A stretch of DNA of 64,000 nucleotides. It comes from Nitrospirota bacterium (lineage in GTDB: Bacteria; Nitrospirota; Thermodesulfovibrionia; Thermodesulfovibrionales; JdFR-86). Below the pieces are notes generated by a model. That model did no database searches, had not been told where the DNA came from, and saw nothing but the letters and a program-made list of their open reading frames with translations. How positions within the stretch are numbered: position 1 is the stretch's first letter; each line of letters begins with the position of its first letter. Both the position numbers and the translations under genes were made by a program. The stretch covers positions 352,001 to 416,000 of the forward strand of contig CAVRJY010000002.1 of NCBI GenBank assembly GCA_963721805.1, read 5' to 3'. Of this stretch, positions 1 to 64,000 are shown piece after piece.

Positions 1-1
1 C

Positions 2-274
2 AGCGCGCGAGATAGCAAGCCCAAGGGCAAAAACCACGTCAAGGTCTGCATCGGCCCCGCGTGCGTGGTCAAGCGCTCCGAGGAGATAGTAGAGCGGATC
101 AAGGACATCCTCGGCATAGACCTGGGCGAGATCACGCCGGATAAGTCCTTCTCTCTGGAGGCGGTCAAGTGCCTCGGGATGTGCGGCCTGGCCCCGGTGG
201 TCGTAGTCGGCAAGGAGACCCACGGCGGCATAACCGCGGCGGACGCCGAGGCCGTGATCGGGCAGTACCGCTGA
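2..274 (+). CDS. NuoE/HydC-like [2Fe-2S] subunit, 5'-truncated by the window edge
   Basis: The frame is open from position 2 and reads HVKVCIGPAC...EAVKCLGMCGLAPVVVV, the thioredoxin-like [2Fe-2S] motif. It lies directly upstream of a NuoF-like gene. Confidence 0.85.
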   Translation, partial: SARDSKPKGKNHVKVCIGPACVVKRSEEIVERIKDILGIDLGEITPDKSFSLEAVKCLGMCGLAPVVVVGKETHGGITAADAEAVIGQYR

Positions 275-307
275 TATGCGATCCCTAACATTTAATATGG
301 AGGTCCT

Positions 308-2221
308 TTGATGGCTGAAGGCTACCGTGCGGAACTGATGGTCTGCGGGGGTACGGGCTGTATCTCCGGCGGAGGTCACAAGATAAAGGAAGCCTTTGAC
401 GCCGAGTTCGCCAAGCGCGGCCTCTCCTCTGACTACCGCGTAGTGCTCTCCGGATGCATCGGCATATGCGGAGACGGCCCGGTCGTGCTCGTCCAGCCCG
501 AGGGCGTGCTCTATGAGAACGTAAAGCCCGAGGACGCCACTTTGATAGTCGAGGAGCACTTCGTGGGCGGCAAGCCTGTGGAGAAGCTCATGTTCAAGGA
601 CCCCTCAAAGGCCGGGGCCAAGATACCGCTTATAAAGGATATACCGTACTTCAACCTCCAGACGCCGATGACGCTCCGCAACAGGGGCCATATCGACCCC
701 GAGAGCATAGACGACTACATCGCCAGAGACGGCTACAAGGCCGTAAAGCGCGCCCTGACAGAGATGGCCCCCCAGGAGATCATCAAGATGATGAAGAACT
801 CCGGGATGCGCGGCCGCGGCGGCATAGGATATCCCACCGGGCTTAAGTGGGAGATCTGCGGCATGGTCAAGGCCGACCAGAAATATATTATCTGCAACGG
901 CGACGAGGGCGACCCAGGCGCATACATGGACCGCGGCATCATGGAGAGCGACCCCCACGCGATCATCGAGGGCATGATAATCGGCGGGCGCGCCGTAGGG
1001 GCCACGAAAGGCTATTTCTACGTCAAGGCCGAGCATACTAATCCTATCGAGCGCGTGACCAAGGCGGTAGAGCAGGCGCGCGAGAGGGGATTCCTGGGCA
1101 AGGACATCCTCGGCAGCGGGTTTGATTTCGATATCGAGATATTTCTCGGGGCCGGGGCATCGGTATGCTCGGAGTACACCGCGCTGCTGCGCGCGATTGA
1201 GGGCAAGCGCGGGATGCCGCGCCCGGTCCCGCCGCTGTCTATCTTCAAGGGCCTCTGGGACAAGCCCACGATGCTCGATAACGTCGAGACCTTCGCGCAC
1301 ATACCGCTCGTGGTGCAAAACGGGCCTGACTGGTTCAGGGAGATGGGGACGATGAAGTCCCCCGGCACGAAGGTCCTGGCGCTCGCCGGATCGCTCGTGA
1401 ACACCGGGCTCGTCGAGGTCCCGATGGGGACACCGCTAAGGAAGATCATCTTCGACATCGGCGGCGGGGTGAAGAAGGGCCGCAAATTTAAAGCAGTCCA
1501 GATGGGCGGCCCGGCCGGGGGGTGCATCCCCGAGAGCCTGCTCGACACGCCTCTCACTTATGAGGACATCCCGACAACCGGCGCTGTAATCGGGGCCGGG
1601 GGCATGGTCGTGATGGACGACCTCAACTGCATGGTCTCGATAGCCAAGTCGTTTATCGAGTTCATTACTGACGAGTCCTGCGGCAAGTGCCCGCCGTGCA
1701 GGATCGGGACGATGGTGATGTATGAGATCTTGCAGGACATCGTCGACGGCAAGGGCAAGCCAGAGGACATATTAAACCTGATAGACCTGGGGGAGGACAT
1801 CTCCGAGACCTCGCTCTGCGGGCTCGGGCAAGCCGCGCCGAACCCGGTGCTCACGACCATACGCCACTTCCGCGAGGAGTACGACGAGCACGTCAACCAG
1901 AAATACTGCCGCGCCGGGGTGTGCAAGGACCTCATAACGTTCTATATAGACGATACCGCGTGCAAGGGCTGCGGCGTATGCGCCCGCGCATGCCCGGTCA
2001 AGGCCATCTCGGGCGAGAAAAAGCAGCCCCACCGAATAGACCAGTCGGTCTGCGCGCGCTGCCGCGGCTGCTACGAGGCCTGCAAGTTCGGGGCGGTGCG
2101 CATAGGGCCGGCCTCGATGAAGGCCGAGCTCATGAAGAAACAGGCCGAGCTGGCCGAGGTCGCAGCGGCCGTCGGGGCCACGGCTGAGCCGGAGAAGCCG
2201 TCAGGGCCGGCGGAGGCATAG
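308..2221 (+). CDS. NuoF/HydB-like FMN/Fe-S subunit with N-terminal [2Fe-2S] and C-terminal 2x[4Fe-4S] domains
   Basis: Motifs VCGGTGC, RGRGGIGYPTG, CNGDEGDPGAYMDR, ESCGKCPPCRIG, SLCGLGQ and C-terminal CKGCGVC / CARCRGC. SD GGAGG upstream. Confidence 0.9.
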   Translation: MMAEGYRAELMVCGGTGCISGGGHKIKEAFDAEFAKRGLSSDYRVVLSGCIGICGDGPVVLVQPEGVLYENVKPEDATLIVEEHFVGGKPVEKLMFKDPSKAGAKIPLIKDIPYFNLQTPMTLRNRGHIDPESIDDYIARDGYKAVKRALTEMAPQEIIKMMKNSGMRGRGGIGYPTGLKWEICGMVKADQKYIICNGDEGDPGAYMDRGIMESDPHAIIEGMIIGGRAVGATKGYFYVKAEHTNPIERVTKAVEQARERGFLGKDILGSGFDFDIEIFLGAGASVCSEYTALLRAIEGKRGMPRPVPPLSIFKGLWDKPTMLDNVETFAHIPLVVQNGPDWFREMGTMKSPGTKVLALAGSLVNTGLVEVPMGTPLRKIIFDIGGGVKKGRKFKAVQMGGPAGGCIPESLLDTPLTYEDIPTTGAVIGAGGMVVMDDLNCMVSIAKSFIEFITDESCGKCPPCRIGTMVMYEILQDIVDGKGKPEDILNLIDLGEDISETSLCGLGQAAPNPVLTTIRHFREEYDEHVNQKYCRAGVCKDLITFYIDDTACKGCGVCARACPVKAISGEKKQPHRIDQSVCARCRGCYEACKFGAVRIGPASMKAELMKKQAELAEVAAAVGATAEPEKPSGPAEA

Positions 2222-2267
2222 CGGACATTGAGAAAAGTCATTCCGAGCAAGGAGAGAGACACCCGAT

Positions 2268-4769
2268 ATGCCGGATAAGATAGAGATAACGATAGACGGC
2301 AGGAAGCTTAAGGTCAGGCCCCGTTCCACGATCCTCAACGCCGCACTGGAGCACGGCATCTACATACCGCACCTCTGCTACGACCGCAGGCTGAAGCCCT
2401 TTGGCGGCTGCCGGCTCTGCATCGTCGAGGTCAAGGGCATAAGGAAGCCCCGCACCGCCTGCACCGCCCCGGTCGAGCCTGGCATGGTCATATACACCGA
2501 CACGCCCAAGCTCCAGAAGGCCCGGCGCACCGTGGTCGAACTCCTCCTGCTGCACCACCCGCTGGAGTGCCCCTATTGCGACAAGGCCGGCGAGTGCCTG
2601 CTTCAGGACATGGCATACAAGTACGGCCCGGTACAGAGCCGGTTCAAGGCCGAGAAGCGCAGCGGCCCGGCGCTGACCGAGGCCCCGCTTGTCGAGCGCA
2701 ACCCCAAGCGCTGCATACTGTGCGGCAAGTGCGTGCGCGTATGCGGCGAGCACCAGGGCGTTGGCGCGATTGACTTCATCGACCGTGGCTTTATCACAAA
2801 GATCAGCCCCCCGTTTGAAGAGACGCTGGACTGCGAGTTCTGCGGCCAGTGCATAGACGTATGCCCGGTGGGCGCGCTAGGGAGCAAGACCTACCGCTCG
2901 CTCTCTCGCGTCTGGTACCTCGAGGAGAGGCAGAACATCTGCCCGCACTGCGGCGTGGGCTGCACCGTTACGCTCGGGATACAGGACGGCAAGATCATGC
3001 GCTCGGTGGGCAAGGACGGCGTCGGGATGAACCTCGGCGACCTCTGCGGCCGCGGGCGGTTCGGGCTCGATTACGTTGGCTCTGAGAAGCGCCTGACCAA
3101 GCCCCTCATCCGCGACGGCGAGGGCGTCCTGCGCGAGGCCACCTGGGCCGAGGCGATAGGCGTCATCAAAAAGCGCCTCGGAGAGGTCATCGCGGCCCAC
3201 GGGCCGCAGGCGGTTGGCGCGATAGGCTCGCAGCGCTGCACGATAGAGGACAACTTCATGCTCCAGCGCTTCATGCGAAGCGTCGTGGGCAGCGGCAATA
3301 TCGACTCTCTCGCGAGGTTCGGCACGGCGATGGCGCAGGGCGCTGTGAAGCGCTCGATGGGGCTTGAGGTGCCGCTTGCGGACTTCGACGCTCCGATGGA
3401 CGCGGACCTGATACTGACGGTCGAGAGCGACATCACCGCGACGCACCCGGTATTCGGTCTGAAGCTGCTGGCCGCAGCGCGCGACCAGAAGGCCAAGCTC
3501 ATCGTGCTCGACTCGCGCATGAACAAGCTCTCGCGGCACGCCACCAGCTGGCTCAGGCTCCGCCCCGGCACCTCCGTGGCGCTCCTAAACGGGATAATGA
3601 AGTGCATGATAGACGAGGGGCTCGCCGCGCCTTCGGCCTCCGGCATCCCTCAGTTTGAGGCCTTAAAGAAATCCCTCGAGGACTATACGCCCGAGCGCGC
3701 CGAGACAGTTTGCGGCGTCTCGGCCGATGCGATACGCGATGCGGCGCGCGCGATAGGAGCCTCAAAGCGCAAGCTCGTATGCATCACCACCGGTTCGGCC
3801 GAAAACAACAAGGGCGCAAACGCGGTGCTCGCGGCCGGAAACCTCGTGCTGCTAAGCGGCGGCGGGGCCGAGGCCCTGCAGATCCCTGGCAGCTACTGCA
3901 ACACTATCGGGATGCTCGAGGCGGGCGTCAGGCCCGATGCCGGACCCGGCCACACCCCCATCGAGAACCCCGGGCTCGACGCGGCCTCGATGCTCTGCAC
4001 CGAGGCCAGCCCGATGCGCGCGATGTACGTCATGGGCGAAAACCCTGTGATCACGTTTCCCGAGTCGAAGACCGTCGAGCAGACGCTTAAGGCCATGGAG
4101 TTTCTGGTCGTGCAGGACATCATGCTCACCGACACGGCGAAGCTCGCCCACGTCGTCCTGCCGGCCTCGAGCTGGGCCGAGAAGGACGGCACGTTTGTAG
4201 GCATGACCGGCATACCGCAGAAGATAGTACCGTGCGTCCCACCGACCGGGGAGTCGCTCCCGGACTGGCGGATATTCCACGACATCGCCTCGGCGATGGG
4301 ACGGGACATCGACGCCGGGGATTTCAAGGAGCTCACGGCCGAGGTATGCAAGGCAGTGCCGCTTAATTATGACCTCACCTCCTCGAGCCCGGCCTTCGTG
4401 CCCGTGGCCCAGTCCGGCGGCGTCGAGCCCTCGGCCGACTATCCGTTTACGATGGTAACCGGCATCCTGATGCAGCACTCCGGGAGCCTGACGACGCTGT
4501 CTAAGGGGCTCGAAAGCGTAGTGTCCGACGCTTACCTTCAGATCAACGCAGAGGACGCCGCTGCCTCCGGAATAGCTGATGAGAAATTCGTGCGCGTCTC
4601 ATCCCCCAAGGGCGAGATATTCCTCAAGGCCCGCGTCACCGACGAGGTCCCGGCCGGGATGCTCTTCGTGCCGGCCCACTTCCCCCATGCGAGGGTCAAT
4701 ACGCTGCGCACGCTGCCGCCCGCGGACGGCGGCCACAGCCTGGTCGCCGTGAAGGTGGAGCCTGCGTAA
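2268..4769 (+). CDS. NuoG/SfrA-like molybdopterin-oxidoreductase-fold Fe-S subunit (no Cys/Sec metal ligand)
   Basis: N-terminal HLCY..GGCRLC, HPLECPYCDKAGEC, CILCGKC, CEFCGQC and CPHCGVGC. NIDSLARFG stands where FDH has NxDNCARxC/U. C-terminal molydop-binding-like domain. Confidence 0.85.
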   Translation: MPDKIEITIDGRKLKVRPRSTILNAALEHGIYIPHLCYDRRLKPFGGCRLCIVEVKGIRKPRTACTAPVEPGMVIYTDTPKLQKARRTVVELLLLHHPLECPYCDKAGECLLQDMAYKYGPVQSRFKAEKRSGPALTEAPLVERNPKRCILCGKCVRVCGEHQGVGAIDFIDRGFITKISPPFEETLDCEFCGQCIDVCPVGALGSKTYRSLSRVWYLEERQNICPHCGVGCTVTLGIQDGKIMRSVGKDGVGMNLGDLCGRGRFGLDYVGSEKRLTKPLIRDGEGVLREATWAEAIGVIKKRLGEVIAAHGPQAVGAIGSQRCTIEDNFMLQRFMRSVVGSGNIDSLARFGTAMAQGAVKRSMGLEVPLADFDAPMDADLILTVESDITATHPVFGLKLLAAARDQKAKLIVLDSRMNKLSRHATSWLRLRPGTSVALLNGIMKCMIDEGLAAPSASGIPQFEALKKSLEDYTPERAETVCGVSADAIRDAARAIGASKRKLVCITTGSAENNKGANAVLAAGNLVLLSGGGAEALQIPGSYCNTIGMLEAGVRPDAGPGHTPIENPGLDAASMLCTEASPMRAMYVMGENPVITFPESKTVEQTLKAMEFLVVQDIMLTDTAKLAHVVLPASSWAEKDGTFVGMTGIPQKIVPCVPPTGESLPDWRIFHDIASAMGRDIDAGDFKELTAEVCKAVPLNYDLTSSSPAFVPVAQSGGVEPSADYPFTMVTGILMQHSGSLTTLSKGLESVVSDAYLQINAEDAAASGIADEKFVRVSSPKGEIFLKARVTDEVPAGMLFVPAHFPHARVNTLRTLPPADGGHSLVAVKVEPA

Positions 4770-4861
4770 GGGTTCCCAGCGGCTTGCTGGCCGTGTCCAG
4801 GGTACGGCGGCCAGTCGCGTCCGGCATGCGGTGTCTCCGGGGAGGTTAGCTCAGCTGTAAT

Positions 4862-7300
4862 ATGAAACCGCGCATCTCGATCCACGCCAAGCTCTTCGCG
4901 GTCACGATCGTGGTGCTTAGCGTCGTGCTCGCGGGCGGATTTTATTTCATCCTCAGGTTCCAGTCCGAGCGCGTCCGCGACACGCTCGCGCGCAACACCG
5001 CATCGCTCTCGGAGGTCCTGGCCAGCACGGCAGGAAACGTGGTCGCTAAGATGGCCGACGCCCGCCGGGTGTTAGACGCGGTGTCCGCGGGCCTTATCAA
5101 TTCCGGCGATCTCCTGGGCGTCGAGGTCCACTCGCCCATAATCGGAATCATCAGCAACGCCACGAGTCCGGGGTTTGGGTTCGCGGCCCCCGAGCTTCTG
5201 GCCGCCGGGATATCCAGCGCTTACAGGGACGGACGCATAGCCTCGATGCGTGACGGCGGCGTCTATTACCGCTTCGTGCCTATCAGCGGTGACGGCGCAC
5301 CGGAGGGGGTCGCGGTATTCGCATCGGCCTCGGTCATCCGCGACGGCGCGCTTACCGCGATGGTGGGCGAAGGGCTTGGCCACATATACTCCGCCGAGGT
5401 CCACGGCGGCCTGCTCTACCTCCAGAGGCTCGCAAGCGAGATCGGGACTCTCGAGGGCGTGCGCGGCGTGCTGATATGCGATTCCGGCGGAAACGTGCTT
5501 GCCGCCTCAAAGGGCATGCGCCGTGATGTCGTGGAGTTCGACCCCATGCCCTACATCAGGGAGGCCTTATCCAATCGCCGCGCGATCGCGGTGGAAGCCC
5601 CTGCGGGGGACTTGATCTTCAGGCCGATCCCGGCCGCGGCCGGCCCCGGCATCGACGGCGTGATCGGGCTTCAGTCTGACCTGAGCGCCGCAAGGCGCGA
5701 CACCGCGTATCTGCGCTATGACATGCTGGCCGCCTGGGCCGTGACCCTCGCGGCGCTCTCAGCGATCATAGGGCTGATGGTGCGCAAGCTCATACTTCAG
5801 CCTGTCAAGGGGCTCGTGAAGCTGACTGAAGCGGTGGCCTCGGGCGACCTCAGAGGCCGGGCGGCGCTCAACACCGGGGACGAGTTCGAGGTTCTCGGGG
5901 ACTCGTTTAACCGCATGCTGGGCGACATCGAACGCTCACATGACGAACTGACCGCGTCGCGCGATTTCCTGGAGCGCATCCTAGCGCATATGAACGAGGC
6001 CGTCCTGGTCTTCACTTCGGGGGGGATCGTCTGGGCCTCGAACGCATCGGCGCAATCCATAAGCGGCTACGGCAAGGAAGAGCTCGATTCTCTGGGGTTC
6101 AGGGAGATTTTCAGCGGATTTCCGGGGGATGGCGGCAAGGACATCGCGGAGCTCTGCGACGGCAGGGAGATGACGCTTAAGCGCAGAGACGGCGTATTAG
6201 TGCCGGTTGCGGTCTCCTGCGCATCGATGGAAGACGATGGGCAGGTCTTCGTCTTGCAGGACATAAGCGGGCGCAAAAAGGCCGAGGAGGCGCTAAGGGC
6301 CTCGGAGGAGAAGTTTTCGAAGGCCTTCCTGGCCTCACCGGACCTGATCCTGATAAGCAGGCTCAGCGACGGGAGGATCATCGACTGCAACGAGTCGGTC
6401 CTGAACTCATTGGGCTACGAAAAAGGCGAGGTCTTGGGCAGGACGACCGAGGAAGCCGGGTTCTGGAAGGGCCAGAGCGCATCGCGCGACGAGTTCGTGG
6501 GCCGCATAGTGCACGAGGGCCGGGCAAGGGAATTCGAGATGCTCTTTGACGTCCGCGGGGAGCCCAGGACGCTGCTGGTCTCATCGGAGCCGATCTCGGT
6601 AGGCGGCGAGGACTGCCTCCTGAGCGTCGCACACGACGTCACAGAGCGCAAACGCGCGGAGGCGCGCCTCAGGGCCGCTATCTCCGAGAAGGAGGTCCTG
6701 CTCCGCGAGGTCCACCACCGCGTCAAGAACAACCTGCAGGTCATCCAGAGCATGCTCTCGATGCAGGCGATGCACATCAAGGACACAGCAACGGAGCGCG
6801 CGTTCCGCGAGAGCCAGGGCAGGGTGCGCTCGATGGCCCTGATACACGAGCGGTTCTACCGCTCCGGGGACCTCTCGCGTATAGACTTCGGCGAGTACAC
6901 AACATCGCTGCTGCGCCAGCTGTTTTCGATCTACGGGGCTGACCCCGGCCGGATCGCGACGCGGGTCGAGGCCGGGGGCGTCAGCCTCCCGATTGACTAC
7001 GCGATACCCTGCGGCATTATCATCAACGAGATAGTCTCGAACTCGCTGAAATACGCCTTCCCGGACGGACGGCCGGGCGAGATCTTCGTAGTGCTGCAGC
7101 GGCCGGCGGAGGGGAGGGTCAGCCTCAGCATCGGAGATGACGGCGCGGGCATCCCCGGAGGCCCTGACCTCTCGGGGATGAAGAGCCTCGGGCTCCACCT
7201 GGTGCGCATACTGGCCGAGGACCAGCTCGAGGGCGCCCTGAGCGTATCGGCGGGCGGGGAAAATGGTGTTGTTTTTAGGGTGGAGTTTGCTGTAACCTGA
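4862..7300 (+). CDS. Membrane sensor histidine kinase (HAMP, 2x PAS, HisKA_2/HATPase)
   Basis: Two TM segments, a HAMP-like region (GDLRGRAALNTGDEFEVLGDSFNRM), H-box EVHHRVKNNLQ, N-box NEIVSNSLKYAF and DDGAG. Confidence 0.88.
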   Translation: MKPRISIHAKLFAVTIVVLSVVLAGGFYFILRFQSERVRDTLARNTASLSEVLASTAGNVVAKMADARRVLDAVSAGLINSGDLLGVEVHSPIIGIISNATSPGFGFAAPELLAAGISSAYRDGRIASMRDGGVYYRFVPISGDGAPEGVAVFASASVIRDGALTAMVGEGLGHIYSAEVHGGLLYLQRLASEIGTLEGVRGVLICDSGGNVLAASKGMRRDVVEFDPMPYIREALSNRRAIAVEAPAGDLIFRPIPAAAGPGIDGVIGLQSDLSAARRDTAYLRYDMLAAWAVTLAALSAIIGLMVRKLILQPVKGLVKLTEAVASGDLRGRAALNTGDEFEVLGDSFNRMLGDIERSHDELTASRDFLERILAHMNEAVLVFTSGGIVWASNASAQSISGYGKEELDSLGFREIFSGFPGDGGKDIAELCDGREMTLKRRDGVLVPVAVSCASMEDDGQVFVLQDISGRKKAEEALRASEEKFSKAFLASPDLILISRLSDGRIIDCNESVLNSLGYEKGEVLGRTTEEAGFWKGQSASRDEFVGRIVHEGRAREFEMLFDVRGEPRTLLVSSEPISVGGEDCLLSVAHDVTERKRAEARLRAAISEKEVLLREVHHRVKNNLQVIQSMLSMQAMHIKDTATERAFRESQGRVRSMALIHERFYRSGDLSRIDFGEYTTSLLRQLFSIYGADPGRIATRVEAGGVSLPIDYAIPCGIIINEIVSNSLKYAFPDGRPGEIFVVLQRPAEGRVSLSIGDDGAGIPGGPDLSGMKSLGLHLVRILAEDQLEGALSVSAGGENGVVFRVEFAVT

Positions 7301-7341
7301 TAGCTGGGAGAACGGGGTGCGATGGGCATAGGGGAACGAGC

Positions 7342-9036
7342 TTGACCAAGAAAAGGATCCTCATAGTCGAGGACGAGAAGATCATATCCGAGGACATCCG
7401 CTCCTCGCTCGTCTCGCTAGGCTACGAGGTCGCTGACATAGCATCCTCAGGCGAGGAGGCGATCAAGAAGGCCGTCGACCTGAGGCCGAACCTCGTCCTT
7501 ATGGACATCATCCTCAAGGGCCAGGTCGACGGGATCAAGGCCGCGGCCCATATACGGAGCAACTACGGCATACCCGTCGTATACCTCACGTCGCACTCCG
7601 ACGAGCCCACGCTGCGCCGCGCAAGGGAGTCCGGGCCTTTCGGGTACATACTCAAGCCCTTCGACGTCCGGGACCTCCGCACCACGATCGAGATGGCGTT
7701 TCACAGCGCGCAGGTCGAAAAGGCGCTTAAAGACAGCGAGCGCTGGCTCTCGGTCACGCTCAGGAGCATCGGAGACGCGGTAGTCGTGATCGACGCCGCC
7801 GGAAGTGTCGAGTTCGTTAACCCGGCTGCCGAGGCGCTCACCGGCTGGGCGCTGCAGGACATCGTCGGCCGGCCGCTGGAGGAGGCGATCAAGCTCCTGG
7901 ACGCGACCTCCGGCGCGGTGCTGCACGACATCAGCTCGCTGGTCATCGCGGGCGGCGGCAACCCGGTCAGGTCCGCCGAGGGCGCGGTGCTCGTGGCGCG
8001 CGACGGCAGGAGGATACACGTCGACGTCAACGCCTCCCCGATCCGCGACAGGGACAACGCCATATCTGGCGTGGTCACGATTTTCCACGACATAACGGAG
8101 CGGATCGAGGCCGAGGGCGCGGTGAGGAAGTCCGAGCGGTTCCTGAGCACGGTCTTTGAGAGCATCCACGACCCGTTTTGCATCCTCGACCGCGACTACC
8201 GCATCGTGCGCGTAAACTCCGCCTACGCGAGGTTCCGCGGCCAGCCGGCCGAGGCCCTGCTGGGCAGGGTCTGCTACGAGACCTACAGCTCCGAAGGCAC
8301 GCCGAACCCGTGCGTGGAGTGCCCGGTGACCAAGACCCTCTCGACCGGAGAGCCGTGCGTCATAGAGCGTTACCACCCCGGCAAGGACGGGGCCGAGGTC
8401 TGGCTCGAGACCTACACCTATCCGGTGCTCGGCGAGAAGGGCGAGGTCTCGCGCGTCGTCGAATACACGCGCGACATCACCGAGCGCAAGCGCGGCGAGA
8501 TCGAGCGCTCCAGGCTGATCAAGGAGCTTGAATACCTCTCGCGCACCGACCGCCTGACGAAGCTGTTTAACCGCGGGGCGCTGATCGAGCGGCTCGAGTC
8601 CGAGGTCGAGAGGGTCAACCGCTACGGCTCGAGCCTGTCTCTGCTTCTGTGCGACATAGACAACTTCAAGCCGATCAACGACACCTACGGCCACGCCGAG
8701 GGCGACAGGGCGCTGGAGCTGATATCGAGCATCCTGAGCGCCGAGGTCCGCGCCACGGACATAGTCGGCCGCCACGGGGGCGACGAGTTCATGATCATCC
8801 TGCCGGAGACGAACATCCCGAGCGGCCGCGAGATAGCCGATCGCATAAGGAAGGCGGTCGAGGGCGCGAATTTCGCGGTCACGACCGGCGAGAAGCTCCG
8901 CCTGAGCCTCAGCATGGGGCTCACGGCTTATATCCCGGGGGATGTGGACTTCAACCCGATGATGAAGCGCGCCGACGACGCCCTTTACCTCTCTAAGCGC
9001 GGCGGCAGAAACCGCATCTCAGTGCTTACCGCATAG
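7342..9036 (+). CDS. Response-regulator diguanylate cyclase (REC-PAS-PAS-GGDEF)
   Basis: ILIVEDE...LMDI receiver domain, two PAS domains, intact GGDEF with upstream RxxD (RATD) I-site. TTG start. Confidence 0.9.
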   Translation: MTKKRILIVEDEKIISEDIRSSLVSLGYEVADIASSGEEAIKKAVDLRPNLVLMDIILKGQVDGIKAAAHIRSNYGIPVVYLTSHSDEPTLRRARESGPFGYILKPFDVRDLRTTIEMAFHSAQVEKALKDSERWLSVTLRSIGDAVVVIDAAGSVEFVNPAAEALTGWALQDIVGRPLEEAIKLLDATSGAVLHDISSLVIAGGGNPVRSAEGAVLVARDGRRIHVDVNASPIRDRDNAISGVVTIFHDITERIEAEGAVRKSERFLSTVFESIHDPFCILDRDYRIVRVNSAYARFRGQPAEALLGRVCYETYSSEGTPNPCVECPVTKTLSTGEPCVIERYHPGKDGAEVWLETYTYPVLGEKGEVSRVVEYTRDITERKRGEIERSRLIKELEYLSRTDRLTKLFNRGALIERLESEVERVNRYGSSLSLLLCDIDNFKPINDTYGHAEGDRALELISSILSAEVRATDIVGRHGGDEFMIILPETNIPSGREIADRIRKAVEGANFAVTTGEKLRLSLSMGLTAYIPGDVDFNPMMKRADDALYLSKRGGRNRISVLTA

Positions 9037-9052
9037 CGCCGCGTAATCACCC

Positions 9053-10718
9053 ATGCAAAAGATCCGCGTACTGCCAGATATCGTCCGAAGCCAGATTGCG
9101 GCCGGAGAGGTCGTCGAGCGCCCGGCATCGGTCCTAAGAGAGCTGATCGAAAACTCGATAGACGCCGGGGCCGGCGTCGGTCGAGGTCGCGGTCGAGCGC
9201 GCCGGGGTCAAGCTGATGCACGTCTCTGACGACGGAGCGGGCATGGGCCGCGAGGACGCGCTTTTGTGCATCGAGCGCCATGCGACCAGCAAGCTCCGGG
9301 CCGAGGAGGACCTGCATGAGATACGCAGCATGGGCTTTCGGGGCGAGGCGCTGCCCTCGATAGCCTCGGTCTCGCGGCTGACGCTCACGACCGCCTTGAA
9401 AGGCTCGCCGTCCGGGACGCGGGTCACGGTCGAGGGAGGCGAGATCAAGGATGTCCGGGACGCCGCGTCCTCCGGCACTACCGTGGAGGTCAGGGACCTG
9501 TTTTTCAATACCCCCGCCCGCAGGAAGTTCCTCAAGAGCCCCGCGACAGAGCTTACGCATATCATCGATACCGCGACGAGGCTCGCGCTGTCGCACCCGG
9601 CGGTCGGCCTCAGTCTCACGGTGGACGGGCAGCTCACGGTCGAGCTTCCGCGCGCGGCATCGCTGGCCGAGCGGTTAAGCCAGGTCTACGGGGGCGAGTT
9701 TATGGACGGTCTCGTGGAACTCGGCTGCGGGGATGAATCCCTCGGCTGCGTGGCGTTCGTCTCCAGGCCCGACAGCCTCCGGGACCGGCGCACGCACCAG
9801 TTCGTGTTCGTCAACCAGCGCCCTGTGCGCGACCCCTCGATAGCCCATGCGGTATACAGCGGGTTTGAGGGCATGCTCCCGCGCGACAAGCACCCGGTCT
9901 TCTTCCTGTTTCTTTCGCTGCACCCGCGGGGAGTGGACTTCAACGTCCACCCGGCCAAGCGCGAGGTGCGGTTCGCGGACAAGGACGCGGTCTACCGAAT
10001 GGTCGCCAGATGCGTGCGGGGCTCGTTCATACCTACAGAGGCCGCGCAGGACCCGCATGCTGTACGCGAGCCGTTAGCGGGTTTTCAGGCTGCGGCTGGG
10101 ATGTTCGCATCAGGGCCGGTCACGGCATCGATCCCGTTTGAGGCGCTAACGAGTGAGCCGGGCCGCGAGTTCATGTACCTCGGCGAGATGTTCGTCGCAT
10201 ACGTCACGGAAGGCGGGGGGCTTACGATAATGGACCACCACGCCGCGCACGAGCGCGTGCTCTACGAGCGGCTGCTCGAGGGCGTGAGCCTCGAGAACCG
10301 GAGGCTCCTGTTCCCGCGTCAGCTGAGGCTCAGCGCGCAGGAATACATGGTCGTGCTTAATCACCGCGAGGTGCTGGCTGAAATGGGCCTTGAGGTAGAG
10401 GACTTCGGCAGGGACACGGTGCTAGTGCGCGGTCTGCCGGGATTCATGGAGCATGCCGACATCAGGGGGATACTCTCGGAGGCCGCCTCGGCGATGGCAG
10501 AGGGCGAGCGCCCGGGCCGGAGCGTGCGCGAGGCCGTGGCGATGCGCATGGCCTGCCACGGCTCGGTGCGGGGCTCGGCGGTGCTCGGCCGCGAGGCCCT
10601 AAACGCCCTGCTTCGGGACTTGCGCGCCTGCCGCCAGCCGGAGTACTGCCCGCACGGCAGGCCTACGACGATCAGCTATACCATAGACGAACTCAAGAAG
10701 CTCTTTAAGAGGAAGTGA
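9053..10718 (+). CDS. mutL: DNA mismatch repair protein MutL with a +1 frameshift near 9165-9185
   Basis: ATG 9053 reads [39 protein letters not shown]. The sequence continues in the next frame (ORF 9216..10718) with [23 protein letters not shown] and CPHGRP. Confidence 0.88.
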
Positions 10719-10770
10719 TCCGGCTTTAAGACTTGACCACCCGCGCGGCAAAGTTCTATCCTTAACGACT

Positions 10771-12154
10771 ATGAAAAAGCCCTGGTCCGGACGATTTAAG
10801 GAATCCACCGCGCCCGCGGTCGAGGAGTTCACGGAATCCGTCTCATTCGATAGCCGGCTCTGGCCCTTTGACATACAGGGCAGCATCGCGCACGCGGGCA
10901 TGCTCGCAAGGCAGGGCATAATCTCGAAGCCCGAGGCCGCGAAGATCGTGCGCGGGCTTTCGGACATCGCCCACGACATAGACGCCGGCAAGTTCAAGTT
11001 CGACCCGGGCCTCGAGGACGTGCACATGAACATCGAGGCCGAACTCACTAGGCGCATCGGCGCGGCCGGGGGCAAGCTCCATACCGCGCGCAGCCGCAAC
11101 GATCAGGTCTGCCTCGACATGCGCCTGTATCTGCGCCACGAATGCCGCGAGATCACCTCGGCGCTAACCTCGCTGATGACGGTGCTCGTGCGCTGCTGCG
11201 GAGGCCGGGATAGATACGGTCATGCCCGGCTATACGCATACGCAGCGCGCGCAGCCGGTGCTGCTCGCCCACCACCTGCTGGCGTACGTCGAGATGTTCC
11301 TTAGAGACCGCGACAGGATTGAGGACGGCCTTAAGCGCATAAACGTCATGCCCTTGGGCGCCTGCGCGCTTGCCGGGACGAGCCTGCCTATCGACCGCAG
11401 ATATGTAGCGAAGGCGCTCGGGTTCGGCTCGGTCAGCCAAAACAGCATGGATGCGGTCTCGGACCGCGACTTCATGGTAGAGTTCCTCTCGGTCGCGAGC
11501 ATCATAATGATGCACCTCTCGCGCCTGAGCGAGGAGATGGTGCTCTGGAACTCCGAGGAGTTCGGGTTCGTAACGCTTCCCGACGCCTTTGCGACCGGAT
11601 CGAGCATCATGCCCCAAAAGAAAAACCCGGACGTCCCGGAGCTCGTGCGCGGCAAGACAGGCCGGGTATACGGCGACCTCGTGGCGCTCCTTACGATCAT
11701 GAAGGCCCTGCCGCTGGCTTATAACCGCGACATGCAGGAGGACAAGCCCCCCGTATTCGACGCCGTCGATACCGTGAAGGCATCGCTGCGCGTGATGGCC
11801 GAGATGCTCGCACGCGTGAGGTTCAACCGCGCTCGCATGGCCGATACCGCGTCCAAGGGATACTCGACCGCGACCGACGTGGCGGAGTACCTCGTGCGCA
11901 AGGGCATGCCATTCAGGGACGCCCACGAGGTCACGGGGAAGATCGTGGCGCATGCCATCGCCTCTGGCAAGGAGCTTGCCGGGCTTACGCTTAAGGATTA
12001 CCAGGGGTTTTCGCGCCTGTTTAAAAAAGACGTGCTTCAGGCCGTGAGCGTCGCGGCCTCGGTCGATTCGAGGGCATCGGAGGGCGGCACCTCGCCCCGA
12101 GCGGTCACGAAGCGCCTGGCCGAGATCAAGACCGTGCTGGGCATCAGGAAATGA
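10771..12154 (+). CDS. argH: Argininosuccinate lyase with a +1 frameshift near 11188-11203
   Basis: The N-terminal half ([24 protein letters not shown]) is in ORF 10771. The C-terminal half ([24 protein letters not shown]) is in ORF 11222. Confidence 0.9.
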
Positions 12155-13107
12155 ACCGACGCCTGCTATGGGCGCTGCTGCTGTGCGCGGCGCTCGCGTT
12201 TACGTCATGCGGGAAAAAATCAGCGCCCCGCTTAGTGGTGCCGATCAAGCCCGGCCCGCCCGCGAACCTCACCGCGATCCGCCGTACGGGCGAGGTGATG
12301 CTGTTTTGGGACAAGAGGGGCAGCGCCGCGAGCTTTGAGATATACCGCATGGCGGCCGACGGAAGCGTGAAGACCGGCCTGACCAACGCGACGCGCTACA
12401 CGGATTCGACCCCGGAGGACGCCGGCGGATTCGTATACACCGTGCTGGCGATATCCGGCGAGGGCGTGAACTCGGAGCTCTCCGCCCCGCTTGAGGTAGG
12501 CCCGCTGCCGCCTATGTACGCGCCCGATCCGTTTAACGCCGAGATCACGAACGAGGGCGTGAGGCTGCAATGGGGCTATGGCGGCCCGGCCTCGTTCAAC
12601 CTCTACCGCGAGCTGATCAACTCTCCGTTCGATACCGACCCCTATGCCGAGGGGATCGCAAACACCGTCTATGACGACCGGCCGAACCCGGCCGAGACCG
12701 TGAAATACGAGGTCCGCGCGGCATCATACGGCGCGGCCAACACGGTGCGCTACGAGGGCCCGTCCTCGTCCGATATATTCATCGCGCCCTCGGCCTACCG
12801 TCCGTCCGTGGCAAAAGATTTAAAGGCGCTCCGCAAGGACGGCGAGGTAGTGCTGCTATGGGACGAGAACCCCGAGCAGTGGATAACGGGCTACGAGATC
12901 CTGCGCGAGGGGAAGGGCTGGGCCGAGGACTTCGAGGTGATCGGCAGCTCATGGCCGCCCGCATTCACCGACCATACGCCGCCGCCGGGTGAGACCGCCT
13001 ACAGGGTCCGCGCTATCGGCCCGGGCGGGGCTGGTCCTCTCTCGGACATAGCCCGCGCGGAGGCAGCTCCGCCGCCGGACGCCACGCCTCCTGCGCCTGC
13101 TAAATAG
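12151..13107 (+). CDS. Predicted lipoprotein with fibronectin type III-like domains
   Basis: Lipobox-like LAFTSCGKK and repeated L-x-W / Y-x-V-x-A beta patterns. The start overlaps the argH stop (ATGA). Confidence 0.65.
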
Positions 13108-13765
13108 CCTTGCCGAGGGACTTCTCCCTCGCGGCCAATAGCCAGTCCACCCATGCCCCGATGCCGTCTCCGGTCTTGGCCGAGACCTCGAATATCGCAA
13201 GGGCGGGATTCAGCGAGAGCGAGTCTTTCCTTATCACCGCCGGATCGGCGTCAACGTAAGGCCTGAGGTCCATCTTGTTGATCACTAGAGCCGAGGACTC
13301 CTGAAACATCAGCGGGTACTTAAGCGGCTTGTCGTGCCCTTCGGTCAGGCTCAGGAGCATCGCCTTGACGTGCTCGCCCACATTGAATTCGGCCGGGCAG
13401 ACGAGGTTGCCGACGTTCTCGATTATCAGCAGGTCGATCTCGTCAAGCGGGATGTCGCGCGCCGCGTCGCTGATCATATTGGCGTCGAGGTGACATGCCC
13501 CGCCGGTGTTGATCTGCACGACCGGCACCCCGAGGGCCTCGATCACCTCGGCGTCGTGAGTGCCCTGGATGTCGCCCTCGATCACGCCGACGCGGAGCCT
13601 GCCCTTGAGCGCGGCTATCGTGCGGCCGAGAAGCGTGGTCTTGCCCGCTCCGGGCGCGGACATCAGGTTGATTACGAACACACCCGCGTCCTCGAACGCC
13701 TTCTTGTTGTCTGCCGCGAGGCGGTCATTGGCCTGCAATATCTTCGATGCCACGCTGATCTTCAC
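13100..13765 (-). CDS. hypB: Hydrogenase nickel incorporation GTPase HypB
   Basis: APGAGKTT, VIEGD, TGGACHLDA, ENVGNLVCPAEF, KPLKYP. Confidence 0.95.
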   Translation of the reverse strand: MKISVASKILQANDRLAADNKKAFEDAGVFVINLMSAPGAGKTTLLGRTIAALKGRLRVGVIEGDIQGTHDAEVIEALGVPVVQINTGGACHLDANMISDAARDIPLDEIDLLIIENVGNLVCPAEFNVGEHVKAMLLSLTEGHDKPLKYPLMFQESSALVINKMDLRPYVDADPAVIRKDSLSLNPALAIFEVSAKTGDGIGAWVDWLLAAREKSLGKAI

Positions 13766-14110
13766 CTAATCCACCTCTATCTCGGAGACGTCGAGTTCGC
13801 GCCCGGTCTCGAACATGAAATTCCCGCCGCCGCACGCGGGGCAGGCCAGTATGAACTGCTCATCCGTGGTAAACGCGCCGCCGCAGTCGCGACAGGTGCC
13901 GCCCAGCGGGACCTCGATGATCGTGAGCACGGCCTCGCTCGCCGGGGTCTCGAGCTTCGCTATGTCGAATGCCATCCTGAGGGCCTCCGGCATCACGCCG
14001 CTTGCGGCCCCGACGCGGACCTCGACAGAACGAATCGCCGAGAACCCGGCCTTGCGGCAGTGGTCCCCGGCGATATCAAGGATGCTCATTGCGATTGAGG
14101 CCTCGTGCAT
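13766..14110 (-). CDS. hypA: Hydrogenase maturation nickel metallochaperone HypA
   Basis: MHEASIA start at 14110, CRDC and CPAC zinc motifs, GREL. Confidence 0.93.
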   Translation of the reverse strand: MHEASIAMSILDIAGDHCRKAGFSAIRSVEVRVGAASGVMPEALRMAFDIAKLETPASEAVLTIIEVPLGGTCRDCGGAFTTDEQFILACPACGGGNFMFETGRELDVSEIEVD

Positions 14111-14403
14111 CAGGCCTGGGTTTCTTTGGGTCCCTCGGACTTTTCGACCTCTCTCTTGTAGGCCTCCACGCCGGCCTCGACCGCAGAGGATATCGCGGAC
14201 TTGCGGTTGCCGACGTAGCACTTGCCGCGGTCATAGTACTCGGCCGCGCCGTCCTTCAGGTCGCCGCCCATCTCGCGTATGCGGGCGCGCGTCTCGGCAC
14301 CCGAGCTTGGCGCGTACAGGAGCGCTAAACCAGCCCCCACGAGCCCTCCTACCAGCATACCCACCATGAACGACCCGCCACTGCATCTCTCGCCGTTAGG
14401 CAT
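14110..14403 (-). CDS. YtxH-like protein
   Basis: GGLVGAGLALLYAPSSGAETR signature. Confidence 0.8.
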   Translation of the reverse strand: MPNGERCSGGSFMVGMLVGGLVGAGLALLYAPSSGAETRARIREMGGDLKDGAAEYYDRGKCYVGNRKSAISSAVEAGVEAYKREVEKSEGPKETQA

Positions 14404-14803
14404 TTTTATTTCCTCCTTTTCGGAATGCGATAATGGTCTTGATTACGTCGAATACCGCCAGTAGCCCGCTCTTAAATCCTCCGCCTCGCGACTCGAAACT
14501 CGATCCCAAGCTCCGAACCGAGTCCGTCACGTGTTTGATGTTCGATGCGGCGGCCGAGAGCGTTGAGGAAAGCGCGCGCGCGTCCTCGGTCACGGCGTTT
14601 ACCTTTTCGGTCACCTGCCGTATGTTGCGCAACGTGGTCTCGGCCTCGCTGAGCACGGACTTCGCGGCAGGCCCGGTCGTGTCGAGAAACTTCGAGACGT
14701 CCATCAGGGTCATCTTAAGCTGCATCAGGGCCGATACCGCATAGCCCACCAGCAGGGCCAGCAGCACGCACGATATCAGGGATACTATCTCTATAACGCT
14801 CAT
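14396..14803 (-). CDS. DUF948/YoxC-like membrane-anchored coiled-coil protein
   Basis: N-terminal TM segment plus helical region, paired with the YtxH-like gene. ATG 14803 lies 6 nt after an extended -10 (TGgTATAGT). Confidence 0.65.
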   Translation of the reverse strand: MSVIEIVSLISCVLLALLVGYAVSALMQLKMTLMDVSKFLDTTGPAAKSVLSEAETTLRNIRQVTEKVNAVTEDARALSSTLSAAASNIKHVTDSVRSLGSSFESRGGGFKSGLLAVFDVIKTIIAFRKGGNKNA

Positions 14804-14874
14804 CAGCAAACTATACCATAAGAAAGCCCGTTAGGCAACAGGTTAACGCTTCTTCTGCTGGCGGGATCTTTTTC

Positions 14875-14997
14875 AAAGCGCTCCAAATCGCTTGATACTG
14901 CGTTGGGCTTCAAAGACTCGCCCTCTATGTACGTCACAATACACCATCGGGCGGTCTTCTTGCCCTGCCTTGTCTGAAGACGATTTGGGCGCGCTTT
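14875..14997 (-). repeat. Structured ~123-bp hairpin repeat, copy A (associated GGTCAACGGCA at 15046-15056)
   Basis: Reverse complement reads AAAGCGCGCCCAAATCGTCTTCAGACAAGG...GTACATAGAGGGC...ACGCAGTATCAAGCGATTTGGAGCGCTTT, nearly identical to copy D. Confidence 0.92.
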
Positions 14998-15110
14998 CGG
15001 GGGGAAGAAGAAGGTGCCCATGGCACCGCCCCCCGCGCCCCACGAGGTCAACGGCATGATTAGCACCCCGCCCATGAAAGCGAGCGATATTGCGGCAGAC
15101 AAGGAACGCC

Positions 15111-16205
15111 CGCGGATTGTAATGTGAAGTGCAACACCTGTGAAAGAAAAAGCCCATCGTCATCCTGTTCTGTTAGAGTCAAGTACCAACCAGACGAAAC
15201 AGAGAGGGAGGGACGATGGGCTACAGTCATTTTAGCATTGATGAGCGGGAGGGCATCGCAAGGATGCGTTATGCGGGGGTGAGCATACGTGAGATCGGGC
15301 GCCAGCTTGGCCGCTCGCCATCGAGCGTGAGCCGGGAGCTGCGGCGCAACACGAAGAAGTCTTTCTATGGCGCGCACGCCGCAACCGTGCTCTATGTCCG
15401 CCGAAGGCATTTTGCGAGCAGACGCCTGAAGCGCTGGCCGGACGGCCTGATCGGCTATGCGATGGCGGGACTTTGCAGGCGTTGGTCGCCGGAGCAGGTG
15501 TCGGGCCGCCTTAAGCTTGACCATCCACATAGCACAGAGATGCGGATATCCTTTGCCACGCTATACAGATGGATACGGCAGGACAGGGCGATGGGGGGCT
15601 CGATGCATCGCATGCTGAGGCGTAAGGGAAGGAGCTACAGAAAAGCCCGGGGGCCTGAGACCAGGGGCCGGTTCAATGGGGCGTTGAGCATCAGGCAGCG
15701 CCCCGAGATCGTGGTCCGGAAGGGACGCTTCGGGGATTGGGAGGCGGATACCGTCTACGGGTTCGACGGGAAAACGTGCATCGCAACGTTTAACGAGCGC
15801 AAGAGCCTCTACCTTATATCGAGGAAGATGCCGAGGCCCGGCTCGGAGGCGTTGAGGGAGGCCGCCGTATCGGCGCTGGGAGGCCTGCGGCAGGGCATGC
15901 GTATGACCATGACCGTGGACAGGGGCAGCGAGTTTGCATGCTACAGGGACTTAAAATACATGATGGGGATCGACGTATACTTCGCCGACCCCTATTGCTC
16001 ATGGCAGCGCGGCCAGAACGAAAACCTCAACGGGCTGCTGCGGCAGTACTTTCCGAAGGGGATCGACTTCAACACAGTAACGCAGGAGCAGCTGGATCGC
16101 GTCGTTGATGAGATTAACAACAGACCAAGAAAAACGCTGGACTACAGGGCACCCGCCGAGGTTGCGGCAAATGCGCGCCTGTTGCACTTGGCTTGACAAT
16201 CCACT
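15111..16205 (+). mobile_element. IS30-family insertion sequence, copy 1 (1095 bp)
   Basis: 26-bp imperfect IRs: CGCGGATTGTAATGTGAAGTGCAACA and rc AGTGGATTGTCAAGCCAAGTGCAACA. Appears identical to 45059-46153. Confidence 0.93.
15216..16196 (+). CDS. IS30-family transposase
   Basis: N-terminal HTH (SIREIGRQLGRSPSSVSRELRRN), WSPEQ, GDWEADTV, DRGSEF, PYCSWQRGQNENLNGLLRQYFPKG, NNRPRK. Confidence 0.96.
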   Translation: MGYSHFSIDEREGIARMRYAGVSIREIGRQLGRSPSSVSRELRRNTKKSFYGAHAATVLYVRRRHFASRRLKRWPDGLIGYAMAGLCRRWSPEQVSGRLKLDHPHSTEMRISFATLYRWIRQDRAMGGSMHRMLRRKGRSYRKARGPETRGRFNGALSIRQRPEIVVRKGRFGDWEADTVYGFDGKTCIATFNERKSLYLISRKMPRPGSEALREAAVSALGGLRQGMRMTMTVDRGSEFACYRDLKYMMGIDVYFADPYCSWQRGQNENLNGLLRQYFPKGIDFNTVTQEQLDRVVDEINNRPRKTLDYRAPAEVAANARLLHLA

Positions 16206-16759
16206 GCGAGAAAAATGACCGGAGGCGTACTGAACGTACGTCGAGGACATTTTTCGAGGCAGAGACGCAGTATCCCGCAATTGCAGCCGCTTTCAGTTAT
16301 ATACATAGTTATCGCGCGTGCCCGCGCGCGCGCTTTTTTTTAGAGCGTTCAAATGAACAAACAAAACATGTTCTAACCCAGCGGAATTCATCGCTTTTTT
16401 CGGGCCTCCGTGTTCATGCGTTCAGAAACGTTTTTCGCGCGTACCACCGCCTCCGGCATCGCCTTCTGCATCTTCAAAATGAGCATATCAGCCTCATCAC
16501 ATATTGAAGCACATCGAAATGAAAAAAGCGATAACCTACTGTTTATATATAAACCGAAGTTGATAGAAAAAATTGATCGCCGTGCGTTTTCTACTAACTT
16601 TCGATTAACTATAGTTACTGACAGGAAAAATTATGGGAGTTACGCACTCCCACTAATGAACTAAAGCTGGTCGTCCCTTCGCTGGAGCGGCCCGTTTTGC
16701 AATTAAAGCCGTTGACCTTGGGGTGCGGGGTCCAGCGGCTGGGCCGCGTCTAACCCCGC

Positions 16760-16882
16760 AAAGCGCAGCCAAATCGTCTTCAGACTAGGAGCGGAGAGGA
16801 AAACGTCCGACGGTGTACTTGGGCGTACATCGAGGACGGATTTCCGAGCAGTGACGACGTATCAAGCGATTTGGGGCGCTTT
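16760..16882 (+). repeat. Hairpin repeat copy C (GCCGTTGACC at 16708-16717)
   Basis: AAAGCGCAGCCAAATCGTCTTCAGACTAGG...GTGTACTTGGGCGTACATCGAGG...ACGACGTATCAAGCGATTTGGGGCGCTTT. Confidence 0.92.
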
Positions 16883-16900
16883 CAAAAAAACTACCGGTAG

Positions 16901-17398
16901 CTACCGTTTAACTTCCTCCTCAAGCTTGTCCAGGCTCGAGTTCCAACCTGCTTCCATCCCGCTTTCCTCCATGGCTATGCGCGCGGCGGGCGATTCCGGA
17001 AGCTCGTATATGATCGAGAGCTTCGTCTTGTGGCCGTGGGCCTCGAACGTCACGGTTACGTGCATCTCGGCGGGGAAGTCAGGGCTTAACCCGTAGTCGG
17101 AGGCCCTCATCTTGTTGCCCTGGGCGTCCTTGAACATGTCCGTGACCTCTATCCGTTCGCCCGGGACGATTTCCCTGAAAAACCCACCGCTCCAGTATTC
17201 CTTGCCGTCAGGGCCGCGCATGGCGTAGAGGTATTCGCCGCCGACTCGCAGGTCGACCTTGGCTACAGGGCATGTAAACCCCTCGGGGCCCCACCAGTTC
17301 TTCAGGTGCTCGGGCTTGGTCCACGTGTCCCAGACCTTCTCGCGCGGCGCGTGTATGATCCTTTCGATAACGAACTCTTTCGCCTCGGTCGGCAGCAT
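16901..17398 (-). CDS. SRPBCC/AHSA1-like (START-fold) protein
   Basis: IERIIHAPREKVWDTWTKPEHLKNWWGP, DLRVGG, GWNSSLDKL. Likely start ATG 17398 after AGGAG. Confidence 0.88.
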   Translation of the reverse strand: MLPTEAKEFVIERIIHAPREKVWDTWTKPEHLKNWWGPEGFTCPVAKVDLRVGGEYLYAMRGPDGKEYWSGGFFREIVPGERIEVTDMFKDAQGNKMRASDYGLSPDFPAEMHVTVTFEAHGHKTKLSIIYELPESPAARIAMEESGMEAGWNSSLDKLEEEVKR

Positions 17399-17480
17399 CG
17401 GGATTCTCCTTTTCGGGTGGGTTGATATTGCTCTATGACCGATTATCTCACGGTAAGTTGCCGCGTGCAACCGCGATATT

Positions 17481-17518
17481 AAACAAAACGGGCCACCCCA
17501 TCGCCGGGGCGGCCCGTT
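17481..17518 (-). terminator. Probable intrinsic terminator downstream of aconitase and repeat D
   Basis: AACGGGCC...GGCCCGTT stem followed on the minus strand by TTGTTT. Confidence 0.5.
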
Positions 17519-17577
17519 CTGCAATTACTGCCTTTGACCTTGTGGGGCGCGGGGGGCTCTTTTATTCTCTCCCCCCG

Positions 17578-17700
17578 AAAGCGCGTCCAAATCGTCTTCA
17601 GACAAGGCAGGGCGAGAAGACCGCCCGATGGTGTACTTGGGCGTACATAGAGGGCGAGTCTTCGATGCCCAACGCAGTATCAAGCGATTTGGAGCGCTTT
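17578..17700 (+). repeat. Hairpin repeat copy D (TGCCTTTGACC at 17529-17539); overlaps the aconitase stop codon
   Basis: AAAGCGCGTCCAAATCGTCTTCAGACAAGGCAGGGCGAGAAGACCGCCCGATGGTGTACTTGGGCGTACATAGAGGGCGAGTCTTCGATGCCCAACGCAGTATCAAGCGATTTGGAGCGCTTT. Confidence 0.93.
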
Positions 17701-19627
17701 AACTAACATTCTTGCGGGTATACGGCAGCAGCCCGCCCGCCTCAACGAGTGCGGCCTCGCGCTCGTTCAGGCCCGACGTCACCTCGAACGAAAATCCCTT
17801 TGTCACGTCCTCGACCTTGCACGTGCCGCTCAGGCATCCCTTCGCGTCCGCGATGCGCAGCGTGTCTCCCTGCTCGATGCGGTCATAGTCGGCCGGGTTT
17901 TTAAACACGAGCGGAAGGACGCCGAAGTTGATGAGGTTGCTCCTATGTATGCGCGCGAAGGCCTTGGCTATCACGGCCTGAAGGCCGAGGTACATCGGGG
18001 CCATCGCGGCGTGCTCGCGCGATGAGCCCTGCCCGTAGTTGTCGCCGCCGACCACGAAGAAGCCATTGAGCCCTTTCGCCCGCTGGTCGAACCTGTCCTC
18101 GACCGTTCCGAAGACATAGGCCGAGATCGCCGGGATGTTCGAGCGCAGCGGGAGCACCTTCGATCCCGCGGGCATGATGTCGTCAGTCGTGATGTTGTCT
18201 CCAAGCTTTAGCGCGACGGTCGCCTCAACCGATCCCTGAAGCTCGGCCTTCACCGGGACTTCCTTTATGTTCGGGCCCTTGACGACCGGCACCGATGCGG
18301 CATCCGGGCGCGGCGGTATGAGCATGTTGTCGTTTATGAGGAATTTCTTTATATCCTTGAACTCGCCCACTGTGAGGTCGGTCTTGAACGGGTCGACGAA
18401 CTCGCCCTTGAGCGCGAATAGCGCGCACAAAAGCGGGTTCATCAGGTATACCGAGGCGGTCTTGTTGCCGCTTCTGCCGTGGAAGTTGCGGTTATACGAG
18501 CGCACGGATACCTGGTTCGTACCCGGCGTGCCGCCCATGCCTATGCACGGCCCGCACGATGCCTCGTACATCCGCGCGCCGGCCGAGACCATGTCAGCGA
18601 GCGAGCCGTCGCGGCCGAGCATCTCGTATACCTGCTTAGATCCGGGGTTTATAAGCAGGCTCACGCCCTTTGCAAGCGTGTGGCCCTTCAGAAGCGAGGC
18701 GACCTGCCTCATGCCCTGGTACGACGAGTTCGTGCAGCTCCCGATGCATGCCTGATGGATCTTCGTGCCGACGAGCGAGCTGATCGTGGCGACGTTGTCA
18801 GGGCTGTGGGGCTGCGCGGTGAGTGGCTCGACCGTCGAGAGGTCTATCTCTATAGTCTCTGCGTACTTCGCGCTTTTATCGGCTGAGAGCTTCGTCCAGT
18901 CGGCCTCGCGGCCCTGGGCCTTCAGGAAGGCGCGAGTGACCTTGTCAGACGGGAATACCGAGGTCGTCGCACCGAGTTCCGCGCCCATATTTGTAATGGT
19001 CGCGCGCTCGGTGAGGCTCAGGTCGAGGACGCCCTCGCCGGTGTACTCGAATATCTTCCCGACCCCGCCCTTTACGGTCAGGCGCCTGAGGAGCTCCAGT
19101 ATCACGTCCATCCCCGTGACCCAAGGCCTGCGGAGCTTTCCGGTTAATCTCACCTCGACTATCGCGGGCATCTTGAGTTCAAACGGCGCGCCGGCCATAA
19201 CGGTCGCGGCATCGAGGCCGCCCACACCGATAGCGAGCATCGCCATGCCGCCATTGGTGGGGGTGTGGCTGTCGGTGCCGAGCGCGATCATGCCGGGCTT
19301 GGCGAAGCGCTCCAGATTGATCTGGTGCGAGATGCCGTTTCCGGGACGCGAGAACCACGCCCCGAACCTCGCTGCGACTGACTCCAGGAATGCGTGGTCG
19401 TCAGCGTTCATGAAATCGGTCTGGAGCGTGTTGTGGTCTACGTATGAGACCGCAAGCGGGACCTTCACGCTGTCTACGCCTATAGCCTCGAACTGGAGCC
19501 ACGCCATCGTGCCGGTGGCGTCCTGCGTATAGACCTCGTCTATGCGGACGCCGATGGTCTCGCCTGCCTTTAATTTGCCGTATGCCCTGTGGGCCTCAAG
19601 TATCTTCTCGGCTACGTTTCTTCCCAT
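17699..19627 (-). CDS. Aconitate hydratase (short aconitase-family type)
   Basis: QDATGT, DSHT, IGSCTNSS, CGPCIG, NITTDDIMPAG and NYGQGSSREHAA. Start ATG 19627 after AGGAG. Confidence 0.88.
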   Translation of the reverse strand: MGRNVAEKILEAHRAYGKLKAGETIGVRIDEVYTQDATGTMAWLQFEAIGVDSVKVPLAVSYVDHNTLQTDFMNADDHAFLESVAARFGAWFSRPGNGISHQINLERFAKPGMIALGTDSHTPTNGGMAMLAIGVGGLDAATVMAGAPFELKMPAIVEVRLTGKLRRPWVTGMDVILELLRRLTVKGGVGKIFEYTGEGVLDLSLTERATITNMGAELGATTSVFPSDKVTRAFLKAQGREADWTKLSADKSAKYAETIEIDLSTVEPLTAQPHSPDNVATISSLVGTKIHQACIGSCTNSSYQGMRQVASLLKGHTLAKGVSLLINPGSKQVYEMLGRDGSLADMVSAGARMYEASCGPCIGMGGTPGTNQVSVRSYNRNFHGRSGNKTASVYLMNPLLCALFALKGEFVDPFKTDLTVGEFKDIKKFLINDNMLIPPRPDAASVPVVKGPNIKEVPVKAELQGSVEATVALKLGDNITTDDIMPAGSKVLPLRSNIPAISAYVFGTVEDRFDQRAKGLNGFFVVGGDNYGQGSSREHAAMAPMYLGLQAVIAKAFARIHRSNLINFGVLPLVFKNPADYDRIEQGDTLRIADAKGCLSGTCKVEDVTKGFSFEVTSGLNEREAALVEAGGLLPYTRKNVS

Positions 19628-19695
19628 TATCAAATCTCCTTTGTAGGTCTGAGCGTCTAATTTACCACAAGGCCGCATGCACAGTGCAAATAAGT

Positions 19696-19728
19696 AAAGG
19701 GTGCGAGGCTTGCGCCCCGCACCCCCCT
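19696..19728 (-). terminator. Intrinsic terminator after formate dehydrogenase
   Basis: Minus strand GGGTGCGGGGC-GCAA-GCCTCGCACCC-TTT. Confidence 0.6.
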
Positions 19729-19747
19729 TAGATTCGGATTATATGGG

Positions 19748-22453
19748 TTAGGCCTTCTCGACCTTGACGGCGCAGCTCTTGTACTCCGGCGTCCCGGTGA
19801 TCGGGTCGCGCACCCCCGAGGTCAGCAGGTTCGTGAGGCACTTGTCGAAATGGAACGTCATGAAAACGCTCCCCGGCTGCATCCGCCCGCTGATGTTGGC
19901 CTTAACCTTCACCTCACCGCGCCTTGAAGAAACCTTCGCCCACGAGCCGTCCTCGATCCCGAGCGCCGCCGCGTCCTCCGCGCTGATCTCCAGGAGCTCC
20001 TCGGGCACGAGCGCCATTATTCCAGGCACTCGGCGCGTAAACGAGCCGTTACAGTAGTGTTCGCGGATGCGGCCCGTAATCAGCGCCAGCGGGTATTCGC
20101 TGTCTGGCGGCTCCCCCGAGCCCTTATGGTCGAGCGCTACGAACCTGGCGAGCCCGCCGGGCCGCGCGAAGATATCGGTATAGAGCGTCGTGGTGCCGGG
20201 ATGGTCCTTGGTCGGGCAGGGCCACTGTATGCCGCGCTCCTCGATCCGGGCATAGCTTATGCCGCCGTATATAGGAGACAGCGAAGCGAGTTCGTCCATG
20301 ATCTCAGACGGATGGCTGTACTTCATCGGATAGCCCATGCGGGTAGAGAGCTCGCACAGCACCTCCCAGTCCGGCTTGCCGCAAAGCGGCTCGATGGCCT
20401 TGCGCACGCGCTGCACGCGGCGCTCGCCGTTCGTAAACGTCCCGTCCTTCTCGGCGAAGCTCGCGCCGGGCAGCACTACATGCGCGAATCTGGTCGTCTC
20501 ACAATGGAACAGGTCCATGACGACAAGGAATTCGAGCGACGCGAGCGCCTTCCAGACGTGGTTGAGATTCGGGTCGGTCTGGCCTATGTCATAGCCCATC
20601 ACGAAAAGGCCCTTGAAGTTGCCCTTAACGCATTCATCCAGCATCTCGACCGACTTGAGCCCGGCCTTCGGGTGCAGCTTCACCCCCCATGCGGCCTCGA
20701 ACTTCTCTCTCACCTTCGGGTCGAGCACCGACTGGTAGCCCGGTAATGATGCCGGGTAGGGCCCTACGTCCGATGCGCCCTGCACGTTGTTCTGGCCGCG
20801 AAGGGCCATGATCCCTGTAGACGGACGTCCGATGTGGCCGGTCACGAGCGCGAGGTTGGCGATGGCTATCGCGTTTTCCGTCCCGGTCTGGTGCTCGGTT
20901 ATGCCGAGGCCGTAGACGATCATGCCGTTGCGCGTGTGCGAATACATCCGCGCGGCCTCGACGATCTTGTCCTTTGATACGCCGGTGAGCTTCTCGACGC
21001 GGTCGAGGTCGTATTCCTTGACCTTCGAGCGCAGTTCCTCGATCCCCTCCGTGCGCTTGGCGATGAACTCCTTGTTCTCCCAGCCATTTTCAAGTATTAC
21101 GTTTACTATTCCGTTTAGCAGCGCGATGTTGCTTCCGGGCTTGAGGTTAAGCCATACGTCCGCGCGCCTGGCCATCCATGTCAGCCTCGGGTCGCCGACG
21201 ATGAGCTTCGCGCCGTTTCTGAGCGCGGCCTTCAGCCAGATCGAGACGATCGGGTGGCCCTCGTTCGGGTTTGAGCCGAAGAGGAAGAGCGTGTCGATGT
21301 CCGGCATCTGCGCCAGAGAGTTAGTAGCTGCCCCCGCCCCTAAGCTTGTGGCCAGACCGGCCACAGTGGGAGCGTGTCAGACTCGAGCGCAGTTGTCCAC
21401 GTTATTGGACCCCACTGCGCAGCGTACCAACTTCGATACCAGGTAGTTCTCTTCGTTTGTGCAGCGGGCCGATGAAAACGCGCCGACCTTCTCCGGGCCG
21501 TGCTTGGCGATCAGTTCCTTAAACTTGCTCGCGACCAGGGTTAACGCCTCGTCCCACGATGCCTCGCGGAACGTCCCGTCCTCCTTGCGGATCAACGGAG
21601 TGGTGATGCGGTCGGGGCTGTGGATGAAGTCATACCCGTACCTGCCCTTGATGCAGAGGTTGCCCTGGTTGACCGGGGCGTCTAGGTCGGATGAGACCTT
21701 CACGACCTTGCCGTCGCGGACGTTTAGAAAGAAGTTACAGCCCGTGCCGCAGTATGAGCAGGTGGTCTTGACCTTCTTGAGGTCCGCCGCGCGGCCCTTG
21801 CCCCGGCCCTTGGTGTCCGTGAGCGCGCCGGTCGGGCAGGTCGAGACGCACTGGCCGCAGAACTCGCAGTTCTCCAGCGAACGCGGGCGTGCGTATGCGG
21901 TGTCCGGCATCGAGTTGAACCCGCGGCCGGTCATGTCTATCGTGCCCGCCATCACGACGTCGTTGCAGATGCGGGTGCAGCGGCCGCATAAGATACATTT
22001 GTTCGGCTCGTACGTTATGAAGGGGTTGTCCTGCCTGATCGGGAGCGCCCATTTCTCGCCCTCGTACTTGCCGAACTGGACCCCGTAGTGGTAAGCCATG
22101 TTCTGGAGCGAGCAGTCGCCGCAGGCCTCGCAGGTCATGCACTCGTTGGGATGATTGGAAAGAAGGAGCGCCAGGACCTCCTTGCGGATCTTGGTGAGGC
22201 GCTCGTTTTCGGTCGTGATCTCCATGCCCTCGTCGGCCGGGGTGGTGCAGGCCGGCAGGAGCTTTCTGACGCCCTTGATCTCGATGAGGCAGAGCCTGCA
22301 GCCGCCGTATGGTTCGAGGCGGTCGTCGTGGCAGAGGGTCGGGACGAATATCCCGGCGCCCTTGCAGACCTCCAACACGGTCTTGCCGCGCTCAAAGGCG
22401 ATCTCTATTCCGTTGATCTTCATCTTCAGCCCAACCGCAGCGTCAGTGCCCAA
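19748..22453 (-). CDS. fdhF: Selenocysteine-containing formate dehydrogenase alpha subunit (901 aa, Sec at TGA 21377-21379)
   Basis: ORFs 21377..22453 and 19748..21364 are in the same frame and read NNVDNCARV-TGA-HAPTVAGL. Also LRGQNNVQG, an N-terminal Fe-S domain and C-terminal TPEYK. Confidence 0.93.
21347..21365 (-). promoter_or_regulatory. Bacterial SECIS hairpin
   Basis: TGTGGCC-GGTCT-GGCCACA stem-loop starting 11 nt after the in-frame UGA. Confidence 0.8.
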
Positions 22454-22517
22454 TTTCTATCTCCCCTTGGTATATGGATATCCCTGACAATAAACTGTTA
22501 ATTATACCTGTCCGTTT

Positions 22518-22546
22518 ATGATAAGTGGTCGATCCCATTCTGTCAA
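22518..22546 (-). promoter_or_regulatory. sigma70-type promoter for fdh
   Basis: TTGACA-17 nt-TATCAT on the minus strand. Confidence 0.6.
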
Positions 22547-22576
22547 GTCGCGGTGCGGGTTTGGGGCTCATGAAGT

Positions 22577-22606
22577 TTGACAATCTTTCCGATAAGACAG
22601 TAGAAT
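22577..22606 (+). promoter_or_regulatory. sigma70-type promoter for clpC
   Basis: TTGACA-18 nt-TAGAAT. Confidence 0.6.
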
Positions 22607-22617
22607 TAAATTAAGAG

Positions 22618-25065
22618 GTGAACGATATGTTTGAAAAGTTTACTGAGCGCGGTAGAAAAGTAATAATCTACGCGAAGGAAGAGGCCGAGCGCAGGCAGAA
22701 CGACTACCTCGGCACCGAGCACCTCCTCCTGGCCATCCTCCGGGACGAGGACTCCCTCCCAATATCCATTCTCAAGAAGATGGGTCTCTCGATCGAGGAC
22801 CTTAAAATGGAAATCGACCGCAACCTGCCCCTTGGGAGCAACATCCTGACGTTCGGGGACATCCCCTTCACGCCCAGGGCCAAAAAGGTCCTGGAACTCG
22901 CGGTAGAGGAGGCCCGGCTCCTGGGCCACAACTACATAGGCAGCGAGCACCTGCTGCTGGGCATCATCCGCGAAGACGAGGGCATAGCCGGAAAAATCCT
23001 TAGAAACTACGGCGCAAGCCTCCTTGGGGCCCGCCAGCTCGCTATCAACCTCTCGATGCGCGCCACTCCCTTTGTTAAGGAGAAAAAGAGCGCGACCCCG
23101 GCGTTGGACGAGTTCGGCCGGGACATCACGAGGCTCGCCAAGGACAAGGCCCTGGACCCCGTGATCGGGCGCGACTCGGAGATCGAGCGCGTGATGCAGA
23201 TCCTGGGCAGGAGGCTCAAGAACAACCCGGCCCTGATAGGCGAGCCCGGCGTGGGCAAGACCGCTATTGTGGAGGGCCTGGCCCAGAAGATAGTCGCGGG
23301 CGACGTGCCCGAAAACCTGCTTGGCAAGCGCATAGTCTCGCTGGATTTGGGCGGGCTGATAGCAGGGACGAAGTACCGCGGCCAGTTCGAGGAGCGGCTT
23401 AAGGTCGTTATGAAAGAAGTGGTAGCGGCCGACAACGTGATACTCTTCATCGACGAGTTTCACACCCTCGTCGGCGCGGGTGCGGCCGAGGGCTCGGTAG
23501 ACGCCTCGAGCATGCTGAAGCCCGCGCTCTCGCGCGGCGAGATCCAGTGCATCGGGACCTCGACCCCGAACGAGTACCGCAAGTACATCGAGAAGGACGG
23601 CGCGCTGGAGCGCAGGTTCCAGTCCGTCATGGTGCAGCCGCCGCAGAGCGACGTCGCGGTCGAGATACTGCTCGGCCTCAAGAGCAGGTACGAAAACCAC
23701 CACAAGGTGAAGTACACCGAGGACGCCCTAACGGGCGCGGTCAAGCTCGCAGAACGCTACATCCCGGACCGTTTCCTCCCGGATAAGGCCATAGACGTCA
23801 TCGACGAGACCGGCTCGCGCCTTAGGCTCAAGACCCATATGCAGCCGACCGAGATACGCGAGATGGAGCAGGACATGCAGCGGCTCGTGAAGGAGCGCAA
23901 CCTCTACGCCAAGCTCCACGACGTCGAGCGCTCGGCCTCCGTCCGCGACGAGGAGGAGCGCATCCGCCGCATCTACGACCAGCGCCTCTCGGAGTGGCGC
24001 GAGAACCTCTACAGGGAGGTCCCGGTCGTCTCGGAAGAGGACATAGCCTATACCGTGGCCAAGATGACCGGCATCCCGATCTTCAAGATCGAGGAGAAGG
24101 AGTCCGAGAAGCTCCTGCGCATGCACGAGTTCCTGCACAAGCGCATAGTCGGGCAGGACGAGGGCGTGATGGCCGTCGCCCGCGCGATCAAGCGCTCGCG
24201 CGCCGGGCTCAAGGGCAGAAAGCGCCCGATAGGGTCGTTCTTCTTCCTCGGCCCCACCGGGGTCGGGAAGACCGAGCTTGCGCGCGCGCTGGCGGAGTTC
24301 CTCTTTGACGACGAAAACGCGCTCATCAAGGTCGACATGTCGGAGTACATGGAGCGCTTCAACGTATCGAAGCTCACCGGCGCGCCTCCCGGCTACGTCG
24401 GGTACGAGGAGGGCGGGCAGCTCACCGAGAAGATCAGGAAGAAGCCTTACTCGGTCGTCCTGTTCGACGAGATAGAGAAGGCGCACCCGGACGTCTTCAA
24501 CATCCTCCTGCAAGTGCTGGACGAGGGAGTGCTGACCGATACCTACGGCCGCAAGGTCGACTTCAAAAACACGGTCATCATCATGACCTCGAATTTGGGC
24601 GCGAGGATCATCGACAAGTCCACGCCCCTGGGGTTCCAGAAGTCCTCGGACAATACGGTGTACACCCAGATCAAGGAAAACGTGCTCTCGGAGCTCAGGA
24701 AGACCTTCAACCCCGAGTTTTTAAACCGCGTGGACGATATCGTCGTGTTCCACCCGCTCGTCAAGGAGCACCTGATGAAGATCGTCGACCTGCTCGTGGA
24801 GGAGACGAACCGCCAGCTCATCGAGCAGGAGATCGTGCTCGAGCTGGACGTCGATGCGAAGGAATGGCTGATAAACAAGTACTTCCAGCCGGTCTACGGC
24901 GCGCGGCCGATGCGCAGGGCCGTGCAGAAAGAGATCGAGGACAAGCTCTCGGAGGAGATCCTCAAGGGCAAATTCAGGGGCGCAAACAAGATACGCATCG
25001 TCTTGGAGGGCAACGAACTGGGGTTCGTGCCCGTAGAGGTCCCGGTCCTTACCGGAGTAAATTGA
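22618..25065 (+). CDS. clpC: ATP-dependent Clp protease ATP-binding subunit ClpC
   Basis: Clp-N repeats ([15 protein letters not shown]), Walker motifs GEPGVGKT and [21 protein letters not shown] and an LGF loop. The start may be ATG 22627. Confidence 0.93.
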
Positions 25066-25628
25066 CCGCCCGCTTGACAGCAACCAGGGCCGGGGGCGCC
25101 GCATGGCGCCTCCGGCTTTTATTTGCGCTCGCCGCCCTCGCGCTCGTGCTGGGGGCCTGCAAGCCGACAGCCCCCAAGCCCGCAGCCCCGCTCGTTGAGG
25201 GCAGGCCGGCCCCGGTCTTCGCGACCAAGGACTTCAGCGGGCAGACCGTGGATATCGCGAGCTTCAGGGGCAAGGTCGTGCTCATTAACTTCTGGGCCAC
25301 GTGGTGCCCGCCGTGCAGGGGCGAGATACCCTCGCTCCAAAGGCTCTATGATACGCTCAAAGGAGACCCCTCGTTCGTGATGTACGGAGTGCTCTATAAG
25401 GACGACATCTCCGCGGCCAAGCGGTTCATGGCGCAGGGCGGGATAACGTTTCCGATGCTCAGCGACCCGGACTTTGTCGCGTCCTCGATATATGGCCTGA
25501 CCGGCGTGCCCGAGACCTACATCATCGACAAAAAAGGCATTCTCCGGAAGAAGATAATCGGCCCGGCGGAGTTCGACTCGCCCGCTGCTATCGCGTTCTT
25601 TAAGTCCCTTCTGTCCGAAGCCCCCTGA
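25062..25628 (+). CDS. TlpA/ResA-family thiol-disulfide oxidoreductase (lipoprotein)
   Basis: LINFWATWCPPCRGE, GVPETYIID and lipobox LGAC. The start (TTG 25062) is approximate. Confidence 0.85.
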   Translation: MTARLTATRAGGAAWRLRLLFALAALALVLGACKPTAPKPAAPLVEGRPAPVFATKDFSGQTVDIASFRGKVVLINFWATWCPPCRGEIPSLQRLYDTLKGDPSFVMYGVLYKDDISAAKRFMAQGGITFPMLSDPDFVASSIYGLTGVPETYIIDKKGILRKKIIGPAEFDSPAAIAFFKSLLSEAP

Positions 25629-25637
25629 CAGACGGCT

Positions 25638-27026
25638 CTAACCCAGCCGCTTCAGTATCTCTCTCGCCGCGACCACGCCTGACGCGGATGCCTGAATCAG
25701 CCCCCGGCTCACGCCCGCGCCGTCCCCGGCCGCGAAGAGGTTTCCGACCGGCGTCTCGAGATTCTCGGTCAGCCTCAGCTGCATCGAGTAGAACTTGACC
25801 TCTACGCCGTACAAAAGCGTATGGCGCGAGTTCACGCCCGGAGCTATGCGGTCGAGGGCCTCGAGCATTTCCAATATGTCCGCGAGGTAGCGGTAGGGTA
25901 TTACGAAGCTCAGGTCCCCGGGCGTGGCGTCTTTGAGCGTCGGGTGGACATGGCCCTTGGCGATGCGCTCGGGGGTCGAGCGGCGTCCGGCCCTCAGGTC
26001 GCCCAATCTTTGCACTATCACGCCCTTGCCGATGAAGTTCGCGAGGCCCGCGATGAAGCGGCCGTACTCTATCGGCTCGTTGAAGGGCTCGGTGAAGGTC
26101 GTGCTCACGAGCAGGGCGAAGTTCGTGTTGTTCGTGGTATGGTCCTCGTTGCTGTGGCCGTTGACGGTCCATGCGCCCTTGATGTGCTCCTTTACTACCT
26201 CGCCGTATGGGTTTACGCAGAACGTCCGCACGCGGTCGTCAAATAGTCTGGTGCTGTACAGGAGCTTCGGCTCGTACGCGGCCGAGGTCAGGTGTTCCAT
26301 CACCGAGGCCGGCAGTTCGACCCTCACCCCGATGTCGACCGGGTTTTGAAGCGTGGGGAGCTTGAGCCTCCGGCTTTCGCCTTCGAGCCATTTGGAGCCC
26401 TCGCGGCCCGGCGCTAGTATGACGTAATCGGCCCGGTGCTCCGCGCCGCCTGAGAGCCTCACGCCCGCGGCCCGGCCGTGCTCGGTCAGGACGCGCTCGG
26501 CCTGGGTATCGAAGAGCACCCGGACCCTGGCCTTATCGAGCCAGAGCTGCATCTTTTTGAGCACCTTGAGGCAGCGGTCGGTGCCAATATGGCGTATGCG
26601 CGTGGGGACGAACTCGAGGTCGTTCTTCGATGCCAGCCGGATGAACTCAGCGGTGCGCTCCGGGTCGCCGCCGAAGACTTTGTTCGGGGCGCCGAACCTT
26701 ACGTATGCCGCGTCGACGTACGCGATCATCTCCTCGAGGCGGGCGCGGTCCATGTAGCTTAAAAGGTGGCCGCCTATATCGGGGGATAGCGTGAGCTTGC
26801 CGTCGCTGAACGCCCCGGCCCCGCCCCATCCGCTGATGATCGAGCACTCAGGGCACGAGGCGCACGGGACGTTGTGAGCCTTCATCGGGCAGACCCGTTT
26901 ATCGAGGTCGCGGCCCTTCTCGACCATAAGTATCTTTAGATCTTTCCTGGCTGACGCAAGCTCCATCGCCGCGAATATCCCGGCCGGGCCGGTGCCAACT
27001 ATTATGACGTCGAAATCTTTTTTCAT
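25638..27026 (-). CDS. NAD(P)/FAD-dependent oxidoreductase
   Basis: IIVGTGPAG dinucleotide motif, GGAGAFSDGKL, HIGTD, GDGAGVSRGL. Confidence 0.85.
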   Translation of the reverse strand: MKKDFDVIIVGTGPAGIFAAMELASARKDLKILMVEKGRDLDKRVCPMKAHNVPCASCPECSIISGWGGAGAFSDGKLTLSPDIGGHLLSYMDRARLEEMIAYVDAAYVRFGAPNKVFGGDPERTAEFIRLASKNDLEFVPTRIRHIGTDRCLKVLKKMQLWLDKARVRVLFDTQAERVLTEHGRAAGVRLSGGAEHRADYVILAPGREGSKWLEGESRRLKLPTLQNPVDIGVRVELPASVMEHLTSAAYEPKLLYSTRLFDDRVRTFCVNPYGEVVKEHIKGAWTVNGHSNEDHTTNNTNFALLVSTTFTEPFNEPIEYGRFIAGLANFIGKGVIVQRLGDLRAGRRSTPERIAKGHVHPTLKDATPGDLSFVIPYRYLADILEMLEALDRIAPGVNSRHTLLYGVEVKFYSMQLRLTENLETPVGNLFAAGDGAGVSRGLIQASASGVVAAREILKRLG

Positions 27027-27030
27027 CGGG

Positions 27031-27429
27031 TCAGTCCGCCATGAGCTTGATTGTTGCGCGCCGGCTGCGCGGTCCGTCGAACTCGCAGAAATATACCGCC
27101 TGCCACGTGCCGAGGCCGAGCCTGCCGCCCTCTACCGGGATCGTGCAGCTTGATCCCATGAGCGAGGCCTTGATGTGGGCGTCGGAGTTGCCCTCGGCGT
27201 GTCTGAAGCCGTGCTCGTGCGGGACGAGGTGGGTCAGGTGGGCGTTGACGTCGCGCTGCACCTCCGGGTCCGCGCCTTCGTTGATCGTAACCCCGGCGGT
27301 CGTATGCGGCACATATACCACGCAGATGCCGTCTTCGATCCCGGATTCACCGAGCGTAGCGGCCACCTGCGAGGTTATGTCGATGAACTCTATCCTCTGC
27401 CTGCTATTGATGCCTATGTGCTTGATCAT
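27031..27429 (-). CDS. yjbQ: YjbQ/UPF0047 family protein
   Basis: HTTAGVTINE, HAEGNSDAHIKASL, LGTWQ, EFDGPR. Confidence 0.9.
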   Translation of the reverse strand: MIKHIGINSRQRIEFIDITSQVAATLGESGIEDGICVVYVPHTTAGVTINEGADPEVQRDVNAHLTHLVPHEHGFRHAEGNSDAHIKASLMGSSCTIPVEGGRLGLGTWQAVYFCEFDGPRSRRATIKLMAD

Positions 27430-28429
27430 CCGGGCCTCCAAGCAGCAGGTCGTAAAACCCCGCGTCGACTACGAAATCCATGAGCACCCAGCAGAGGTTG
27501 GAGGACAGCTCCATATTTCCAGGCAGCTTGCCGCCGGGCAGCCTCATTATATCCTTTTCTGTCGTGATCGTCCACGAGGCGTTCAGGCGGGCCGCCTCGG
27601 CCGCGATATGGCGGATATCAGCCTCTGTGTATGCGTGGTGGTCGGCGTATTGCGCGTGGCCCGCGACCTCCACCCCGACGGACTTAAGCGTGGCCATGAA
27701 CGAGTCCGGGTCTCCGATGCCGCTGAAGGCATAGGCCGTTTTACCGCTCAGCGCGTCCGGGGCCATCGTCTCGCCCGAAGCGGTGCGTATGCCGGTTACC
27801 GCATGCGAGGCACGGTATATCGGGACGTCCGGGCTCCGGTGGAGAACCTCGCGCTGCAGCACCGAGGTATCGACGCCCTCGCTCTTCGTGAGCACGACCG
27901 CGTCGGCGCGAGTGATGGCCGAGAGCGGCTCGCGCAGCAGGCCCATCGGCAGCAGCCGCTCGTTGTCAAAGGGGTCGGTAGAGTTAATCAGCAGGACGTC
28001 GATGTCGCGCATAAGCTCGCGGTGCTGGAACCCGTCGTCTAATATGAAGAGATCCGGCGGCGGAGCGAGCTTGTCCAACGCAAAAAGCCCGGAGCGGTAT
28101 CTGTTGCGCCCAGCCACTACCGGTATCTCGAATCGGAGCCTCCCGGCCATCAGGAGCGGCTCGTCGCCGACATCCGCCGCGCGCATTCCTTCTTTGATGA
28201 TCACGGCGTCCCTGACGCCTGCCTTGTACCCCCGCGTGAGGATGCAGGGCCGAAGCCCGCGCCTGCGGGCCTCCGTGGCGAGCGCGACGGTGCAGGGCGT
28301 CTTCCCGGTGCCCCCGGTCGTGATGTTGCCGATGCTGATGACCTTGACCGGGAGCGCCTTTCTCAGAATGCGCTTTCTGAGCGCGTCGAGTCTGAGGCCC
28401 AGGTAGTATATGAACTCGAAAAGTCCCAT
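27404..28429 (-). CDS. lpxK: Tetraacyldisaccharide 4'-kinase
   Basis: ISIGNITTGGTGKTP, LTRGY, GDEPLL, LDDGFQH, TTEKD. Confidence 0.95.
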   Translation of the reverse strand: MGLFEFIYYLGLRLDALRKRILRKALPVKVISIGNITTGGTGKTPCTVALATEARRRGLRPCILTRGYKAGVRDAVIIKEGMRAADVGDEPLLMAGRLRFEIPVVAGRNRYRSGLFALDKLAPPPDLFILDDGFQHRELMRDIDVLLINSTDPFDNERLLPMGLLREPLSAITRADAVVLTKSEGVDTSVLQREVLHRSPDVPIYRASHAVTGIRTASGETMAPDALSGKTAYAFSGIGDPDSFMATLKSVGVEVAGHAQYADHHAYTEADIRHIAAEAARLNASWTITTEKDIMRLPGGKLPGNMELSSNLCWVLMDFVVDAGFYDLLLGGPDDQAHRHQ

Positions 28430-29691
28430 CAGACCCCCACGCGCCTTTCGATCTCGTTAAGCGCCCTTGCGGTCGCGCCCTGGTTTTTCATCATCAGCTC
28501 GCGCGCGCGGCTGCCTATGGCCTCGCGCCTTTCGGGGTCTTTTAATAACGAGAGCAGGGCCTCACGGAGGCCCTCACCGGTAGTAGCTATTACAGCCCCG
28601 CGCTCGATGAACTCCTTCACGAACGGGAAGTTCCACATGTTCGGGCCGCAGAGGACTGTCTTGCCCCAGTATGCGGGCTCAAGCGGGTTTTGCCCGCCGT
28701 GCGGGATGAAGCTCCCGCCGATTATCACGAGGCCGGCCGACTTGTACACGGACGATAGCTCGCCCACGGTATCGAGCAGCACTACGGCCGCATCGATCGC
28801 GGTGGCGCCGTCCGCGATCGCGGAGCGCCTGACGAAAGGTATGCCCCTGAGCTTCAGCATCGCGGCCACCGCATCACATCGCTCCGGGTGGCGCGGGGCC
28901 AGCACGAGGCGCAGTCCCACTACCTCCGGGACAAGCCGCATGTAAGCGTCCGCGACCAGTTCCTCCTCGCCGCGGTGCGTGCTGCCCGCGACGATCATAG
29001 GCCCGTTGCCCGCTATCAGCCCGGGCCAGGTCAGGGCCCTCTCGACAGGCTTTTTCATGTCGAATTTCAGGCTCCCGGTCACGGTTACGCGGCCCTCATC
29101 GGCGCCCATCCCGATTATCCTCCGGGCGTAGAGCTCGTCCTGCATACAATAGAGCGCCACGCGGCCCAGAAGCCCGCGCAGCAGCGGCCTGATCCTCATA
29201 TAGCCCTTGAATGATTTGTCCGATATCCGGCCGTTTAGGAGCACTATAGGCACCCCGGCCCTGTCGAGGGATCTAAACATGTTGGGCCAGAGTTCGGTCT
29301 CCATGTTAACGAACAGGGTGGGGCGGTGGAGGCGCACCGCGCGGCTGAAGATGATGCCCAGGTCCAGCGGGAGGTATATGACCTTCGCGATGCCGCCGAG
29401 CCGTTCGCGCGCGACCGCCTGCCCGGTGTCGGTCACGGTCGATATAATTACTCTGTATCCGGGGTGGCGATCCCTGAATGCGGCGATGAAGTCAGATGCG
29501 GCTATCGCCTCGCCTACCGATACCGCATGGACCCAGAGCGTCTTGCCGGCGGGCTCTGGAGATGGGGCCTCCGGCCCCCCCAGCTTCTCCCTGAGCCAGC
29601 GGCCCCGCGCCTCGGCCGGGCGCTTCAGATACTCCCTGGGCAGGATTATGATGTGCGCCAGCAGATATACGAGGCTATAGATCAACCGCAT
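28429..29691 (-). CDS. waaA: 3-deoxy-D-manno-octulosonic acid (Kdo) transferase
   Basis: WVHAVSVGE, ETELWPN, AGSTH, PRHPER, GGQNPLEPA. Confidence 0.95.
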   Translation of the reverse strand: MRLIYSLVYLLAHIIILPREYLKRPAEARGRWLREKLGGPEAPSPEPAGKTLWVHAVSVGEAIAASDFIAAFRDRHPGYRVIISTVTDTGQAVARERLGGIAKVIYLPLDLGIIFSRAVRLHRPTLFVNMETELWPNMFRSLDRAGVPIVLLNGRISDKSFKGYMRIRPLLRGLLGRVALYCMQDELYARRIIGMGADEGRVTVTGSLKFDMKKPVERALTWPGLIAGNGPMIVAGSTHRGEEELVADAYMRLVPEVVGLRLVLAPRHPERCDAVAAMLKLRGIPFVRRSAIADGATAIDAAVVLLDTVGELSSVYKSAGLVIIGGSFIPHGGQNPLEPAYWGKTVLCGPNMWNFPFVKEFIERGAVIATTGEGLREALLSLLKDPERREAIGSRARELMMKNQGATARALNEIERRVGV

Positions 29692-31444
29692 CGATATCGA
29701 CGAAGACCGCGCCGCCGAACTGCAGGTCGTGGAGCCGCCTGTACATCCCGCCCAGCTCTATGAGCTCGGCGTGCGTGCCGGTCTCGACGATCCTGCCGTG
29801 GTCGAGCACGACGATGCGGTCGGCCATCTTGATGGTCGAAAGCCTGTGGGCGATGATGAAGATCGTCTTCTTCTCGGTTGTCCGGCCGCCCTCGAGTATG
29901 AGCCTGTCGAGGGCCTTCTGCACCATCATCTCGCTCTCGGTGTCGAGGGCGGAGGTCGCCTCGTCCAGTATCAGGATCTGCGGGTCGTTGAGTATCGCGC
30001 GCGCTATCGAGAGCCTCTGGCGCTGGCCGCCCGAGAGCATCACGCCGCCTTCGCCGATCATCGTGTCGTAGCCGTTGGGGAGCGTGATTATGAACTCGTG
30101 CGCATATGCCGCCTTGGAGGCGCTGAGCATCTCTTCCTCGCTGGCGTCGCCGCGCCCGTATACGATGTTGGCGCGCAGGGTGTCGTTAAACAGCAGCACC
30201 TGCTGGCTGACTATCCCGATCTGCGAGCGCAGGGAGCGCAGCGTCATCTCGTTGATGTCGACGCCGTCGATCTTGATCCTGCCCTCCTGCGGGAGGTAGA
30301 ACTTCGCCAACAGGTCGACCATCGTCGTCTTGCCCGAGCCGCTGCGGCCGACCAGCGCGATCACCTCGCCCTTTTTTACCTTGAGGTTGATGTGTTCCAG
30401 AGCGTCCACCTGGCGGCTCTTGTACCGGAACGATACGTCCTGAAACTCGATGGACTCCCTGACCGGCGGCGCCTCGAACCCGCCTTCGGGCTCCGGGGCT
30501 TGCGACAGGACCTGCTCGATGCGGGCCATATAGGCATCCGCGCGCTTAAATGCGTTGCTGGCCTCCGCGAGCTTCTTGGCGGGCGCATAGATCATCATCA
30601 CCGCCGCGATGAGCGACAGGAAATCCCCGGTCGTGATGGCGTGGTCGTTTATGAGCTTCCCGCCGTAGAGGACTATGATCGCGACCCCTATGCCGGAGAT
30701 GAAGTCCATGGCAAACGACGTGGCCTCATCGAGCCTCGTCCCGCGCATCTGCTGGCGGTAGTACTCGTGGCTCTTGTGCCAGAAGCGGTCGCTCTCGGCC
30801 TGCTCCATCGAAAAGGACTTTATGACCCTGAGGGCGATCAGCCCCTCAGAGAGTATCTCGGTCAGGCGCGCCACGTGCCTTTGCGTGCGCTCCGAAACTA
30901 TCCTGAGCTTGTTGCCGATATTCCTCACCACGTAAAACGAAAACGGCAGGACCGTCAGGGCCAGCAGCGTGAGGTCCCACCTGCGGTACATTGCGACTGT
31001 GATGAGCACGACGATCGTCCCCCCGCTTACGAAGACGTCCTTGATCTTGTCGACCAGCAGGCGCTGGAGCATGCCGGCGTCGTTTAATATCCTCGATACC
31101 ATCTTGCCGGAGGAGTTTGTGCCGTAATGGCCCATCGGCAGGCGGAGCATGTGGGCGAACAGCTTGTTGCGCATGTCGCGGACCAGCTTGTTTCCGATGG
31201 ACCGCATCAGGTAGTTCTGGATGAAGCCGAACGCGCCCTTGGTGAAGAACAGCGCCACGATGCCCATTGCGATATAGAAAAGGAACATCGTGTCGTGCGC
31301 CACGAATACGTTGTCGATCATCGGCTTTACGAGCCATGCCATCGCGCCGTTGATCCCCGATAGCAGCAGGCCGCAGAGCGCCGCCGCTATCATCGGGACC
31401 CAGTAGGCCCGCACCATCAAGATGAATTTCTTTAACCTAGCCAT
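29675..31444 (-). CDS. msbA: Lipid A export ABC transporter MsbA
   Basis: TM domain plus GRSGSGKT, LSGGQRQR and ILDEATSALD, located between lpxB and waaA. Confidence 0.88.
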   Translation of the reverse strand: MARLKKFILMVRAYWVPMIAAALCGLLLSGINGAMAWLVKPMIDNVFVAHDTMFLFYIAMGIVALFFTKGAFGFIQNYLMRSIGNKLVRDMRNKLFAHMLRLPMGHYGTNSSGKMVSRILNDAGMLQRLLVDKIKDVFVSGGTIVVLITVAMYRRWDLTLLALTVLPFSFYVVRNIGNKLRIVSERTQRHVARLTEILSEGLIALRVIKSFSMEQAESDRFWHKSHEYYRQQMRGTRLDEATSFAMDFISGIGVAIIVLYGGKLINDHAITTGDFLSLIAAVMMIYAPAKKLAEASNAFKRADAYMARIEQVLSQAPEPEGGFEAPPVRESIEFQDVSFRYKSRQVDALEHINLKVKKGEVIALVGRSGSGKTTMVDLLAKFYLPQEGRIKIDGVDINEMTLRSLRSQIGIVSQQVLLFNDTLRANIVYGRGDASEEEMLSASKAAYAHEFIITLPNGYDTMIGEGGVMLSGGQRQRLSIARAILNDPQILILDEATSALDTESEMMVQKALDRLILEGGRTTEKKTIFIIAHRLSTIKMADRIVVLDHGRIVETGTHAELIELGGMYRRLHDLQFGGAVFVDIDAVDL

Positions 31445-32580
31445 CCGGCCATCTCCCCGACTATCGCGGCCACCCGGGCCGACGGATGTTTTCCCTCGAA
31501 TATCCCGCGCACCGTGCGCAGGTCCTTGAGCATATTGTCCCGGTATGCGGCGTCCCCGAGCAGCCTGCCGATCTCGGCCATCACCCCGGCCTCGCCGGCT
31601 TTGTCCTGTATGAGCTCAACGACGGCAGACCGGCCGAGCACGAGGTTCGTGATCGTTATGTGTTTTATCTTGAGTATCAGCCTGGCTATCCAGTACGTTA
31701 CCGGGGCCACCCGGTATACAATGACCATCGGCGTGCCGGTGAGCGTGGCCTGAAGCGAAGAAGTCCCCGAGGTTATCACCGCGGCCTCGGAGGCGGCGAG
31801 CGCGACGACCGCGTTTACGCCCCTGAGCACGAGGACGCCCTCGCGCTCGAACTCCCCCAGCCCGGCCTCATACCGCGCCGCGTCGAGGTTCGGCGCAAGC
31901 GGCATGAGCAGGCGGTACCCCGGGTAGTCAGTTTTCAAGCGCCGGGCCACCTGAAGAAACAGCGGGAGCATGTATTTAAGCTCCGTAGGCCGGCTGCCGG
32001 GCATGAGCGTAAGTACGGGCTCCTGAGCGGGTATCCCAAGCGCGGCCTTCGCGGCTGATTTCTCCATTGGGAGCGTCGCGAGCTCGTCCGTTATCGGATG
32101 CCCGACGAACTCGCACTGAAGCCCCGAGCCCCGGTATACGTCCTCCTCAAACGGGAGCACCGCGGCCATGCGGTCCGCTACGCGGGCGAGCGTCTTTATC
32201 CTGCCGCGCCTCCACGCCCAGACCTGAGGGCTGACGTAGTAGAGCACCTTAATGCCGAGAGCCTTGGCCGCGGCCGCGACGCGGAAATTGAAATCGGGAT
32301 AATCTATACAGACGACCACGGCCGGCCTGAGGCTGCGCATCGCATCGACCGTCTTTCGCAGCGTCTCGCGCACTGTTTTGATCGCCGAGACCGCCTCTAT
32401 GAGCCCGAAGACCCCGGCGATGCCCGCTATGAGCTCGACCCCGGCCGCGCGCATCTTCTCGCCGCCGACGCCCACCACCCGCACGCCGGGCCACGAGGCT
32501 TGCAGCTCCCGCGCCAGCATCGAGCCGTAAAGCTCTCCAGAGCTCTCCCCGGTGACGATCATGACGGTCCTCTCAGGCAC
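31432..32580 (-). CDS. lpxB: Lipid-A-disaccharide synthase
   Basis: GESSGELYG, IDYPDFN, YVSPQVWAWR, FVGHP, MPGSR. Confidence 0.95.
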   Translation of the reverse strand: MPERTVMIVTGESSGELYGSMLARELQASWPGVRVVGVGGEKMRAAGVELIAGIAGVFGLIEAVSAIKTVRETLRKTVDAMRSLRPAVVVCIDYPDFNFRVAAAAKALGIKVLYYVSPQVWAWRRGRIKTLARVADRMAAVLPFEEDVYRGSGLQCEFVGHPITDELATLPMEKSAAKAALGIPAQEPVLTLMPGSRPTELKYMLPLFLQVARRLKTDYPGYRLLMPLAPNLDAARYEAGLGEFEREGVLVLRGVNAVVALAASEAAVITSGTSSLQATLTGTPMVIVYRVAPVTYWIARLILKIKHITITNLVLGRSAVVELIQDKAGEAGVMAEIGRLLGDAAYRDNMLKDLRTVRGIFEGKHPSARVAAIVGEMAGWLG

Positions 32581-33661
32581 GCCTGATCACGGAGGAGATC
32601 AGCTCGATATCCGAGGGGTTGAGCTCCGGGCATATCGGCAGCGAGAGGACCTCGGAGGCGGCGCGTTCGGCCTCCGGGAGGTCGCCCTTTTTGTAGCCCA
32701 GCTTGCGGAGCGCCTTTTGCAGGTGCAGGGGCACCGGGTAGTAGATCATCGATGAGATGCCCTCGGCCTTGAGGGCCTGCTGCAGCGCGTCGCGCCTGGG
32801 GCTCCGCACCGTGAACTGGTGGTATACGTGCCTGTAGCCCGGGCGCTCGATGGGGCACTCGACGCTGTCTCCAAGCAGCGAGCGGTAGAGGGCGGCCTTC
32901 TGCCTCCGAAGCTCGTTCCACTGCTCTATGTGCTTGAATTTCACGAGCAGTATCGCGGCCTGTATCTCGTCCAGGCGGCTGTTGATGCCGATGACGTCAT
33001 GGCGGTAGGTCTTGGACGAGCCGTGGTTTCTGAGCATCCTGACCACATCGGCCACGGCGGGGTCCTTTAGCGTGACCAGCCCCCCGTCGCCGACCGCGCC
33101 CAGGTTCTTGCTCGGATAGAAGCTGTAACACCCGGCATCGCCTATCCCCCCGGTCATCAGGCCCTTGGCGGTCGCGCCGAAGGACTGCGCGCAGTCCTCG
33201 ACCACGAGCAGGGAGTGCCGCTTCGCGATGTCCATGATGCGGCCCATCTCGGCCGGGTGGCCGAATATGTGCACCGGCAGGATGGCCTTCGTCTTCTTGG
33301 TTATGCGGGCCTCGATCTTCTCGGGGTCTATGTTCATCGTGTCATGCTCGATATCGACCAGCACCGGCCGCGCCCCAAGATAGCAGATCGCCTCGACGGT
33401 CGCGAAAAACGTAAACGGCGTGGTGATGACCTCGTCGCCGCGCTTCACTCCGAGGGCCTGAAGCGCGAGGTGCAGGGCGTCTGTGCCGGAGGCTACGCCG
33501 AGCGCGGAGCCCGCGCCGACATACTCGCGCACCTTCTCCTCGAACTCGCGCACGCGCGGCCCGAGGACGTATGCGCTGCTCTCTAACACCGCGGCCACGG
33601 CCTCCATGACCTCGCCCCGGATGGACTCGAACTGCTTATGAAGGTTTATCATCGGTATCAT
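32573..33661 (-). CDS. DegT/DnrJ/EryC1/StrS aminotransferase (GnnB-like)
   Basis: SGTDAL, EDCAQSFGA, SFYPSKNLG, NSRLDEIQAA. Directly upstream of lpxB. Confidence 0.85.
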   Translation of the reverse strand: MIPMINLHKQFESIRGEVMEAVAAVLESSAYVLGPRVREFEEKVREYVGAGSALGVASGTDALHLALQALGVKRGDEVITTPFTFFATVEAICYLGARPVLVDIEHDTMNIDPEKIEARITKKTKAILPVHIFGHPAEMGRIMDIAKRHSLLVVEDCAQSFGATAKGLMTGGIGDAGCYSFYPSKNLGAVGDGGLVTLKDPAVADVVRMLRNHGSSKTYRHDVIGINSRLDEIQAAILLVKFKHIEQWNELRRQKAALYRSLLGDSVECPIERPGYRHVYHQFTVRSPRRDALQQALKAEGISSMIYYPVPLHLQKALRKLGYKKGDLPEAERAASEVLSLPICPELNPSDIELISSVIRRA

Positions 33662-33668
33662 GTTGTTT

Positions 33669-34592
33669 TTACCTTGACAGGGCCGATATGCGCCCGGCGA
33701 TATCTATGGCGTACTTTAGAGCACGCCTCGCGTCCTCGCCCGATACCCTCGGCCTCCTCCTTGTTTTTATGCAATCGATGAAATCGATCAGCTCCTCGCG
33801 GAGCGGTTCCCTCTGTTCTATGGTTATGGACTCGGCCATGACCTCGCTGCCGGACTTCCTGTGGCGCGTGATGGTCGCCTTCTGGTAGTCGAGCTCGTAG
33901 GCGTCGTCAGCCTCGATTACGCTCAGAAGCCTGCGTTTCTCTCCAGCGACGCGGCTTGCGCTCAGGCGCGCCGTCACGCCGCCCTCAAACTCGATCCATG
34001 CGCTCGCGCTGTCGATGCGGCCGGTTATCACGCTTGCCCCCGCGGCCCTGATATCGAAGATCTCGCGCCCGCCGACAAGGCTGAAAACTATGTCGATGTC
34101 ATGGATCATGAGGTCCAGCGTTATGTCCACGTCCGCGCCGCGCCCGAGAAAGGGCGATACGCGCTCGGCCTCGATGAAGACCGGCTCGCGCACGAGTTCC
34201 ATGAGCCTTACCACCGAGGGGTTATACCGCTCGAGGTGCCCGACCTGCAATATCTTAGCGCGGGCTGCCGCCTCGGCTATGAGTTCGTCGGCCTCATCCA
34301 CGGTCGCGGTGACAGGTTTTTCGACCAGCACGTCCACCCCGGCCCGTAGGCAGTCCATAGCGACCGCGTGATGAGTCGTCGTCGGCGTTACGATGCTCAC
34401 CGCGTCTACGTCCCCCAGCATCGGGCGGTAGTCCGTGACCGGCGTTCCGCCGAATTTCCCGGCGGCCGCGGCCGCGGCATCGGGGTTCGCGTCGGCGATG
34501 AAGGCAAGCTCCACGCCGTTTATCGAGGAATATATCCTCGCATGGTGCGCCCCGAGGTACCCGACCCCTATGACTCCGACCTTTATCGCCAT
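33669..34592 (-). CDS. Gfo/Idh/MocA oxidoreductase (GnnA-like)
   Basis: GVIGVGYLG, VEKP, GHLERYNP, DLMIHDID. Confidence 0.85.
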   Translation of the reverse strand: MAIKVGVIGVGYLGAHHARIYSSINGVELAFIADANPDAAAAAAGKFGGTPVTDYRPMLGDVDAVSIVTPTTTHHAVAMDCLRAGVDVLVEKPVTATVDEADELIAEAAARAKILQVGHLERYNPSVVRLMELVREPVFIEAERVSPFLGRGADVDITLDLMIHDIDIVFSLVGGREIFDIRAAGASVITGRIDSASAWIEFEGGVTARLSASRVAGEKRRLLSVIEADDAYELDYQKATITRHRKSGSEVMAESITIEQREPLREELIDFIDCIKTRRRPRVSGEDARRALKYAIDIAGRISALSR

Positions 34593-34739
34593 ATATATCC
34601 TATATACATAAGTTCATAAATACCCAATATTTTGCACGATAGGGATATGGATTTACAAGCTTGCGGCTACGCCTGACATAGCCGATATGCCGCCGCCCTG
34701 CCGGCCGGCAGGGCGGCGGCTCGGTGCTCTGCTAGTGCG

Positions 34740-35927
34740 TCAGAATACCGGCGTCGGCACGCTGCCCCACCCGGTATCGGAGGGCAGGTCCCTGATCTCG
34801 AGGATTTCGGCCTCGTGGACCTCGACGTCGGCCATGAAGCGCGGGGTCCTTTGTGCGCCGATAGAGAGCAGATCATATGGGTCATCGGACGCAACGCCCT
34901 CGATCTGCAGGAATATTATCCTGCGGACGGTCTGCCCGCCCATGCCTTGCTCCGGTGCCTGAGGCCCGCCATGGTGCATCATGTGGTGGCCGCCGCTGAG
35001 GTGGGCGAAGGGGTGCAGGATCCAGTCAGTGATCATGCCCATGGCGTGGTGCTGCTTATAGAGCCTCCAGTCGCCCCCGGTGTCCGCGATAAGCCCCTGC
35101 ATGATGTAGTCGCGCGGGATGAAGTACGCCAGGTACCGTTCGCCCGGTACCAGCCTCTGGCTGATCTCCGGCGAGGCGAGCAGGGTGGACATCCGGTGCT
35201 CGAGCATCGGCATATCGGAGGGGTCTATCGCCAGCACCGCCACGCTGCCGCCATCGGACCACAGCGGCAGGTGCCTGATCGTGTACGCCCTCAGCCCGAA
35301 GGCCCCTCCAAGCGCAAGCGCGCACAGAAGGACGAAAAACGCGGCCCGCCCGGCAGCGCCGGATGGAAATATCGCGCGCTCCACCCTCGCGGGCAGGAAC
35401 ATCCCCGTGCCTGCCATGTATTCCCTGTAAGTTTCGGGATACTCGGCGAGCATCCGGCGCTCCTCGTCCTTCGCGAGGGCATAGTAAACCAGCGCCATCG
35501 CAAGCCAGAGTACCACGACGAGCACCCTCGGCCAGAGGATCGCGAGCCCCGCCCCTGCCGCCGCGAGGCCAGCGTACTGCGGGTGCCTGATCACGGAATA
35601 CAGCCCCTTAAGCGCCGCGCCGCGCCTGCGGAGCTTGTTGGAGTATACCTGGGCCGCGCATATGAGGAAGACCCCGAGCCCGCCCAAAAACAGCACCGAG
35701 CCCGCCACCCGCACTGCCTTAAGCAGGGCGTCGGGGGGCACGACCATGTGGGGGAGGAAGAACACGCTCAGCCATCTGGTGGCCGGGTATTTCGCGACCG
35801 CGAGCAAAAAAGGGTTGAAGGCCGAGTAGAAAAACCCCGCAAACGGGCTTATCATAATCAGGACTTCGAGGGCGATAATGAAATAGAACACTATCGCGCC
35901 CTTAAAGACCGCGCTGGCCTTATTCAT
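34740..35927 (-). CDS. Membrane protein with isoprenylcysteine carboxyl methyltransferase-like domain and soluble C-terminal extension
   Basis: Multiple TM segments, GLYSVIRHPQY and EERRML...YREY. Confidence 0.7.
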   Translation of the reverse strand: MNKASAVFKGAIVFYFIIALEVLIMISPFAGFFYSAFNPFLLAVAKYPATRWLSVFFLPHMVVPPDALLKAVRVAGSVLFLGGLGVFLICAAQVYSNKLRRRGAALKGLYSVIRHPQYAGLAAAGAGLAILWPRVLVVVLWLAMALVYYALAKDEERRMLAEYPETYREYMAGTGMFLPARVERAIFPSGAAGRAAFFVLLCALALGGAFGLRAYTIRHLPLWSDGGSVAVLAIDPSDMPMLEHRMSTLLASPEISQRLVPGERYLAYFIPRDYIMQGLIADTGGDWRLYKQHHAMGMITDWILHPFAHLSGGHHMMHHGGPQAPEQGMGGQTVRRIIFLQIEGVASDDPYDLLSIGAQRTPRFMADVEVHEAEILEIRDLPSDTGWGSVPTPVF

Positions 35928-36049
35928 ATACAGATTATACCCCGTGAGAGCTGATCCTGCTCTCCGGCGATGGGGCGCGGTGCCAGAAGCCGATTTGACT
36001 TTTTTGGCCCGGATTCTGTTTAATTATTACTTCGCAAGGAGGACGAGAA

Positions 36050-36364
36050 ATGTACGCATACATAGAAGAGGGCGGCAACCAGCACAAAGTCGAGGCCGGG
36101 ATGATCATAAACGTCGAGAAGATCGACGCCGAGGCCGGTTCTGAGGTCAAGCTTAACAAGGTGCTCGCGGTCATTGGCGACCAGAGCGCGGTATTCGGCA
36201 CCCCGTACGTCCAGAACGCCTCGGTCACGGCCGAGGTCATTGGCACCGCGAAGGGCAACAAGGTGCTCATATTCAAAAAGAGGCCGAGGAAGGTCCACAT
36301 GAAGCTCCGAGGCCACAGGCAGCTGATCACGACTCTGAAGATCAAGGAAATCCAGGGGGTATAA
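36050..36364 (+). CDS. rplU: 50S ribosomal protein L21
   Basis: MYAYIEEGGNQHKV...GHRQ, followed by L27. Confidence 0.93.
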   Translation: MYAYIEEGGNQHKVEAGMIINVEKIDAEAGSEVKLNKVLAVIGDQSAVFGTPYVQNASVTAEVIGTAKGNKVLIFKKRPRKVHMKLRGHRQLITTLKIKEIQGV

Positions 36365-36370
36365 GACACC

Positions 36371-36634
36371 ATGGCGCATAAAAAAGGCGTAGGAAGCTCA
36401 CGTAACGGCCGCGACAGCGAGTCCAAGCGTCTCGGCGTAAAGAAATACGGCGGCCAGGCAGTGCTCGCCGGCAACATCATCATCCGCCAGCGCGGCACCA
36501 AGGTCCACCCCGGCAACAACGTCGGGCTCGGCCGCGACCACACGCTCTTCGCGCTCATCGACGGCGTGGTCACATTCGAGCGCTTCGGCAAGCTCAGGAA
36601 AAAAGTCAGCGTATATTCGGCCGCGACCGCCTAA
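36371..36634 (+). CDS. rpmA: 50S ribosomal protein L27
   Basis: [24 protein letters not shown]. Confidence 0.98.
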
Positions 36635-36663
36635 GACGGCCCGCGTTACACATCCGACGATCC

Positions 36664-36693
36664 AGGGGCGGCTTATGCCGCCCCTTTTTTTTT
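36664..36693 (+). terminator. Intrinsic terminator after rpmA
   Basis: GGGGCGGC-TTAT-GCCGCCCC followed by a long T run. Confidence 0.85.
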
Positions 36694-36761
36694 ATTAATC
36701 AGCCTAACCCCGGAATCCGGCTACGGATACGGGTGAAACGAGGATTCTTGAAGTGAATACC

Positions 36762-37763
36762 ATGCAGTTTATCGATTACGTAACCATAGATATCAAGGCC
36801 GGCCACGGCGGCCCGGGCAGCGTGAGCTTCAGGCGCGAGAAGTTCGTTCCGCGCGGAGGGCCCTCGGGCGGCGACGGAGGCAAGGGCGGCGACGTCATAT
36901 TCGAGGCCCGCACGCGCCTCAATACGCTTTTTGACCTCAACTACCACAAATCCTACGTCGCCGAAAACGGCGAGGCCGGGATGAAGAAAAAGATGCACGG
37001 AAGCGACGGCGCGGACGAGGTCATCCCGGTCCCGGTCGGGACTATACTTAAGGACGCCGAGACCGGCGAGGTCCTGGCCGACCTGACCGAGGACGGCGAG
37101 AGTTACATCGCCGCGCACGGGGGCAAGGGCGGCCTGGGTAACTCGCACTTCGCCACGGCCGTGCGGCAGGCCCCCCGGTACGCTCAGCCCGGACTGCCGG
37201 GCGTCGAGCTCACGATTACGGCCGAGCTCAAGCTGCTGGCCGACGTCGGGATCATCGGGCTTCCGAACGCCGGGAAGTCCACTCTGATCTCTGTCATCAC
37301 GGCCGCGCGGCCGAAGATCGCTGACTACCCGTTTACCACATTGATACCGAATCTGGGCGTGGTGAAGTTCGAGGACCGCAGGAGCTTCGTGATCGCGGAC
37401 ATACCCGGCCTGATCGAGGGCGCACACCGCGGGGCCGGGCTAGGGTTTCAGTTCCTGCGCCACGTCGAGCGCACGCGCCTGCTGGTGCACCTGGTGGACG
37501 TCTCGGAGATGTCCGAGACCGACCCGGTCGAGGACCTCCTTACCGTAAACCGCGAGCTTCAGCTCTATAGCCCCGAGCTTGCGCTTAAGCCTCAGTGCGT
37601 CGCCGCATCGAAGATCGAAATCAAAGGCGACGGCGCGAAGCTTGACAAGCTCGCGGATTATTGCAAGACTAATGGGATCGTTTTTTTCGGGATCTCGGCC
37701 GCAACGCACCTTGGCACGCAGGAATTGCTTGAGTACCTGACCGATCAGATGGAGCGGCAATGA
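36762..37763 (+). CDS. obgE: GTPase ObgE/CgtA
   Basis: FRREKFVPRGGPSGGDGGKGG, GLPNAGKST, YPFTT, DIPG. Start ATG 36762 or GTG 36753. Confidence 0.96.
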   Translation: MQFIDYVTIDIKAGHGGPGSVSFRREKFVPRGGPSGGDGGKGGDVIFEARTRLNTLFDLNYHKSYVAENGEAGMKKKMHGSDGADEVIPVPVGTILKDAETGEVLADLTEDGESYIAAHGGKGGLGNSHFATAVRQAPRYAQPGLPGVELTITAELKLLADVGIIGLPNAGKSTLISVITAARPKIADYPFTTLIPNLGVVKFEDRRSFVIADIPGLIEGAHRGAGLGFQFLRHVERTRLLVHLVDVSEMSETDPVEDLLTVNRELQLYSPELALKPQCVAASKIEIKGDGAKLDKLADYCKTNGIVFFGISAATHLGTQELLEYLTDQMERQ

Positions 37764-38854
37764 GGATAGTCGTAAAGATAGGCAGCAACATACTGGCCGG
37801 GGCGGGGGGGATCAACTCGGCCCGCATACGCTCGATCGCGCGCACCGTCTCTGCACTGCATGATGCGGGGACCGAGATCGTTATCGTCTCGTCAGGGGCG
37901 GTCGCGGCCGGGATGAAGCGGCTGGGACTAAAGAGCAAGCCCAAGGACATCCAGCTTAAGCAGGCCGCCGCGGCGGTCGGGCAGCCCGCGCTCGTATGGG
38001 AGTATGAGAAGGCCTTCACCGAGCACCGCAAGACCGTGGCTCAGGTGCTGCTTACGCGCGACGCCCTCTCTGACCGCGGCATGTACATCAATTCCAAGAA
38101 CACCTTGATCGCCCTGATCGAGCGCGGCGTTATCACGATCATCAACGAAAACGACACCGTGGCCACGGACGAGATCAAGTTCGGCGACAACGACCGCCTC
38201 GCGGCGATGGTCGCCTCGCTGATCGAGGCCGACCGCCTCGTGATCCTCTCGGACGTCGACGGCCTGTATACCGCCGATCCCAAGGCCGACCCCAAGGCCG
38301 AGCTGATAAGGCAGGTCCACACTATCACGCAGGAGCTATTAGACCGCGCCGGGGGGGTCGGAAGCGCCGTCGGAACCGGGGGGATGTACTCAAAGCTCCT
38401 GGCCGCGCGCATGGCCGCCAGGTGCGGCATCGCAACGAGCATAATAAGCGGACGCAGGCCCGCGCTGCTCGGCCGTTTGATGGACGGAAAGCAGGTTGGC
38501 ACGGAGTTCGTGCCGTCGGCCGAGAAACTCTCCTCGCGCAAGGGCTGGATCGCGCACGGGATCAGGCCCAAGGGGACACTCGTGCTCGACGCCGGTGCGG
38601 TGCGCGCGCTTACTGCCTCTCAAAAGAGCCTCCTGCCCTCCGGCATCACGGCGGTGGATGGCGAGTTTAAGGCGGGCGACGCGGTCTATTGCGTGGACGG
38701 CTCTGGCAGGCGCATCGCCAAGGGGCTTACGAACTATTCCTCTGAAGAACTCGTTAAAATTCGCGGGCTTAAGACCTCGGAGATCGAGCGGGTGCTCGGA
38801 TATAAATACTCAGACGAGGCGATACACCGCGACAATATCGTCATCCTCGACTGA
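37760..38854 (+). CDS. proB: Glutamate 5-kinase
   Basis: VVKIGS, NENDTV, FGDND, GTGGM and a C-terminal PUA domain. Confidence 0.95.
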   Translation: MRIVVKIGSNILAGAGGINSARIRSIARTVSALHDAGTEIVIVSSGAVAAGMKRLGLKSKPKDIQLKQAAAAVGQPALVWEYEKAFTEHRKTVAQVLLTRDALSDRGMYINSKNTLIALIERGVITIINENDTVATDEIKFGDNDRLAAMVASLIEADRLVILSDVDGLYTADPKADPKAELIRQVHTITQELLDRAGGVGSAVGTGGMYSKLLAARMAARCGIATSIISGRRPALLGRLMDGKQVGTEFVPSAEKLSSRKGWIAHGIRPKGTLVLDAGAVRALTASQKSLLPSGITAVDGEFKAGDAVYCVDGSGRRIAKGLTNYSSEELVKIRGLKTSEIERVLGYKYSDEAIHRDNIVILD

Positions 38855-39036
38855 CCCGCGCCTGACGCTGTGAGTTGCACCTTCCTTGAATTCCAGCCTG
38901 AACGGTCGTATAATTAATAGTAGGGTTGCTTGGCGGGCGATGCGGCCATATCGCGTTCGCCCAAGCCTATCTGGTTCGTACGCCGTGCACATACCAGGTT
39001 CCCGCCGCTAAGATGGGAGCCGCAGGTCACCAAAAC

Positions 39037-42000
39037 ATGAAATCAAGACCATACCTCACACGTATCTCGCTGGCTGTCCTGATCCTGTCGGCTTTTCTTG
39101 CCTATGGCACGACCGCCTATTGCGTCCCGGCCTCCCCGTTTAGCAGCGAGGTGACGCAGGCCGACGGCACGAAGGTCAAGGTGCACATCAAGGGCGACGA
39201 GTGGCAGCACCACGTCGAGACGACCGGCGGCTTCACGATCGAGAAAAACGACAAGGACCACAACTGGTATTATGTCGACCACTACGACAAGGGCAAGCCC
39301 GTACTGAGCAATACGCCTGCGCATCTTGGCCCGCCCTCGGGACTGAGGAAGGGCATCCGGCAGGACATCCAGCCCCAGAGGCTAAATCTCAACGCCCCGT
39401 CAGGTTCGTCCTTGTCCTTATCCGTGTCGGGCTCCTCCGGGACCGGTTCGGCAACGGTTTCCGCATCGTCTTCGAACCTCTCGCCGCCCGTTGGGAGCTT
39501 CAACGGCAAGGTCTTGATTATCCTCGCTTCATTCAGCAACAGGGCAGGCACTTATTCCGAGGCGCAATTCGCTAATTACCTGACACAGATAAGCACATAC
39601 TACAATACGGTGACATATGGCAACGTAAAACTCTCTCCGGCCACCGAGACATACGCGCTCAACAACGGCACGGCCAACGACGGCGTCGTAGGCTGGCTGA
39701 ACCTGGGCTATAATTATCCGAACACCCTCTCTAGCAACCAGACCACCGCCAACACCGCTGTCCAGCAGATCGCGCATGACGCGATAACCGCGGCCGAGCC
39801 ATACGTAGACTTCGCCTCGTTCGACACGAACCATGACGGGTACGTGGACTCGACCGAACTCGCGATACTGATAGTAGTTGCCGGCTATGAGGCTTCTTAC
39901 GACAACTCAACTCCGGCCATCTGGGCCAACACCTGGAACCTTGGCGCATATGTCCCGGTCGTGACCGTAAACGGCGTAACCGTGGGTTCCGGCCATAACG
40001 GGCTTTCATACTCCGAGATCGGCGAGATGCAGGGCAGCCACATGGCCACGGTCGGCGTCTCGGCGCACGAACTCGGCCACGAGATGTTCCAGTACCCTGA
40101 CCTCTACGACACCTCAGGGAATACCGAGGGCGACGGCGACTATTCCCTCATGGCAGCCGGAAGCTGGGGGACTTCCAACTCTGACACATACTACGGCCAG
40201 ACCCCGGTTGCGATAGACGCCTATCTCAAGCGCAAGAGCGGCTGGATCACCCCCGTGGCCGGAGCCAGCAGCGTGTCGCTCGAGGCGGTGGGCGATACAT
40301 CCGCGAACGCGACGAACACTGCCGCGATCATCAACACCTCCGCCTCCAACGAGTTTTTTCTCTTCGAGAACCGGGGCGACTTCGGGTATGACCGGGGTTT
40401 CGAGCGGCTGATACCGGGCTTCACCGGCGGGCTCGCGATATGGCACGTCGACACTAACAAGGATACCGGCAGCTATGCCGCCAACAATACCGTCAACACC
40501 GAGGCCTGCTACCCGCCGAACAACTGCGCTACGACTCATTATATGCTCGCGCTCGAACAGGCCGATGGCCACTGGGACCTCGAAAACTCCACGACGACAT
40601 ATCTCTATGACAACCGCGGCGATACCGGGGACCTCTATCCCGGATCGACGAACAATACGATATTCAATTCGACATCAACCCCCAACAGCAACATGTACAG
40701 CGGCGCATCCAGCGGGGTCCATATTTCAGCCGTATCTTCTCCGTCTTCGTCCATAACGATACACTTCAACGATAACCCCGTTACGACTGCCTCGGCCACC
40801 GGATACGCCTTCGGCGCATGGAGCAACTCGGCTTCGGTCGCGGTCACGCTGATCGCAAACGACCTGAGCGGCTTGGGTATCGCGGCCGGGTATCCGAAAT
40901 ACTGCGTCGACAGCTCAAACGCCTGCACGCCCTCGACCTCGTATTCCGGGGCGTTAGACGTGACCTGCGCCTCGGGCAGCGCATGCACGCAGTACGTCCG
41001 GTATTTCGCCCAGGACAACGACGGCGACACCGAGAGCGTAAAGAGTTCGACTGTCAGGCAGGACCTCCAAGCCCCTGCAACCACGCCTTCGGCAACCGGC
41101 TATGCGTTCGGGAACTGGTCGTCCTCGGCCTCGATCAGCGTGACTCTATCGGCAAGCGACGGCGCGGGCTCTGGCGTGGCGTCCGGTTATCCGAGATACT
41201 GCATCGACAGCTCGAATGCCTGCACGCCTTCCACGCCTTATTCCGTGGCGCTTAACGTGACATGCCCGGCAGGCGGAGTCTGCACCCAGTACGTTCGGTA
41301 CTACGCCCAGGACACTCAAGGAAACGCGGAGGCCGTGAAAAGCTCGACCGTGAACCAGGACCTCCAACCCCCGGTCACCACTGCCACGCCATCGGGCTAC
41401 GCGTTTGGAAGCTGGGGCTCCTCTGGCTCGATAAGCATAACTCTGTCGTCTGACGACGGCGCGGGATCGGGCGTGGCCTCGGGCTACCCGAGGTACTGCG
41501 TCGATACAGCGAATACCTGCACGCCAGTGACCGCATATTCGGTCCCGTTTAACGTCACCTGCGCCTCGGGCAGCCTCTGCACCCAGTACGTGCGGTACTT
41601 CGCGAGGGACGTAGCGAGCATCAACGAGGCCGTCAAGAGCTCGGTCGTCAAGCAGGACGGCCAGCCGCCTGCTACCTCGGCCTCCTCGGCCGGGTATACT
41701 TTCGGAACCATTTCGCACTCCGGTTCGGTCGGCGTTACGCTTGCGGCGTCTGACGGGGCCGGCTCTGGAGTCGCCGCGGGCTATCCGGTATACTGCGTGG
41801 ATATTACGAACACATGCGCCCCGGGGACCGCATATTCCGGCGCGATCAGCGTGACATGCGCGGCCGGGATCGCCTGCACTCAATACGCGCGGTACTATTC
41901 CGTCGACAATGCCGGGAACGCCGAGGCAACCAAGAGTTCAGCCGTGATACAGACCGTGCCGCTGGAAGTTGGTTCGGTCAGCATCAATAACGGTGCAACA

Positions 42001-43500
42001 TATACCACTAGCAAATCCGTCAGCTTACGCCTGTATGCGACTGACAACGTACCGATCACGGGTTACTACAAGTCCAACTCGGCCACTCCTCCGGGCGCGA
42101 AGGCGAACTGGAAGTCCGTGACGCCGGCCACGATCATCAACACGACCGTAAGCCATAAGCTGGCCGGGACTGCTGGGACTAACACGGTCTACGTATGGTT
42201 CAAAGACAGCGCAGGGAGCATCTCGGCCGTGGCCTCCGATTCGATCATTTATGACAAGAGCGCGCCGGTCAACGGGACGGTGGCCGCTACGCCCGGCAAC
42301 GGGCTGGTGCAGCTTGCGTGGAGCGGGTACAGCGACGCGCTTAGTAATATAGCGGGCTACAAGATAGCCTTCGCAACCGGCAAAAAGGCCCCGAAGAACT
42401 GCTCGAATGCCCAGTTTACGACCACGGATACCTCGTACGCCCACACCGGGCTTACGATGGGCAAAAAATATTCTTATCGCGTCTGCGCGGTAAACGGCGC
42501 TGGCAAAGTCTCTAAGGGCGCCACTAAGAGCGCGACCGTGAAGGCCGACCTCGTGGGCACGTGGGTGATGCACGAGATCAACACCGACGGGATATCCAAC
42601 ACGATAGGCACTTGGTCGGGGGCCCAGTTCGCTGTGAACTCCGCAAGCGCGGTGGCATGCTCGAGCTATCGTGACGGCACCGGGGGTGCCAGCTGCAGCG
42701 CGTTTGAAGGCGGCTCGGGGCTGATGCTGAACCCCGACGGGACGCTCCACATCGCGGCCTCATCGGGCGGCGGGCTGATCAAGAAGACGAACAACATGAT
42801 GGCGTGGGTCGCGACGGACGGAAGCTCGGGGCTTGACATGATGCTGCTTACGAAACTCGGGGCGTCATACTCCATAGCGAACGCGGCCGGGACATGGGTT
42901 GGGTATGGCATAAACGCGGACCCCAACTATGCGAAGTGGTACGGTCTGGGGCAGATAATCAACTCTACAGGGGCCGCGGCGTGCACCGGGTATGCTGACA
43001 GCAACGGGGGCACGGACTGCGCGGACTGGGGCATAGGCAATTACCCCATCATGACGAACGGCGTCGTAAACGGCATCGTAAACGGCACAGGGGTGATGAA
43101 CGCAAACAAGGACGTGATGACGGTAGTGCGCAGCGCACCCACCGGGGGGTATGAGCTTGCGGTGCTGACGAAGGCCGGCGGGACGTTTGCGCAGGCAGAC
43201 ATGGCAGGGACCTGGATGGCGTACGGGATAAAGGTGAGCGCGGACGCGCCGCTGTGGTATTACGTCAAGCAGACGATAGACTCGCTCGGCAACGCGACGT
43301 GCGTTGCGTATCAGGACAGCGCCGGGGTGACGGACTGCGGGGGGTGGAACGGGCTTGCGTACCTGCTCGGCACTGACGGAGCGATCACGGGCCTGTCATC
43401 CGGCGGCGGGGTGATGAACCCCGGCAAGGACATGATGACATGGGTGACGGACGACGGCGCGGGCGGATACGACCTCATCATTTTTGAGAGGATGCAGTGA
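39037..43500 (+). CDS. Secreted M6-family (immune inhibitor A-like) metalloprotease with tandem Cys-rich repeats, an FN3-like domain and C-terminal repeats
   Basis: Signal peptide from ATG 39037, QADG..KGDE propeptide, HELGH..PDLYD and SLMAAGSWG. The ORF is open from 38926. Confidence 0.85.
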   Translation: MKSRPYLTRISLAVLILSAFLAYGTTAYCVPASPFSSEVTQADGTKVKVHIKGDEWQHHVETTGGFTIEKNDKDHNWYYVDHYDKGKPVLSNTPAHLGPPSGLRKGIRQDIQPQRLNLNAPSGSSLSLSVSGSSGTGSATVSASSSNLSPPVGSFNGKVLIILASFSNRAGTYSEAQFANYLTQISTYYNTVTYGNVKLSPATETYALNNGTANDGVVGWLNLGYNYPNTLSSNQTTANTAVQQIAHDAITAAEPYVDFASFDTNHDGYVDSTELAILIVVAGYEASYDNSTPAIWANTWNLGAYVPVVTVNGVTVGSGHNGLSYSEIGEMQGSHMATVGVSAHELGHEMFQYPDLYDTSGNTEGDGDYSLMAAGSWGTSNSDTYYGQTPVAIDAYLKRKSGWITPVAGASSVSLEAVGDTSANATNTAAIINTSASNEFFLFENRGDFGYDRGFERLIPGFTGGLAIWHVDTNKDTGSYAANNTVNTEACYPPNNCATTHYMLALEQADGHWDLENSTTTYLYDNRGDTGDLYPGSTNNTIFNSTSTPNSNMYSGASSGVHISAVSSPSSSITIHFNDNPVTTASATGYAFGAWSNSASVAVTLIANDLSGLGIAAGYPKYCVDSSNACTPSTSYSGALDVTCASGSACTQYVRYFAQDNDGDTESVKSSTVRQDLQAPATTPSATGYAFGNWSSSASISVTLSASDGAGSGVASGYPRYCIDSSNACTPSTPYSVALNVTCPAGGVCTQYVRYYAQDTQGNAEAVKSSTVNQDLQPPVTTATPSGYAFGSWGSSGSISITLSSDDGAGSGVASGYPRYCVDTANTCTPVTAYSVPFNVTCASGSLCTQYVRYFARDVASINEAVKSSVVKQDGQPPATSASSAGYTFGTISHSGSVGVTLAASDGAGSGVAAGYPVYCVDITNTCAPGTAYSGAISVTCAAGIACTQYARYYSVDNAGNAEATKSSAVIQTVPLEVGSVSINNGATYTTSKSVSLRLYATDNVPITGYYKSNSATPPGAKANWKSVTPATIINTTVSHKLAGTAGTNTVYVWFKDSAGSISAVASDSIIYDKSAPVNGTVAATPGNGLVQLAWSGYSDALSNIAGYKIAFATGKKAPKNCSNAQFTTTDTSYAHTGLTMGKKYSYRVCAVNGAGKVSKGATKSATVKADLVGTWVMHEINTDGISNTIGTWSGAQFAVNSASAVACSSYRDGTGGASCSAFEGGSGLMLNPDGTLHIAASSGGGLIKKTNNMMAWVATDGSSGLDMMLLTKLGASYSIANAAGTWVGYGINADPNYAKWYGLGQIINSTGAAACTGYADSNGGTDCADWGIGNYPIMTNGVVNGIVNGTGVMNANKDVMTVVRSAPTGGYELAVLTKAGGTFAQADMAGTWMAYGIKVSADAPLWYYVKQTIDSLGNATCVAYQDSAGVTDCGGWNGLAYLLGTDGAITGLSSGGGVMNPGKDMMTWVTDDGAGGYDLIIFERMQ
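40778..41960 (+). repeat. Four intragenic 297-bp (99-aa) tandem repeats
   Basis: GY(A/T)FG codons start at 40801, 41098, 41395 and 41692. Each unit carries YC(V/I)D...C.P...Y, VTC..G..CTQY.RY. Confidence 0.9.
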
Positions 43501-43528
43501 GGCGCGCCGCCTGTCGCCGCAGGGACAT

Positions 43529-43879
43529 ATGAGCCTTAAAAGAATGACCACGCGGAGGCGGCTTTATCTGATCGCCGCGTTCGTCCTTCTGGCAGGCCTG
43601 GGCAGCGCCGCCGCAGTTTATCTCACCGCGGGCAGCGACCAGCTTAACGCCCTGGGGTACGAGATCAGAGGCGGAGAGATATACAGCCTCCAGCCGGACA
43701 AGATGTATATCCATAACCTCGAGGTCTATGGCGGGAAGATGGCCGTGCTCGCCGACGAGCTCTCGCGCTGGCTCGCGAGGCTCTGGCACGGCAGGCCTCT
43801 GGCAGCGACCATAGCGTGCATCACCATCGCCGTATCCTCCTGCCTCGTATTCGCCGCAACCCGAACCCGTGACTCGTAA
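43529..43879 (+). CDS. Small two-TM hypothetical membrane protein
   Basis: Two hydrophobic segments flanking a YGGKMAV loop. Start approximate. Confidence 0.55.
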   Translation: MSLKRMTTRRRLYLIAAFVLLAGLGSAAAVYLTAGSDQLNALGYEIRGGEIYSLQPDKMYIHNLEVYGGKMAVLADELSRWLARLWHGRPLAATIACITIAVSSCLVFAATRTRDS

Positions 43880-43974
43880 AATCGTCCGCCCCGTTGCTGA
43901 AGGCCTTTGAGCGGGTAGCGCCCGTGGCGCCCGCCCGTTGACATCGCCCTCGGCCGAGTTTTAACATATTAGCC

Positions 43975-44889
43975 ATGGTACCTAAGACAAAGATGATATG
44001 GATGGACGGGAAGCTGGTCCCCTGGGACGAGGCGACGGTGCACGTGCTGACGCACTCGCTGCACTACGGGCTCGCGGTCTTTGAGGGCATACGCTGCTAC
44101 AAGACCCCGAAGGGCTCTGCCGTATTCCGCCTGAGGGAACACATCGAGCGCCTGGTGAACTCCGGCAGGATATTCATGATGGAGATCCCCTTCAGCGTGG
44201 ACCAGATCTGCGAGGCGGTGCTCGAGACGATACGCGTCAACAAGCTCGATGAGTGCTACATCCGCCCGATAGCCTATATCGGCCTGGGCGCGATGGGCCT
44301 CAACCCGAGGAACAACCCGATCAAGCTCTCGATCTCGGTCTGGCCCTGGGGGGCATACCTCGGCGAGGACGGGATCACCAAGGGCATCCGCGTGAAGACC
44401 TCCTCGTTCATCCGCGCGCACGTCAATACCAACATGACGATGGGCAAGGTCAGCGGCTATTACGTGAACTCGCAGCTGGCCAAGATGGAGGCCCTAGCGT
44501 GCGGCTACGACGAGGCCGTGCTCCTGGACACCGAGGGCTACGTCTCGGAGGGCTCGGGCGAGAACGTGTTCATCGTGCGCGGCGGCAAGCTCAAGACCAC
44601 CCCGCTTACGAGCATACTTGAGGGCATCACGCGCGACTCTGTCATGACCATAGCGCACGACAACGGGATCGCCACGCGCGAGGACCGCTTCACGCGCGAC
44701 GAGGTCTATATCGCCGAGGAGGCGTTCTTCACCGGCACCGCGGCCGAGGTCACGCCGATACGCGAGCTCGACGGCCGCAAAATAGGGACCGGCTCGCGCG
44801 GCCCTGTGACCGAAAAGCTCCAGTCCGCATACTTCGACGCCGTTCACGGCAAGACGAAAAAATATTCCGGGTGGCTCACTAAGCTCTAG
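43975..44889 (+). CDS. ilvE: Branched-chain amino acid aminotransferase
   Basis: [40 protein letters not shown]. Confidence 0.96.
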
Positions 44890-44939
44890 GGGGCAGCGCC
44901 CCCGCGCAAATATTCGCGGTGCTAAAGCACCGCTCACTT

Positions 44940-44968
44940 AAAAGGGGCCGATAGGCCCCTTTCCTTTT
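44940..44968 (+). terminator. Intrinsic terminator after ilvE
   Basis: AAAGGGGCC-GATA-GGCCCCTTT followed by CCTTTT. Confidence 0.75.
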
Positions 44969-45058
44969 GTTTGTAACTCTTATCAAAGATTTTGACCGCT
45001 CGCACGATTATGCGGAGGAAACTTAAAGCGCGAGAAATCGTGTCAGACAAGGCAGGGC

Positions 45059-46153
45059 CGCGGATTGTAATGTGAAGTGCAACACCTGTGAAAGAAAAAG
45101 CCCATCGTCATCCTGTTCTGTTAGAGTCAAGTACCAACCAGACGAAACAGAGAGGGAGGGACGATGGGCTACAGTCATTTTAGCATTGATGAGCGGGAGG
45201 GCATCGCAAGGATGCGTTATGCGGGGGTGAGCATACGTGAGATCGGGCGCCAGCTTGGCCGCTCGCCATCGAGCGTGAGCCGGGAGCTGCGGCGCAACAC
45301 GAAGAAGTCTTTCTATGGCGCGCACGCCGCAACCGTGCTCTATGTCCGCCGAAGGCATTTTGCGAGCAGACGCCTGAAGCGCTGGCCGGACGGCCTGATC
45401 GGCTATGCGATGGCGGGACTTTGCAGGCGTTGGTCGCCGGAGCAGGTGTCGGGCCGCCTTAAGCTTGACCATCCACATAGCACAGAGATGCGGATATCCT
45501 TTGCCACGCTATACAGATGGATACGGCAGGACAGGGCGATGGGGGGCTCGATGCATCGCATGCTGAGGCGTAAGGGAAGGAGCTACAGAAAAGCCCGGGG
45601 GCCTGAGACCAGGGGCCGGTTCAATGGGGCGTTGAGCATCAGGCAGCGCCCCGAGATCGTGGTCCGGAAGGGACGCTTCGGGGATTGGGAGGCGGATACC
45701 GTCTACGGGTTCGACGGGAAAACGTGCATCGCAACGTTTAACGAGCGCAAGAGCCTCTACCTTATATCGAGGAAGATGCCGAGGCCCGGCTCGGAGGCGT
45801 TGAGGGAGGCCGCCGTATCGGCGCTGGGAGGCCTGCGGCAGGGCATGCGTATGACCATGACCGTGGACAGGGGCAGCGAGTTTGCATGCTACAGGGACTT
45901 AAAATACATGATGGGGATCGACGTATACTTCGCCGACCCCTATTGCTCATGGCAGCGCGGCCAGAACGAAAACCTCAACGGGCTGCTGCGGCAGTACTTT
46001 CCGAAGGGGATCGACTTCAACACAGTAACGCAGGAGCAGCTGGATCGCGTCGTTGATGAGATTAACAACAGACCAAGAAAAACGCTGGACTACAGGGCAC
46101 CCGCCGAGGTTGCGGCAAATGCGCGCCTGTTGCACTTGGCTTGACAATCCACT
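45059..46153 (+). mobile_element. IS30-family insertion sequence, copy 2 (1095 bp), 2-bp GC target duplication
   Basis: Same IRs and transposase as copy 1. Removing the IS and one GC restores CAAGGCAGGGCGAGAAGACC as in copy D. Confidence 0.93.
45164..46144 (+). CDS. IS30-family transposase (same translation as 15216..16196)
   Basis: Identical 326-aa translation in the ORF track. Confidence 0.96.
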   Translation: MGYSHFSIDEREGIARMRYAGVSIREIGRQLGRSPSSVSRELRRNTKKSFYGAHAATVLYVRRRHFASRRLKRWPDGLIGYAMAGLCRRWSPEQVSGRLKLDHPHSTEMRISFATLYRWIRQDRAMGGSMHRMLRRKGRSYRKARGPETRGRFNGALSIRQRPEIVVRKGRFGDWEADTVYGFDGKTCIATFNERKSLYLISRKMPRPGSEALREAAVSALGGLRQGMRMTMTVDRGSEFACYRDLKYMMGIDVYFADPYCSWQRGQNENLNGLLRQYFPKGIDFNTVTQEQLDRVVDEINNRPRKTLDYRAPAEVAANARLLHLA

Positions 46154-46268
46154 GCGAGAAGACCGCCCGACGGTGTACTGAGATGTACTCCGAGGGCGTG
46201 TCTTTGAAGCACTGACGCAGTATCACGCGCATTTCGCACGCTTTGAAAAAGGATACCGCAACCGCACG

Positions 46269-47921
46269 CTAAATTTTGAATCCTTCCATGGTGGTTTTTA
46301 AGGTGTGGGCCGTCGTTGAAAGCTCCGACGCCGACTGCGCTATCTGCACCGTGCCTGACGACACCTCGCGCGACGAATCCGCTATGCTCGATACGTCGGT
46401 GCCTATCGTCCCGGCGACCGAGGACATCTCCTCGGTGGCCGAGGCTATCTGCTGCACGAGCCCCTGCAGGTCGCTGATGCTCGATACGATATGCTTAAGC
46501 TGCTGTCCGGCCTTTATCGACAGCTCTACGCCCGTGTCGACCTTCGTGATAGCGCCCTTCATCGAGCCGACCGACTCGTCGACCTCGCGCTGGATCGAGG
46601 CGATCATGCCGCCGATCTCCGAGGTCGCGCGCGCGGTGCGCTCGGCGAGCTTCCTTACCTCGTCCGCGACGACCGCGAAGCCGCGGCCCTGCTCCCCCGC
46701 GCGCGCTGCCTCGATGGCCGCGTTTAATGCCAGCAGGTTCGTCTGGTCTGCGATGTCGTTGATGACCTTGACGATCTCGCCGATCTGCTTCGAGCGCTCG
46801 TGCAGCGAGCCGATCACCTTCGAGGTGCCGCTTACGGCGGTCGCGATCTCCCTTATCTCTTTGACCGAGGCCTCGACTATGTGGTCGCCCTCCCGGGCCT
46901 GGTTGACGGTATTTTCGGCGCTCTCGGCGATGCCCGATGCGTTGTGCGCCACGTCCATCACGGTCTGCGTGAGCTGCTCGGCGGCGGTCGCTATCTGCTG
47001 TGAGCGCCCGGACTGGTCGTGCGACGTCGCGGATATCTCCTCGGAGCTGGAGCTGAGCTGGGTGCTGGCCGAGGCCATGGTATCGGAGGCTGACTTGATC
47101 TGGCCGAGCACGCCCCTGAGCTTCCCGGTCATATGCATCATCGCGCGCACGAGCTGGCTGATCTCGTCAGTGCCGGTAGAGTCGATCCTCACGGTGAGGT
47201 TGCCCTCCGCTATCAGCTCGGCGGCGGCTACGCTGGCGTGCAGGGGCTTCACTATGCCGCGCGTGAGCACCGCTGCCGTGACGATAGCGATTATTATTAT
47301 CAGCGCCGCCATCACGCCCAGGGCTACGAGCGACCTGCGGTAGCTTGCCTGCGCGTTATTGAAGCCCAGGTCGCTCATCTCTCGCTCGAAGTCCGAGAGG
47401 CCCTGCAGGGTGTCGATGAGATCGCCCACGGCCGGAGCGGCCTCGTCGTTTAAGAGCGCGGCGGCCTCCCTGGTGTTGCCGGAGCGGCAGAGCTCGATCA
47501 CCTGGTTGTTGAGCGGCCCGGCCTTGAGCTGCTCTTCCCTGACCTTCGCGATAATGGCCTCGGCCCTGCTTTTCGCCCCTGCCAGAGACTTGTCGTTCGA
47601 GACAAGCCCGAGGGCCTCGAGCTTATCGAAATTCTTGTTGTATACGGCCCGCCGGGCCGCTATCCTCTGGATGCCGGCCTCGACGCCGGCGGGATCGGGA
47701 TTCAGCACGAGGTCGCGGATCATCACCGCGACGTCCCTGATCACCGAGGTCATCTCGGTGACCGCCCGGACCCGGTCGTTGTTCACCGTTACGATGGCGT
47801 CGAGGTCTTTGTGGATACTGCGAATCCCATGGACTCCCACCGCTATGAGCGCGAACATAAGCACAACGAGCAGCGCGAATCCAGCGCTGAGCCTATAGCC
47901 GATCTTCATCCGTTGCAGCAT
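46269..47921 (-). CDS. Methyl-accepting chemotaxis protein
   Basis: Two TM segments, a four-helix sensor domain, HAMP and [38 protein letters not shown]. Start ATG 47921. Confidence 0.95.
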
Positions 47922-48127
47922 CGTGCCCCCCCGGCCGCTGTCATTAGTTAACTGTATGTTAGAGCGCAGAACGTTGGATGTCAATAGATTGTTCGGAAGC
48001 GGGCGGCCGCACCCTCTCCCCCCCCGCTCCGAATCAGTGCATTCGGCCGCTTAGGGCTATCCATGAGCCGTGCGCTCCCGGGGGCGTTGCTTATTTATGT
48101 TATAACGGGCTTATTTCACGCGCGCAT

Positions 48128-49270
48128 ATGATAGAATTATCGATGTTTTCAGGCGGGCTCAGGAGGCTGAAAGACGCGGGACTGCTGCGGACGCTCACGG
48201 AGCGGGCCTCGGCGCAGGGGCCGCACATAACCGCAGGCGGACGCGAGCTCATAAACTTCGCATCCAACGACTACCTTGGCCTCGCCTCGGACCCGAGGCT
48301 CATCGATGCAGCATGCAGGGCGGCCGAGCGCTATGGCTTCGGCGCGGGGGCATCGAGGCTGCTTGGCGGCGGCACACCCGCGCACGCACAGTGCGAGCGC
48401 CGCGCCGCGCGGCTTAAGGGCTCGGAGGCCGCGCTGCTGTTCGGCTCGGGCTACGAGGCCAACACCGGAGCGATACCGGCCCTCGCGGCCGGCGAGATAT
48501 TCAGCGACGAGCTCAATCACGCGAGCATCATCGACGGCTGCCGCCTCGCGCGTGGCCGCACGCATATCTACCGCCACCGTGACATGGGACACCTGGCCGA
48601 GCTGCTGTCCTCATCTGGCGCAGCCAGAAAGCTCGTAGTGACCGATACGGTCTTCAGCATGAGCGGCGAGATCGCGCCTGTACGGGAACTCTGCGCGCTA
48701 TGCGAGCTGCATGGCGCGGTGCTGTATCTGGACGACGCGCACGCAACCGGGGTGCTCGGCGCCGGGGCGCTCGCCCACTTCGGGCTGCGCGCCCAAGACT
48801 GGGTCGTGCAGATGTCGACCTGCTCCAAGGCCCTCGGCGGGCAGGGTGCGTTCGTCGCTGCATCGGCTGATACCGTAAGCTGGCTGGTAAACTCGGCCCG
48901 CAGCTTCATCTACTCGACAGCGCCATCGCCCGCGGCGGCGGCAGCGGCACTGGCCGCGATAGAAATTTTAATGTCTGCCGAGGGCGAGCGCCTGATGGAA
49001 AGGCTCCATGACAACCGCGGTGCGCTGACAGACAAGCTGCAACGGGCTGGCATAAGCGCCGCCTCAGCCGGGACGCCGATAATACCGGTCTTCATAGGAG
49101 GCATCGAGCGGACAGTGGCTGCAGCCGCGGCCCTTATGGAGCGCGGGATATACGCCCCCGCGATCCGGCCCCCGACCGTTGCCGCGCCGATGATACGCCT
49201 GACCGTCACCGCGGCGCACTCCTCCGGGGATATCGATACCCTCGTCCGCGCGCTGGGCGAGACTCTATAG
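48128..49270 (+). CDS. bioF: 8-amino-7-oxononanoate synthase
   Basis: FASNDYLGL, GAGASRL, DELNHASIIDG, DDAHATG, SKALG, IRPPTV. Start approximate. Confidence 0.9.
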   Translation: MIELSMFSGGLRRLKDAGLLRTLTERASAQGPHITAGGRELINFASNDYLGLASDPRLIDAACRAAERYGFGAGASRLLGGGTPAHAQCERRAARLKGSEAALLFGSGYEANTGAIPALAAGEIFSDELNHASIIDGCRLARGRTHIYRHRDMGHLAELLSSSGAARKLVVTDTVFSMSGEIAPVRELCALCELHGAVLYLDDAHATGVLGAGALAHFGLRAQDWVVQMSTCSKALGGQGAFVAASADTVSWLVNSARSFIYSTAPSPAAAAAALAAIEILMSAEGERLMERLHDNRGALTDKLQRAGISAASAGTPIIPVFIGGIERTVAAAAALMERGIYAPAIRPPTVAAPMIRLTVTAAHSSGDIDTLVRALGETL

Positions 49271-49480
49271 CGCCGCGAGCCTGGCTTCGACCTCTGCGAT
49301 CTCGGCCCTGAGGTCCGAGAGCGTCTCTTCGTCGGTCGCGACCTGCCCGGCGTTTATGTGCGCCCTCGTGTGCGTGAAGTTAAACTCAATCGTCTCCTGG
49401 ATGTCCTCGAGGTCGAGCCTCAGCCTCCTGAGCGCCTCCTCGAGCCCCGCCCTGTCCATCGACGCGTAATCCCTGGCCAT
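49265..49480 (-). CDS. Small acidic coiled-coil hypothetical protein
   Basis: 71-aa ORF with GGAGG SD and an upstream TATAAT. Confidence 0.55.
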   Translation of the reverse strand: MARDYASMDRAGLEEALRRLRLDLEDIQETIEFNFTHTRAHINAGQVATDEETLSDLRAEIAEVEARLAAL

Positions 49481-49611
49481 CGAGCCCTCCGTGAAATCGT
49501 TGTTTTCTAATTATAGCTCAAACAATCCGGGTGCCTTTGTCCCTGTTTTTTGTTAATATAACTAACCATATGTATTACGCCTTAAAAACCATAAACAGCA
49601 AGTAAGGGGAA

Positions 49612-51045
49612 ATGGGCAGGAAACTCTTCATACTGGCCGCACTCGTGGCCGTGGGCGTCATGCTCGGGTTCGCGGCCGTGCGGTATAAAGACTACGTGCT
49701 GCCACTGCTGGGCATGCACGCCAAGGATACCGCTGCGCTGGCGGTCAGGGAGCCCTCCGCGGCCGTCAACCCGCTTCGCGGCGGGTCTGACTTCGCCTCG
49801 CTCGTCCAATCTATCTCCCCCTCCGTGGTCTCGATTTCGGCCAGCGGGGGCGGGACGGACTACTCCAGGGGCGCAACGTACGAGGAACTCGGCGCTGGCA
49901 TCATAGTCTCGGCCGAGGGCCATGTCGCGACGAGCGCGCACCTCGTCTCGGGGGCCGAGAGCATTACGGTAACGCTCGGCGACCGGCGGTCGTTCAGCGC
50001 CCGCGTGGTCGGGCTCGACAGCCTGACCGACCTCGCGGTGGTCAGGATCGACGCCCCTGCCGGGCTTATGCGGCTTGCATGGGCGGACTCTGACCGGGCG
50101 CGCGCCGGGGATTTCGTGCTTGCGGTCGGCAACCCCTTCGGGCTCGAGCATTCCGTGACGCTCGGGATAGTGAGCGCGCGCGGACGGGCGAGGATAGGGC
50201 AGCTTGACGAGGAGTTCATCCAGACCGACGCGGCTATAAACCCGGGCAACTCCGGCGGCCCGCTGCTGGATAGCTCCGGCGCGGTCCTGGGCGTAGTGAC
50301 CGGGGCATACCCTCAGTCCGGCACGTATCCGGGCATAGGGTTCGCGGTGCCGTCCAATACCGCCCGGCCTGTGATCGAGGCGCTCATGCGCGACGGCCGC
50401 GTGCGGCGCGGCTGGATAGGGGCTGCGTCCGAGGACATGACGCCGGAGCTCGCGGCCGCCTTCGGGTATAAGGGTGACGATGCCGCGGGCGCGGTGCTCA
50501 CGGACGTGGCACCCGGCGGCCCGGCCGAGCGGGCGGGGCTTAAGCGCGGGGATATCATAATCGAGTTTGGAGGTCATAAGGTCGAGTCCTCATCCTCTTT
50601 GGGCGGGCTCGTTGCGCTGACGCCTCCGGGCGAGAAGCGGCAGGTAACGCTCTTCCGCTCTGGGCGCAAGTGGGGCACGGCTCTCGATGTGGCCGAATCG
50701 CCCGAGAGCACCGCAGCGGAGCACAGGGCACCGCCCCCATCCGCTAACGCCCCGACAGGGCCGTTCTGGGGCCTGGGGGCCTCGGCGCTCACCGAGGACA
50801 TCTCGCGGCAGCTCGGCCTCAGGTCGGCGGACCGGTACGGCGTCGTGGTCGCCTCCGTGGCCGAGGGCTCACCCGCCAGCCGCGCCGGGATCAGGCGCGG
50901 CGACGTGATCCAGAGCATCGGCGGACGCCGCATCAATACTCCTTCGGAGTTCAGCCGCGTGGCGGGCGGGCAGAGGGCGTCCTCGCTGGTGTTCGTCAAC
51001 AGGGGCTCCGCCGGGATGTTTTATGCGATCTTATCCGCCCGCTGA
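49612..51045 (+). CDS. HtrA/DegP-family serine protease with two PDZ domains
   Basis: TSAHLV, DLAVV, QTDAAINPGNSGGPL and two PDZ-like regions (PAERAGLKRGD, PASRAGIRRGD). Confidence 0.92.
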   Translation: MGRKLFILAALVAVGVMLGFAAVRYKDYVLPLLGMHAKDTAALAVREPSAAVNPLRGGSDFASLVQSISPSVVSISASGGGTDYSRGATYEELGAGIIVSAEGHVATSAHLVSGAESITVTLGDRRSFSARVVGLDSLTDLAVVRIDAPAGLMRLAWADSDRARAGDFVLAVGNPFGLEHSVTLGIVSARGRARIGQLDEEFIQTDAAINPGNSGGPLLDSSGAVLGVVTGAYPQSGTYPGIGFAVPSNTARPVIEALMRDGRVRRGWIGAASEDMTPELAAAFGYKGDDAAGAVLTDVAPGGPAERAGLKRGDIIIEFGGHKVESSSSLGGLVALTPPGEKRQVTLFRSGRKWGTALDVAESPESTAAEHRAPPPSANAPTGPFWGLGASALTEDISRQLGLRSADRYGVVVASVAEGSPASRAGIRRGDVIQSIGGRRINTPSEFSRVAGGQRASSLVFVNRGSAGMFYAILSAR

Positions 51046-51094
51046 CGGGCGGCGTTATCATATTTTTCATACATAGGAAAGGGGGGACGCAATC

Positions 51095-52096
51095 ATGCTG
51101 ATGGGATTTCGGATTTTGGTGCTTGCCGCGGCCGTCGTGGCCGGGCTTTACATGGGACGCAGGATGGACCAGCCCGCCGTGGGTGCGATGCTCGGGGGAC
51201 TGGCCGGGATACTCGCGATACTGTTTGAGTGGAGGCTCAAGAAACTCCCGCTGGGCTCGATAGTGGGCGGGGTGCTCGGGCTCGCAACAGGCGTCGGCAC
51301 CGCGGCGCTCTTCATGCTCCCGATCAAGGGGCTGCTCGGGATGGACGCGGCCGCTGTGTCGTTCCTGCTCGGGAGCCTGCTCGGTTACGGCGGGCTCCTG
51401 TTCGGCATAAGCAGGGGCGAGAGGCTGAGCTTCAACTCCATGCTCAGGCTGGCCAAGGGGCAGGGGCCGGAGCTGTACCTCAAGCTCCTCGACACGAGCG
51501 TGATCATCGACGGCCGCATAGCGGACGTCTGCGAGACCGGGTTTCTGGACGGCGTCTTCGTAGTGCCGCAGTTCATCCTGCACGAGCTTCAGTACGTGGC
51601 CGACTCCCCTGACCCGCAGAAGCGCTCGCGCGGCAGGCGCGGCCTCGACATCCTGCACCGCATCCAGAAGATGGCCCACATCACGGTGAAGATCGTCGAG
51701 GACGACTTCCCGAAGATCCGCGAGGTCGACGCCAAGCTCGTAGCGCTCGCCAAGACGCTCGACGCCAAGATCATCACGAACGACTTCAACCTCAACAAGG
51801 TCGCGGAGCTCCAGGGCGTCTCGGTGCTGAACGTCAACGAGCTCGCCAACTCGCTCAAGCCGGTCGTGCTCCCAGGCGAGGCCCTGCGCGTCTTCATCCT
51901 CAAGGAGGGCAAGGAGCAGAACCAGGGCGTGGCGTACCTCGAGGACGGCACCATGGTGGTCGTCGAAAACGGCAGGAAGCTGATCGGCAAGAACGTCGCG
52001 GTCGCGGTGACCAGCGTGCTCCAGACCACGGCCGGGCGCATGATCTTCACCAAGACGCGCGAGGACTACGACCGCGACGGCGGACAGCGCGAATGA
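51095..52096 (+). CDS. PIN/TRAM domain membrane protein (YacL-like)
   Basis: LLDTSVIIDGRI, RGRRGLDIL, TNDFNLNKVA, YLEDGTMVVVE. Precedes ispD. Confidence 0.9.
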   Translation: MLMGFRILVLAAAVVAGLYMGRRMDQPAVGAMLGGLAGILAILFEWRLKKLPLGSIVGGVLGLATGVGTAALFMLPIKGLLGMDAAAVSFLLGSLLGYGGLLFGISRGERLSFNSMLRLAKGQGPELYLKLLDTSVIIDGRIADVCETGFLDGVFVVPQFILHELQYVADSPDPQKRSRGRRGLDILHRIQKMAHITVKIVEDDFPKIREVDAKLVALAKTLDAKIITNDFNLNKVAELQGVSVLNVNELANSLKPVVLPGEALRVFILKEGKEQNQGVAYLEDGTMVVVENGRKLIGKNVAVAVTSVLQTTAGRMIFTKTREDYDRDGGQRE

Positions 52097-52105
52097 GGGC
52101 TGCTG

Positions 52106-52840
52106 ATGCCTAACCGCAAGGTCATAGCCATTGTGCCTGCCGCCGGGCTCGGGCTCAGGTTCGGACGCACGCCGGGCAGGCATAAGTCCTCGCAATTCCC
52201 GGCCGCGAAGCAGTACGCGATGTTCGGCGGCAGGCCCCTGCTGCTGTGGGCGCTTGAGGTGCTCGAACGCTCGCCCCTGATCACCGAGATCGTGCCCGTG
52301 CTCCGAAGCGGCGACGAGCCGCTCGGGATGTCGCTCGCGCACGAGTACAAGATCAGGAAGGTCAGCCATATCGTCAGCGGCGGAGCGGAGCGGCAGGACT
52401 CGGTCCTGAATGCCCTGCGCGCCATCGAGGGCTTCATCGGAACGGTGCTCATACACGACGGCGTCCGGCCGTTTCTGACAAACGCGATCATCAAGCGCAC
52501 GCTCGAGGGCCTCAAGGGCGCTGACGGCTCGGTCGCCTCCGTCGCTCCGAAGGACACGATCAAGGAGGCGGACAGCGACGGCATCGCCGTAAGGACGCCC
52601 GCGCGCGACACGCTCAGGATCATACAGACCCCGCAGGTCTTCGGGTACGAGATCATCCGCGACGCGTACGAACGCGCAAAGCGCGAGCGCGTGCGCGCGA
52701 CGGACGACGCCACGCTCGTCGAGCGCATAGGCGGCCACGTGCGGCTCGTCGAGGGCGCATATACGAACCTGAAGGTCACGACGCGTGAGGACATGCTGAT
52801 CGCCGAGGCTCTCGTCGGGGAGGGGCTGTGGGCGACATAG
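52106..52840 (+). CDS. ispD: 2-C-methyl-D-erythritol 4-phosphate cytidylyltransferase
   Basis: PAAGLGLRF, GGAERQDSV, HDGVRP, QTPQVF, TDDA. Confidence 0.94.
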   Translation: MPNRKVIAIVPAAGLGLRFGRTPGRHKSSQFPAAKQYAMFGGRPLLLWALEVLERSPLITEIVPVLRSGDEPLGMSLAHEYKIRKVSHIVSGGAERQDSVLNALRAIEGFIGTVLIHDGVRPFLTNAIIKRTLEGLKGADGSVASVAPKDTIKEADSDGIAVRTPARDTLRIIQTPQVFGYEIIRDAYERAKRERVRATDDATLVERIGGHVRLVEGAYTNLKVTTREDMLIAEALVGEGLWAT

Positions 52841-53310
52841 GGCTGCGCGTCGGGATGGGCTATGACTCGCACAGGCTCGTCGAGGGACGGCCCCTGGTTC
52901 TCGGCGGCGTGACGGTCCCGTTCGACCGCGGCCCGCTCGGCCACTCCGACGGCGACGCGCTCGTCCACGCGGTCATCGACGCGATCCTCGGCGCGATGGG
53001 CGAGGGCGACATAGGCCGCATGTTCCCGGATACCGACCCGCAGTACAAGGGAATCGACAGCATGGCGCTTCTTGCTCGCACGACCGCGCTCGCGCGCGAG
53101 CGCGGCTGGGCGGTGCAGTGGGTTGACGCCACGGTCGTGATAGAGAGGCCCAGGCTCGCGCCATACATCGAGGCCATGCGCGAGAGGATCGCATCGGCGG
53201 GGATACTCGGGGTCAGCGTAAAGGCCAAATCGGACGAAGGGATGGGGTTTGTGGGGACCGGGGAGGGCATCGCCGCACACGCTGTGTGTCTCCTCACGCG
53301 GCTCAAGTAA
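52828..53310 (+). CDS. ispF: 2-C-methyl-D-erythritol 2,4-cyclodiphosphate synthase
   Basis: RVGMGYDSH, GHSDGD, GDIG. Confidence 0.95.
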   Translation: MGDIGLRVGMGYDSHRLVEGRPLVLGGVTVPFDRGPLGHSDGDALVHAVIDAILGAMGEGDIGRMFPDTDPQYKGIDSMALLARTTALARERGWAVQWVDATVVIERPRLAPYIEAMRERIASAGILGVSVKAKSDEGMGFVGTGEGIAAHAVCLLTRLK

Positions 53311-53319
53311 CCCTTTTTC

Positions 53320-53440
53320 AAAGCGCTCCAAATCGCTTGATACGTCGTTGGGCATCGAAGACTCGCCCTCTATGTACGCCCAAGTACACCATCGGGCGGT
53401 TTCCTCGACCTTCCTAGTCTGACGCGATTTATCGCGCTTT
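53320..53440 (-). repeat. Hairpin repeat copy F (GGTCAACGGCA at 53479-53489)
   Basis: + strand AAAGCGCTCCAAATCGCTTGATACGTCGTTGGGC...CCTAGTCTGACGCGATTTATCGCGCTTT, starting 9 nt after the ispF stop. Confidence 0.92.
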
Positions 53441-53828
53441 GCGAAGTGCGCGGCCCAGCCGCTGCCTCCGCGCCTCGTGGTCAACGGCATGATCGGGATT
53501 CCGCCCATCGGCTTACTATAGTTACGCATACCGCGCGCGCGCCTTTTTTTTTATAGCGTTCGGATGTTTGAGGCAAAATCAAGGCTAACCCGACGAAAAA
53601 CAACGATTTGCTGACCGAAACCTCGTTCGGATGTTCGGATGTTTTTGGCCGAAACCCGGGCGATGTTCGAATCCAGTCTGATATTAGTTTAAGTGCGTAA
53701 ACTTTCCGGATCTCTAGGCCAGCTAAATATATCTCTATACACATCGTGCGCGATGATAAACCAACAGGGCGGAACTGCGCCATGGGAACTGGTTCCTAGG
53801 AACCGGTTCCATGGAACCAGTTCCTAGG

Positions 53829-55028
53829 TGTAAAGGTTACGCTCTTACCGGACAGTATCAGGCTGGAAAAAGCAGGCGGCAGCCAGCCCTTCCATCGGTT
53901 AGAATGTTTCACCACAAAACACAGACCGAAGGAGGAAGGGCATGACTGCCAAAGAAAAGATATCACAAGGGAGGCTTTCAATGCTTCAGCTGGCCGAGAG
54001 GCTCAGGAACGTGTCGGAGGCCTGTCGCCGCCGGGGGGTGAGCCGCAGCCAGTTTTACGAGTACAAGCGGGCGTTTCAGGAGCAGGGGTTTGCGGGGCTC
54101 GCGGACCTTCCGCCGATAGCGCGTAGCTGTCCCCACAAGACGCCTGAGGAGGCCCGCAAGCGAGTGATCGAGATGAGCCTTGCTCACCCCCGGTGGGGGA
54201 AGCAGCGCATCTTCGAGCACCTGCTTCTGGAGGGCATATTGGTGCGTCCCTCAACTGTGTATCGCATCCAGGTTCGCGAGGGGCTGGAGTCGAAGGCCAA
54301 GCGCATCCTCCGGCTTGAGCAGGAGGCTAACGGCAAGGAGATCGAGCTAACGGAGGAGCAGGTCAAGCTCATCGAGCGGGCCAATCCGTGCTTCAGGGAA
54401 AGGCATGTGGAGAGCGCATATCCGGGCTATCTGCTCAGCCAGGACACCTTCACGGTGGGCAAGCTCAAGGGCATCGGGACCGTGTATCTGCAGGCCGTGG
54501 TGGACACGTACGGCTCTTATGCCTTCGGCAAGCTGTACACGTCGAAGAGGCCCGAGACGGCGGCCGACGTGCTCTACGACCGCGTGCTGCCGTTTTACGA
54601 GGACCATGGCATCAGGGTCCAGCATGTCCTGACGGACAACGGCTCGGAGTACTGCGGCAAGCTGCTGCGGCATCCGTACGAGCTGTTTCTGGCGCTTCAC
54701 GACATCGCGCATCGAAGGACGAAGGTGGCGACACCGAGGACAAACGGATTCGTGGAGCGGTTTAATCGCACCATCCTGGACGAGTTCTTCTCGGAGACGT
54801 TCAGGTACCGGTTCTACGCATCGCTCGATGAGCTGCAGTATGACCTCGACCGGTGGCTGCACCACTACAACAACGAGCGCCCTCACAAGGGCTATCGCAA
54901 CATGGGCAGACGGCCAATAGAAACTATCGAGCTGGGCAAAAAGCTAAGACAGAAAGCTGAGGAGGAGGCCGCCTGATCAGTGCGACCGATGAGATGGAAA
55001 ACTGTCCGGAGAGCACTGGACTTTTACA
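53829..55028 (+). mobile_element. IS481-family insertion sequence (1200 bp) with 8-bp TTCCTAGG target duplication
   Basis: TGT...ACA ends: TGTAAAGGTTACGCTCTTACCGGACAGT and rc TGTAAAAGTCCAGTGCTCTCCGGACAGT. TTCCTAGG at 53821-53828 and 55029-55036. Confidence 0.93.
53942..54976 (+). CDS. IS481-family transposase
   Basis: NVSEACRRRGVSRSQFY, QDTF.VG, LTDNGSEYCG, PRTNGFVERFNRT, YNNERPH. Confidence 0.95.
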   Translation: MTAKEKISQGRLSMLQLAERLRNVSEACRRRGVSRSQFYEYKRAFQEQGFAGLADLPPIARSCPHKTPEEARKRVIEMSLAHPRWGKQRIFEHLLLEGILVRPSTVYRIQVREGLESKAKRILRLEQEANGKEIELTEEQVKLIERANPCFRERHVESAYPGYLLSQDTFTVGKLKGIGTVYLQAVVDTYGSYAFGKLYTSKRPETAADVLYDRVLPFYEDHGIRVQHVLTDNGSEYCGKLLRHPYELFLALHDIAHRRTKVATPRTNGFVERFNRTILDEFFSETFRYRFYASLDELQYDLDRWLHHYNNERPHKGYRNMGRRPIETIELGKKLRQKAEEEAA

Positions 55029-55159
55029 TTCCTAGGAGTCGGTTCCGTTGATCTATGAAACCCAACAGCGGTGCGTGTTTAGCTTGCCAAGGGAGAGGGC
55101 AGGGGGCTATTTTAAATCAATGCCGTTGACCGCTCGCACGATTATGCAGGTGCTACATT

Positions 55160-55284
55160 AAAGCGCGCCCAAATTGTCTTCAGACTAGGAACGGCGAGAA
55201 GACCGCCCGATGGTGTACTGGGATGTACATAGAGGGCGCGTCTTCGCAGCCGTGACGACGTATCAAGCGATTTGGCGCGGCTTT
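55160..55284 (+). repeat. Hairpin repeat copy G (TGCCGTTGACC at 55121-55131); overlaps the nuoM stop
   Basis: AAAGCGCGCCCAAATTGTCTTCAGACTAGG...GTGTACTGGGATGTACATAGAGGGC...ACGACGTATCAAGCGATTTGGCGCGGCTTT. Confidence 0.92.
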
Positions 55285-56791
55285 AGAAGATGGAGCTAAT
55301 AAAGGATTGCGCCAGATTCAGTTCCTGCGGGCGAATGTTGACGCGCGATAGCAGATGCTCCACGCTCGGGTGCAGGAACCCCAGGAACGCGTTTGGATAT
55401 ATGCCGATCCAGAATATCAGCACGATCATCGGCGCGAGCGTCAGGATCTCGCGGATGTCGATGTCCTTCAAGACCGAGACCTTGGGCGTCACCTCAAGGA
55501 AGAAGACCCTCTGATAGAGCCAGAGCATATAGCCCGCGCCGATGATGACGCCGGTCGCGGCGAACGCGCCGGCCATCTTCGAGGCCGTGAAACCGCCCAG
55601 CAGGATCAGGAACTCGCCTACGAACCCGTTCATGCTCGGAAGCCCGATCGAGGCCAGAGTGAAGATCAAAAACAGCGCTGAGAAGACCGGCATCACGGTG
55701 GCCGTCCCGCCGTAGTCCGCGATGCGGCGCGTATGCGTGCGCTCGTATATCGCCCCGACCGAGAGGAAGAGCCCGCCGGTCACGATGCCGTGGTTGACCA
55801 TCTGGAGGATGCCGCCCTCCATGCCCTGCGTGTTGAGCGAGAAAATACCTAGCGTCACGAACCCCATGTGGCTGACCGAGCTGTACGCGATCAGGCGTTT
55901 TAAGTCGGTCTGCGCGAGGCAGACGACCGCGCCGTAGATGATCGCTATAACCGAGAGCGTGAGCATCACAGGGGTCATGGCCACCGTGGCGGCCGGGAAG
56001 AGCGGGAGCGAGAAGCGCAGGAAGCCGTATGCGCCCATCTTGATCAGCACCGCCGCGAGTACGACGCTGCCCGCTGTAGGGGCCTCGGTATGCGCGTCGG
56101 GCAGCCAGGTGTGCACAGGGAACATCGGCACCTTCACGGCGAAGGCCGCGAAGAAGGCCCAGAAGAGCCAGAACTGGAGCTTGTAGGAATATGCGTGCTC
56201 GGCGAGCTCGCGTATGTCGAGCGTGTGGCTGACGCTATAGAGCGTGATAATGCCGACGAGCATCAGGACGCTTCCGACGAGCGTATAGAGGAAGAACTTG
56301 ATCGCGGCGTACACGCGGTTCGGCCCGCCCCAGACGCCGATAAGGAGGAACATCGGGATCAGCATCGCCTCCCAGAAGATGTAGAACAGGAAGAGGTCCA
56401 TTGCGCAGAACACGCCGATCATCGCGCCTTCGAGGATGAGGAGCGCCATGTAGAACTCCTTGACCTTCTTCGTGATCGCGTTCCATGAGATCGTGATGCA
56501 GAGGATCGTGACGAGCGTCGAGAGCAGGACGAACAGCACGCTTATGCCGTCCACTCCGAGCGAGTAGCGGACGTTGAAGGCATCTATCCAGGGCGCGGAC
56601 TCCTGAAACTGCATCGCGAACGTCGTGGTGTCAAACGAGCTAAACAGCGGCAGCGAGAGCAGGAACGTTATGAAGCTCAGCGTGAGCGCCGAGTATTTGA
56701 TCGCGGCCTCGTTGGAGCGCGGGATCATGCCTATGACCAGCCCGCCGACTATCGGCAGGAAGATCAGCGCGCTCAGTATCGGATAACCCAT
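55283..56791 (-). CDS. nuoM: NADH-quinone oxidoreductase subunit M
   Basis: FWEAMLIPM, KVPMFPVHTWLPDAHTEAPT, AYSSVSHMG. Confidence 0.95.
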   Translation of the reverse strand: MGYPILSALIFLPIVGGLVIGMIPRSNEAAIKYSALTLSFITFLLSLPLFSSFDTTTFAMQFQESAPWIDAFNVRYSLGVDGISVLFVLLSTLVTILCITISWNAITKKVKEFYMALLILEGAMIGVFCAMDLFLFYIFWEAMLIPMFLLIGVWGGPNRVYAAIKFFLYTLVGSVLMLVGIITLYSVSHTLDIRELAEHAYSYKLQFWLFWAFFAAFAVKVPMFPVHTWLPDAHTEAPTAGSVVLAAVLIKMGAYGFLRFSLPLFPAATVAMTPVMLTLSVIAIIYGAVVCLAQTDLKRLIAYSSVSHMGFVTLGIFSLNTQGMEGGILQMVNHGIVTGGLFLSVGAIYERTHTRRIADYGGTATVMPVFSALFLIFTLASIGLPSMNGFVGEFLILLGGFTASKMAGAFAATGVIIGAGYMLWLYQRVFFLEVTPKVSVLKDIDIREILTLAPMIVLIFWIGIYPNAFLGFLHPSVEHLLSRVNIRPQELNLAQSFISSIF

Positions 56792-56801
56792 GTGTCCCCC
56801 T

Positions 56802-58727
56802 CTATTGCCAGAACAGCGCGATGGCGGCCGCGATCAGGAGCCCGACCGCCATGGCCGAGCCGTAGTGGTGCAGCACGCCGGTCTGCGCCTTGCGCAGCAC
56901 GCCGCTTAAGGCCCCAATGCCGCGCGGGACGCCGTTTACGATGCCCTCGATGATCCGGCCGTCCGTGACCCTGACGATCACGTTCTCGGCCACCCACATC
57001 GTGGGCCTGATGACCGTGAGGTCATAGAACTCGTCCACGTAGTACTTGTTCCAGAGCACGCGGTGCACCCCGCGGAAGTTCGCCAGCACGCGCTCCGGGA
57101 TCGAGGTGTCCCTCAGGTAGACGTAATACGCCCCGAAGATGCCGATCACCCCGCACATTATCGAGATGAACATGACCATCATCTCCTCGGCGTGCGTGCC
57201 GTGGGCCTCGGGCTCGCCGAGCACAGGGGCGAGGAACGCCGCGAACTTGTCAGCGTGCTCGCCGCCAAGGAGCGGCGAGATCCCGATCCAGCCTGCCGCT
57301 ACGGCCCCTACCGCCAGTATCGCAAGCGGGATGGTCATGTTCTTTGGGGACTCGTGCAGGTGGTGTTCCTGCTCGTGCGTCCCGCGGAACTTGCCGTGGA
57401 ACGTGAGGAAGAAGATCCTGAAGGAGTAAAATGCCGTAATGAGCGCGGTGATCGTGCCAAGCACCCAGACGAACTTGCCTACCGCGCCTCCGTTGTATGC
57501 CTGCCAGAGTATCTCGTCCTTGCTGAAGAACCCGGCGAACCCCGGCACCCCGGAGATGCTCAGCGAGGCCAGCAGGAACGTCCAGTAGGTCCAGGGCATG
57601 TACTTCCTGAGCCCGCCCATCTTCTGGATGTCGAGCACCCCGCCCATCGCGTGCATGACGCTGCCGGCCCCCAAAAACAGGAGGGCCTTGAAGAACGCGT
57701 GCGTGTAAAGGTGGAATATCCCCGCCGCATACGCCCCGACGCCGCAGGCCACGAACATGTAGCCGAGCTGGCTTATCGTCGAGTACGCGATGACGCGCTT
57801 GATGTCGTTTTGGACGAGCGCGATGGTGGCCGCAAAGAGCGATGTCACCGCCCCTGTGATCGCGACGACCATGAGCGCCTTTTCGGACAGCCCGAAGATC
57901 GGGTTACACCGCGCGATCATAAACACGCCGGCCGTGACCATCGTAGCGGCGTGGATCAGGGCGCTGACCGGGGTGGGGCCTTCCATGGCGTCCGGCAGCC
58001 AGACGTGCAGCGGAATCTGCGCGGACTTGCCGATCGCGCCGCAGAACAGCAGCAGCGCGATTACGGTGATGAGGTCATAATCCGTCCCGAATATGTTGAT
58101 CGTGTGGCCGACGAGGTTCTTGACCCCTATGAAGGCCGGGGCGTAGTGTATCGTGCCTACTGAGAGGAACAGGAGCATGATGCCGAGCCCGAAGCCGAAG
58201 TCGCCGAAGCGGTTGACGATGAAGGCCTTCTTGCCCGCGTCAGAGGCCGATTTCTTTTCGTAGTAATACCCGATCAGGAAGTACGAGCAGAGGCCGACGG
58301 CCTCCCAGCCGAAGTAGAGCTGCAGGAAGTTGTTGGCCATCACGAGCATGAGCATCGAGAAGGTAAACAGGCTGAGATATGCGAAGAACCTGTAGTAGCC
58401 CTCCTCGCCGTGCATGTACCCGATGGAGTAGATGTGCACGAGGCTCGATACCGTCGTGACTACGATGAGCATCACGCACGTCAGCGGGTCTACGAGGAAC
58501 CCGACCGTCGCCCTGAACCCCCCTGAGTTGATCCACTCAAAGAGGTCGACGTTATAGGTGTGGCCGTTTATGACGCTTAGGAGCGTGGCCAGCGAGATCA
58601 GCCACGAGGCCACGACGGCCGGGACTGCCACCAGATGGGCGTTGTGGCCGATGTAGCGCTTGCCGAAGAGGATGTTAATGGCGAAGGCCAGAAGCGGTAT
58701 AAACGGTATCAGGATGAATGCGTTCAT
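56802..58727 (-). CDS. nuoL: NADH-quinone oxidoreductase subunit L
   Basis: NRFGD, KSAQIPLHVWLPDAMEGPTPVSALIHAATMV. Confidence 0.96.
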   Translation of the reverse strand: MNAFILIPFIPLLAFAINILFGKRYIGHNAHLVAVPAVVASWLISLATLLSVINGHTYNVDLFEWINSGGFRATVGFLVDPLTCVMLIVVTTVSSLVHIYSIGYMHGEEGYYRFFAYLSLFTFSMLMLVMANNFLQLYFGWEAVGLCSYFLIGYYYEKKSASDAGKKAFIVNRFGDFGFGLGIMLLFLSVGTIHYAPAFIGVKNLVGHTINIFGTDYDLITVIALLLFCGAIGKSAQIPLHVWLPDAMEGPTPVSALIHAATMVTAGVFMIARCNPIFGLSEKALMVVAITGAVTSLFAATIALVQNDIKRVIAYSTISQLGYMFVACGVGAYAAGIFHLYTHAFFKALLFLGAGSVMHAMGGVLDIQKMGGLRKYMPWTYWTFLLASLSISGVPGFAGFFSKDEILWQAYNGGAVGKFVWVLGTITALITAFYSFRIFFLTFHGKFRGTHEQEHHLHESPKNMTIPLAILAVGAVAAGWIGISPLLGGEHADKFAAFLAPVLGEPEAHGTHAEEMMVMFISIMCGVIGIFGAYYVYLRDTSIPERVLANFRGVHRVLWNKYYVDEFYDLTVIRPTMWVAENVIVRVTDGRIIEGIVNGVPRGIGALSGVLRKAQTGVLHHYGSAMAVGLLIAAAIALFWQ

Positions 58728-58734
58728 GGCGCGG

Positions 58735-59058
58735 TTACCCCTTGAGCTCCGTCATCTCGTCCACGTGCGCGGTCTCCTTGTTGCGGTAGACCGCTATGAT
58801 GATCGCCAGGCCGATGGCCGCCTCGGCCGCCGCGACCGCTATGATGAAGAACGCCAGTATCTGCCCCCGCAGGTCCTGCATATAGTGGCTGAAGGCCACG
58901 AGGCTTATGTTGACGGCGTTGAGCATCAGCTCGACCGACATGAACATGATGATGATGTTGCGCCTCAGGAGGAAGCCCGCCACCCCGACCACGAACAACG
59001 CGGCCGAGAGCCAGATATACCAATCCAGTGGGACGTAGTACAAGGTATCGGGCCTCAT
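58735..59058 (-). CDS. nuoK: NADH-quinone oxidoreductase subunit K
   Basis: RRNII..MSVELMLNA, AAAEAAIGLA. Confidence 0.95.
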   Translation of the reverse strand: MRPDTLYYVPLDWYIWLSAALFVVGVAGFLLRRNIIIMFMSVELMLNAVNISLVAFSHYMQDLRGQILAFFIIAVAAAEAAIGLAIIIAVYRNKETAHVDEMTELKG

Positions 59059-59570
59059 TTCGACTTGAACTCCTTCTTCGCCAGCACCAGCGTGCCTATG
59101 ATGGCCACCAGCAGGATCAGCGACGCGACCTCGAAGGGATAGACGTAATCGGTATAGAGCACCAGGCCAATGGCCTTAAGGTGCGTAAGCTCCGTGATCT
59201 TCTGTATGCTGTAGGGGCCCATGTGGCCGATCTCGATGTAGCGGAGGCCACTAAACATGAAGCCCGCAAGCGCGGCTATAAATATGATCGCAGTGGGCCA
59301 CTGGAGCGTGAACTGCCGCGTGGCGGTCTCGTACTTGAGGTTCAGCAAAAGGACGACAAACAGGAACAGCACCAGTATGGCCCCGGCGTAGACGATCATC
59401 TGTATCGCGGCCATGAACTCCGCGTTCAGGAACAGATAAAGCCCCGCGACGTGGAAGAACATCAGGAGCATCAGCAGCACGCTGTGCACCGGGTTTCGCC
59501 GCGTGATGACCAGCACGGAGAGCACCGTGATCATCGACGCGAAGTATATGAAGAACCCCTGCGGGATCAT
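59055..59570 (-). CDS. nuoJ: NADH-quinone oxidoreductase subunit J
   Basis: NPVHS, AEF, YAGAILVLFLF, PFEVASLILL. Confidence 0.94.
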   Translation of the reverse strand: MIPQGFFIYFASMITVLSVLVITRRNPVHSVLLMLLMFFHVAGLYLFLNAEFMAAIQMIVYAGAILVLFLFVVLLLNLKYETATRQFTLQWPTAIIFIAALAGFMFSGLRYIEIGHMGPYSIQKITELTHLKAIGLVLYTDYVYPFEVASLILLVAIIGTLVLAKKEFKSK

Positions 59571-60127
59571 GACTTTCCACCGCCTTTGCGCCTGAAAACC
59601 GGCTGGTCCTCGTGGCCCGCGAAGTCCTCGGCCTTGGGCCGCCAGTATTTCTTGAGGTAATCAATGCCCTTCTCGCCGGGCATGTACTTGTCCCAGTTCG
59701 CGAGCAGACGCTCCTTGTCCATCAGGAGTTCGGCGCGGGTGTATGCGGAATACTCGTAATGCTCGGTGAGCACGATCGCCCCGACAGGGCAGGCCTCGAC
59801 GCACAGCGCGCAGAACAGGCATTTTAAGACCTCTATCTCGTAGCGGTCCAGCACGCGGCCCTCGTCCGGCCCGACGCTCGTGTGCAGGGATATGCACTTA
59901 GAGGGGCATACCGCGACGCACAGCCCGCAGGCGATGCACTTCTCCTTGCCGGTCGATGCGTCCCTGACGAGCGCGTGCAGGCCCCTGAAGCCTTCGGCGA
60001 CCTTCTTGCGCTCCTTGGGGTACTGGATCGTGACAGGCTTTTTAAACAGCATGCGGAGAGTGAGCATCAGCCCCTTGATGAGCTCCATGAAAAACAGCGG
60101 CGGATATGACCTGCGGTTTTCGCTCAT
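59567..60127 (-). CDS. nuoI: NADH-quinone oxidoreductase subunit I
   Basis: TIQYP, FRGLH, CIACGLC, CLFCALCVEACP. Confidence 0.94.
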   Translation of the reverse strand: MSENRRSYPPLFFMELIKGLMLTLRMLFKKPVTIQYPKERKKVAEGFRGLHALVRDASTGKEKCIACGLCVAVCPSKCISLHTSVGPDEGRVLDRYEIEVLKCLFCALCVEACPVGAIVLTEHYEYSAYTRAELLMDKERLLANWDKYMPGEKGIDYLKKYWRPKAEDFAGHEDQPVFRRKGGGKS

Positions 60128-61128
60128 GCGAACATCCTTATGCACGCCGCCAGCACTATGTTGGCGAGCGAAAGCGGGATCAGGACCTTCCAGCCTATCG
60201 CCATGAGCTGGTCATAGCGGTATCTGGGATAGGTCGCGCGCACCCAGTAGTAAACGAAGAAGCAGCCGTAGACCTTCAGGAACAGCCAGATAAACGGCAG
60301 GTAAGGGATCTGGAACGGGCCGAGCCAGCCGCCCAGGAAGCAGATAGAGCCGATAAATGACATGATGATCATGGCCATGTACTCGGCCACGAAGAAAAGC
60401 GAGAACCGCATGCCGCTGTACTCTGTGAAATACCCGGCGACGAGTTCGGTCTCGGCCTCGGGCAGGTCAAACGGCGAGCGGTTCGTCTCGGCCATCGCCG
60501 CCAGTATGAATATGACCATGCCAATTATCTGAGTAGGCAGGAACTTCCAGGGGTAGGGCGACTGGGCGTGCACGATGTCGGTCAGGTTCAGCGAGCTGGA
60601 CATTATCATCACGCTAACGAGGCTCATGCCCATCGCTATCTCGTAGCTGATGATCTGGGCCGAGGCGCGCATGCCGCCCAGGAACGCGAACTTCGAGTTC
60701 GAGGACCAGCCGGACATCACGACGCCGTATGCGCCCATCGAAGAGAGCGCGAGGACGTAGAGTATGCCGATGTTTATGTTCGCGAGCTCGAAGCCGTCGA
60801 AGAACGGGAGCACCGCGAGCGATGATATGCATGCCATGGTAAATATGATAGGCGAGGCGTAGAACACCGCCCTGTCGGCCTGGGCCGGGACGATGTCCTC
60901 TTTGAATATCAGCTTGACGAAGTCCGCAAACGGCTGCAGCGGGCCGGGGCCGACGGCCAACGACGGGCCGAGGCGGGCCTGCATGTGGCCGATCACCTTG
61001 CGCTCGAAATACGTCGCGTAGGCTACGTGCAGCATGATGACCGTAAATATAATGACGAGCTTAAGGAGTATGAACGCAACAGTCCCGGCAAGCCCGTATG
61101 CCGTGAAAAACGCCGCTATCGCCGCCAT
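60124..61128 (-). CDS. nuoH: NADH-quinone oxidoreductase subunit H
   Basis: ERKVIGHMQAR.GP, AETNRSPFDLPEAE, PRYRYDQLM. Confidence 0.96.
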   Translation of the reverse strand: MAAIAAFFTAYGLAGTVAFILLKLVIIFTVIMLHVAYATYFERKVIGHMQARLGPSLAVGPGPLQPFADFVKLIFKEDIVPAQADRAVFYASPIIFTMACISSLAVLPFFDGFELANINIGILYVLALSSMGAYGVVMSGWSSNSKFAFLGGMRASAQIISYEIAMGMSLVSVMIMSSSLNLTDIVHAQSPYPWKFLPTQIIGMVIFILAAMAETNRSPFDLPEAETELVAGYFTEYSGMRFSLFFVAEYMAMIIMSFIGSICFLGGWLGPFQIPYLPFIWLFLKVYGCFFVYYWVRATYPRYRYDQLMAIGWKVLIPLSLANIVLAACIRMFA

Positions 61129-62318
61129 TACCGGTCACACTCCCCGAGCACTATGTCCACGGTCCCGATGTTGGCGATGACGTCCGCGACCATGCCCCCG
61201 ATGCAGAGCTTCGGAAGCGCGGCAATGTGGATGAACGACGGGGAGCGGAAGCGCATCCTGTAGGGCTTGCCCTTGCCGTCGCTTACGAAGTAAAACCCGA
61301 GTTCGCCCTTGGGCGCCTCGATAGGGGTGTAAAGGTCTCCTACCGGTGCGTTGATCGGGCCTTTTATTATCATCACGAAGTGCTGGGCCATCGTCTCCAT
61401 GGACTGAAGCACGGTCTCTTTCTTTGGGAGTACGAACTTCGGCGCGTCCGGCGTGAGGATCGGGCCGCGCGGGAGCCGCTCGATGCACTGGCGGACTATG
61501 TTGTTGGACTGGCGAAACTCAAGCATCCTGCAGCGGTACCGGTCGTAGACGTCGCCTGCGACTCCCAGCGGCACGGTAAACTCGACCTTGTCGTACGCGT
61601 CGTAGGGGAAGGCCTTCCTGACGTCGTAGTTCACCCCCGAACCCCTCAGCACCGCTCCGGTGAGGCCCATGCTGACGGCCTCCTCGGCCGTGATCTTGCC
61701 GATGCCTACGGTGCGCTCGAGCCATATCGGGTTTTGGTCGATCAGGGTCTCGTACTCGAGAATGCGCGCCGGGAACTCATCGGTGAAGGCGTAGGCGCGG
61801 TCGAGGAACTCCTGCGTGACGTCGATCTTCACCCCGCCGATGCGCGGGTACGTGACCGTGAGGCGCGCGCCGCAGAGGATCTCGAAGAGGTCCAGTATCG
61901 TCTCGCGCTCGCGGAAGCAATATAGGAATATCGTCATCGCGCCTATGTCGAGCGCGTGCGTGGCCAGCCACAGAAGGTGGCTGGATATGCGGCTTAACTC
62001 CGAGACCATAGTGCGGATGTACTTCGCGCGCTCCGGGGCCTCGATGCCCAAAAGCCGCTCGACGGCGAGGCAGTACCCCACGTTGTTGGTCATGCTCGAT
62101 ACGTAATCGAGCCTGTCCGTAAGGGGCAGGGCCGAGAGGTAAGTCCTGTTCTCGCCGAGCTTCTCGGTGCCCCTATGCAGGTATCCGACGTGCGGGGTGC
62201 AGCCGACGACTATCTCGCCGTCTATGTCGAGTTCGAGCTTCAGCACCCCGTGCGTTGCCGGGTGCTGCGGGCCCATGAAGATCTTGAGCAGGTGTTTTTG
62301 TTCGTCTACCTGTTCCAC
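61128..62318 (-). CDS. nuoD: NADH-quinone oxidoreductase subunit D
   Basis: [36 protein letters not shown]. Start GTG 62318 after AAGGAG. Confidence 0.95.
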
Positions 62319-62845
62319 CCGAACTCCTTGAGGCGCTCGGATTTCTCGAGCACCTCCTTGTATCCCTTCCATTCGGCCTCCGGGCCGGGGCCCTTCAGCG
62401 GGTAATCTTTCCTTAAGGGGTGGCCTTCCCAGTCGTCCGGCATCAGGACGCGCCGCATGTCCGGGTGGCCGTCGAAGCGGATGCCGAACAGGTCGAAGCA
62501 CTCGCGCTCGTGCCAGTTGGCGCCGGACCATAGCGGGGTCACGCTCTGTATGTGGCAGTCGGCCTCCGGCACGTGCGCCCTGATCCTGATGAAATGGCCG
62601 TACTTGATAGAGTAGAGGTTATAGACGACCTCGAAACGGTCCCCGGCGCGTCCCATGTAGTCGACGCCGCAGAGGTCGTTGAGGTGGTCAAATTGCAGAT
62701 CTTCGGTCTGCTTGAGGAATCTCAGGATCTGCGCTATCTTGCCGCGGCGCACAGAGACGGAAACCTGCCCGTGGTGGTCAGTGATCTCGAGGACCTCCTC
62801 CGGGAAGTGGCCGCTTATGCGCTGGGCTATCTGAAGCGGCTCCAC
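62306..62845 (-). CDS. nuoC: NADH-quinone oxidoreductase subunit C
   Basis: [28 protein letters not shown]. Confidence 0.95.
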
Positions 62846-63336
62846 CTGTATGACTCCTTATTGATCTTGTCTTGGAGCTTCATGATGCCCTCAAGGAGGG
62901 CCTCGGGCCTCGGCGGGCAGCCGGGGATATAGACGTCCACCGGCAGGAACTGGTCGACGCCCTGCACGGTGCTGTATGTGTTGTAAACGTTGCCGGTGCA
63001 GGCGCAGCTGCCCATCGCTATGACGTAGCGGGGCTCGGGCATCTGGTCATAGACGGTGCGGACGACCGGGGCCATCTTCTTGGTCACGGTGCCGGCGATG
63101 ATGATAACGTCGCTCTGGCGCGGGGAGGCGCGGAAGATGATCCCGAAGCGGTCCAGGTCGAAGTGCGCCGCGCCCGCGGCCATCATCTCGATGGCGCAGC
63201 ACGCAAGCCCGAACGTCATCGGCCACATCGAGCCGGTCCTGCCCCAGTTGACGATCTTGTCGACCGCGCCGATTATCACCGGCGTCCCCGGGATTACCTT
63301 TACTCCGGGCTCGACCTCTACGAGGGTGGATATCAT
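62827..63336 (-). CDS. nuoB: NADH-quinone oxidoreductase subunit B
   Basis: [25 protein letters not shown]. Start ATG 63336. Confidence 0.96.
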
Positions 63337-63337
63337 A

Positions 63338-63712
63338 TTACTTGCTCCATACGAAGGCGTCCTTCTTCCATGCGTAGACGTATCCGACAAGCAGTATCAC
63401 TATAAAGAGGATCATCTCGACGAAGGCGTACATCCCTATGCGGTCCATCACCACGGCCCAGGGATAGAGGAATACGGCTTCCACGTCGAACACCACGAAG
63501 AGCATCGCGACCACGTAAAACCCTATGGAGAACCTCATGCGCGGCTCGCCCACCGGGGGGTTGCCTGATTCGTAAGGGGTGAGCTTCTCGGGATACGGCC
63601 GCCGCGGCCTCACGAACCAGCTCAGCGCCAGCGAGCCCAAACCGAAGCAGAGCCCCACGATCATGAAGATCAGGATGGGGAGATACCCGCTTGGTATGTA
63701 TGTACCCGGCAT
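63338..63712 (-). CDS. nuoA: NADH-quinone oxidoreductase subunit A
   Basis: [17 protein letters not shown]. Confidence 0.95.
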
Positions 63713-63719
63713 GCTCAGT

Positions 63720-63749
63720 AATATACGGCATAGTACGTGCGGCTGTCAA
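63720..63749 (-). promoter_or_regulatory. sigma70-type promoter of the nuo operon (probably leaderless nuoA)
   Basis: TTGACA-18 nt-TATATT, with the ATG 7 nt downstream. Confidence 0.55.
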
Positions 63750-63865
63750 CGAAATTTTATTATCCTATGAAAATAATTAATCAATAGCCTATTTGGTAAT
63801 TCGCGATTGACTTTCAATTAAGGATAAATGTAAATTTTTTCCATGCCCGCGGAGGTGCCTAAGCC

Positions 63866-64000
63866 ATGAAAGTCGCGATGTACTATTCAAACGATGACGT
63901 GCGGCTGCAAGATGCCCCGATGCCGGTGATCGGGCCGGGCGAGGCCCTCGTGCGCATACACTCAAGCGGGATCTGCGGAAGCGACGTGATGCAGTGGTAC
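63866..64000 (+). CDS. Zinc-dependent (MDR family) alcohol/polyol dehydrogenase, 3'-truncated by the window edge
   Basis: MKVAMYYSNDDVRLQDAPMPVIGPGEALVRIHSSGICGSDV, with SD GGAGG. Confidence 0.8.
   Translation, partial: MKVAMYYSNDDVRLQDAPMPVIGPGEALVRIHSSGICGSDVMQWY

Follow-up and report, generated by a model that had tools for sequence, protein, structure and literature searches.

What kind of unit is bounded by inverted hairpins and recurs, with its parts in one order, at two places in a single stretch of a Nitrospirota chromosome? The two places, here called locus A and locus B, lie in a window of 64,000 nucleotides (the whole stretch of DNA that was analysed), and the earlier note on them had weighed a non-autonomous mobile unit with structured inverted termini of 160-190 bp and a conserved chromosomal site with fixed architecture against chance neighbours.

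Layout of loci A and B

Direct reading and a repeat search bear out the claim that both loci share one order of parts. Locus A opens with a left boundary unit on the minus strand (14868..15060), its outer end leftward, in which a hairpin (14875-15005) is followed by a spacer and the inner motif GGTCAACGGC (15046-15055); the predicted DNA fold of this unit is -27.2 kcal/mol (z -3.5). By direct sequence reading, GGTCAACGGCATGAT, 7 nt and CCGCCCAT occupy 15046-15075, and the CCGCCCAT junction (15068-15075) together with the opening segment of a nested unit of variant kind ('type-2') spans 15068..15113 on the plus strand. The nested unit is split by an IS30-family insertion sequence (IS) of 1089 bp (15114..16202, plus strand; NCBIfam) encoding a 326-aa transposase (15216-16196), and its second part follows at 16203..16292 (plus strand). 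Next comes a conserved leader of A type (16293..16620, plus strand), with a terminator-like hairpin (16313-16332) followed by T8, GTTCA repeats, the palindrome GGTTTATATATAAACC and the end TAACTATAGTTA, and then the residual 'cargo' position, an empty 77 bp (16621..16697) with a terminator-like hairpin on the minus strand (16633-16653). The right boundary unit (16698..16895, plus strand) carries GCCGTTGACC at 16708-16717 and a hairpin at 16760-16882 (fold z -3.4). In the repeat search the inverted arms of locus A are 14869-15065 and 16698-16888, which pair in segments of 35, 90 and 33 nt that are 74-89% complementary.

At locus B the left boundary unit (53313..53493, minus strand; hairpin 53320-53440, GGTCAACGGC 53479-53488) begins 3 nt past the stop codon of an IspF-like ORF, and direct reading places GGTCAACGGCATGAT, 7 nt and CCGCCCAT at 53479-53508. 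A taxonomic comparison through IspF neighbours gave best identities of 56-60%, scattered across many phyla. CCGCCCAT and a B-type leader, with TATAGTTAC, a GC hairpin, T9 and GTTCGGATG repeats, fill 53501..53770 (plus strand) and are followed by an array of GGAACnnGTTCC palindromes with a 14-bp period (53771..53828), which resumes at 55029-55046 beyond an IS481-family element of 1200 bp (53829..55028, plus strand; NCBIfam) that encodes a 344-aa transposase (53942-54976) and has TTCCTAGG on each flank. The right boundary unit, of the short spacer type (55105..55296, plus strand), has GCCGTTGACC at 55122-55131 and a hairpin at 55160-55284 (fold z -4.5), and a convergent ORF of 502 aa runs into it, the stop codon overlapping the final bases of the unit. 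The inverted arms detected here (53315-53437 and 55165-55288) are 80-85% complementary. Stripped of its IS, locus A measures 919 bp (~790 bp minus the nested copy) and locus B 765 bp. Alignment of the IS-stripped interiors gave a local score of 49, above every one of 300 shuffles (19.3 ± 2.0, maximum 27), so the 'shared core' described earlier does align, but it is narrower than had been proposed: the alignable part is only ~50 nt, comprising TATAGTTA, a GC hairpin, a run of T8-9 and AGCGTTC, and the remainder of the interiors belongs to two distinct leader subtypes.

The two loci had been said to be hit by different IS, as indeed they are (IS30 family in A, IS481 family in B), and the choice of target is not random: each of the two families homes to a module of this repeat family. 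The IS30-family element has seven copies, all at least 99.9% identical, five of which sit at one spot in the unit hairpin; all ten copies of the IS481-family element lie at the edge of an array. We infer from these positions that the former homes to the unit hairpin and the latter to the edge of the GGAAC array, and the pair offers a testable case of IS elements homing to a repeat family.

Boundary repeats, leaders and cargo across the genome

The search for further copies that the earlier note had called for yielded ~240 units in the 2.78-Mb genome (239 by nhmmer), dispersed over all large contigs. Each unit is polar and ~190 bp long, and consists of the inner motif GCCGTTGACC, a variable spacer and an imperfect palindrome of 130 nt; GCCGTTGACC is present with at most one mismatch in 164 of the 183 full units. 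The ends are unlike, the inner reading CTCTAATCAAT-GCCGTTGACC and the outer GCGCTTTGAAGAAGGCTAC, with no recognisable terminal inverted repeat. The hairpin is maintained by compensatory changes: 91% of its positions form standard pairs (42 pairs, 169 units) against 26-44% with the partner slid, double changes occur at 23 pairs against 6-11 in the slid controls, and 12 of 29 pairs in a 39-unit alignment are compensatory. A known RNA family was sought for the unit and rejected, since the whole window is without an Rfam match at the gathering score and 14800-17000 gave chance-level scores only (E 0.6-0.8). An exact 23-mer of the unit had no match in collections of genome and metagenome contigs, from which the window's own genome may be excluded.

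Here the units stand where normal DNA (60% GC) gives way to low-GC DNA. The 400 bp on the inner side have a mean GC of 0.509, with 109 of 238 units below 0.5, whereas the outer 400 bp average 0.604, with 8 of 238 below 0.5 and a genome value of 0.603. Outer ends usually lie no more than 30 nt from a native gene's stop codon. Of 72 neighbouring pairs with inner ends facing, 45 are less than 2 kb apart, as are 6 of 70 with outer ends facing, and nested inward-facing pairs within 12 kb number 74, compared with 50.1 ± 4.6 for shuffled orientations. Some two thirds of small AT-rich islets are bounded by units: among 94 low-GC segments of 0.6-4 kb, a correctly oriented unit stands at both edges of 25 and at one edge of 35, leaving 34 with no unit, while random placement of all 230 segments gave 1.2 with both edges and 12 with one edge occupied. 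Genome-wide recurrence, unit polarity and the excess of inward pairs lead us to reject chance neighbours, as the earlier note had done, and the architecture of loci A and B is itself far beyond chance because it recurs throughout the genome. Some 90 units lack a partner within 12 kb, and roughly half of all units border normal-GC DNA on their inner side, so that many are simple solo repeats. Distant inward pairs do not delimit large islands, a reading that was rejected because the 5.7-29 kb between them is of normal GC (0.61-0.65).

The inward-facing pairs form bays with 0-3 kb of cargo, many of them holding 0.6-3 kb that is unrelated to the contents of others; the cargo varies among bays as well as between two diverged versions of one bay. 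It includes restriction-modification, SIR2, TIR, KAP-NTPase and GNAT genes and many unknowns. Unrelated Pfam families were assigned in 11 of 28, and in many of 50, cargo ORFs; PADLOC defence models matched 12 of 46, and many of the unit-bounded islets carry defence genes. Empty back-to-back unit pairs also occur, for example GGTCAACGGC, a 12-nt AT-rich stretch and GCAGTTGACC. On one side of at least 25 bays lies a conserved leader of ~330 bp, composed of a terminator, repeated GTTCGGATG/GTTCAAATG motifs, palindromes or the GGAAC array, and a sharp end at TAACTATAGTTA; this inner end is sharp in 29 copies. Unit and leader make up a block of ~540 bp at no fewer than 25 loci, with homology ending at the outer end of the unit. 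The leader is not a strict expression platform, because the largest cargo ORF is co-directional with it in only 14 of 20 bays, as read from a program-made ORF table. Loci A and B are cargo-less, IS-disrupted members of this genome-wide set of cassette bays. A conserved chromosomal site with fixed architecture was the closer of the two original readings; the architecture is fixed and recurrent, but it belongs to a set of bays and not to single sites.

That the termini derive from a mobile element, as also claimed, is upheld by MITE ancestry in relatives of the order. Searched with a covariance model, 18 of 150 further genomes from the order contain the unit hairpin, with its structure preserved across four families, and this conservation points to a putative binding partner. 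The relatives' form is a 185-bp MITE that stands alone and has 19-bp terminal inverted repeats (AGAACCTRTCTCAAAATTG) at both ends; most copies read TAGAACC...GGTTCTA, in which TA is either a duplication or just part of the inverted repeat. The unit descends from this 185-bp MITE, which is spread through the order, and in the present lineage the ancestral termini were lost and the inner motif CTCTAATCAAT-GCCGTTGACC was gained. The pattern of the ancestral repeat has only 5 matches in this genome. Among the pattern matches listed overall, no pair at IS-like spacing was noticed. A BLASTN search of the unit against 30 relatives returned no match, which reflects a sensitivity limit, because the covariance model later matched 18 of 150 genomes. 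The leader gave one 24-nt BLASTN match only in 150 genomes of the order, and leader and unit together matched nothing among plasmids and phages by blastn.

Exchange of cassettes and rival readings

A single transposon moving with 160-190-bp termini does not fit the composites. No target-site duplication was found in 29 of them (mean longest flank repeat 3.34 nt, against 3.52 nt in mismatched controls), and the partner termini are unlike: partner-unit identity is 0.762 versus 0.758 for random pairs (p 0.41), and a unit's closest relative is its own partner in 1 of 51 cases. Models in which the two ends arose by local duplication or evolve in concert were likewise rejected, as partners are no closer than random family members. 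The same composite, cargo with ends, was found at no second site, one colinear region aside. There, contig C9, which may be a co-assembled relative or a paralogous region, runs colinear with C1:844383-858281 at 80-88% identity, while the 1.5-1.6 kb between the corresponding units cannot be aligned; the leader is 86-96% identical, the right unit has switched spacer subtype, and homology extends ~22 nt beyond the motif. Four metagenome runs matched, with shares of at most 0.20 and no RNA run among those listed; contigs from them were short (~200-400 bp), none spanning a bay, and had joints between repeat copies.

We put at roughly one half the probability that the MITE-derived boundary repeats and the leader are shared flanks between which cassettes are exchanged by recombination and not by transposition. 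Two inward-facing units form a bay, often with a leader, that holds the 0-3 kb of cargo; on this reading units and leader would no longer act as transposon ends and would act as shared flanking sequence, probably also as transcriptional insulators, and homologous recombination or gene conversion would swap cassettes, and the units themselves, between bays or strains. We infer this route from one natural comparison (C9 with C1) and the negative evidence above, all of it read from sequence. The spread of ~240 derived units and at least 25 leaders after loss of the terminal inverted repeats is left unaccounted for by this explanation, and the sharply conserved motifs exactly at cargo boundaries would be expected of a site-specific system as well.

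Such a system, an integron-like or Acinetobacter pdif-like platform in which a putative recombinase reads GGTCAACGGCATTGAT... and ...TAACTATAGTTA to insert and excise cassettes and the hairpin is an accessory or folded-strand site, seems to us unlikely. Its appeal lies in the conservation of the junction motifs at cargo boundaries (GCCGTTGACC in the 164 of 183 units, the sharp leader end in 29 copies), in the 'empty' back-to-back pairs, in a hairpin kept by compensatory change as attC sites are, and in cargo that, like integron cassettes, is small, AT-rich and diverse (GNATs, unknowns). However, the best match to the integron integrase model TIGR02249 scored 126.5 bits against a cut-off of 265, on which ground an integron was rejected, and the genome's seven tyrosine recombinases, which lie away from the bays, comprise XerC, XerD and enzymes of phage type, with a single serine recombinase besides. 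The order AAC...cargo...GTT is the reverse of that in an integron cassette, units are inverted and dispersed with no direct array, the two cargo junctions are unlike in sequence, and the C9/C1 homology does not stop at the motif. We regard as improbable a non-autonomous composite transposon, or mobile insertion cassette, with structured terminal inverted repeats of ~190 bp that is moved whole by a transposase encoded elsewhere. Inverted termini of fixed polarity that descend from a true MITE, the coexistence of copies with and without cargo, and the precedent of MITE-flanked cargo in Acinetobacter class 1 integrons (excerpt of PMC10969869) speak for it; against it stand the 29 composites without target-site duplication, ends from unrelated lineages, derived units without the ancestral repeat, and cargo and ends that are not shared across sites. 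Nor is there an IS630-family transposase above cut-off in this genome or four relatives, the only transposases in the composites come from inserted IS30, IS481 and IS200 elements, and the longer copy carrying a transposase, recombinase or Rep gene that the earlier note had proposed to seek was not found in this genome.

A different account has the units act in RNA at the 3' ends of native genes, either terminating transcription or stabilising mRNA, a role proposed for REP and ERIC, with foreign DNA gathering between convergent genes, where insertions are harmless, and gene direction setting the inward geometry. Of 139 convergent ORFs, 76 stop 1-30 nt from the outer end of a unit, a count in which spurious ORFs, in a genome of 60% GC, are uncontrolled for, and at locus B a stop codon overlaps the unit; partner units are independent, almost no outer-facing pairs come within 1.5 kb of each other, which is expected if genes lie between them, and the structure is kept across four families of the order. 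Left unexplained by this account are the 60 of 94 small low-GC segments that border a unit (chance expectation ~13 of 230), the 540-bp unit-plus-leader block and the conserved inner motif; the hairpin is a poor intrinsic terminator because only TTT follows it. As the sole explanation we think it doubtful, yet it is compatible with exchange by recombination, and the two can hold together. More speculative, and in our view rather unlikely, is an integrase-free cassette system spanning the chromosome, in which the domesticated MITE hairpin and leader would form ~70 docking bays and a putative enzyme reading the hairpin or GGTCAACGGC/TAACTATAGTTA would shuffle defence and accessory genes; the single-stranded loops of the hairpin (CAGACAAGG, GACGnnGTAT), kept across four families, would be its candidate protein-binding site.

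Comparison with known systems

Integron attC sites are imperfect palindromes whose structure is maintained through compensatory change, and integron cassettes are small and diverse. The bay units and their cargo resemble integrons, attC sites and CALINs in these respects; unlike them, the bays come without an IntI, the units are inverted and dispersed, and the order of core motifs around the cargo is opposite. The minimal mobile elements of Neisseria and the pdif modules of Acinetobacter plasmids swap transposase-free cassettes between fixed flanks, which are conserved genes in the former and 28-bp Xer sites in the latter. The bays likewise have cassettes between fixed flanks and no transposase of their own, but their flanks are a dispersed repeat of 190-540 bp.

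In an excerpt of PMC2817692, REP/BIME elements are described as abundant extragenic palindromes that alternate in orientation and adjoin gene ends, and the bay units share these features but are 5-6 times longer and lack a RAYT. An element derived from RAYT/REP or IS200 was rejected: the six Y1_Tnp matches are all one identical IS200 with varied flanks, and its ends carry their own hairpin, with flanks unrelated to the units. Bacterial MITEs, including Correia, ERIC and Coxiella QMITE2, are intergenic, 130-190 bp long, high in copy number and folded into long imperfect hairpins, according to a partial text of PMC10969869. The relatives' form, with its clear 19-bp repeats and T...A flanks, is MITE-like; terminal inverted repeats, a criterion for MITEs, are present in that form and absent from the derived units, which differ further in their unlike ends, their fixed polarity toward low-GC DNA and composites without target-site duplication. 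What we describe is a MITE family whose role has changed in one lineage, from a dispersed repeat in relatives to a polar islet boundary here. Mobile insertion cassettes, as outlined in excerpted descriptions, and the Acinetobacter class 1 integrons flanked by identical MITEs (PMC10969869, Figure 3 legend) also place transposase-free passenger genes between inverted transposon-derived repeats. The bays differ from both in numbering dozens in one chromosome, with unrelated cargo, unrelated ends, a shared leader and no target duplications, and, if they exchange cargo, accessory genes would be held and reshuffled at many sites along the chromosome with no need of an integron, integrase island or transposase.

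Architecture of loci A and B and fold of the repeat unit

Direct reading and a repeat search confirmed the layout that the earlier note had described for locus A (14875..16882) and locus B (53320-55284): at the left end of each stands a ~190-bp repeat in minus orientation, whose inward end reads GGTCAACGGCATGAT, 7 nt and then CCGCCCAT, and at the right end the same repeat in plus orientation starts with GCCGTTGACC. As that note had also proposed, each locus is interrupted by a different IS, an IS30-family element (15114-16202) in A and an IS481-family element (53829-55028, flanked by TTCCTAGG) in B. Its shared core stood in part. The IS-stripped interiors have ~50 nt in common (TATAGTTA, a GC hairpin, a T-run and AGCGTTC; local alignment score 49 versus 19.3 ± 2.0 in 300 shuffles), and the remainder represents two subtypes of a conserved ~330-bp leader. 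The leader of locus A ends at 16620, with the inner extension of the right unit starting 77 bp further, and in locus B the distance from the GGAAC array to the right unit is ~85 bp. Both loci are empty bays, that is, two inward-facing units with no cargo between them.

The 2.78-Mb assembly holds ~210 copies of the unit by BLAST and 239 by nhmmer. From its inner end, the consensus comprises CTCTAATCAAT-GCCGTTGACC, a spacer of two kinds (~50 nt and GC-rich, or ~27 nt), a hairpin formed by a 130-nt imperfect palindrome (AAAGCGCnCCAAATCG...CGATTTGGnGCGCTTT) and a purine-rich tail (GAAGAAGGCTAC). Single copies gave fold z-scores of -3.4 to -4.6, with one copy at -1.0. Compensatory changes preserve the fold: in 169 units, across 42 pairs, standard pairs made up 91% versus 26-44% when the partner was slid, and double changes occurred in 23 pairs versus 6-11, while 12 of 29 pairs were compensatory in a 39-unit alignment. 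Seven back-to-back unit pairs with a gap of <100 bp occur in the genome. A further solo unit (17515-17714, plus strand) lies between two minus-strand ORFs of 207 and 659 aa and overlaps, with its outer end, the stop region of the latter. Tandem half-unit arrays of three copies each (period ~83 bp) were seen at C1:1090602-1090768 (minus-strand coordinates) and C1:456381-456633. Adjoining the inner motif of ~35 units, mostly solos, is a repeated module in which (C)TATTCGC precedes each of two or three short GC hairpins (...CTATTCGCGGGGTCACGGACCCCTCTCACTATTCGCGCCACAGCGCTCATCTCTAATCAAT; for example C1:350360, C1:117043 and C4:195540).

Both IS families home to modules of the repeat family. Five of the seven IS30-family copies occupy one identical position in the unit hairpin. 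The insertion in locus A is among them, its target being a nested variant unit, and so is the window's second copy (45062-46150; flanks 45000-45061 and 46151-46260), which is identical to that of locus A and interrupts a different boundary unit. All ten IS481-family copies are positioned at GGAAC arrays, at one edge or the other, and have duplications of 7-8 bp, for example TTCCTAGG.

Polarity, leader and cargo

DNA on the inner side of units is AT-rich (mean GC 0.509; <0.5 in 109/238 units), whereas that on the outer side is genome-like (0.604 versus 0.603; <0.5 in 8/238). Neighbouring units were <2 kb apart in 45 of 72 cases with inner ends facing and in 6 of 70 with outer ends facing. Bracket matching yielded 74 inward pairs within 12 kb, compared with 50.1 ± 4.6 for shuffled orientations and 47 under the flipped rule. 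Among the 94 low-GC segments measuring 0.6-4 kb, 60 are bordered by a correctly oriented unit (one edge 35, both 25), against ~13 on random placement of all 230 segments; of the five segments >4 kb, one is bordered by a unit, at a single edge, and the other four have none. The DNA between distant inward pairs is ordinary, and ~90 units are therefore counted as solos, without a partner within 12 kb. Two large low-GC islands without boundary units (C2:1245-25457 and C2:301974-343342) hold phage-type tyrosine integrases and a serine recombinase and thus form a separate, conventional class.

The unit plus the ~330-bp block recurs at at least 25 loci with 66-88% identity, and homology does not extend beyond the outer end of the unit. 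First in the leader come a terminator-like hairpin and a T-run facing incoming transcription, followed by GTTCAAATG or GTTCGGATG repeats and then a near-invariant block, GGTTTATATATAAACC...CGTGCGTTTTCTAyTAACTTnCGAyTAACTATnGTTA; past GTTA(A/G)TGA, all 29 of 29 copies diverge. Other leaders carry arrays of the palindrome GGAACnnGTTCC with a 14-bp period; 19 arrays, each of 2-3 sites, were counted, and 16 of them have a unit within 600 bp. Where the leader start adjoins a unit, its orientation was as expected (11/11), and in our reading of a mechanical ORF table the largest cargo ORF was co-directional with the leader in 14/20 bays. A BLASTN search of 150 other Thermodesulfovibrionales genomes did not recover the leader. 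In three bays (loci L007 and L003, and C1:479923), a ~45-nt conserved stretch, TGGnATACTCnnnGCGGTTGTGGTATCTTTGGAGCATGATGC, stands between leader end and cargo start and may represent a module of promoter and 5' UTR.

Interiors of 40 pairs range in GC from 0.34 to 0.62, and their ORFs are unrelated to each other. A first set included FMN reductase, GNATs, AdoMet decarboxylase, SdpI-like, SRAP, KAP NTPase and Abi_C proteins, with no Pfam family for 17/28 ORFs; a second comprised MmeI-type and type II restriction-modification systems, a methylase-Mrr fusion with an ankyrin protein, a PLD-like protein, a nucleotidyltransferase and a SIR2-like protein. PADLOC defence models matched 12/46 cargo ORFs. 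The sole multi-copy proteins are transposases (IS30-family, 7 copies; IS481-family, 10; IS200, 6). One bay holds four direct repeats of ~30 bp (CCAAAnCTTACATATG...; L001:1390-1540, or C1:73495-73645) downstream of a cargo gene for a 252-aa membrane protein.

Ancestry of the unit and replacement of cargo

BLAST did not find the unit in 30 relatives; a covariance model of the hairpin later gave matches in 18 of 150 further genomes of the order, spread over four families. There the element is ~185 bp long with the TIR AGAACCTRTCTCAAAATTG, mostly TAGAACC...GGTTCTA, and is nearly always solo: 271 kb around 20 matches held one inward pair, 5.8 kb apart. TIR-pattern counts were 37 to 109 in four relatives versus 5 in the window's genome. 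The loops CAGACAAGG and GACGnnGTAT are near-invariant across genera, and the stems covary. No IS630-family transposase scored above cut-off in the window's genome and four relatives, and IS200, considered as the source of the unit, proved to be a separate element. At the unit positions of locus L056, sediment and soil metagenome contigs (runs X2 and X4; second study) accumulate to a high summed depth and show numerous differences, and therefore represent related repeat copies in other organisms of those samples.

Contig C9 (13.7 kb), which may be a co-assembled relative or else a paralogous region, shares 80-88% identity with the colinear C1:844383-858281. The stretches that the same pair of units encloses, C9:10407-11885 and C1:854992-856609, are unalignable. 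At one junction homology runs ~22 nt inward past GGTCAACGGCATTGAT, and at the other it stops at TAACTATAGTTA. Identity is 86-96% in the leader and only 56-76% in the right unit because the spacer subtype differs. The pattern implies that cargo and units were replaced, the scaffold staying in place.

Readings of the bay system

The description of the bays as MITE-derived polar units with a leader and variable cargo is well supported. As to mechanism, cargo would be exchanged by homologous recombination or gene conversion, to which we assign a probability of about 0.5. Transfer by a site-specific enzyme seems unlikely to us; the genome encodes XerC, XerD and five other tyrosine recombinases away from bays, plus one serine recombinase, and an integron was rejected, the genome having no integron integrase. 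Transposition in trans is more doubtful still. For whole composites (unit pair plus interior) the transposition signature was rejected, target-site duplications being absent in 29/29 tested, as was kinship of partner units, which were no closer than random ones (identity 0.762 versus 0.758). Similarly improbable is a purely RNA-level or safe-harbour origin, which is compatible with the other readings.

A narrow literature search found no published description of the bay arrangement, and the print record may still hold one. The known systems for comparison are MICs, REP/RAYT, MITEs and MITE-flanked integrons; PMC10969869 covers the MITE-flanked integrons and the properties of MITEs.

Follow-up and report, generated by a model that had tools for sequence, protein, structure and literature searches.

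An IS30-family insertion sequence with a probable preference for one position and orientation in an intergenic hairpin repeat

In the window, the whole stretch of 64,000 nt analysed here, two members of a hairpin repeat family are interrupted by an insertion sequence (IS). Both are interrupted at the same place, raising the question of whether the element selects a particular site within the repeat, and how such a site would be recognized. The features are collected in Table 1. Copy 1 is flanked by CAGACAAGGAACGCC on the left and GCGAGAA on the right, and copy 2 by CAGACAAGGCAGGGC on the left and again by GCGAGAA on the right. An earlier note on this DNA had described two 1095-bp copies in the same orientation with these flanks; the sequence agrees, and the copies are identical. 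The distance between CAGAC and the IS is 10 nt as measured, rather than the 11 nt given there. The same note held that the host hairpins differ and that each left arm pairs with its own right arm, and both the flank identities and the folds agree with this. Between the two copies the flanks agree at 27/42 positions on the left and at 66/98 on the right. Pairing of its own arms gives −52.6 kcal/mol for one of the hosts, compared with −41.0 to −42.9 kcal/mol with foreign arms, and −57.4 kcal/mol for the other, compared with −49.9 to −54.7 kcal/mol. When the left arm of copy 1 is joined in silico to the sequence from 16208 onward it refolds as the family hairpin, at −52.6 kcal/mol.

Table 1. Positions of the insertion sequences and hairpin repeats in the window
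Feature	Position	Strand	Remarks
Unoccupied intact hairpin (I1)	14866..15005	−	inverted, directly upstream of occupied copy 1
Host hairpin left arm, copy 1	15077..15110	+	includes CAGACAAGG box; ends in duplication CC (15109–15110)
IS copy 1, 1095 bp	15111..16205	+	ends CGCGGATTGT...ACAATCCACT
Left terminal inverted repeat (IRL), copy 1	15111..15136	+	aligns with IRR, sequence read
Transposase gene, copy 1, 326 aa	15216..16196	+	NF033563, HTH_38, DDE motif
Right terminal inverted repeat (IRR), copy 1	16180..16205	−	aligns with IRL, sequence read
Host hairpin right arm, copy 1	16206..16294	+	starts with duplication GC (16206–16207); profile match C2:368186-368295
Unoccupied intact hairpin	16749..16888	+	repeat comparison and profile match
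Unoccupied intact hairpin, reference	17570..17709	+	carries commonest target, CAGACAAGGCAGGGC followed by GAGAAGACCGCCCG
Host hairpin left arm, copy 2	45025..45058	+	ends in duplication GC (45057–45058)
IS copy 2, identical to copy 1	45059..46153	+	transposase gene 45164–46144
Host hairpin right arm, copy 2	46154..46248	+	starts with duplication GC; repeat families D3 and D4
Unoccupied intact hairpin	53313..53437	−	repeat comparison and profile match
Unoccupied intact hairpin	55160..55288	+	repeat comparison and profile match

The hairpin is an intergenic repeat of ~135 nt with terminal inverted repeats of ~17 nt, dispersed in roughly 190 copies. A profile search gave 230 matches, 188 of which are close to full length, and together the family makes up 1.04% of the genome. 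The 5′ arm contains an invariant box, CAGACAAGG. The commonest target sequence in the family is CAGACAAGGCAGGGC followed by GAGAAGACCGCCCG, and as an empty target it is found in 35/188 members. The reference hairpin folds with −33.7 kcal/mol as DNA (z −5.8) and −64.2 kcal/mol as RNA (z −7.7). No Rfam family matched anywhere in the window at gathering thresholds, and a BLAST search of 40 relatives with one copy of the hairpin found nothing. REP/REPIN elements, one possible identity of the hairpin, are mobilized by a RAYT (Y1 transposase), whose single-copy gene is flanked by the repeats. A search with PF01797 found six identical 144-aa genes inside repeats of 607–675 bp, two of which have a hairpin within 250 bp. 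These genes resemble those of a multi-copy IS200-like element of the ordinary kind, and no single-copy RAYT-like gene was found among the PF01797 matches of the genome.

The 1095-bp element is a true IS30-family IS. Its end-points were set by two copies that lie outside hairpins and have clean 2-bp duplications, GG and CC. Elements of the IS30 family have a single ORF within ~1–1.25 kb and terminal inverted repeats of ~20–30 bp, and they duplicate 2–3 bp of the target. The layout here, 1095 bp with one ORF of 326 aa, matches the family pattern. IRL and IRR match at 18/23 positions across nt 4–26, forming inverted repeats of about 23 nt. The transposase scores 279.2 bits against the NCBIfam model NF033563 (IS30 family; cut-off 80) over model positions 1–267 of 267, and falls well under the cut-offs of the IS481, IS21 and IS3 family models. 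Residues 3–45 correspond to the N-terminal helix–turn–helix HTH_38 (Pfam PF13936, E = 7.5e-16). The Pfam rve models give weak scores (rve_3, E = 0.029), and a sequence search of solved structures with the transposase gave no match at E ≤ 1. The DDE triad is D178-56-D235-33-E269, the residues being placed by motif context and not by structure; the family motif is D-(54–61)-D-(33)-E in the extract of PMC2516522 used here. The 2-bp target duplication is perfect in six of the seven copies in the genome (GC in four, GG and CC). It is imperfect in the assembly at copy 1 of the window, with CC on the left and GC on the right; one contig of sequencing run X1 has G at 15109, by which this duplication would become GC/GC.

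The ends of the element also contain likely promoter elements. Two hexamers, TTGACA in IRR (16193–16198) and TGTAAT in IRL (15118–15123), each lie 7 nt from the tip of the IS, on the right and on the left respectively. IS30-family elements transpose through a circle or dimer with an active IR–IR junction. Judged by sequence, the hexamers are likely to be the −35 and −10 halves of a circle-junction promoter, and abutment with a 2-bp spacer would here set them 16 nt apart. No circle junction was found among the contigs of the sequencing runs examined.

The element has a narrow distribution. DNA searches did not find it in 40 relatives or in 400 genomes sampled across the phylum. Protein-guided scans of genome and metagenome contigs found closest relatives that are 44–45% identical at most, and the identity of the transposase to relatives outside its lineage is no higher than 56%; a 93%-identical protein (P0001) is encoded on a JGI contig of 1263 nt. 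The hairpin profile found 0 matches in 160 loci of distant IS30 relatives. Among the genomes searched the IS occurs in one only, and the targeting is described from that one genome.

A census of all copies in the genome, set beforehand as the test on which the proposal might fail, gave seven and came out in support of it. Six copies are identical, and the other has a single-nucleotide difference. Of the seven, five lie, together with a scar described below, at an identical site of the hairpin, between profile positions 47 and 48, and all have the same orientation relative to it. With the coverage of the genome given above, the probability of finding at least five of seven in hairpins by chance is 2.5e-9; counting conservatively, with at least three of five independent events in hairpins, it is 1.1e-5. 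The common orientation has p = 0.06 taken alone (5/5), and 2 × 0.5^6 = 0.03 when the scar is counted (6/6). The reconstructed empty sites refold as the family hairpin in all five cases, with −52.6 to −65.0 kcal/mol. As a control, an IS481-like element of the same genome, also in seven identical copies, has 0/7 inside the hairpin core. It is highly probable that this IS30-family IS, which was recently active, inserts preferentially into the 5′ arm of the hairpin at a single position and in a single orientation.

The hairpin insertions were independent in at least three cases. The IS copies differ at 0–1 of 1095 nt, while the flanks of the host hairpins are only 57–94% alike and the DNA beyond the flanks is unique. 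Since an identical IS resides in such diverged hosts, the copies arose by separate insertions and not by duplication of a single block, as the earlier note had argued. Its assignment of the targets to a CAAGG/ACGCAG subtype applies to both window copies but does not extend to a significant preference across the genome: CAAGG is present in 5/5 occupied hairpins compared with 117/188 in the family (p = 0.09), and ACGCAG in 4/5. Subtype associations are weak both for CAGGGC-type targets (4/5 occupied compared with 54/187, Fisher p = 0.03) and for the A-variant box (5/5 occupied, p = 0.09). All the occupied hairpins have GCGAGAA immediately to the right of the IS.

The remaining two copies interrupt genes, one of the alpha-amylase family and one encoding a radical SAM protein. 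No motif was found that is common to these two sites, or that either shares clearly with the hairpin target. Because two of seven copies are in genes, the preference for the hairpin is strong but not exclusive, and the proposed specialization of the IS on the repeat stands as a preference (5/7 copies and the scar) but not as exclusivity. To call the repeat a ‘safe harbour’ is to interpret where the copies have ended up. The scar is in a sixth hairpin, C4:339839-339976, which has CAGACAATCCACTGCGAGAAG at the exact insertion site, corresponding to the right tip of the IS, the duplication and the right flank. This remnant is read as the scar of an excision.

Other sequencing runs contain further joints. 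In contigs of runs X2 and X3 the right end of the IS meets a hairpin at this very position; in X3, which comes from another study, the IS is ~94% alike, and an 1181-nt contig of that run has on the left of the IS a flank that is not the canonical hairpin. Two joints in run X1 skip the IS (15055 to 16295 and 15110 to 16251). They were considered as empty alleles, but are not counted as such because their sides are only 29–36 nt and lie within repeats.

How might the site be recognized? The element would move by the copy-out-paste-in route of a DDE transposase, passing through a circle in which the abutted ends rebuild the promoter. The integration site lies 10 nt 3′ of the invariant box, and the staggered cut gives rise to the GC duplication. 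The transposase most likely reads the duplex DNA sequence of the repeat, the recognition signal probably being the conserved box and its surroundings; recognition of a cruciform or a single-stranded hairpin is less likely than this. The element lands in genes as well, the preference not being absolute, and insertions can be lost again through deletion between short homologies.

A more specific form of duplex reading can be suggested tentatively, though we regard it as rather doubtful, in which the IS30 mode of inserting next to an inverted repeat has been turned onto a host repeat, and a short box, GACAAGGCAGG, in the 5′ arm acts as a pseudo-end. This is possible because the 11 nt to the left of the duplication match the right tip of the IS, GACAATCCACT, at 7/11 positions in register, in all five hairpin targets. 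The sites outside hairpins have 3/11 and 1/11 matches. A score of 7/11 is reached at 0.5% of random genome sites for comparison with the IRR tip, and at 2.2% for any of four comparisons; the match is a post hoc one, and its significance is borderline. The earlier statement that the target does not resemble the IS ends is borne out by general local alignment, in which the ends and the hairpin align no better than shuffles, but not in the fixed register of the right tip. The junction of the incoming circle would align pseudo-end, 2-bp spacer and true left end in a junction-like arrangement, and the fixed nucleotide and fixed orientation would thereby be explained. If this is correct, the element would represent a naturally occurring ‘docking’ DDE transposase that is protein-only and orientation-specific and has some 190 landing pads in the genome.

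Instead of the duplex sequence the transposase might read structure, either an extruded hairpin or cruciform or the hairpin that single-stranded DNA would form at the replication fork. Members of the family fold much more stably than shuffled sequences. In all five reconstructed folds one short stem, the same each time, has the cut at its 3′ edge, with the conserved internal loop below. Copy 1 has kept the position even though most of its stems, and the 6 nt beside the cut, are unlike those of the other targets. Nevertheless, this is an unlikely explanation. The hairpin copies are disposed + + + − − on replichores of constant GC skew, with no replication-strand bias, and because insertions occupy both strands of one replichore a single-stranded target on the lagging strand is disfavoured. 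No IS copy occurs at the mirror position of the 3′ arm, and the two copies in genes lie in sites of weak local structure (z −1.4 to −2.1). DDE transposases of the copy-out-paste-in type act on duplex targets. Strand transfer by IS30 goes into duplex hot spots, according to the extract of PMC9333248.

Spread of one original insertion among the hairpins, by homologous recombination or gene conversion via the flanking arms, would preserve position and orientation automatically. Such spread is possible for the three hosts on contig C1, because these are 91–94% alike (across 137 flanking nt). The GCGAGAA common to all occupied hairpins would also fit, as would the right-hand GC of copy 1, which is like that of the other copies whereas its left-hand dinucleotide is CC. 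As an account of the whole pattern it is very unlikely. The flanks of copy 1 are 57–66% identical to the others, and the left flank differs within the 6 nt adjacent to the IS; copy 2 shares about 16–17 identical nt on each side, which is very short for homologous recombination. The right arms of both window hosts fold best with their own left arms, so these hairpins are not hybrids. Moreover the commonest empty target already bears the shared flanks, and the X1 contig would make the duplication of copy 1 GC/GC.

It is barely credible that insertion is essentially random, with only the copies in harmless intergenic repeats persisting. The hairpins are intergenic and probably tolerant of insertions, and the two gene-breaking copies exist, but selection cannot give one nucleotide and one orientation among ~135 positions in 5/5 copies and the scar. 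Since the IS copies are identical there has been little time for purging, and the IS481-like control is never found in the hairpins. That hairpin and IS are one composite mobile unit, with the arms as its true ends and plain hairpins as deletion derivatives, has a negligible probability despite the MITE-like terminal repeats and dispersal of the family, as the arms diverge by 6–43% around an identical IS, two copies have no arms but their own inverted repeats and 2-bp duplications, the IS ends have no similarity to the hairpin in local alignment, and no identical arm–IS–arm unit with duplications outside the arms was found among the seven copies.

The preferred reading, a sequence-directed preference of an IS30-type transposase, can be compared with known systems. 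The element is like IS30 of Escherichia coli in its transposase family, N-terminal helix–turn–helix, DDE spacing, inverted repeats and 2-bp duplication, and in having ends that, from their sequence, would form a −35/−10 pair if abutted. The E. coli element makes 2-bp duplications and has two target modes, hot spots and sites next to its own inverted repeats, in the extracted text of PMC9333248. The present element differs in preferring a host repeat family of about 190 copies. Its site is asymmetric, unlike the nearly palindromic hot spots that the extracts describe for IS30, and insertions there have a single orientation. Inverted repeats are also the reported targets of IS1630 of Mycoplasma fermentans, an element of IS30 type (PMC3317919, in extract), which was reportedly studied by Calcutt et al. 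in 1999. IS1630 is reported to duplicate the inverted repeat itself, with long duplications of a variable 16–26 bp, and its targets vary in sequence; here, by contrast, 2 bp are duplicated, always at one nucleotide within one arm of a single repeat family. The literature searched contained no member of the IS30 family that inserts into a defined repeat family at a fixed position and in a fixed orientation, IS1630 being the nearest. IS1655 of Neisseria meningitidis is a typical element of the same family, and its target specificity was reportedly studied by Kiss et al. in 2007.

Insertion into REP sequences is known for elements of other families. The survey PMC1525189, as far as its extracted text goes, lists the IS3 elements IS1397, ISKpn1 and ISPsy8, the IS110 elements IS621, ISPa11, ISPpu9 and ISPpu10, and ISRm22 (IS4), ISRm5 (IS256) and ISNm1106 (IS5). 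IS30 is not among the five repeat-targeting families in that text; its sole IS30-family entry is IS1655, with a weak association with Neisseria repeats (2/13 and 2/6). As with the REP-targeting elements described there, of which most or all copies lie in such repeats, most copies of the present IS occupy an intergenic palindromic repeat, at a constant position, and the flanks rejoin to an intact repeat. The target differs in being a structured repeat of ~135 nt, compared with 20–40 nt for REP in the extract. The IS110 elements differ from the present one in using another recombinase and a guide RNA (PMC11208160, in extract).

The element therefore adds a new transposase family, IS30, to the insertion sequences known to target such repeats. 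If confirmed at the bench it would provide a compact system, in which a short target and ends of 26 nt are served by one DDE protein of 326 aa, for asking how a cut-and-paste-type enzyme reaches near site-specific, oriented integration. For the bacterium, an abundant structured repeat occupying about 1% of the genome would offer landing pads by which an active IS is largely kept away from genes. In the scar and the two gene disruptions, nature has left a modest record of how insertions arise, are lost and exact a cost.

The tips of the IS30-family element are CGCGGATTGT... at the left and ...ACAATCCACT at the right, and its inverted repeats match at 18 of 23 positions across nucleotides 4–26. 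Membership of the IS30 family is well supported by these repeats, by the score of the transposase against the NCBIfam IS30 family model (279 bits, cut-off 80), by an HTH_38 domain at its N-terminus and by its DDE triad, D178-56-D235-33-E269, which fits the motif D-(54-61)-D-(33)-E as quoted in the available text of PMC2516522. TTGACA and TGTAAT each stand 7 nt in from a tip, the former at the right end and the latter at the left, and with the ends abutted around a 2-bp spacer the two would be 16 nt apart. This arrangement corresponds to the junction-promoter layout of copy-out-paste-in elements, with a putative promoter function. According to the available part of PMC9333248, IS30 transposes via a circular or dimeric form in which its ends abut, and makes 2-bp duplications.

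BLAST and exact end-matching located seven copies in the Nitrospirota genome (contigs C1, C2 and so on), of which six agree at all 1095 bp and the seventh, at C1:626589, has a single difference. The window itself corresponds to C2:352001-416000. The true ends and the 2-bp duplication are defined by the two copies outside repeats. The other five lie in members of the hairpin family, an intergenic repeat of ~135 nt, all at the identical nucleotide and in identical orientation relative to the hairpin. This confirms the earlier note, which had claimed insertion at one position of the repeat from the two window copies. Its further claim, that the element has specialised on hairpins, stands as a strong preference (five of seven copies and a scar described below) but not as an exclusive one, two of the seven copies splitting genes. 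The C6 copy interrupts an open frame of 987 codons that encodes an alpha-amylase catalytic domain, and that at C1:626589 interrupts one of 259 codons encoding a radical-SAM domain; local structure at these two sites is only weak (z -1.4 to -2.1), and they have no clear motif in common with the hairpin target. The duplication is GC in four of the five hairpin-hosted copies. At window copy 1 the left duplication is CC in the assembly; a contig of sequencing run X1 (one contig, depth 7) has G at 15109, by which this duplication would be GC too.

Locations of the insertion sequences and hairpin-repeat features
Feature	Location	Strand	Details
Hairpin-repeat copy 1	window 15077-16294		interrupted by IS30-family element
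IS30-family element, copy 1	window 15111-16205		1095 bp
Transposase ORF	window 15216-16196		326 aa, sole ORF of element
IS30-family element, copy 2	window 45059-46153		identical to copy 1; inside another hairpin-repeat copy
IS30-family copies in hairpin-family members	C2:367111, C2:397059 (window copies), C1:387255, C1:650408, C1:760721		
IS30-family copy, no repeat around	C1:626589		2-bp duplication GG
IS30-family copy, no repeat around	C6:58607		2-bp duplication CC
'Head' module examples	window 15026-15075, 17520-17557, 53459-53508		
IS481-like element	window 53829-55028	+	1200-bp core; 344-aa ORF at 53942-54976
Further IS481-like copies	C2:286368, C1:669723, C1:963112, C1:1454652, C6:5531, C4:309075		
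IS200-like copies, C1	42194-42868, 366464-367070, 1251868-1252487, 1452017-1452630		
IS200-like copies, C4	138451-139057, 146403-147075		

A hairpin profile built from five intact window copies (threshold E<=1e-3) has 230 matches in the genome, 188 near full length, and the family totals 28,925 nt, 1.04% of the 2.775-Mb genome. It has no match in Rfam, searched over the window, and BLAST of one hairpin copy against 40 relatives found nothing. The unit is a long imperfect hairpin (-33.7 kcal/mol, z -5.8 as DNA; -64.2 kcal/mol, z -7.7 as RNA) with two almost invariant unpaired boxes, CAGAC(A/T)AGG in the 5′ arm and GTATCA in the 3′ arm. The IS duplication corresponds to profile positions 46–47, 10 nt 3′ of CAGAC. 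The exact target CAGACAAGGCAGGGC|GAGAAGACCGCCCG is present in 35 of the 188 near-full copies, the AAGAAG variant in 11 and AAGGCAGGGC in 54. Many copies have an upstream 'head' module (...ATGCCGTTGACC..., then a G-run/C-run mini-hairpin), so that the full unit is ~175–210 nt; the IS-bearing hairpins on C1 also have it. C1:456392-456633 and C4:138127-138382 hold tandem arrays of hairpin right halves, three in a row and covering profile positions ~65–140, as well as mixed partial units; other solo right halves begin near profile positions 58 or 70.

The hairpin insertions are more frequent than chance predicts, and at least three of them are independent. The chance of at least five of seven copies falling within the family is P=2.5e-9, computed without counting the identical position within the hairpin. 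Compared in pairs over 42 nt on the left and 95 nt on the right, the flanks of the hosts are 57–94% alike, the IS itself being identical, and the sequence repeated between loci, in blocks of 1219–1277 bp, stops at the hairpin arms. All five reconstructed empty sites regain the fold of the family, at -52.6 to -65.0 kcal/mol. The right arm of window copy 1 folds with its own left arm at -52.6 kcal/mol, compared with -41.0 to -42.9 with others, and that of copy 2 at -57.4, compared with -49.9 to -54.7. With the three similar C1 hosts pooled as one possible event there are at least three independent hits in five events (P=1.1e-5).

An otherwise ordinary hairpin member at C4:339839-339976 carries CAGACAATCCACTGCGAGAAG exactly at the insertion site. 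Alignment to an intact hairpin and to the right junction of the IS shows hairpin sequence as far as CAGACAA, followed by the six nucleotides that end the IS and, after these, by GC and the usual right flank. Five bases of homology are common to the left flank (...GACAA) and the right end of the IS (...GACAA TCCACT). Since deletion between these homologies would give the C4 product, we read the scar as a sixth insertion that matched the others in position and orientation and was subsequently lost. Its inclusion makes the orientation 6/6 (2 x 0.5^6 = 0.03; 5/5 alone gives 0.06).

In Logan contigs of two further runs, X2 (from the same study as the best-holder run) and X3 (from a different study), the IS right end passes into GCGAGAA and hairpin sequence in the same register. 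Because the data from all three runs are contigs rather than reads, and X1 and X2 may be the source sample, X3 alone is counted as independent, and weak, support for the junction; its IS is ~94% alike (69 differences in 1092 nt) and the left flank on its 1181-nt contig is non-canonical. This variant comes from a wetland metagenome (record 18; window 15110-16201), and a 93%-identical transposase, P0001, is encoded on a 1263-nt JGI contig, so the lineage is not limited to this assembly.

IS30 is described in the available part of PMC9333248 as using nearly palindromic hot spots or inserting beside its own inverted repeats, whereas the target of the window element is asymmetric. The earlier note also held that the target is unlike the IS ends. 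This is borne out by general alignment, where the ends match the hairpin no better than shuffles (999/1000 and 518/1000 reach the score), but not in fixed register, where 7 of the 11 nt left of the duplication agree with the right tip of the IS, GACAATCCACT; these 11 nt read GACAAGGCAGG in four targets and GACAAGGAACG in that of window copy 1. All five hairpin targets have this match, and the two gene sites have 3/11 and 1/11. Among 200,000 random genome sites 7/11 is reached by 0.5% in this comparison and by 2.2% in any of four. On this borderline, post hoc match, the hairpin box may possibly serve the transposase as a pseudo-end. The A variant of the box is found in all six hairpin events and in 117 of 188 family members (5/5 gives p=0.09). 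A live alternative is that the transposase recognises the structure of the hairpin, where the insertion point lies at the 3′ edge of a short stem, directly above the conserved internal loop. Cumulative GC skew shows a monotonic rise along the contigs that carry the hairpin-hosted copies; these copies are oriented + + + - - and thus lack the replication-strand bias expected for single-strand targets. Recognition of duplex DNA by sequence is favoured, because of the register-specific right-tip match together with the A-variant box in hairpin targets.

The hairpins do not act as a sink for insertion sequences in general, since the genome also has an IS481-like element (seven identical and three diverged copies, 92–98%) that lies inside a hairpin core in 0/7 copies. 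Its ends are TGTAAAGGTTAC...TGGACTTTTACA, flanked by direct repeats of 6–8 bp (e.g. CCCCGGAA), and in 7/7 copies the right flank passes directly into an array of four to five 12-nt iterons, which are palindromes of the GGAACCAGTTCC type. The genome thus seems to hold another instance of targeted insertion, of a different sort. An IS200-like element (607–675 bp, six identical copies) encodes a 144-aa Y1 transposase (PF01797, 142.7 bits). Only two of its six copies have a hairpin within 250 bp, which makes the element no obvious mobiliser (RAYT) for the hairpin family.

Elsewhere in the window, 40776-41963 comprises four tandem 297-nt repeats, 62–70% identical to the first, probably a repeated protein domain. 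The small contigs C3, C7 and C8 duplicate parts of C1 in their entirety, C3 matching C1:1327954-1347918 and C7 and C8 matching C1:798234-807494, and C6:1-3447 matches C1:1541799-1545246. The assembly may be redundant here, or the duplications may be large and real; C3, C7, C8 and C6:1-3447 hold no IS30-family copies.

The available part of PMC1525189 (Tobes and Pareja) places REP-targeting elements in the IS3, IS110, IS4, IS256 and IS5 families, and its sole IS30-family entry is IS1655, with association of 2/13 and 2/6. In the openly readable literature searched, no element of the IS30 family came to light that inserts into a defined repeat family at one fixed position and in one fixed orientation. 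The evidence supports adding this element, with its strong though not exclusive hairpin preference, to the repeat-targeting insertion sequences, a known behaviour; its targeting provides a mechanistic lead that is testable and moderately novel.
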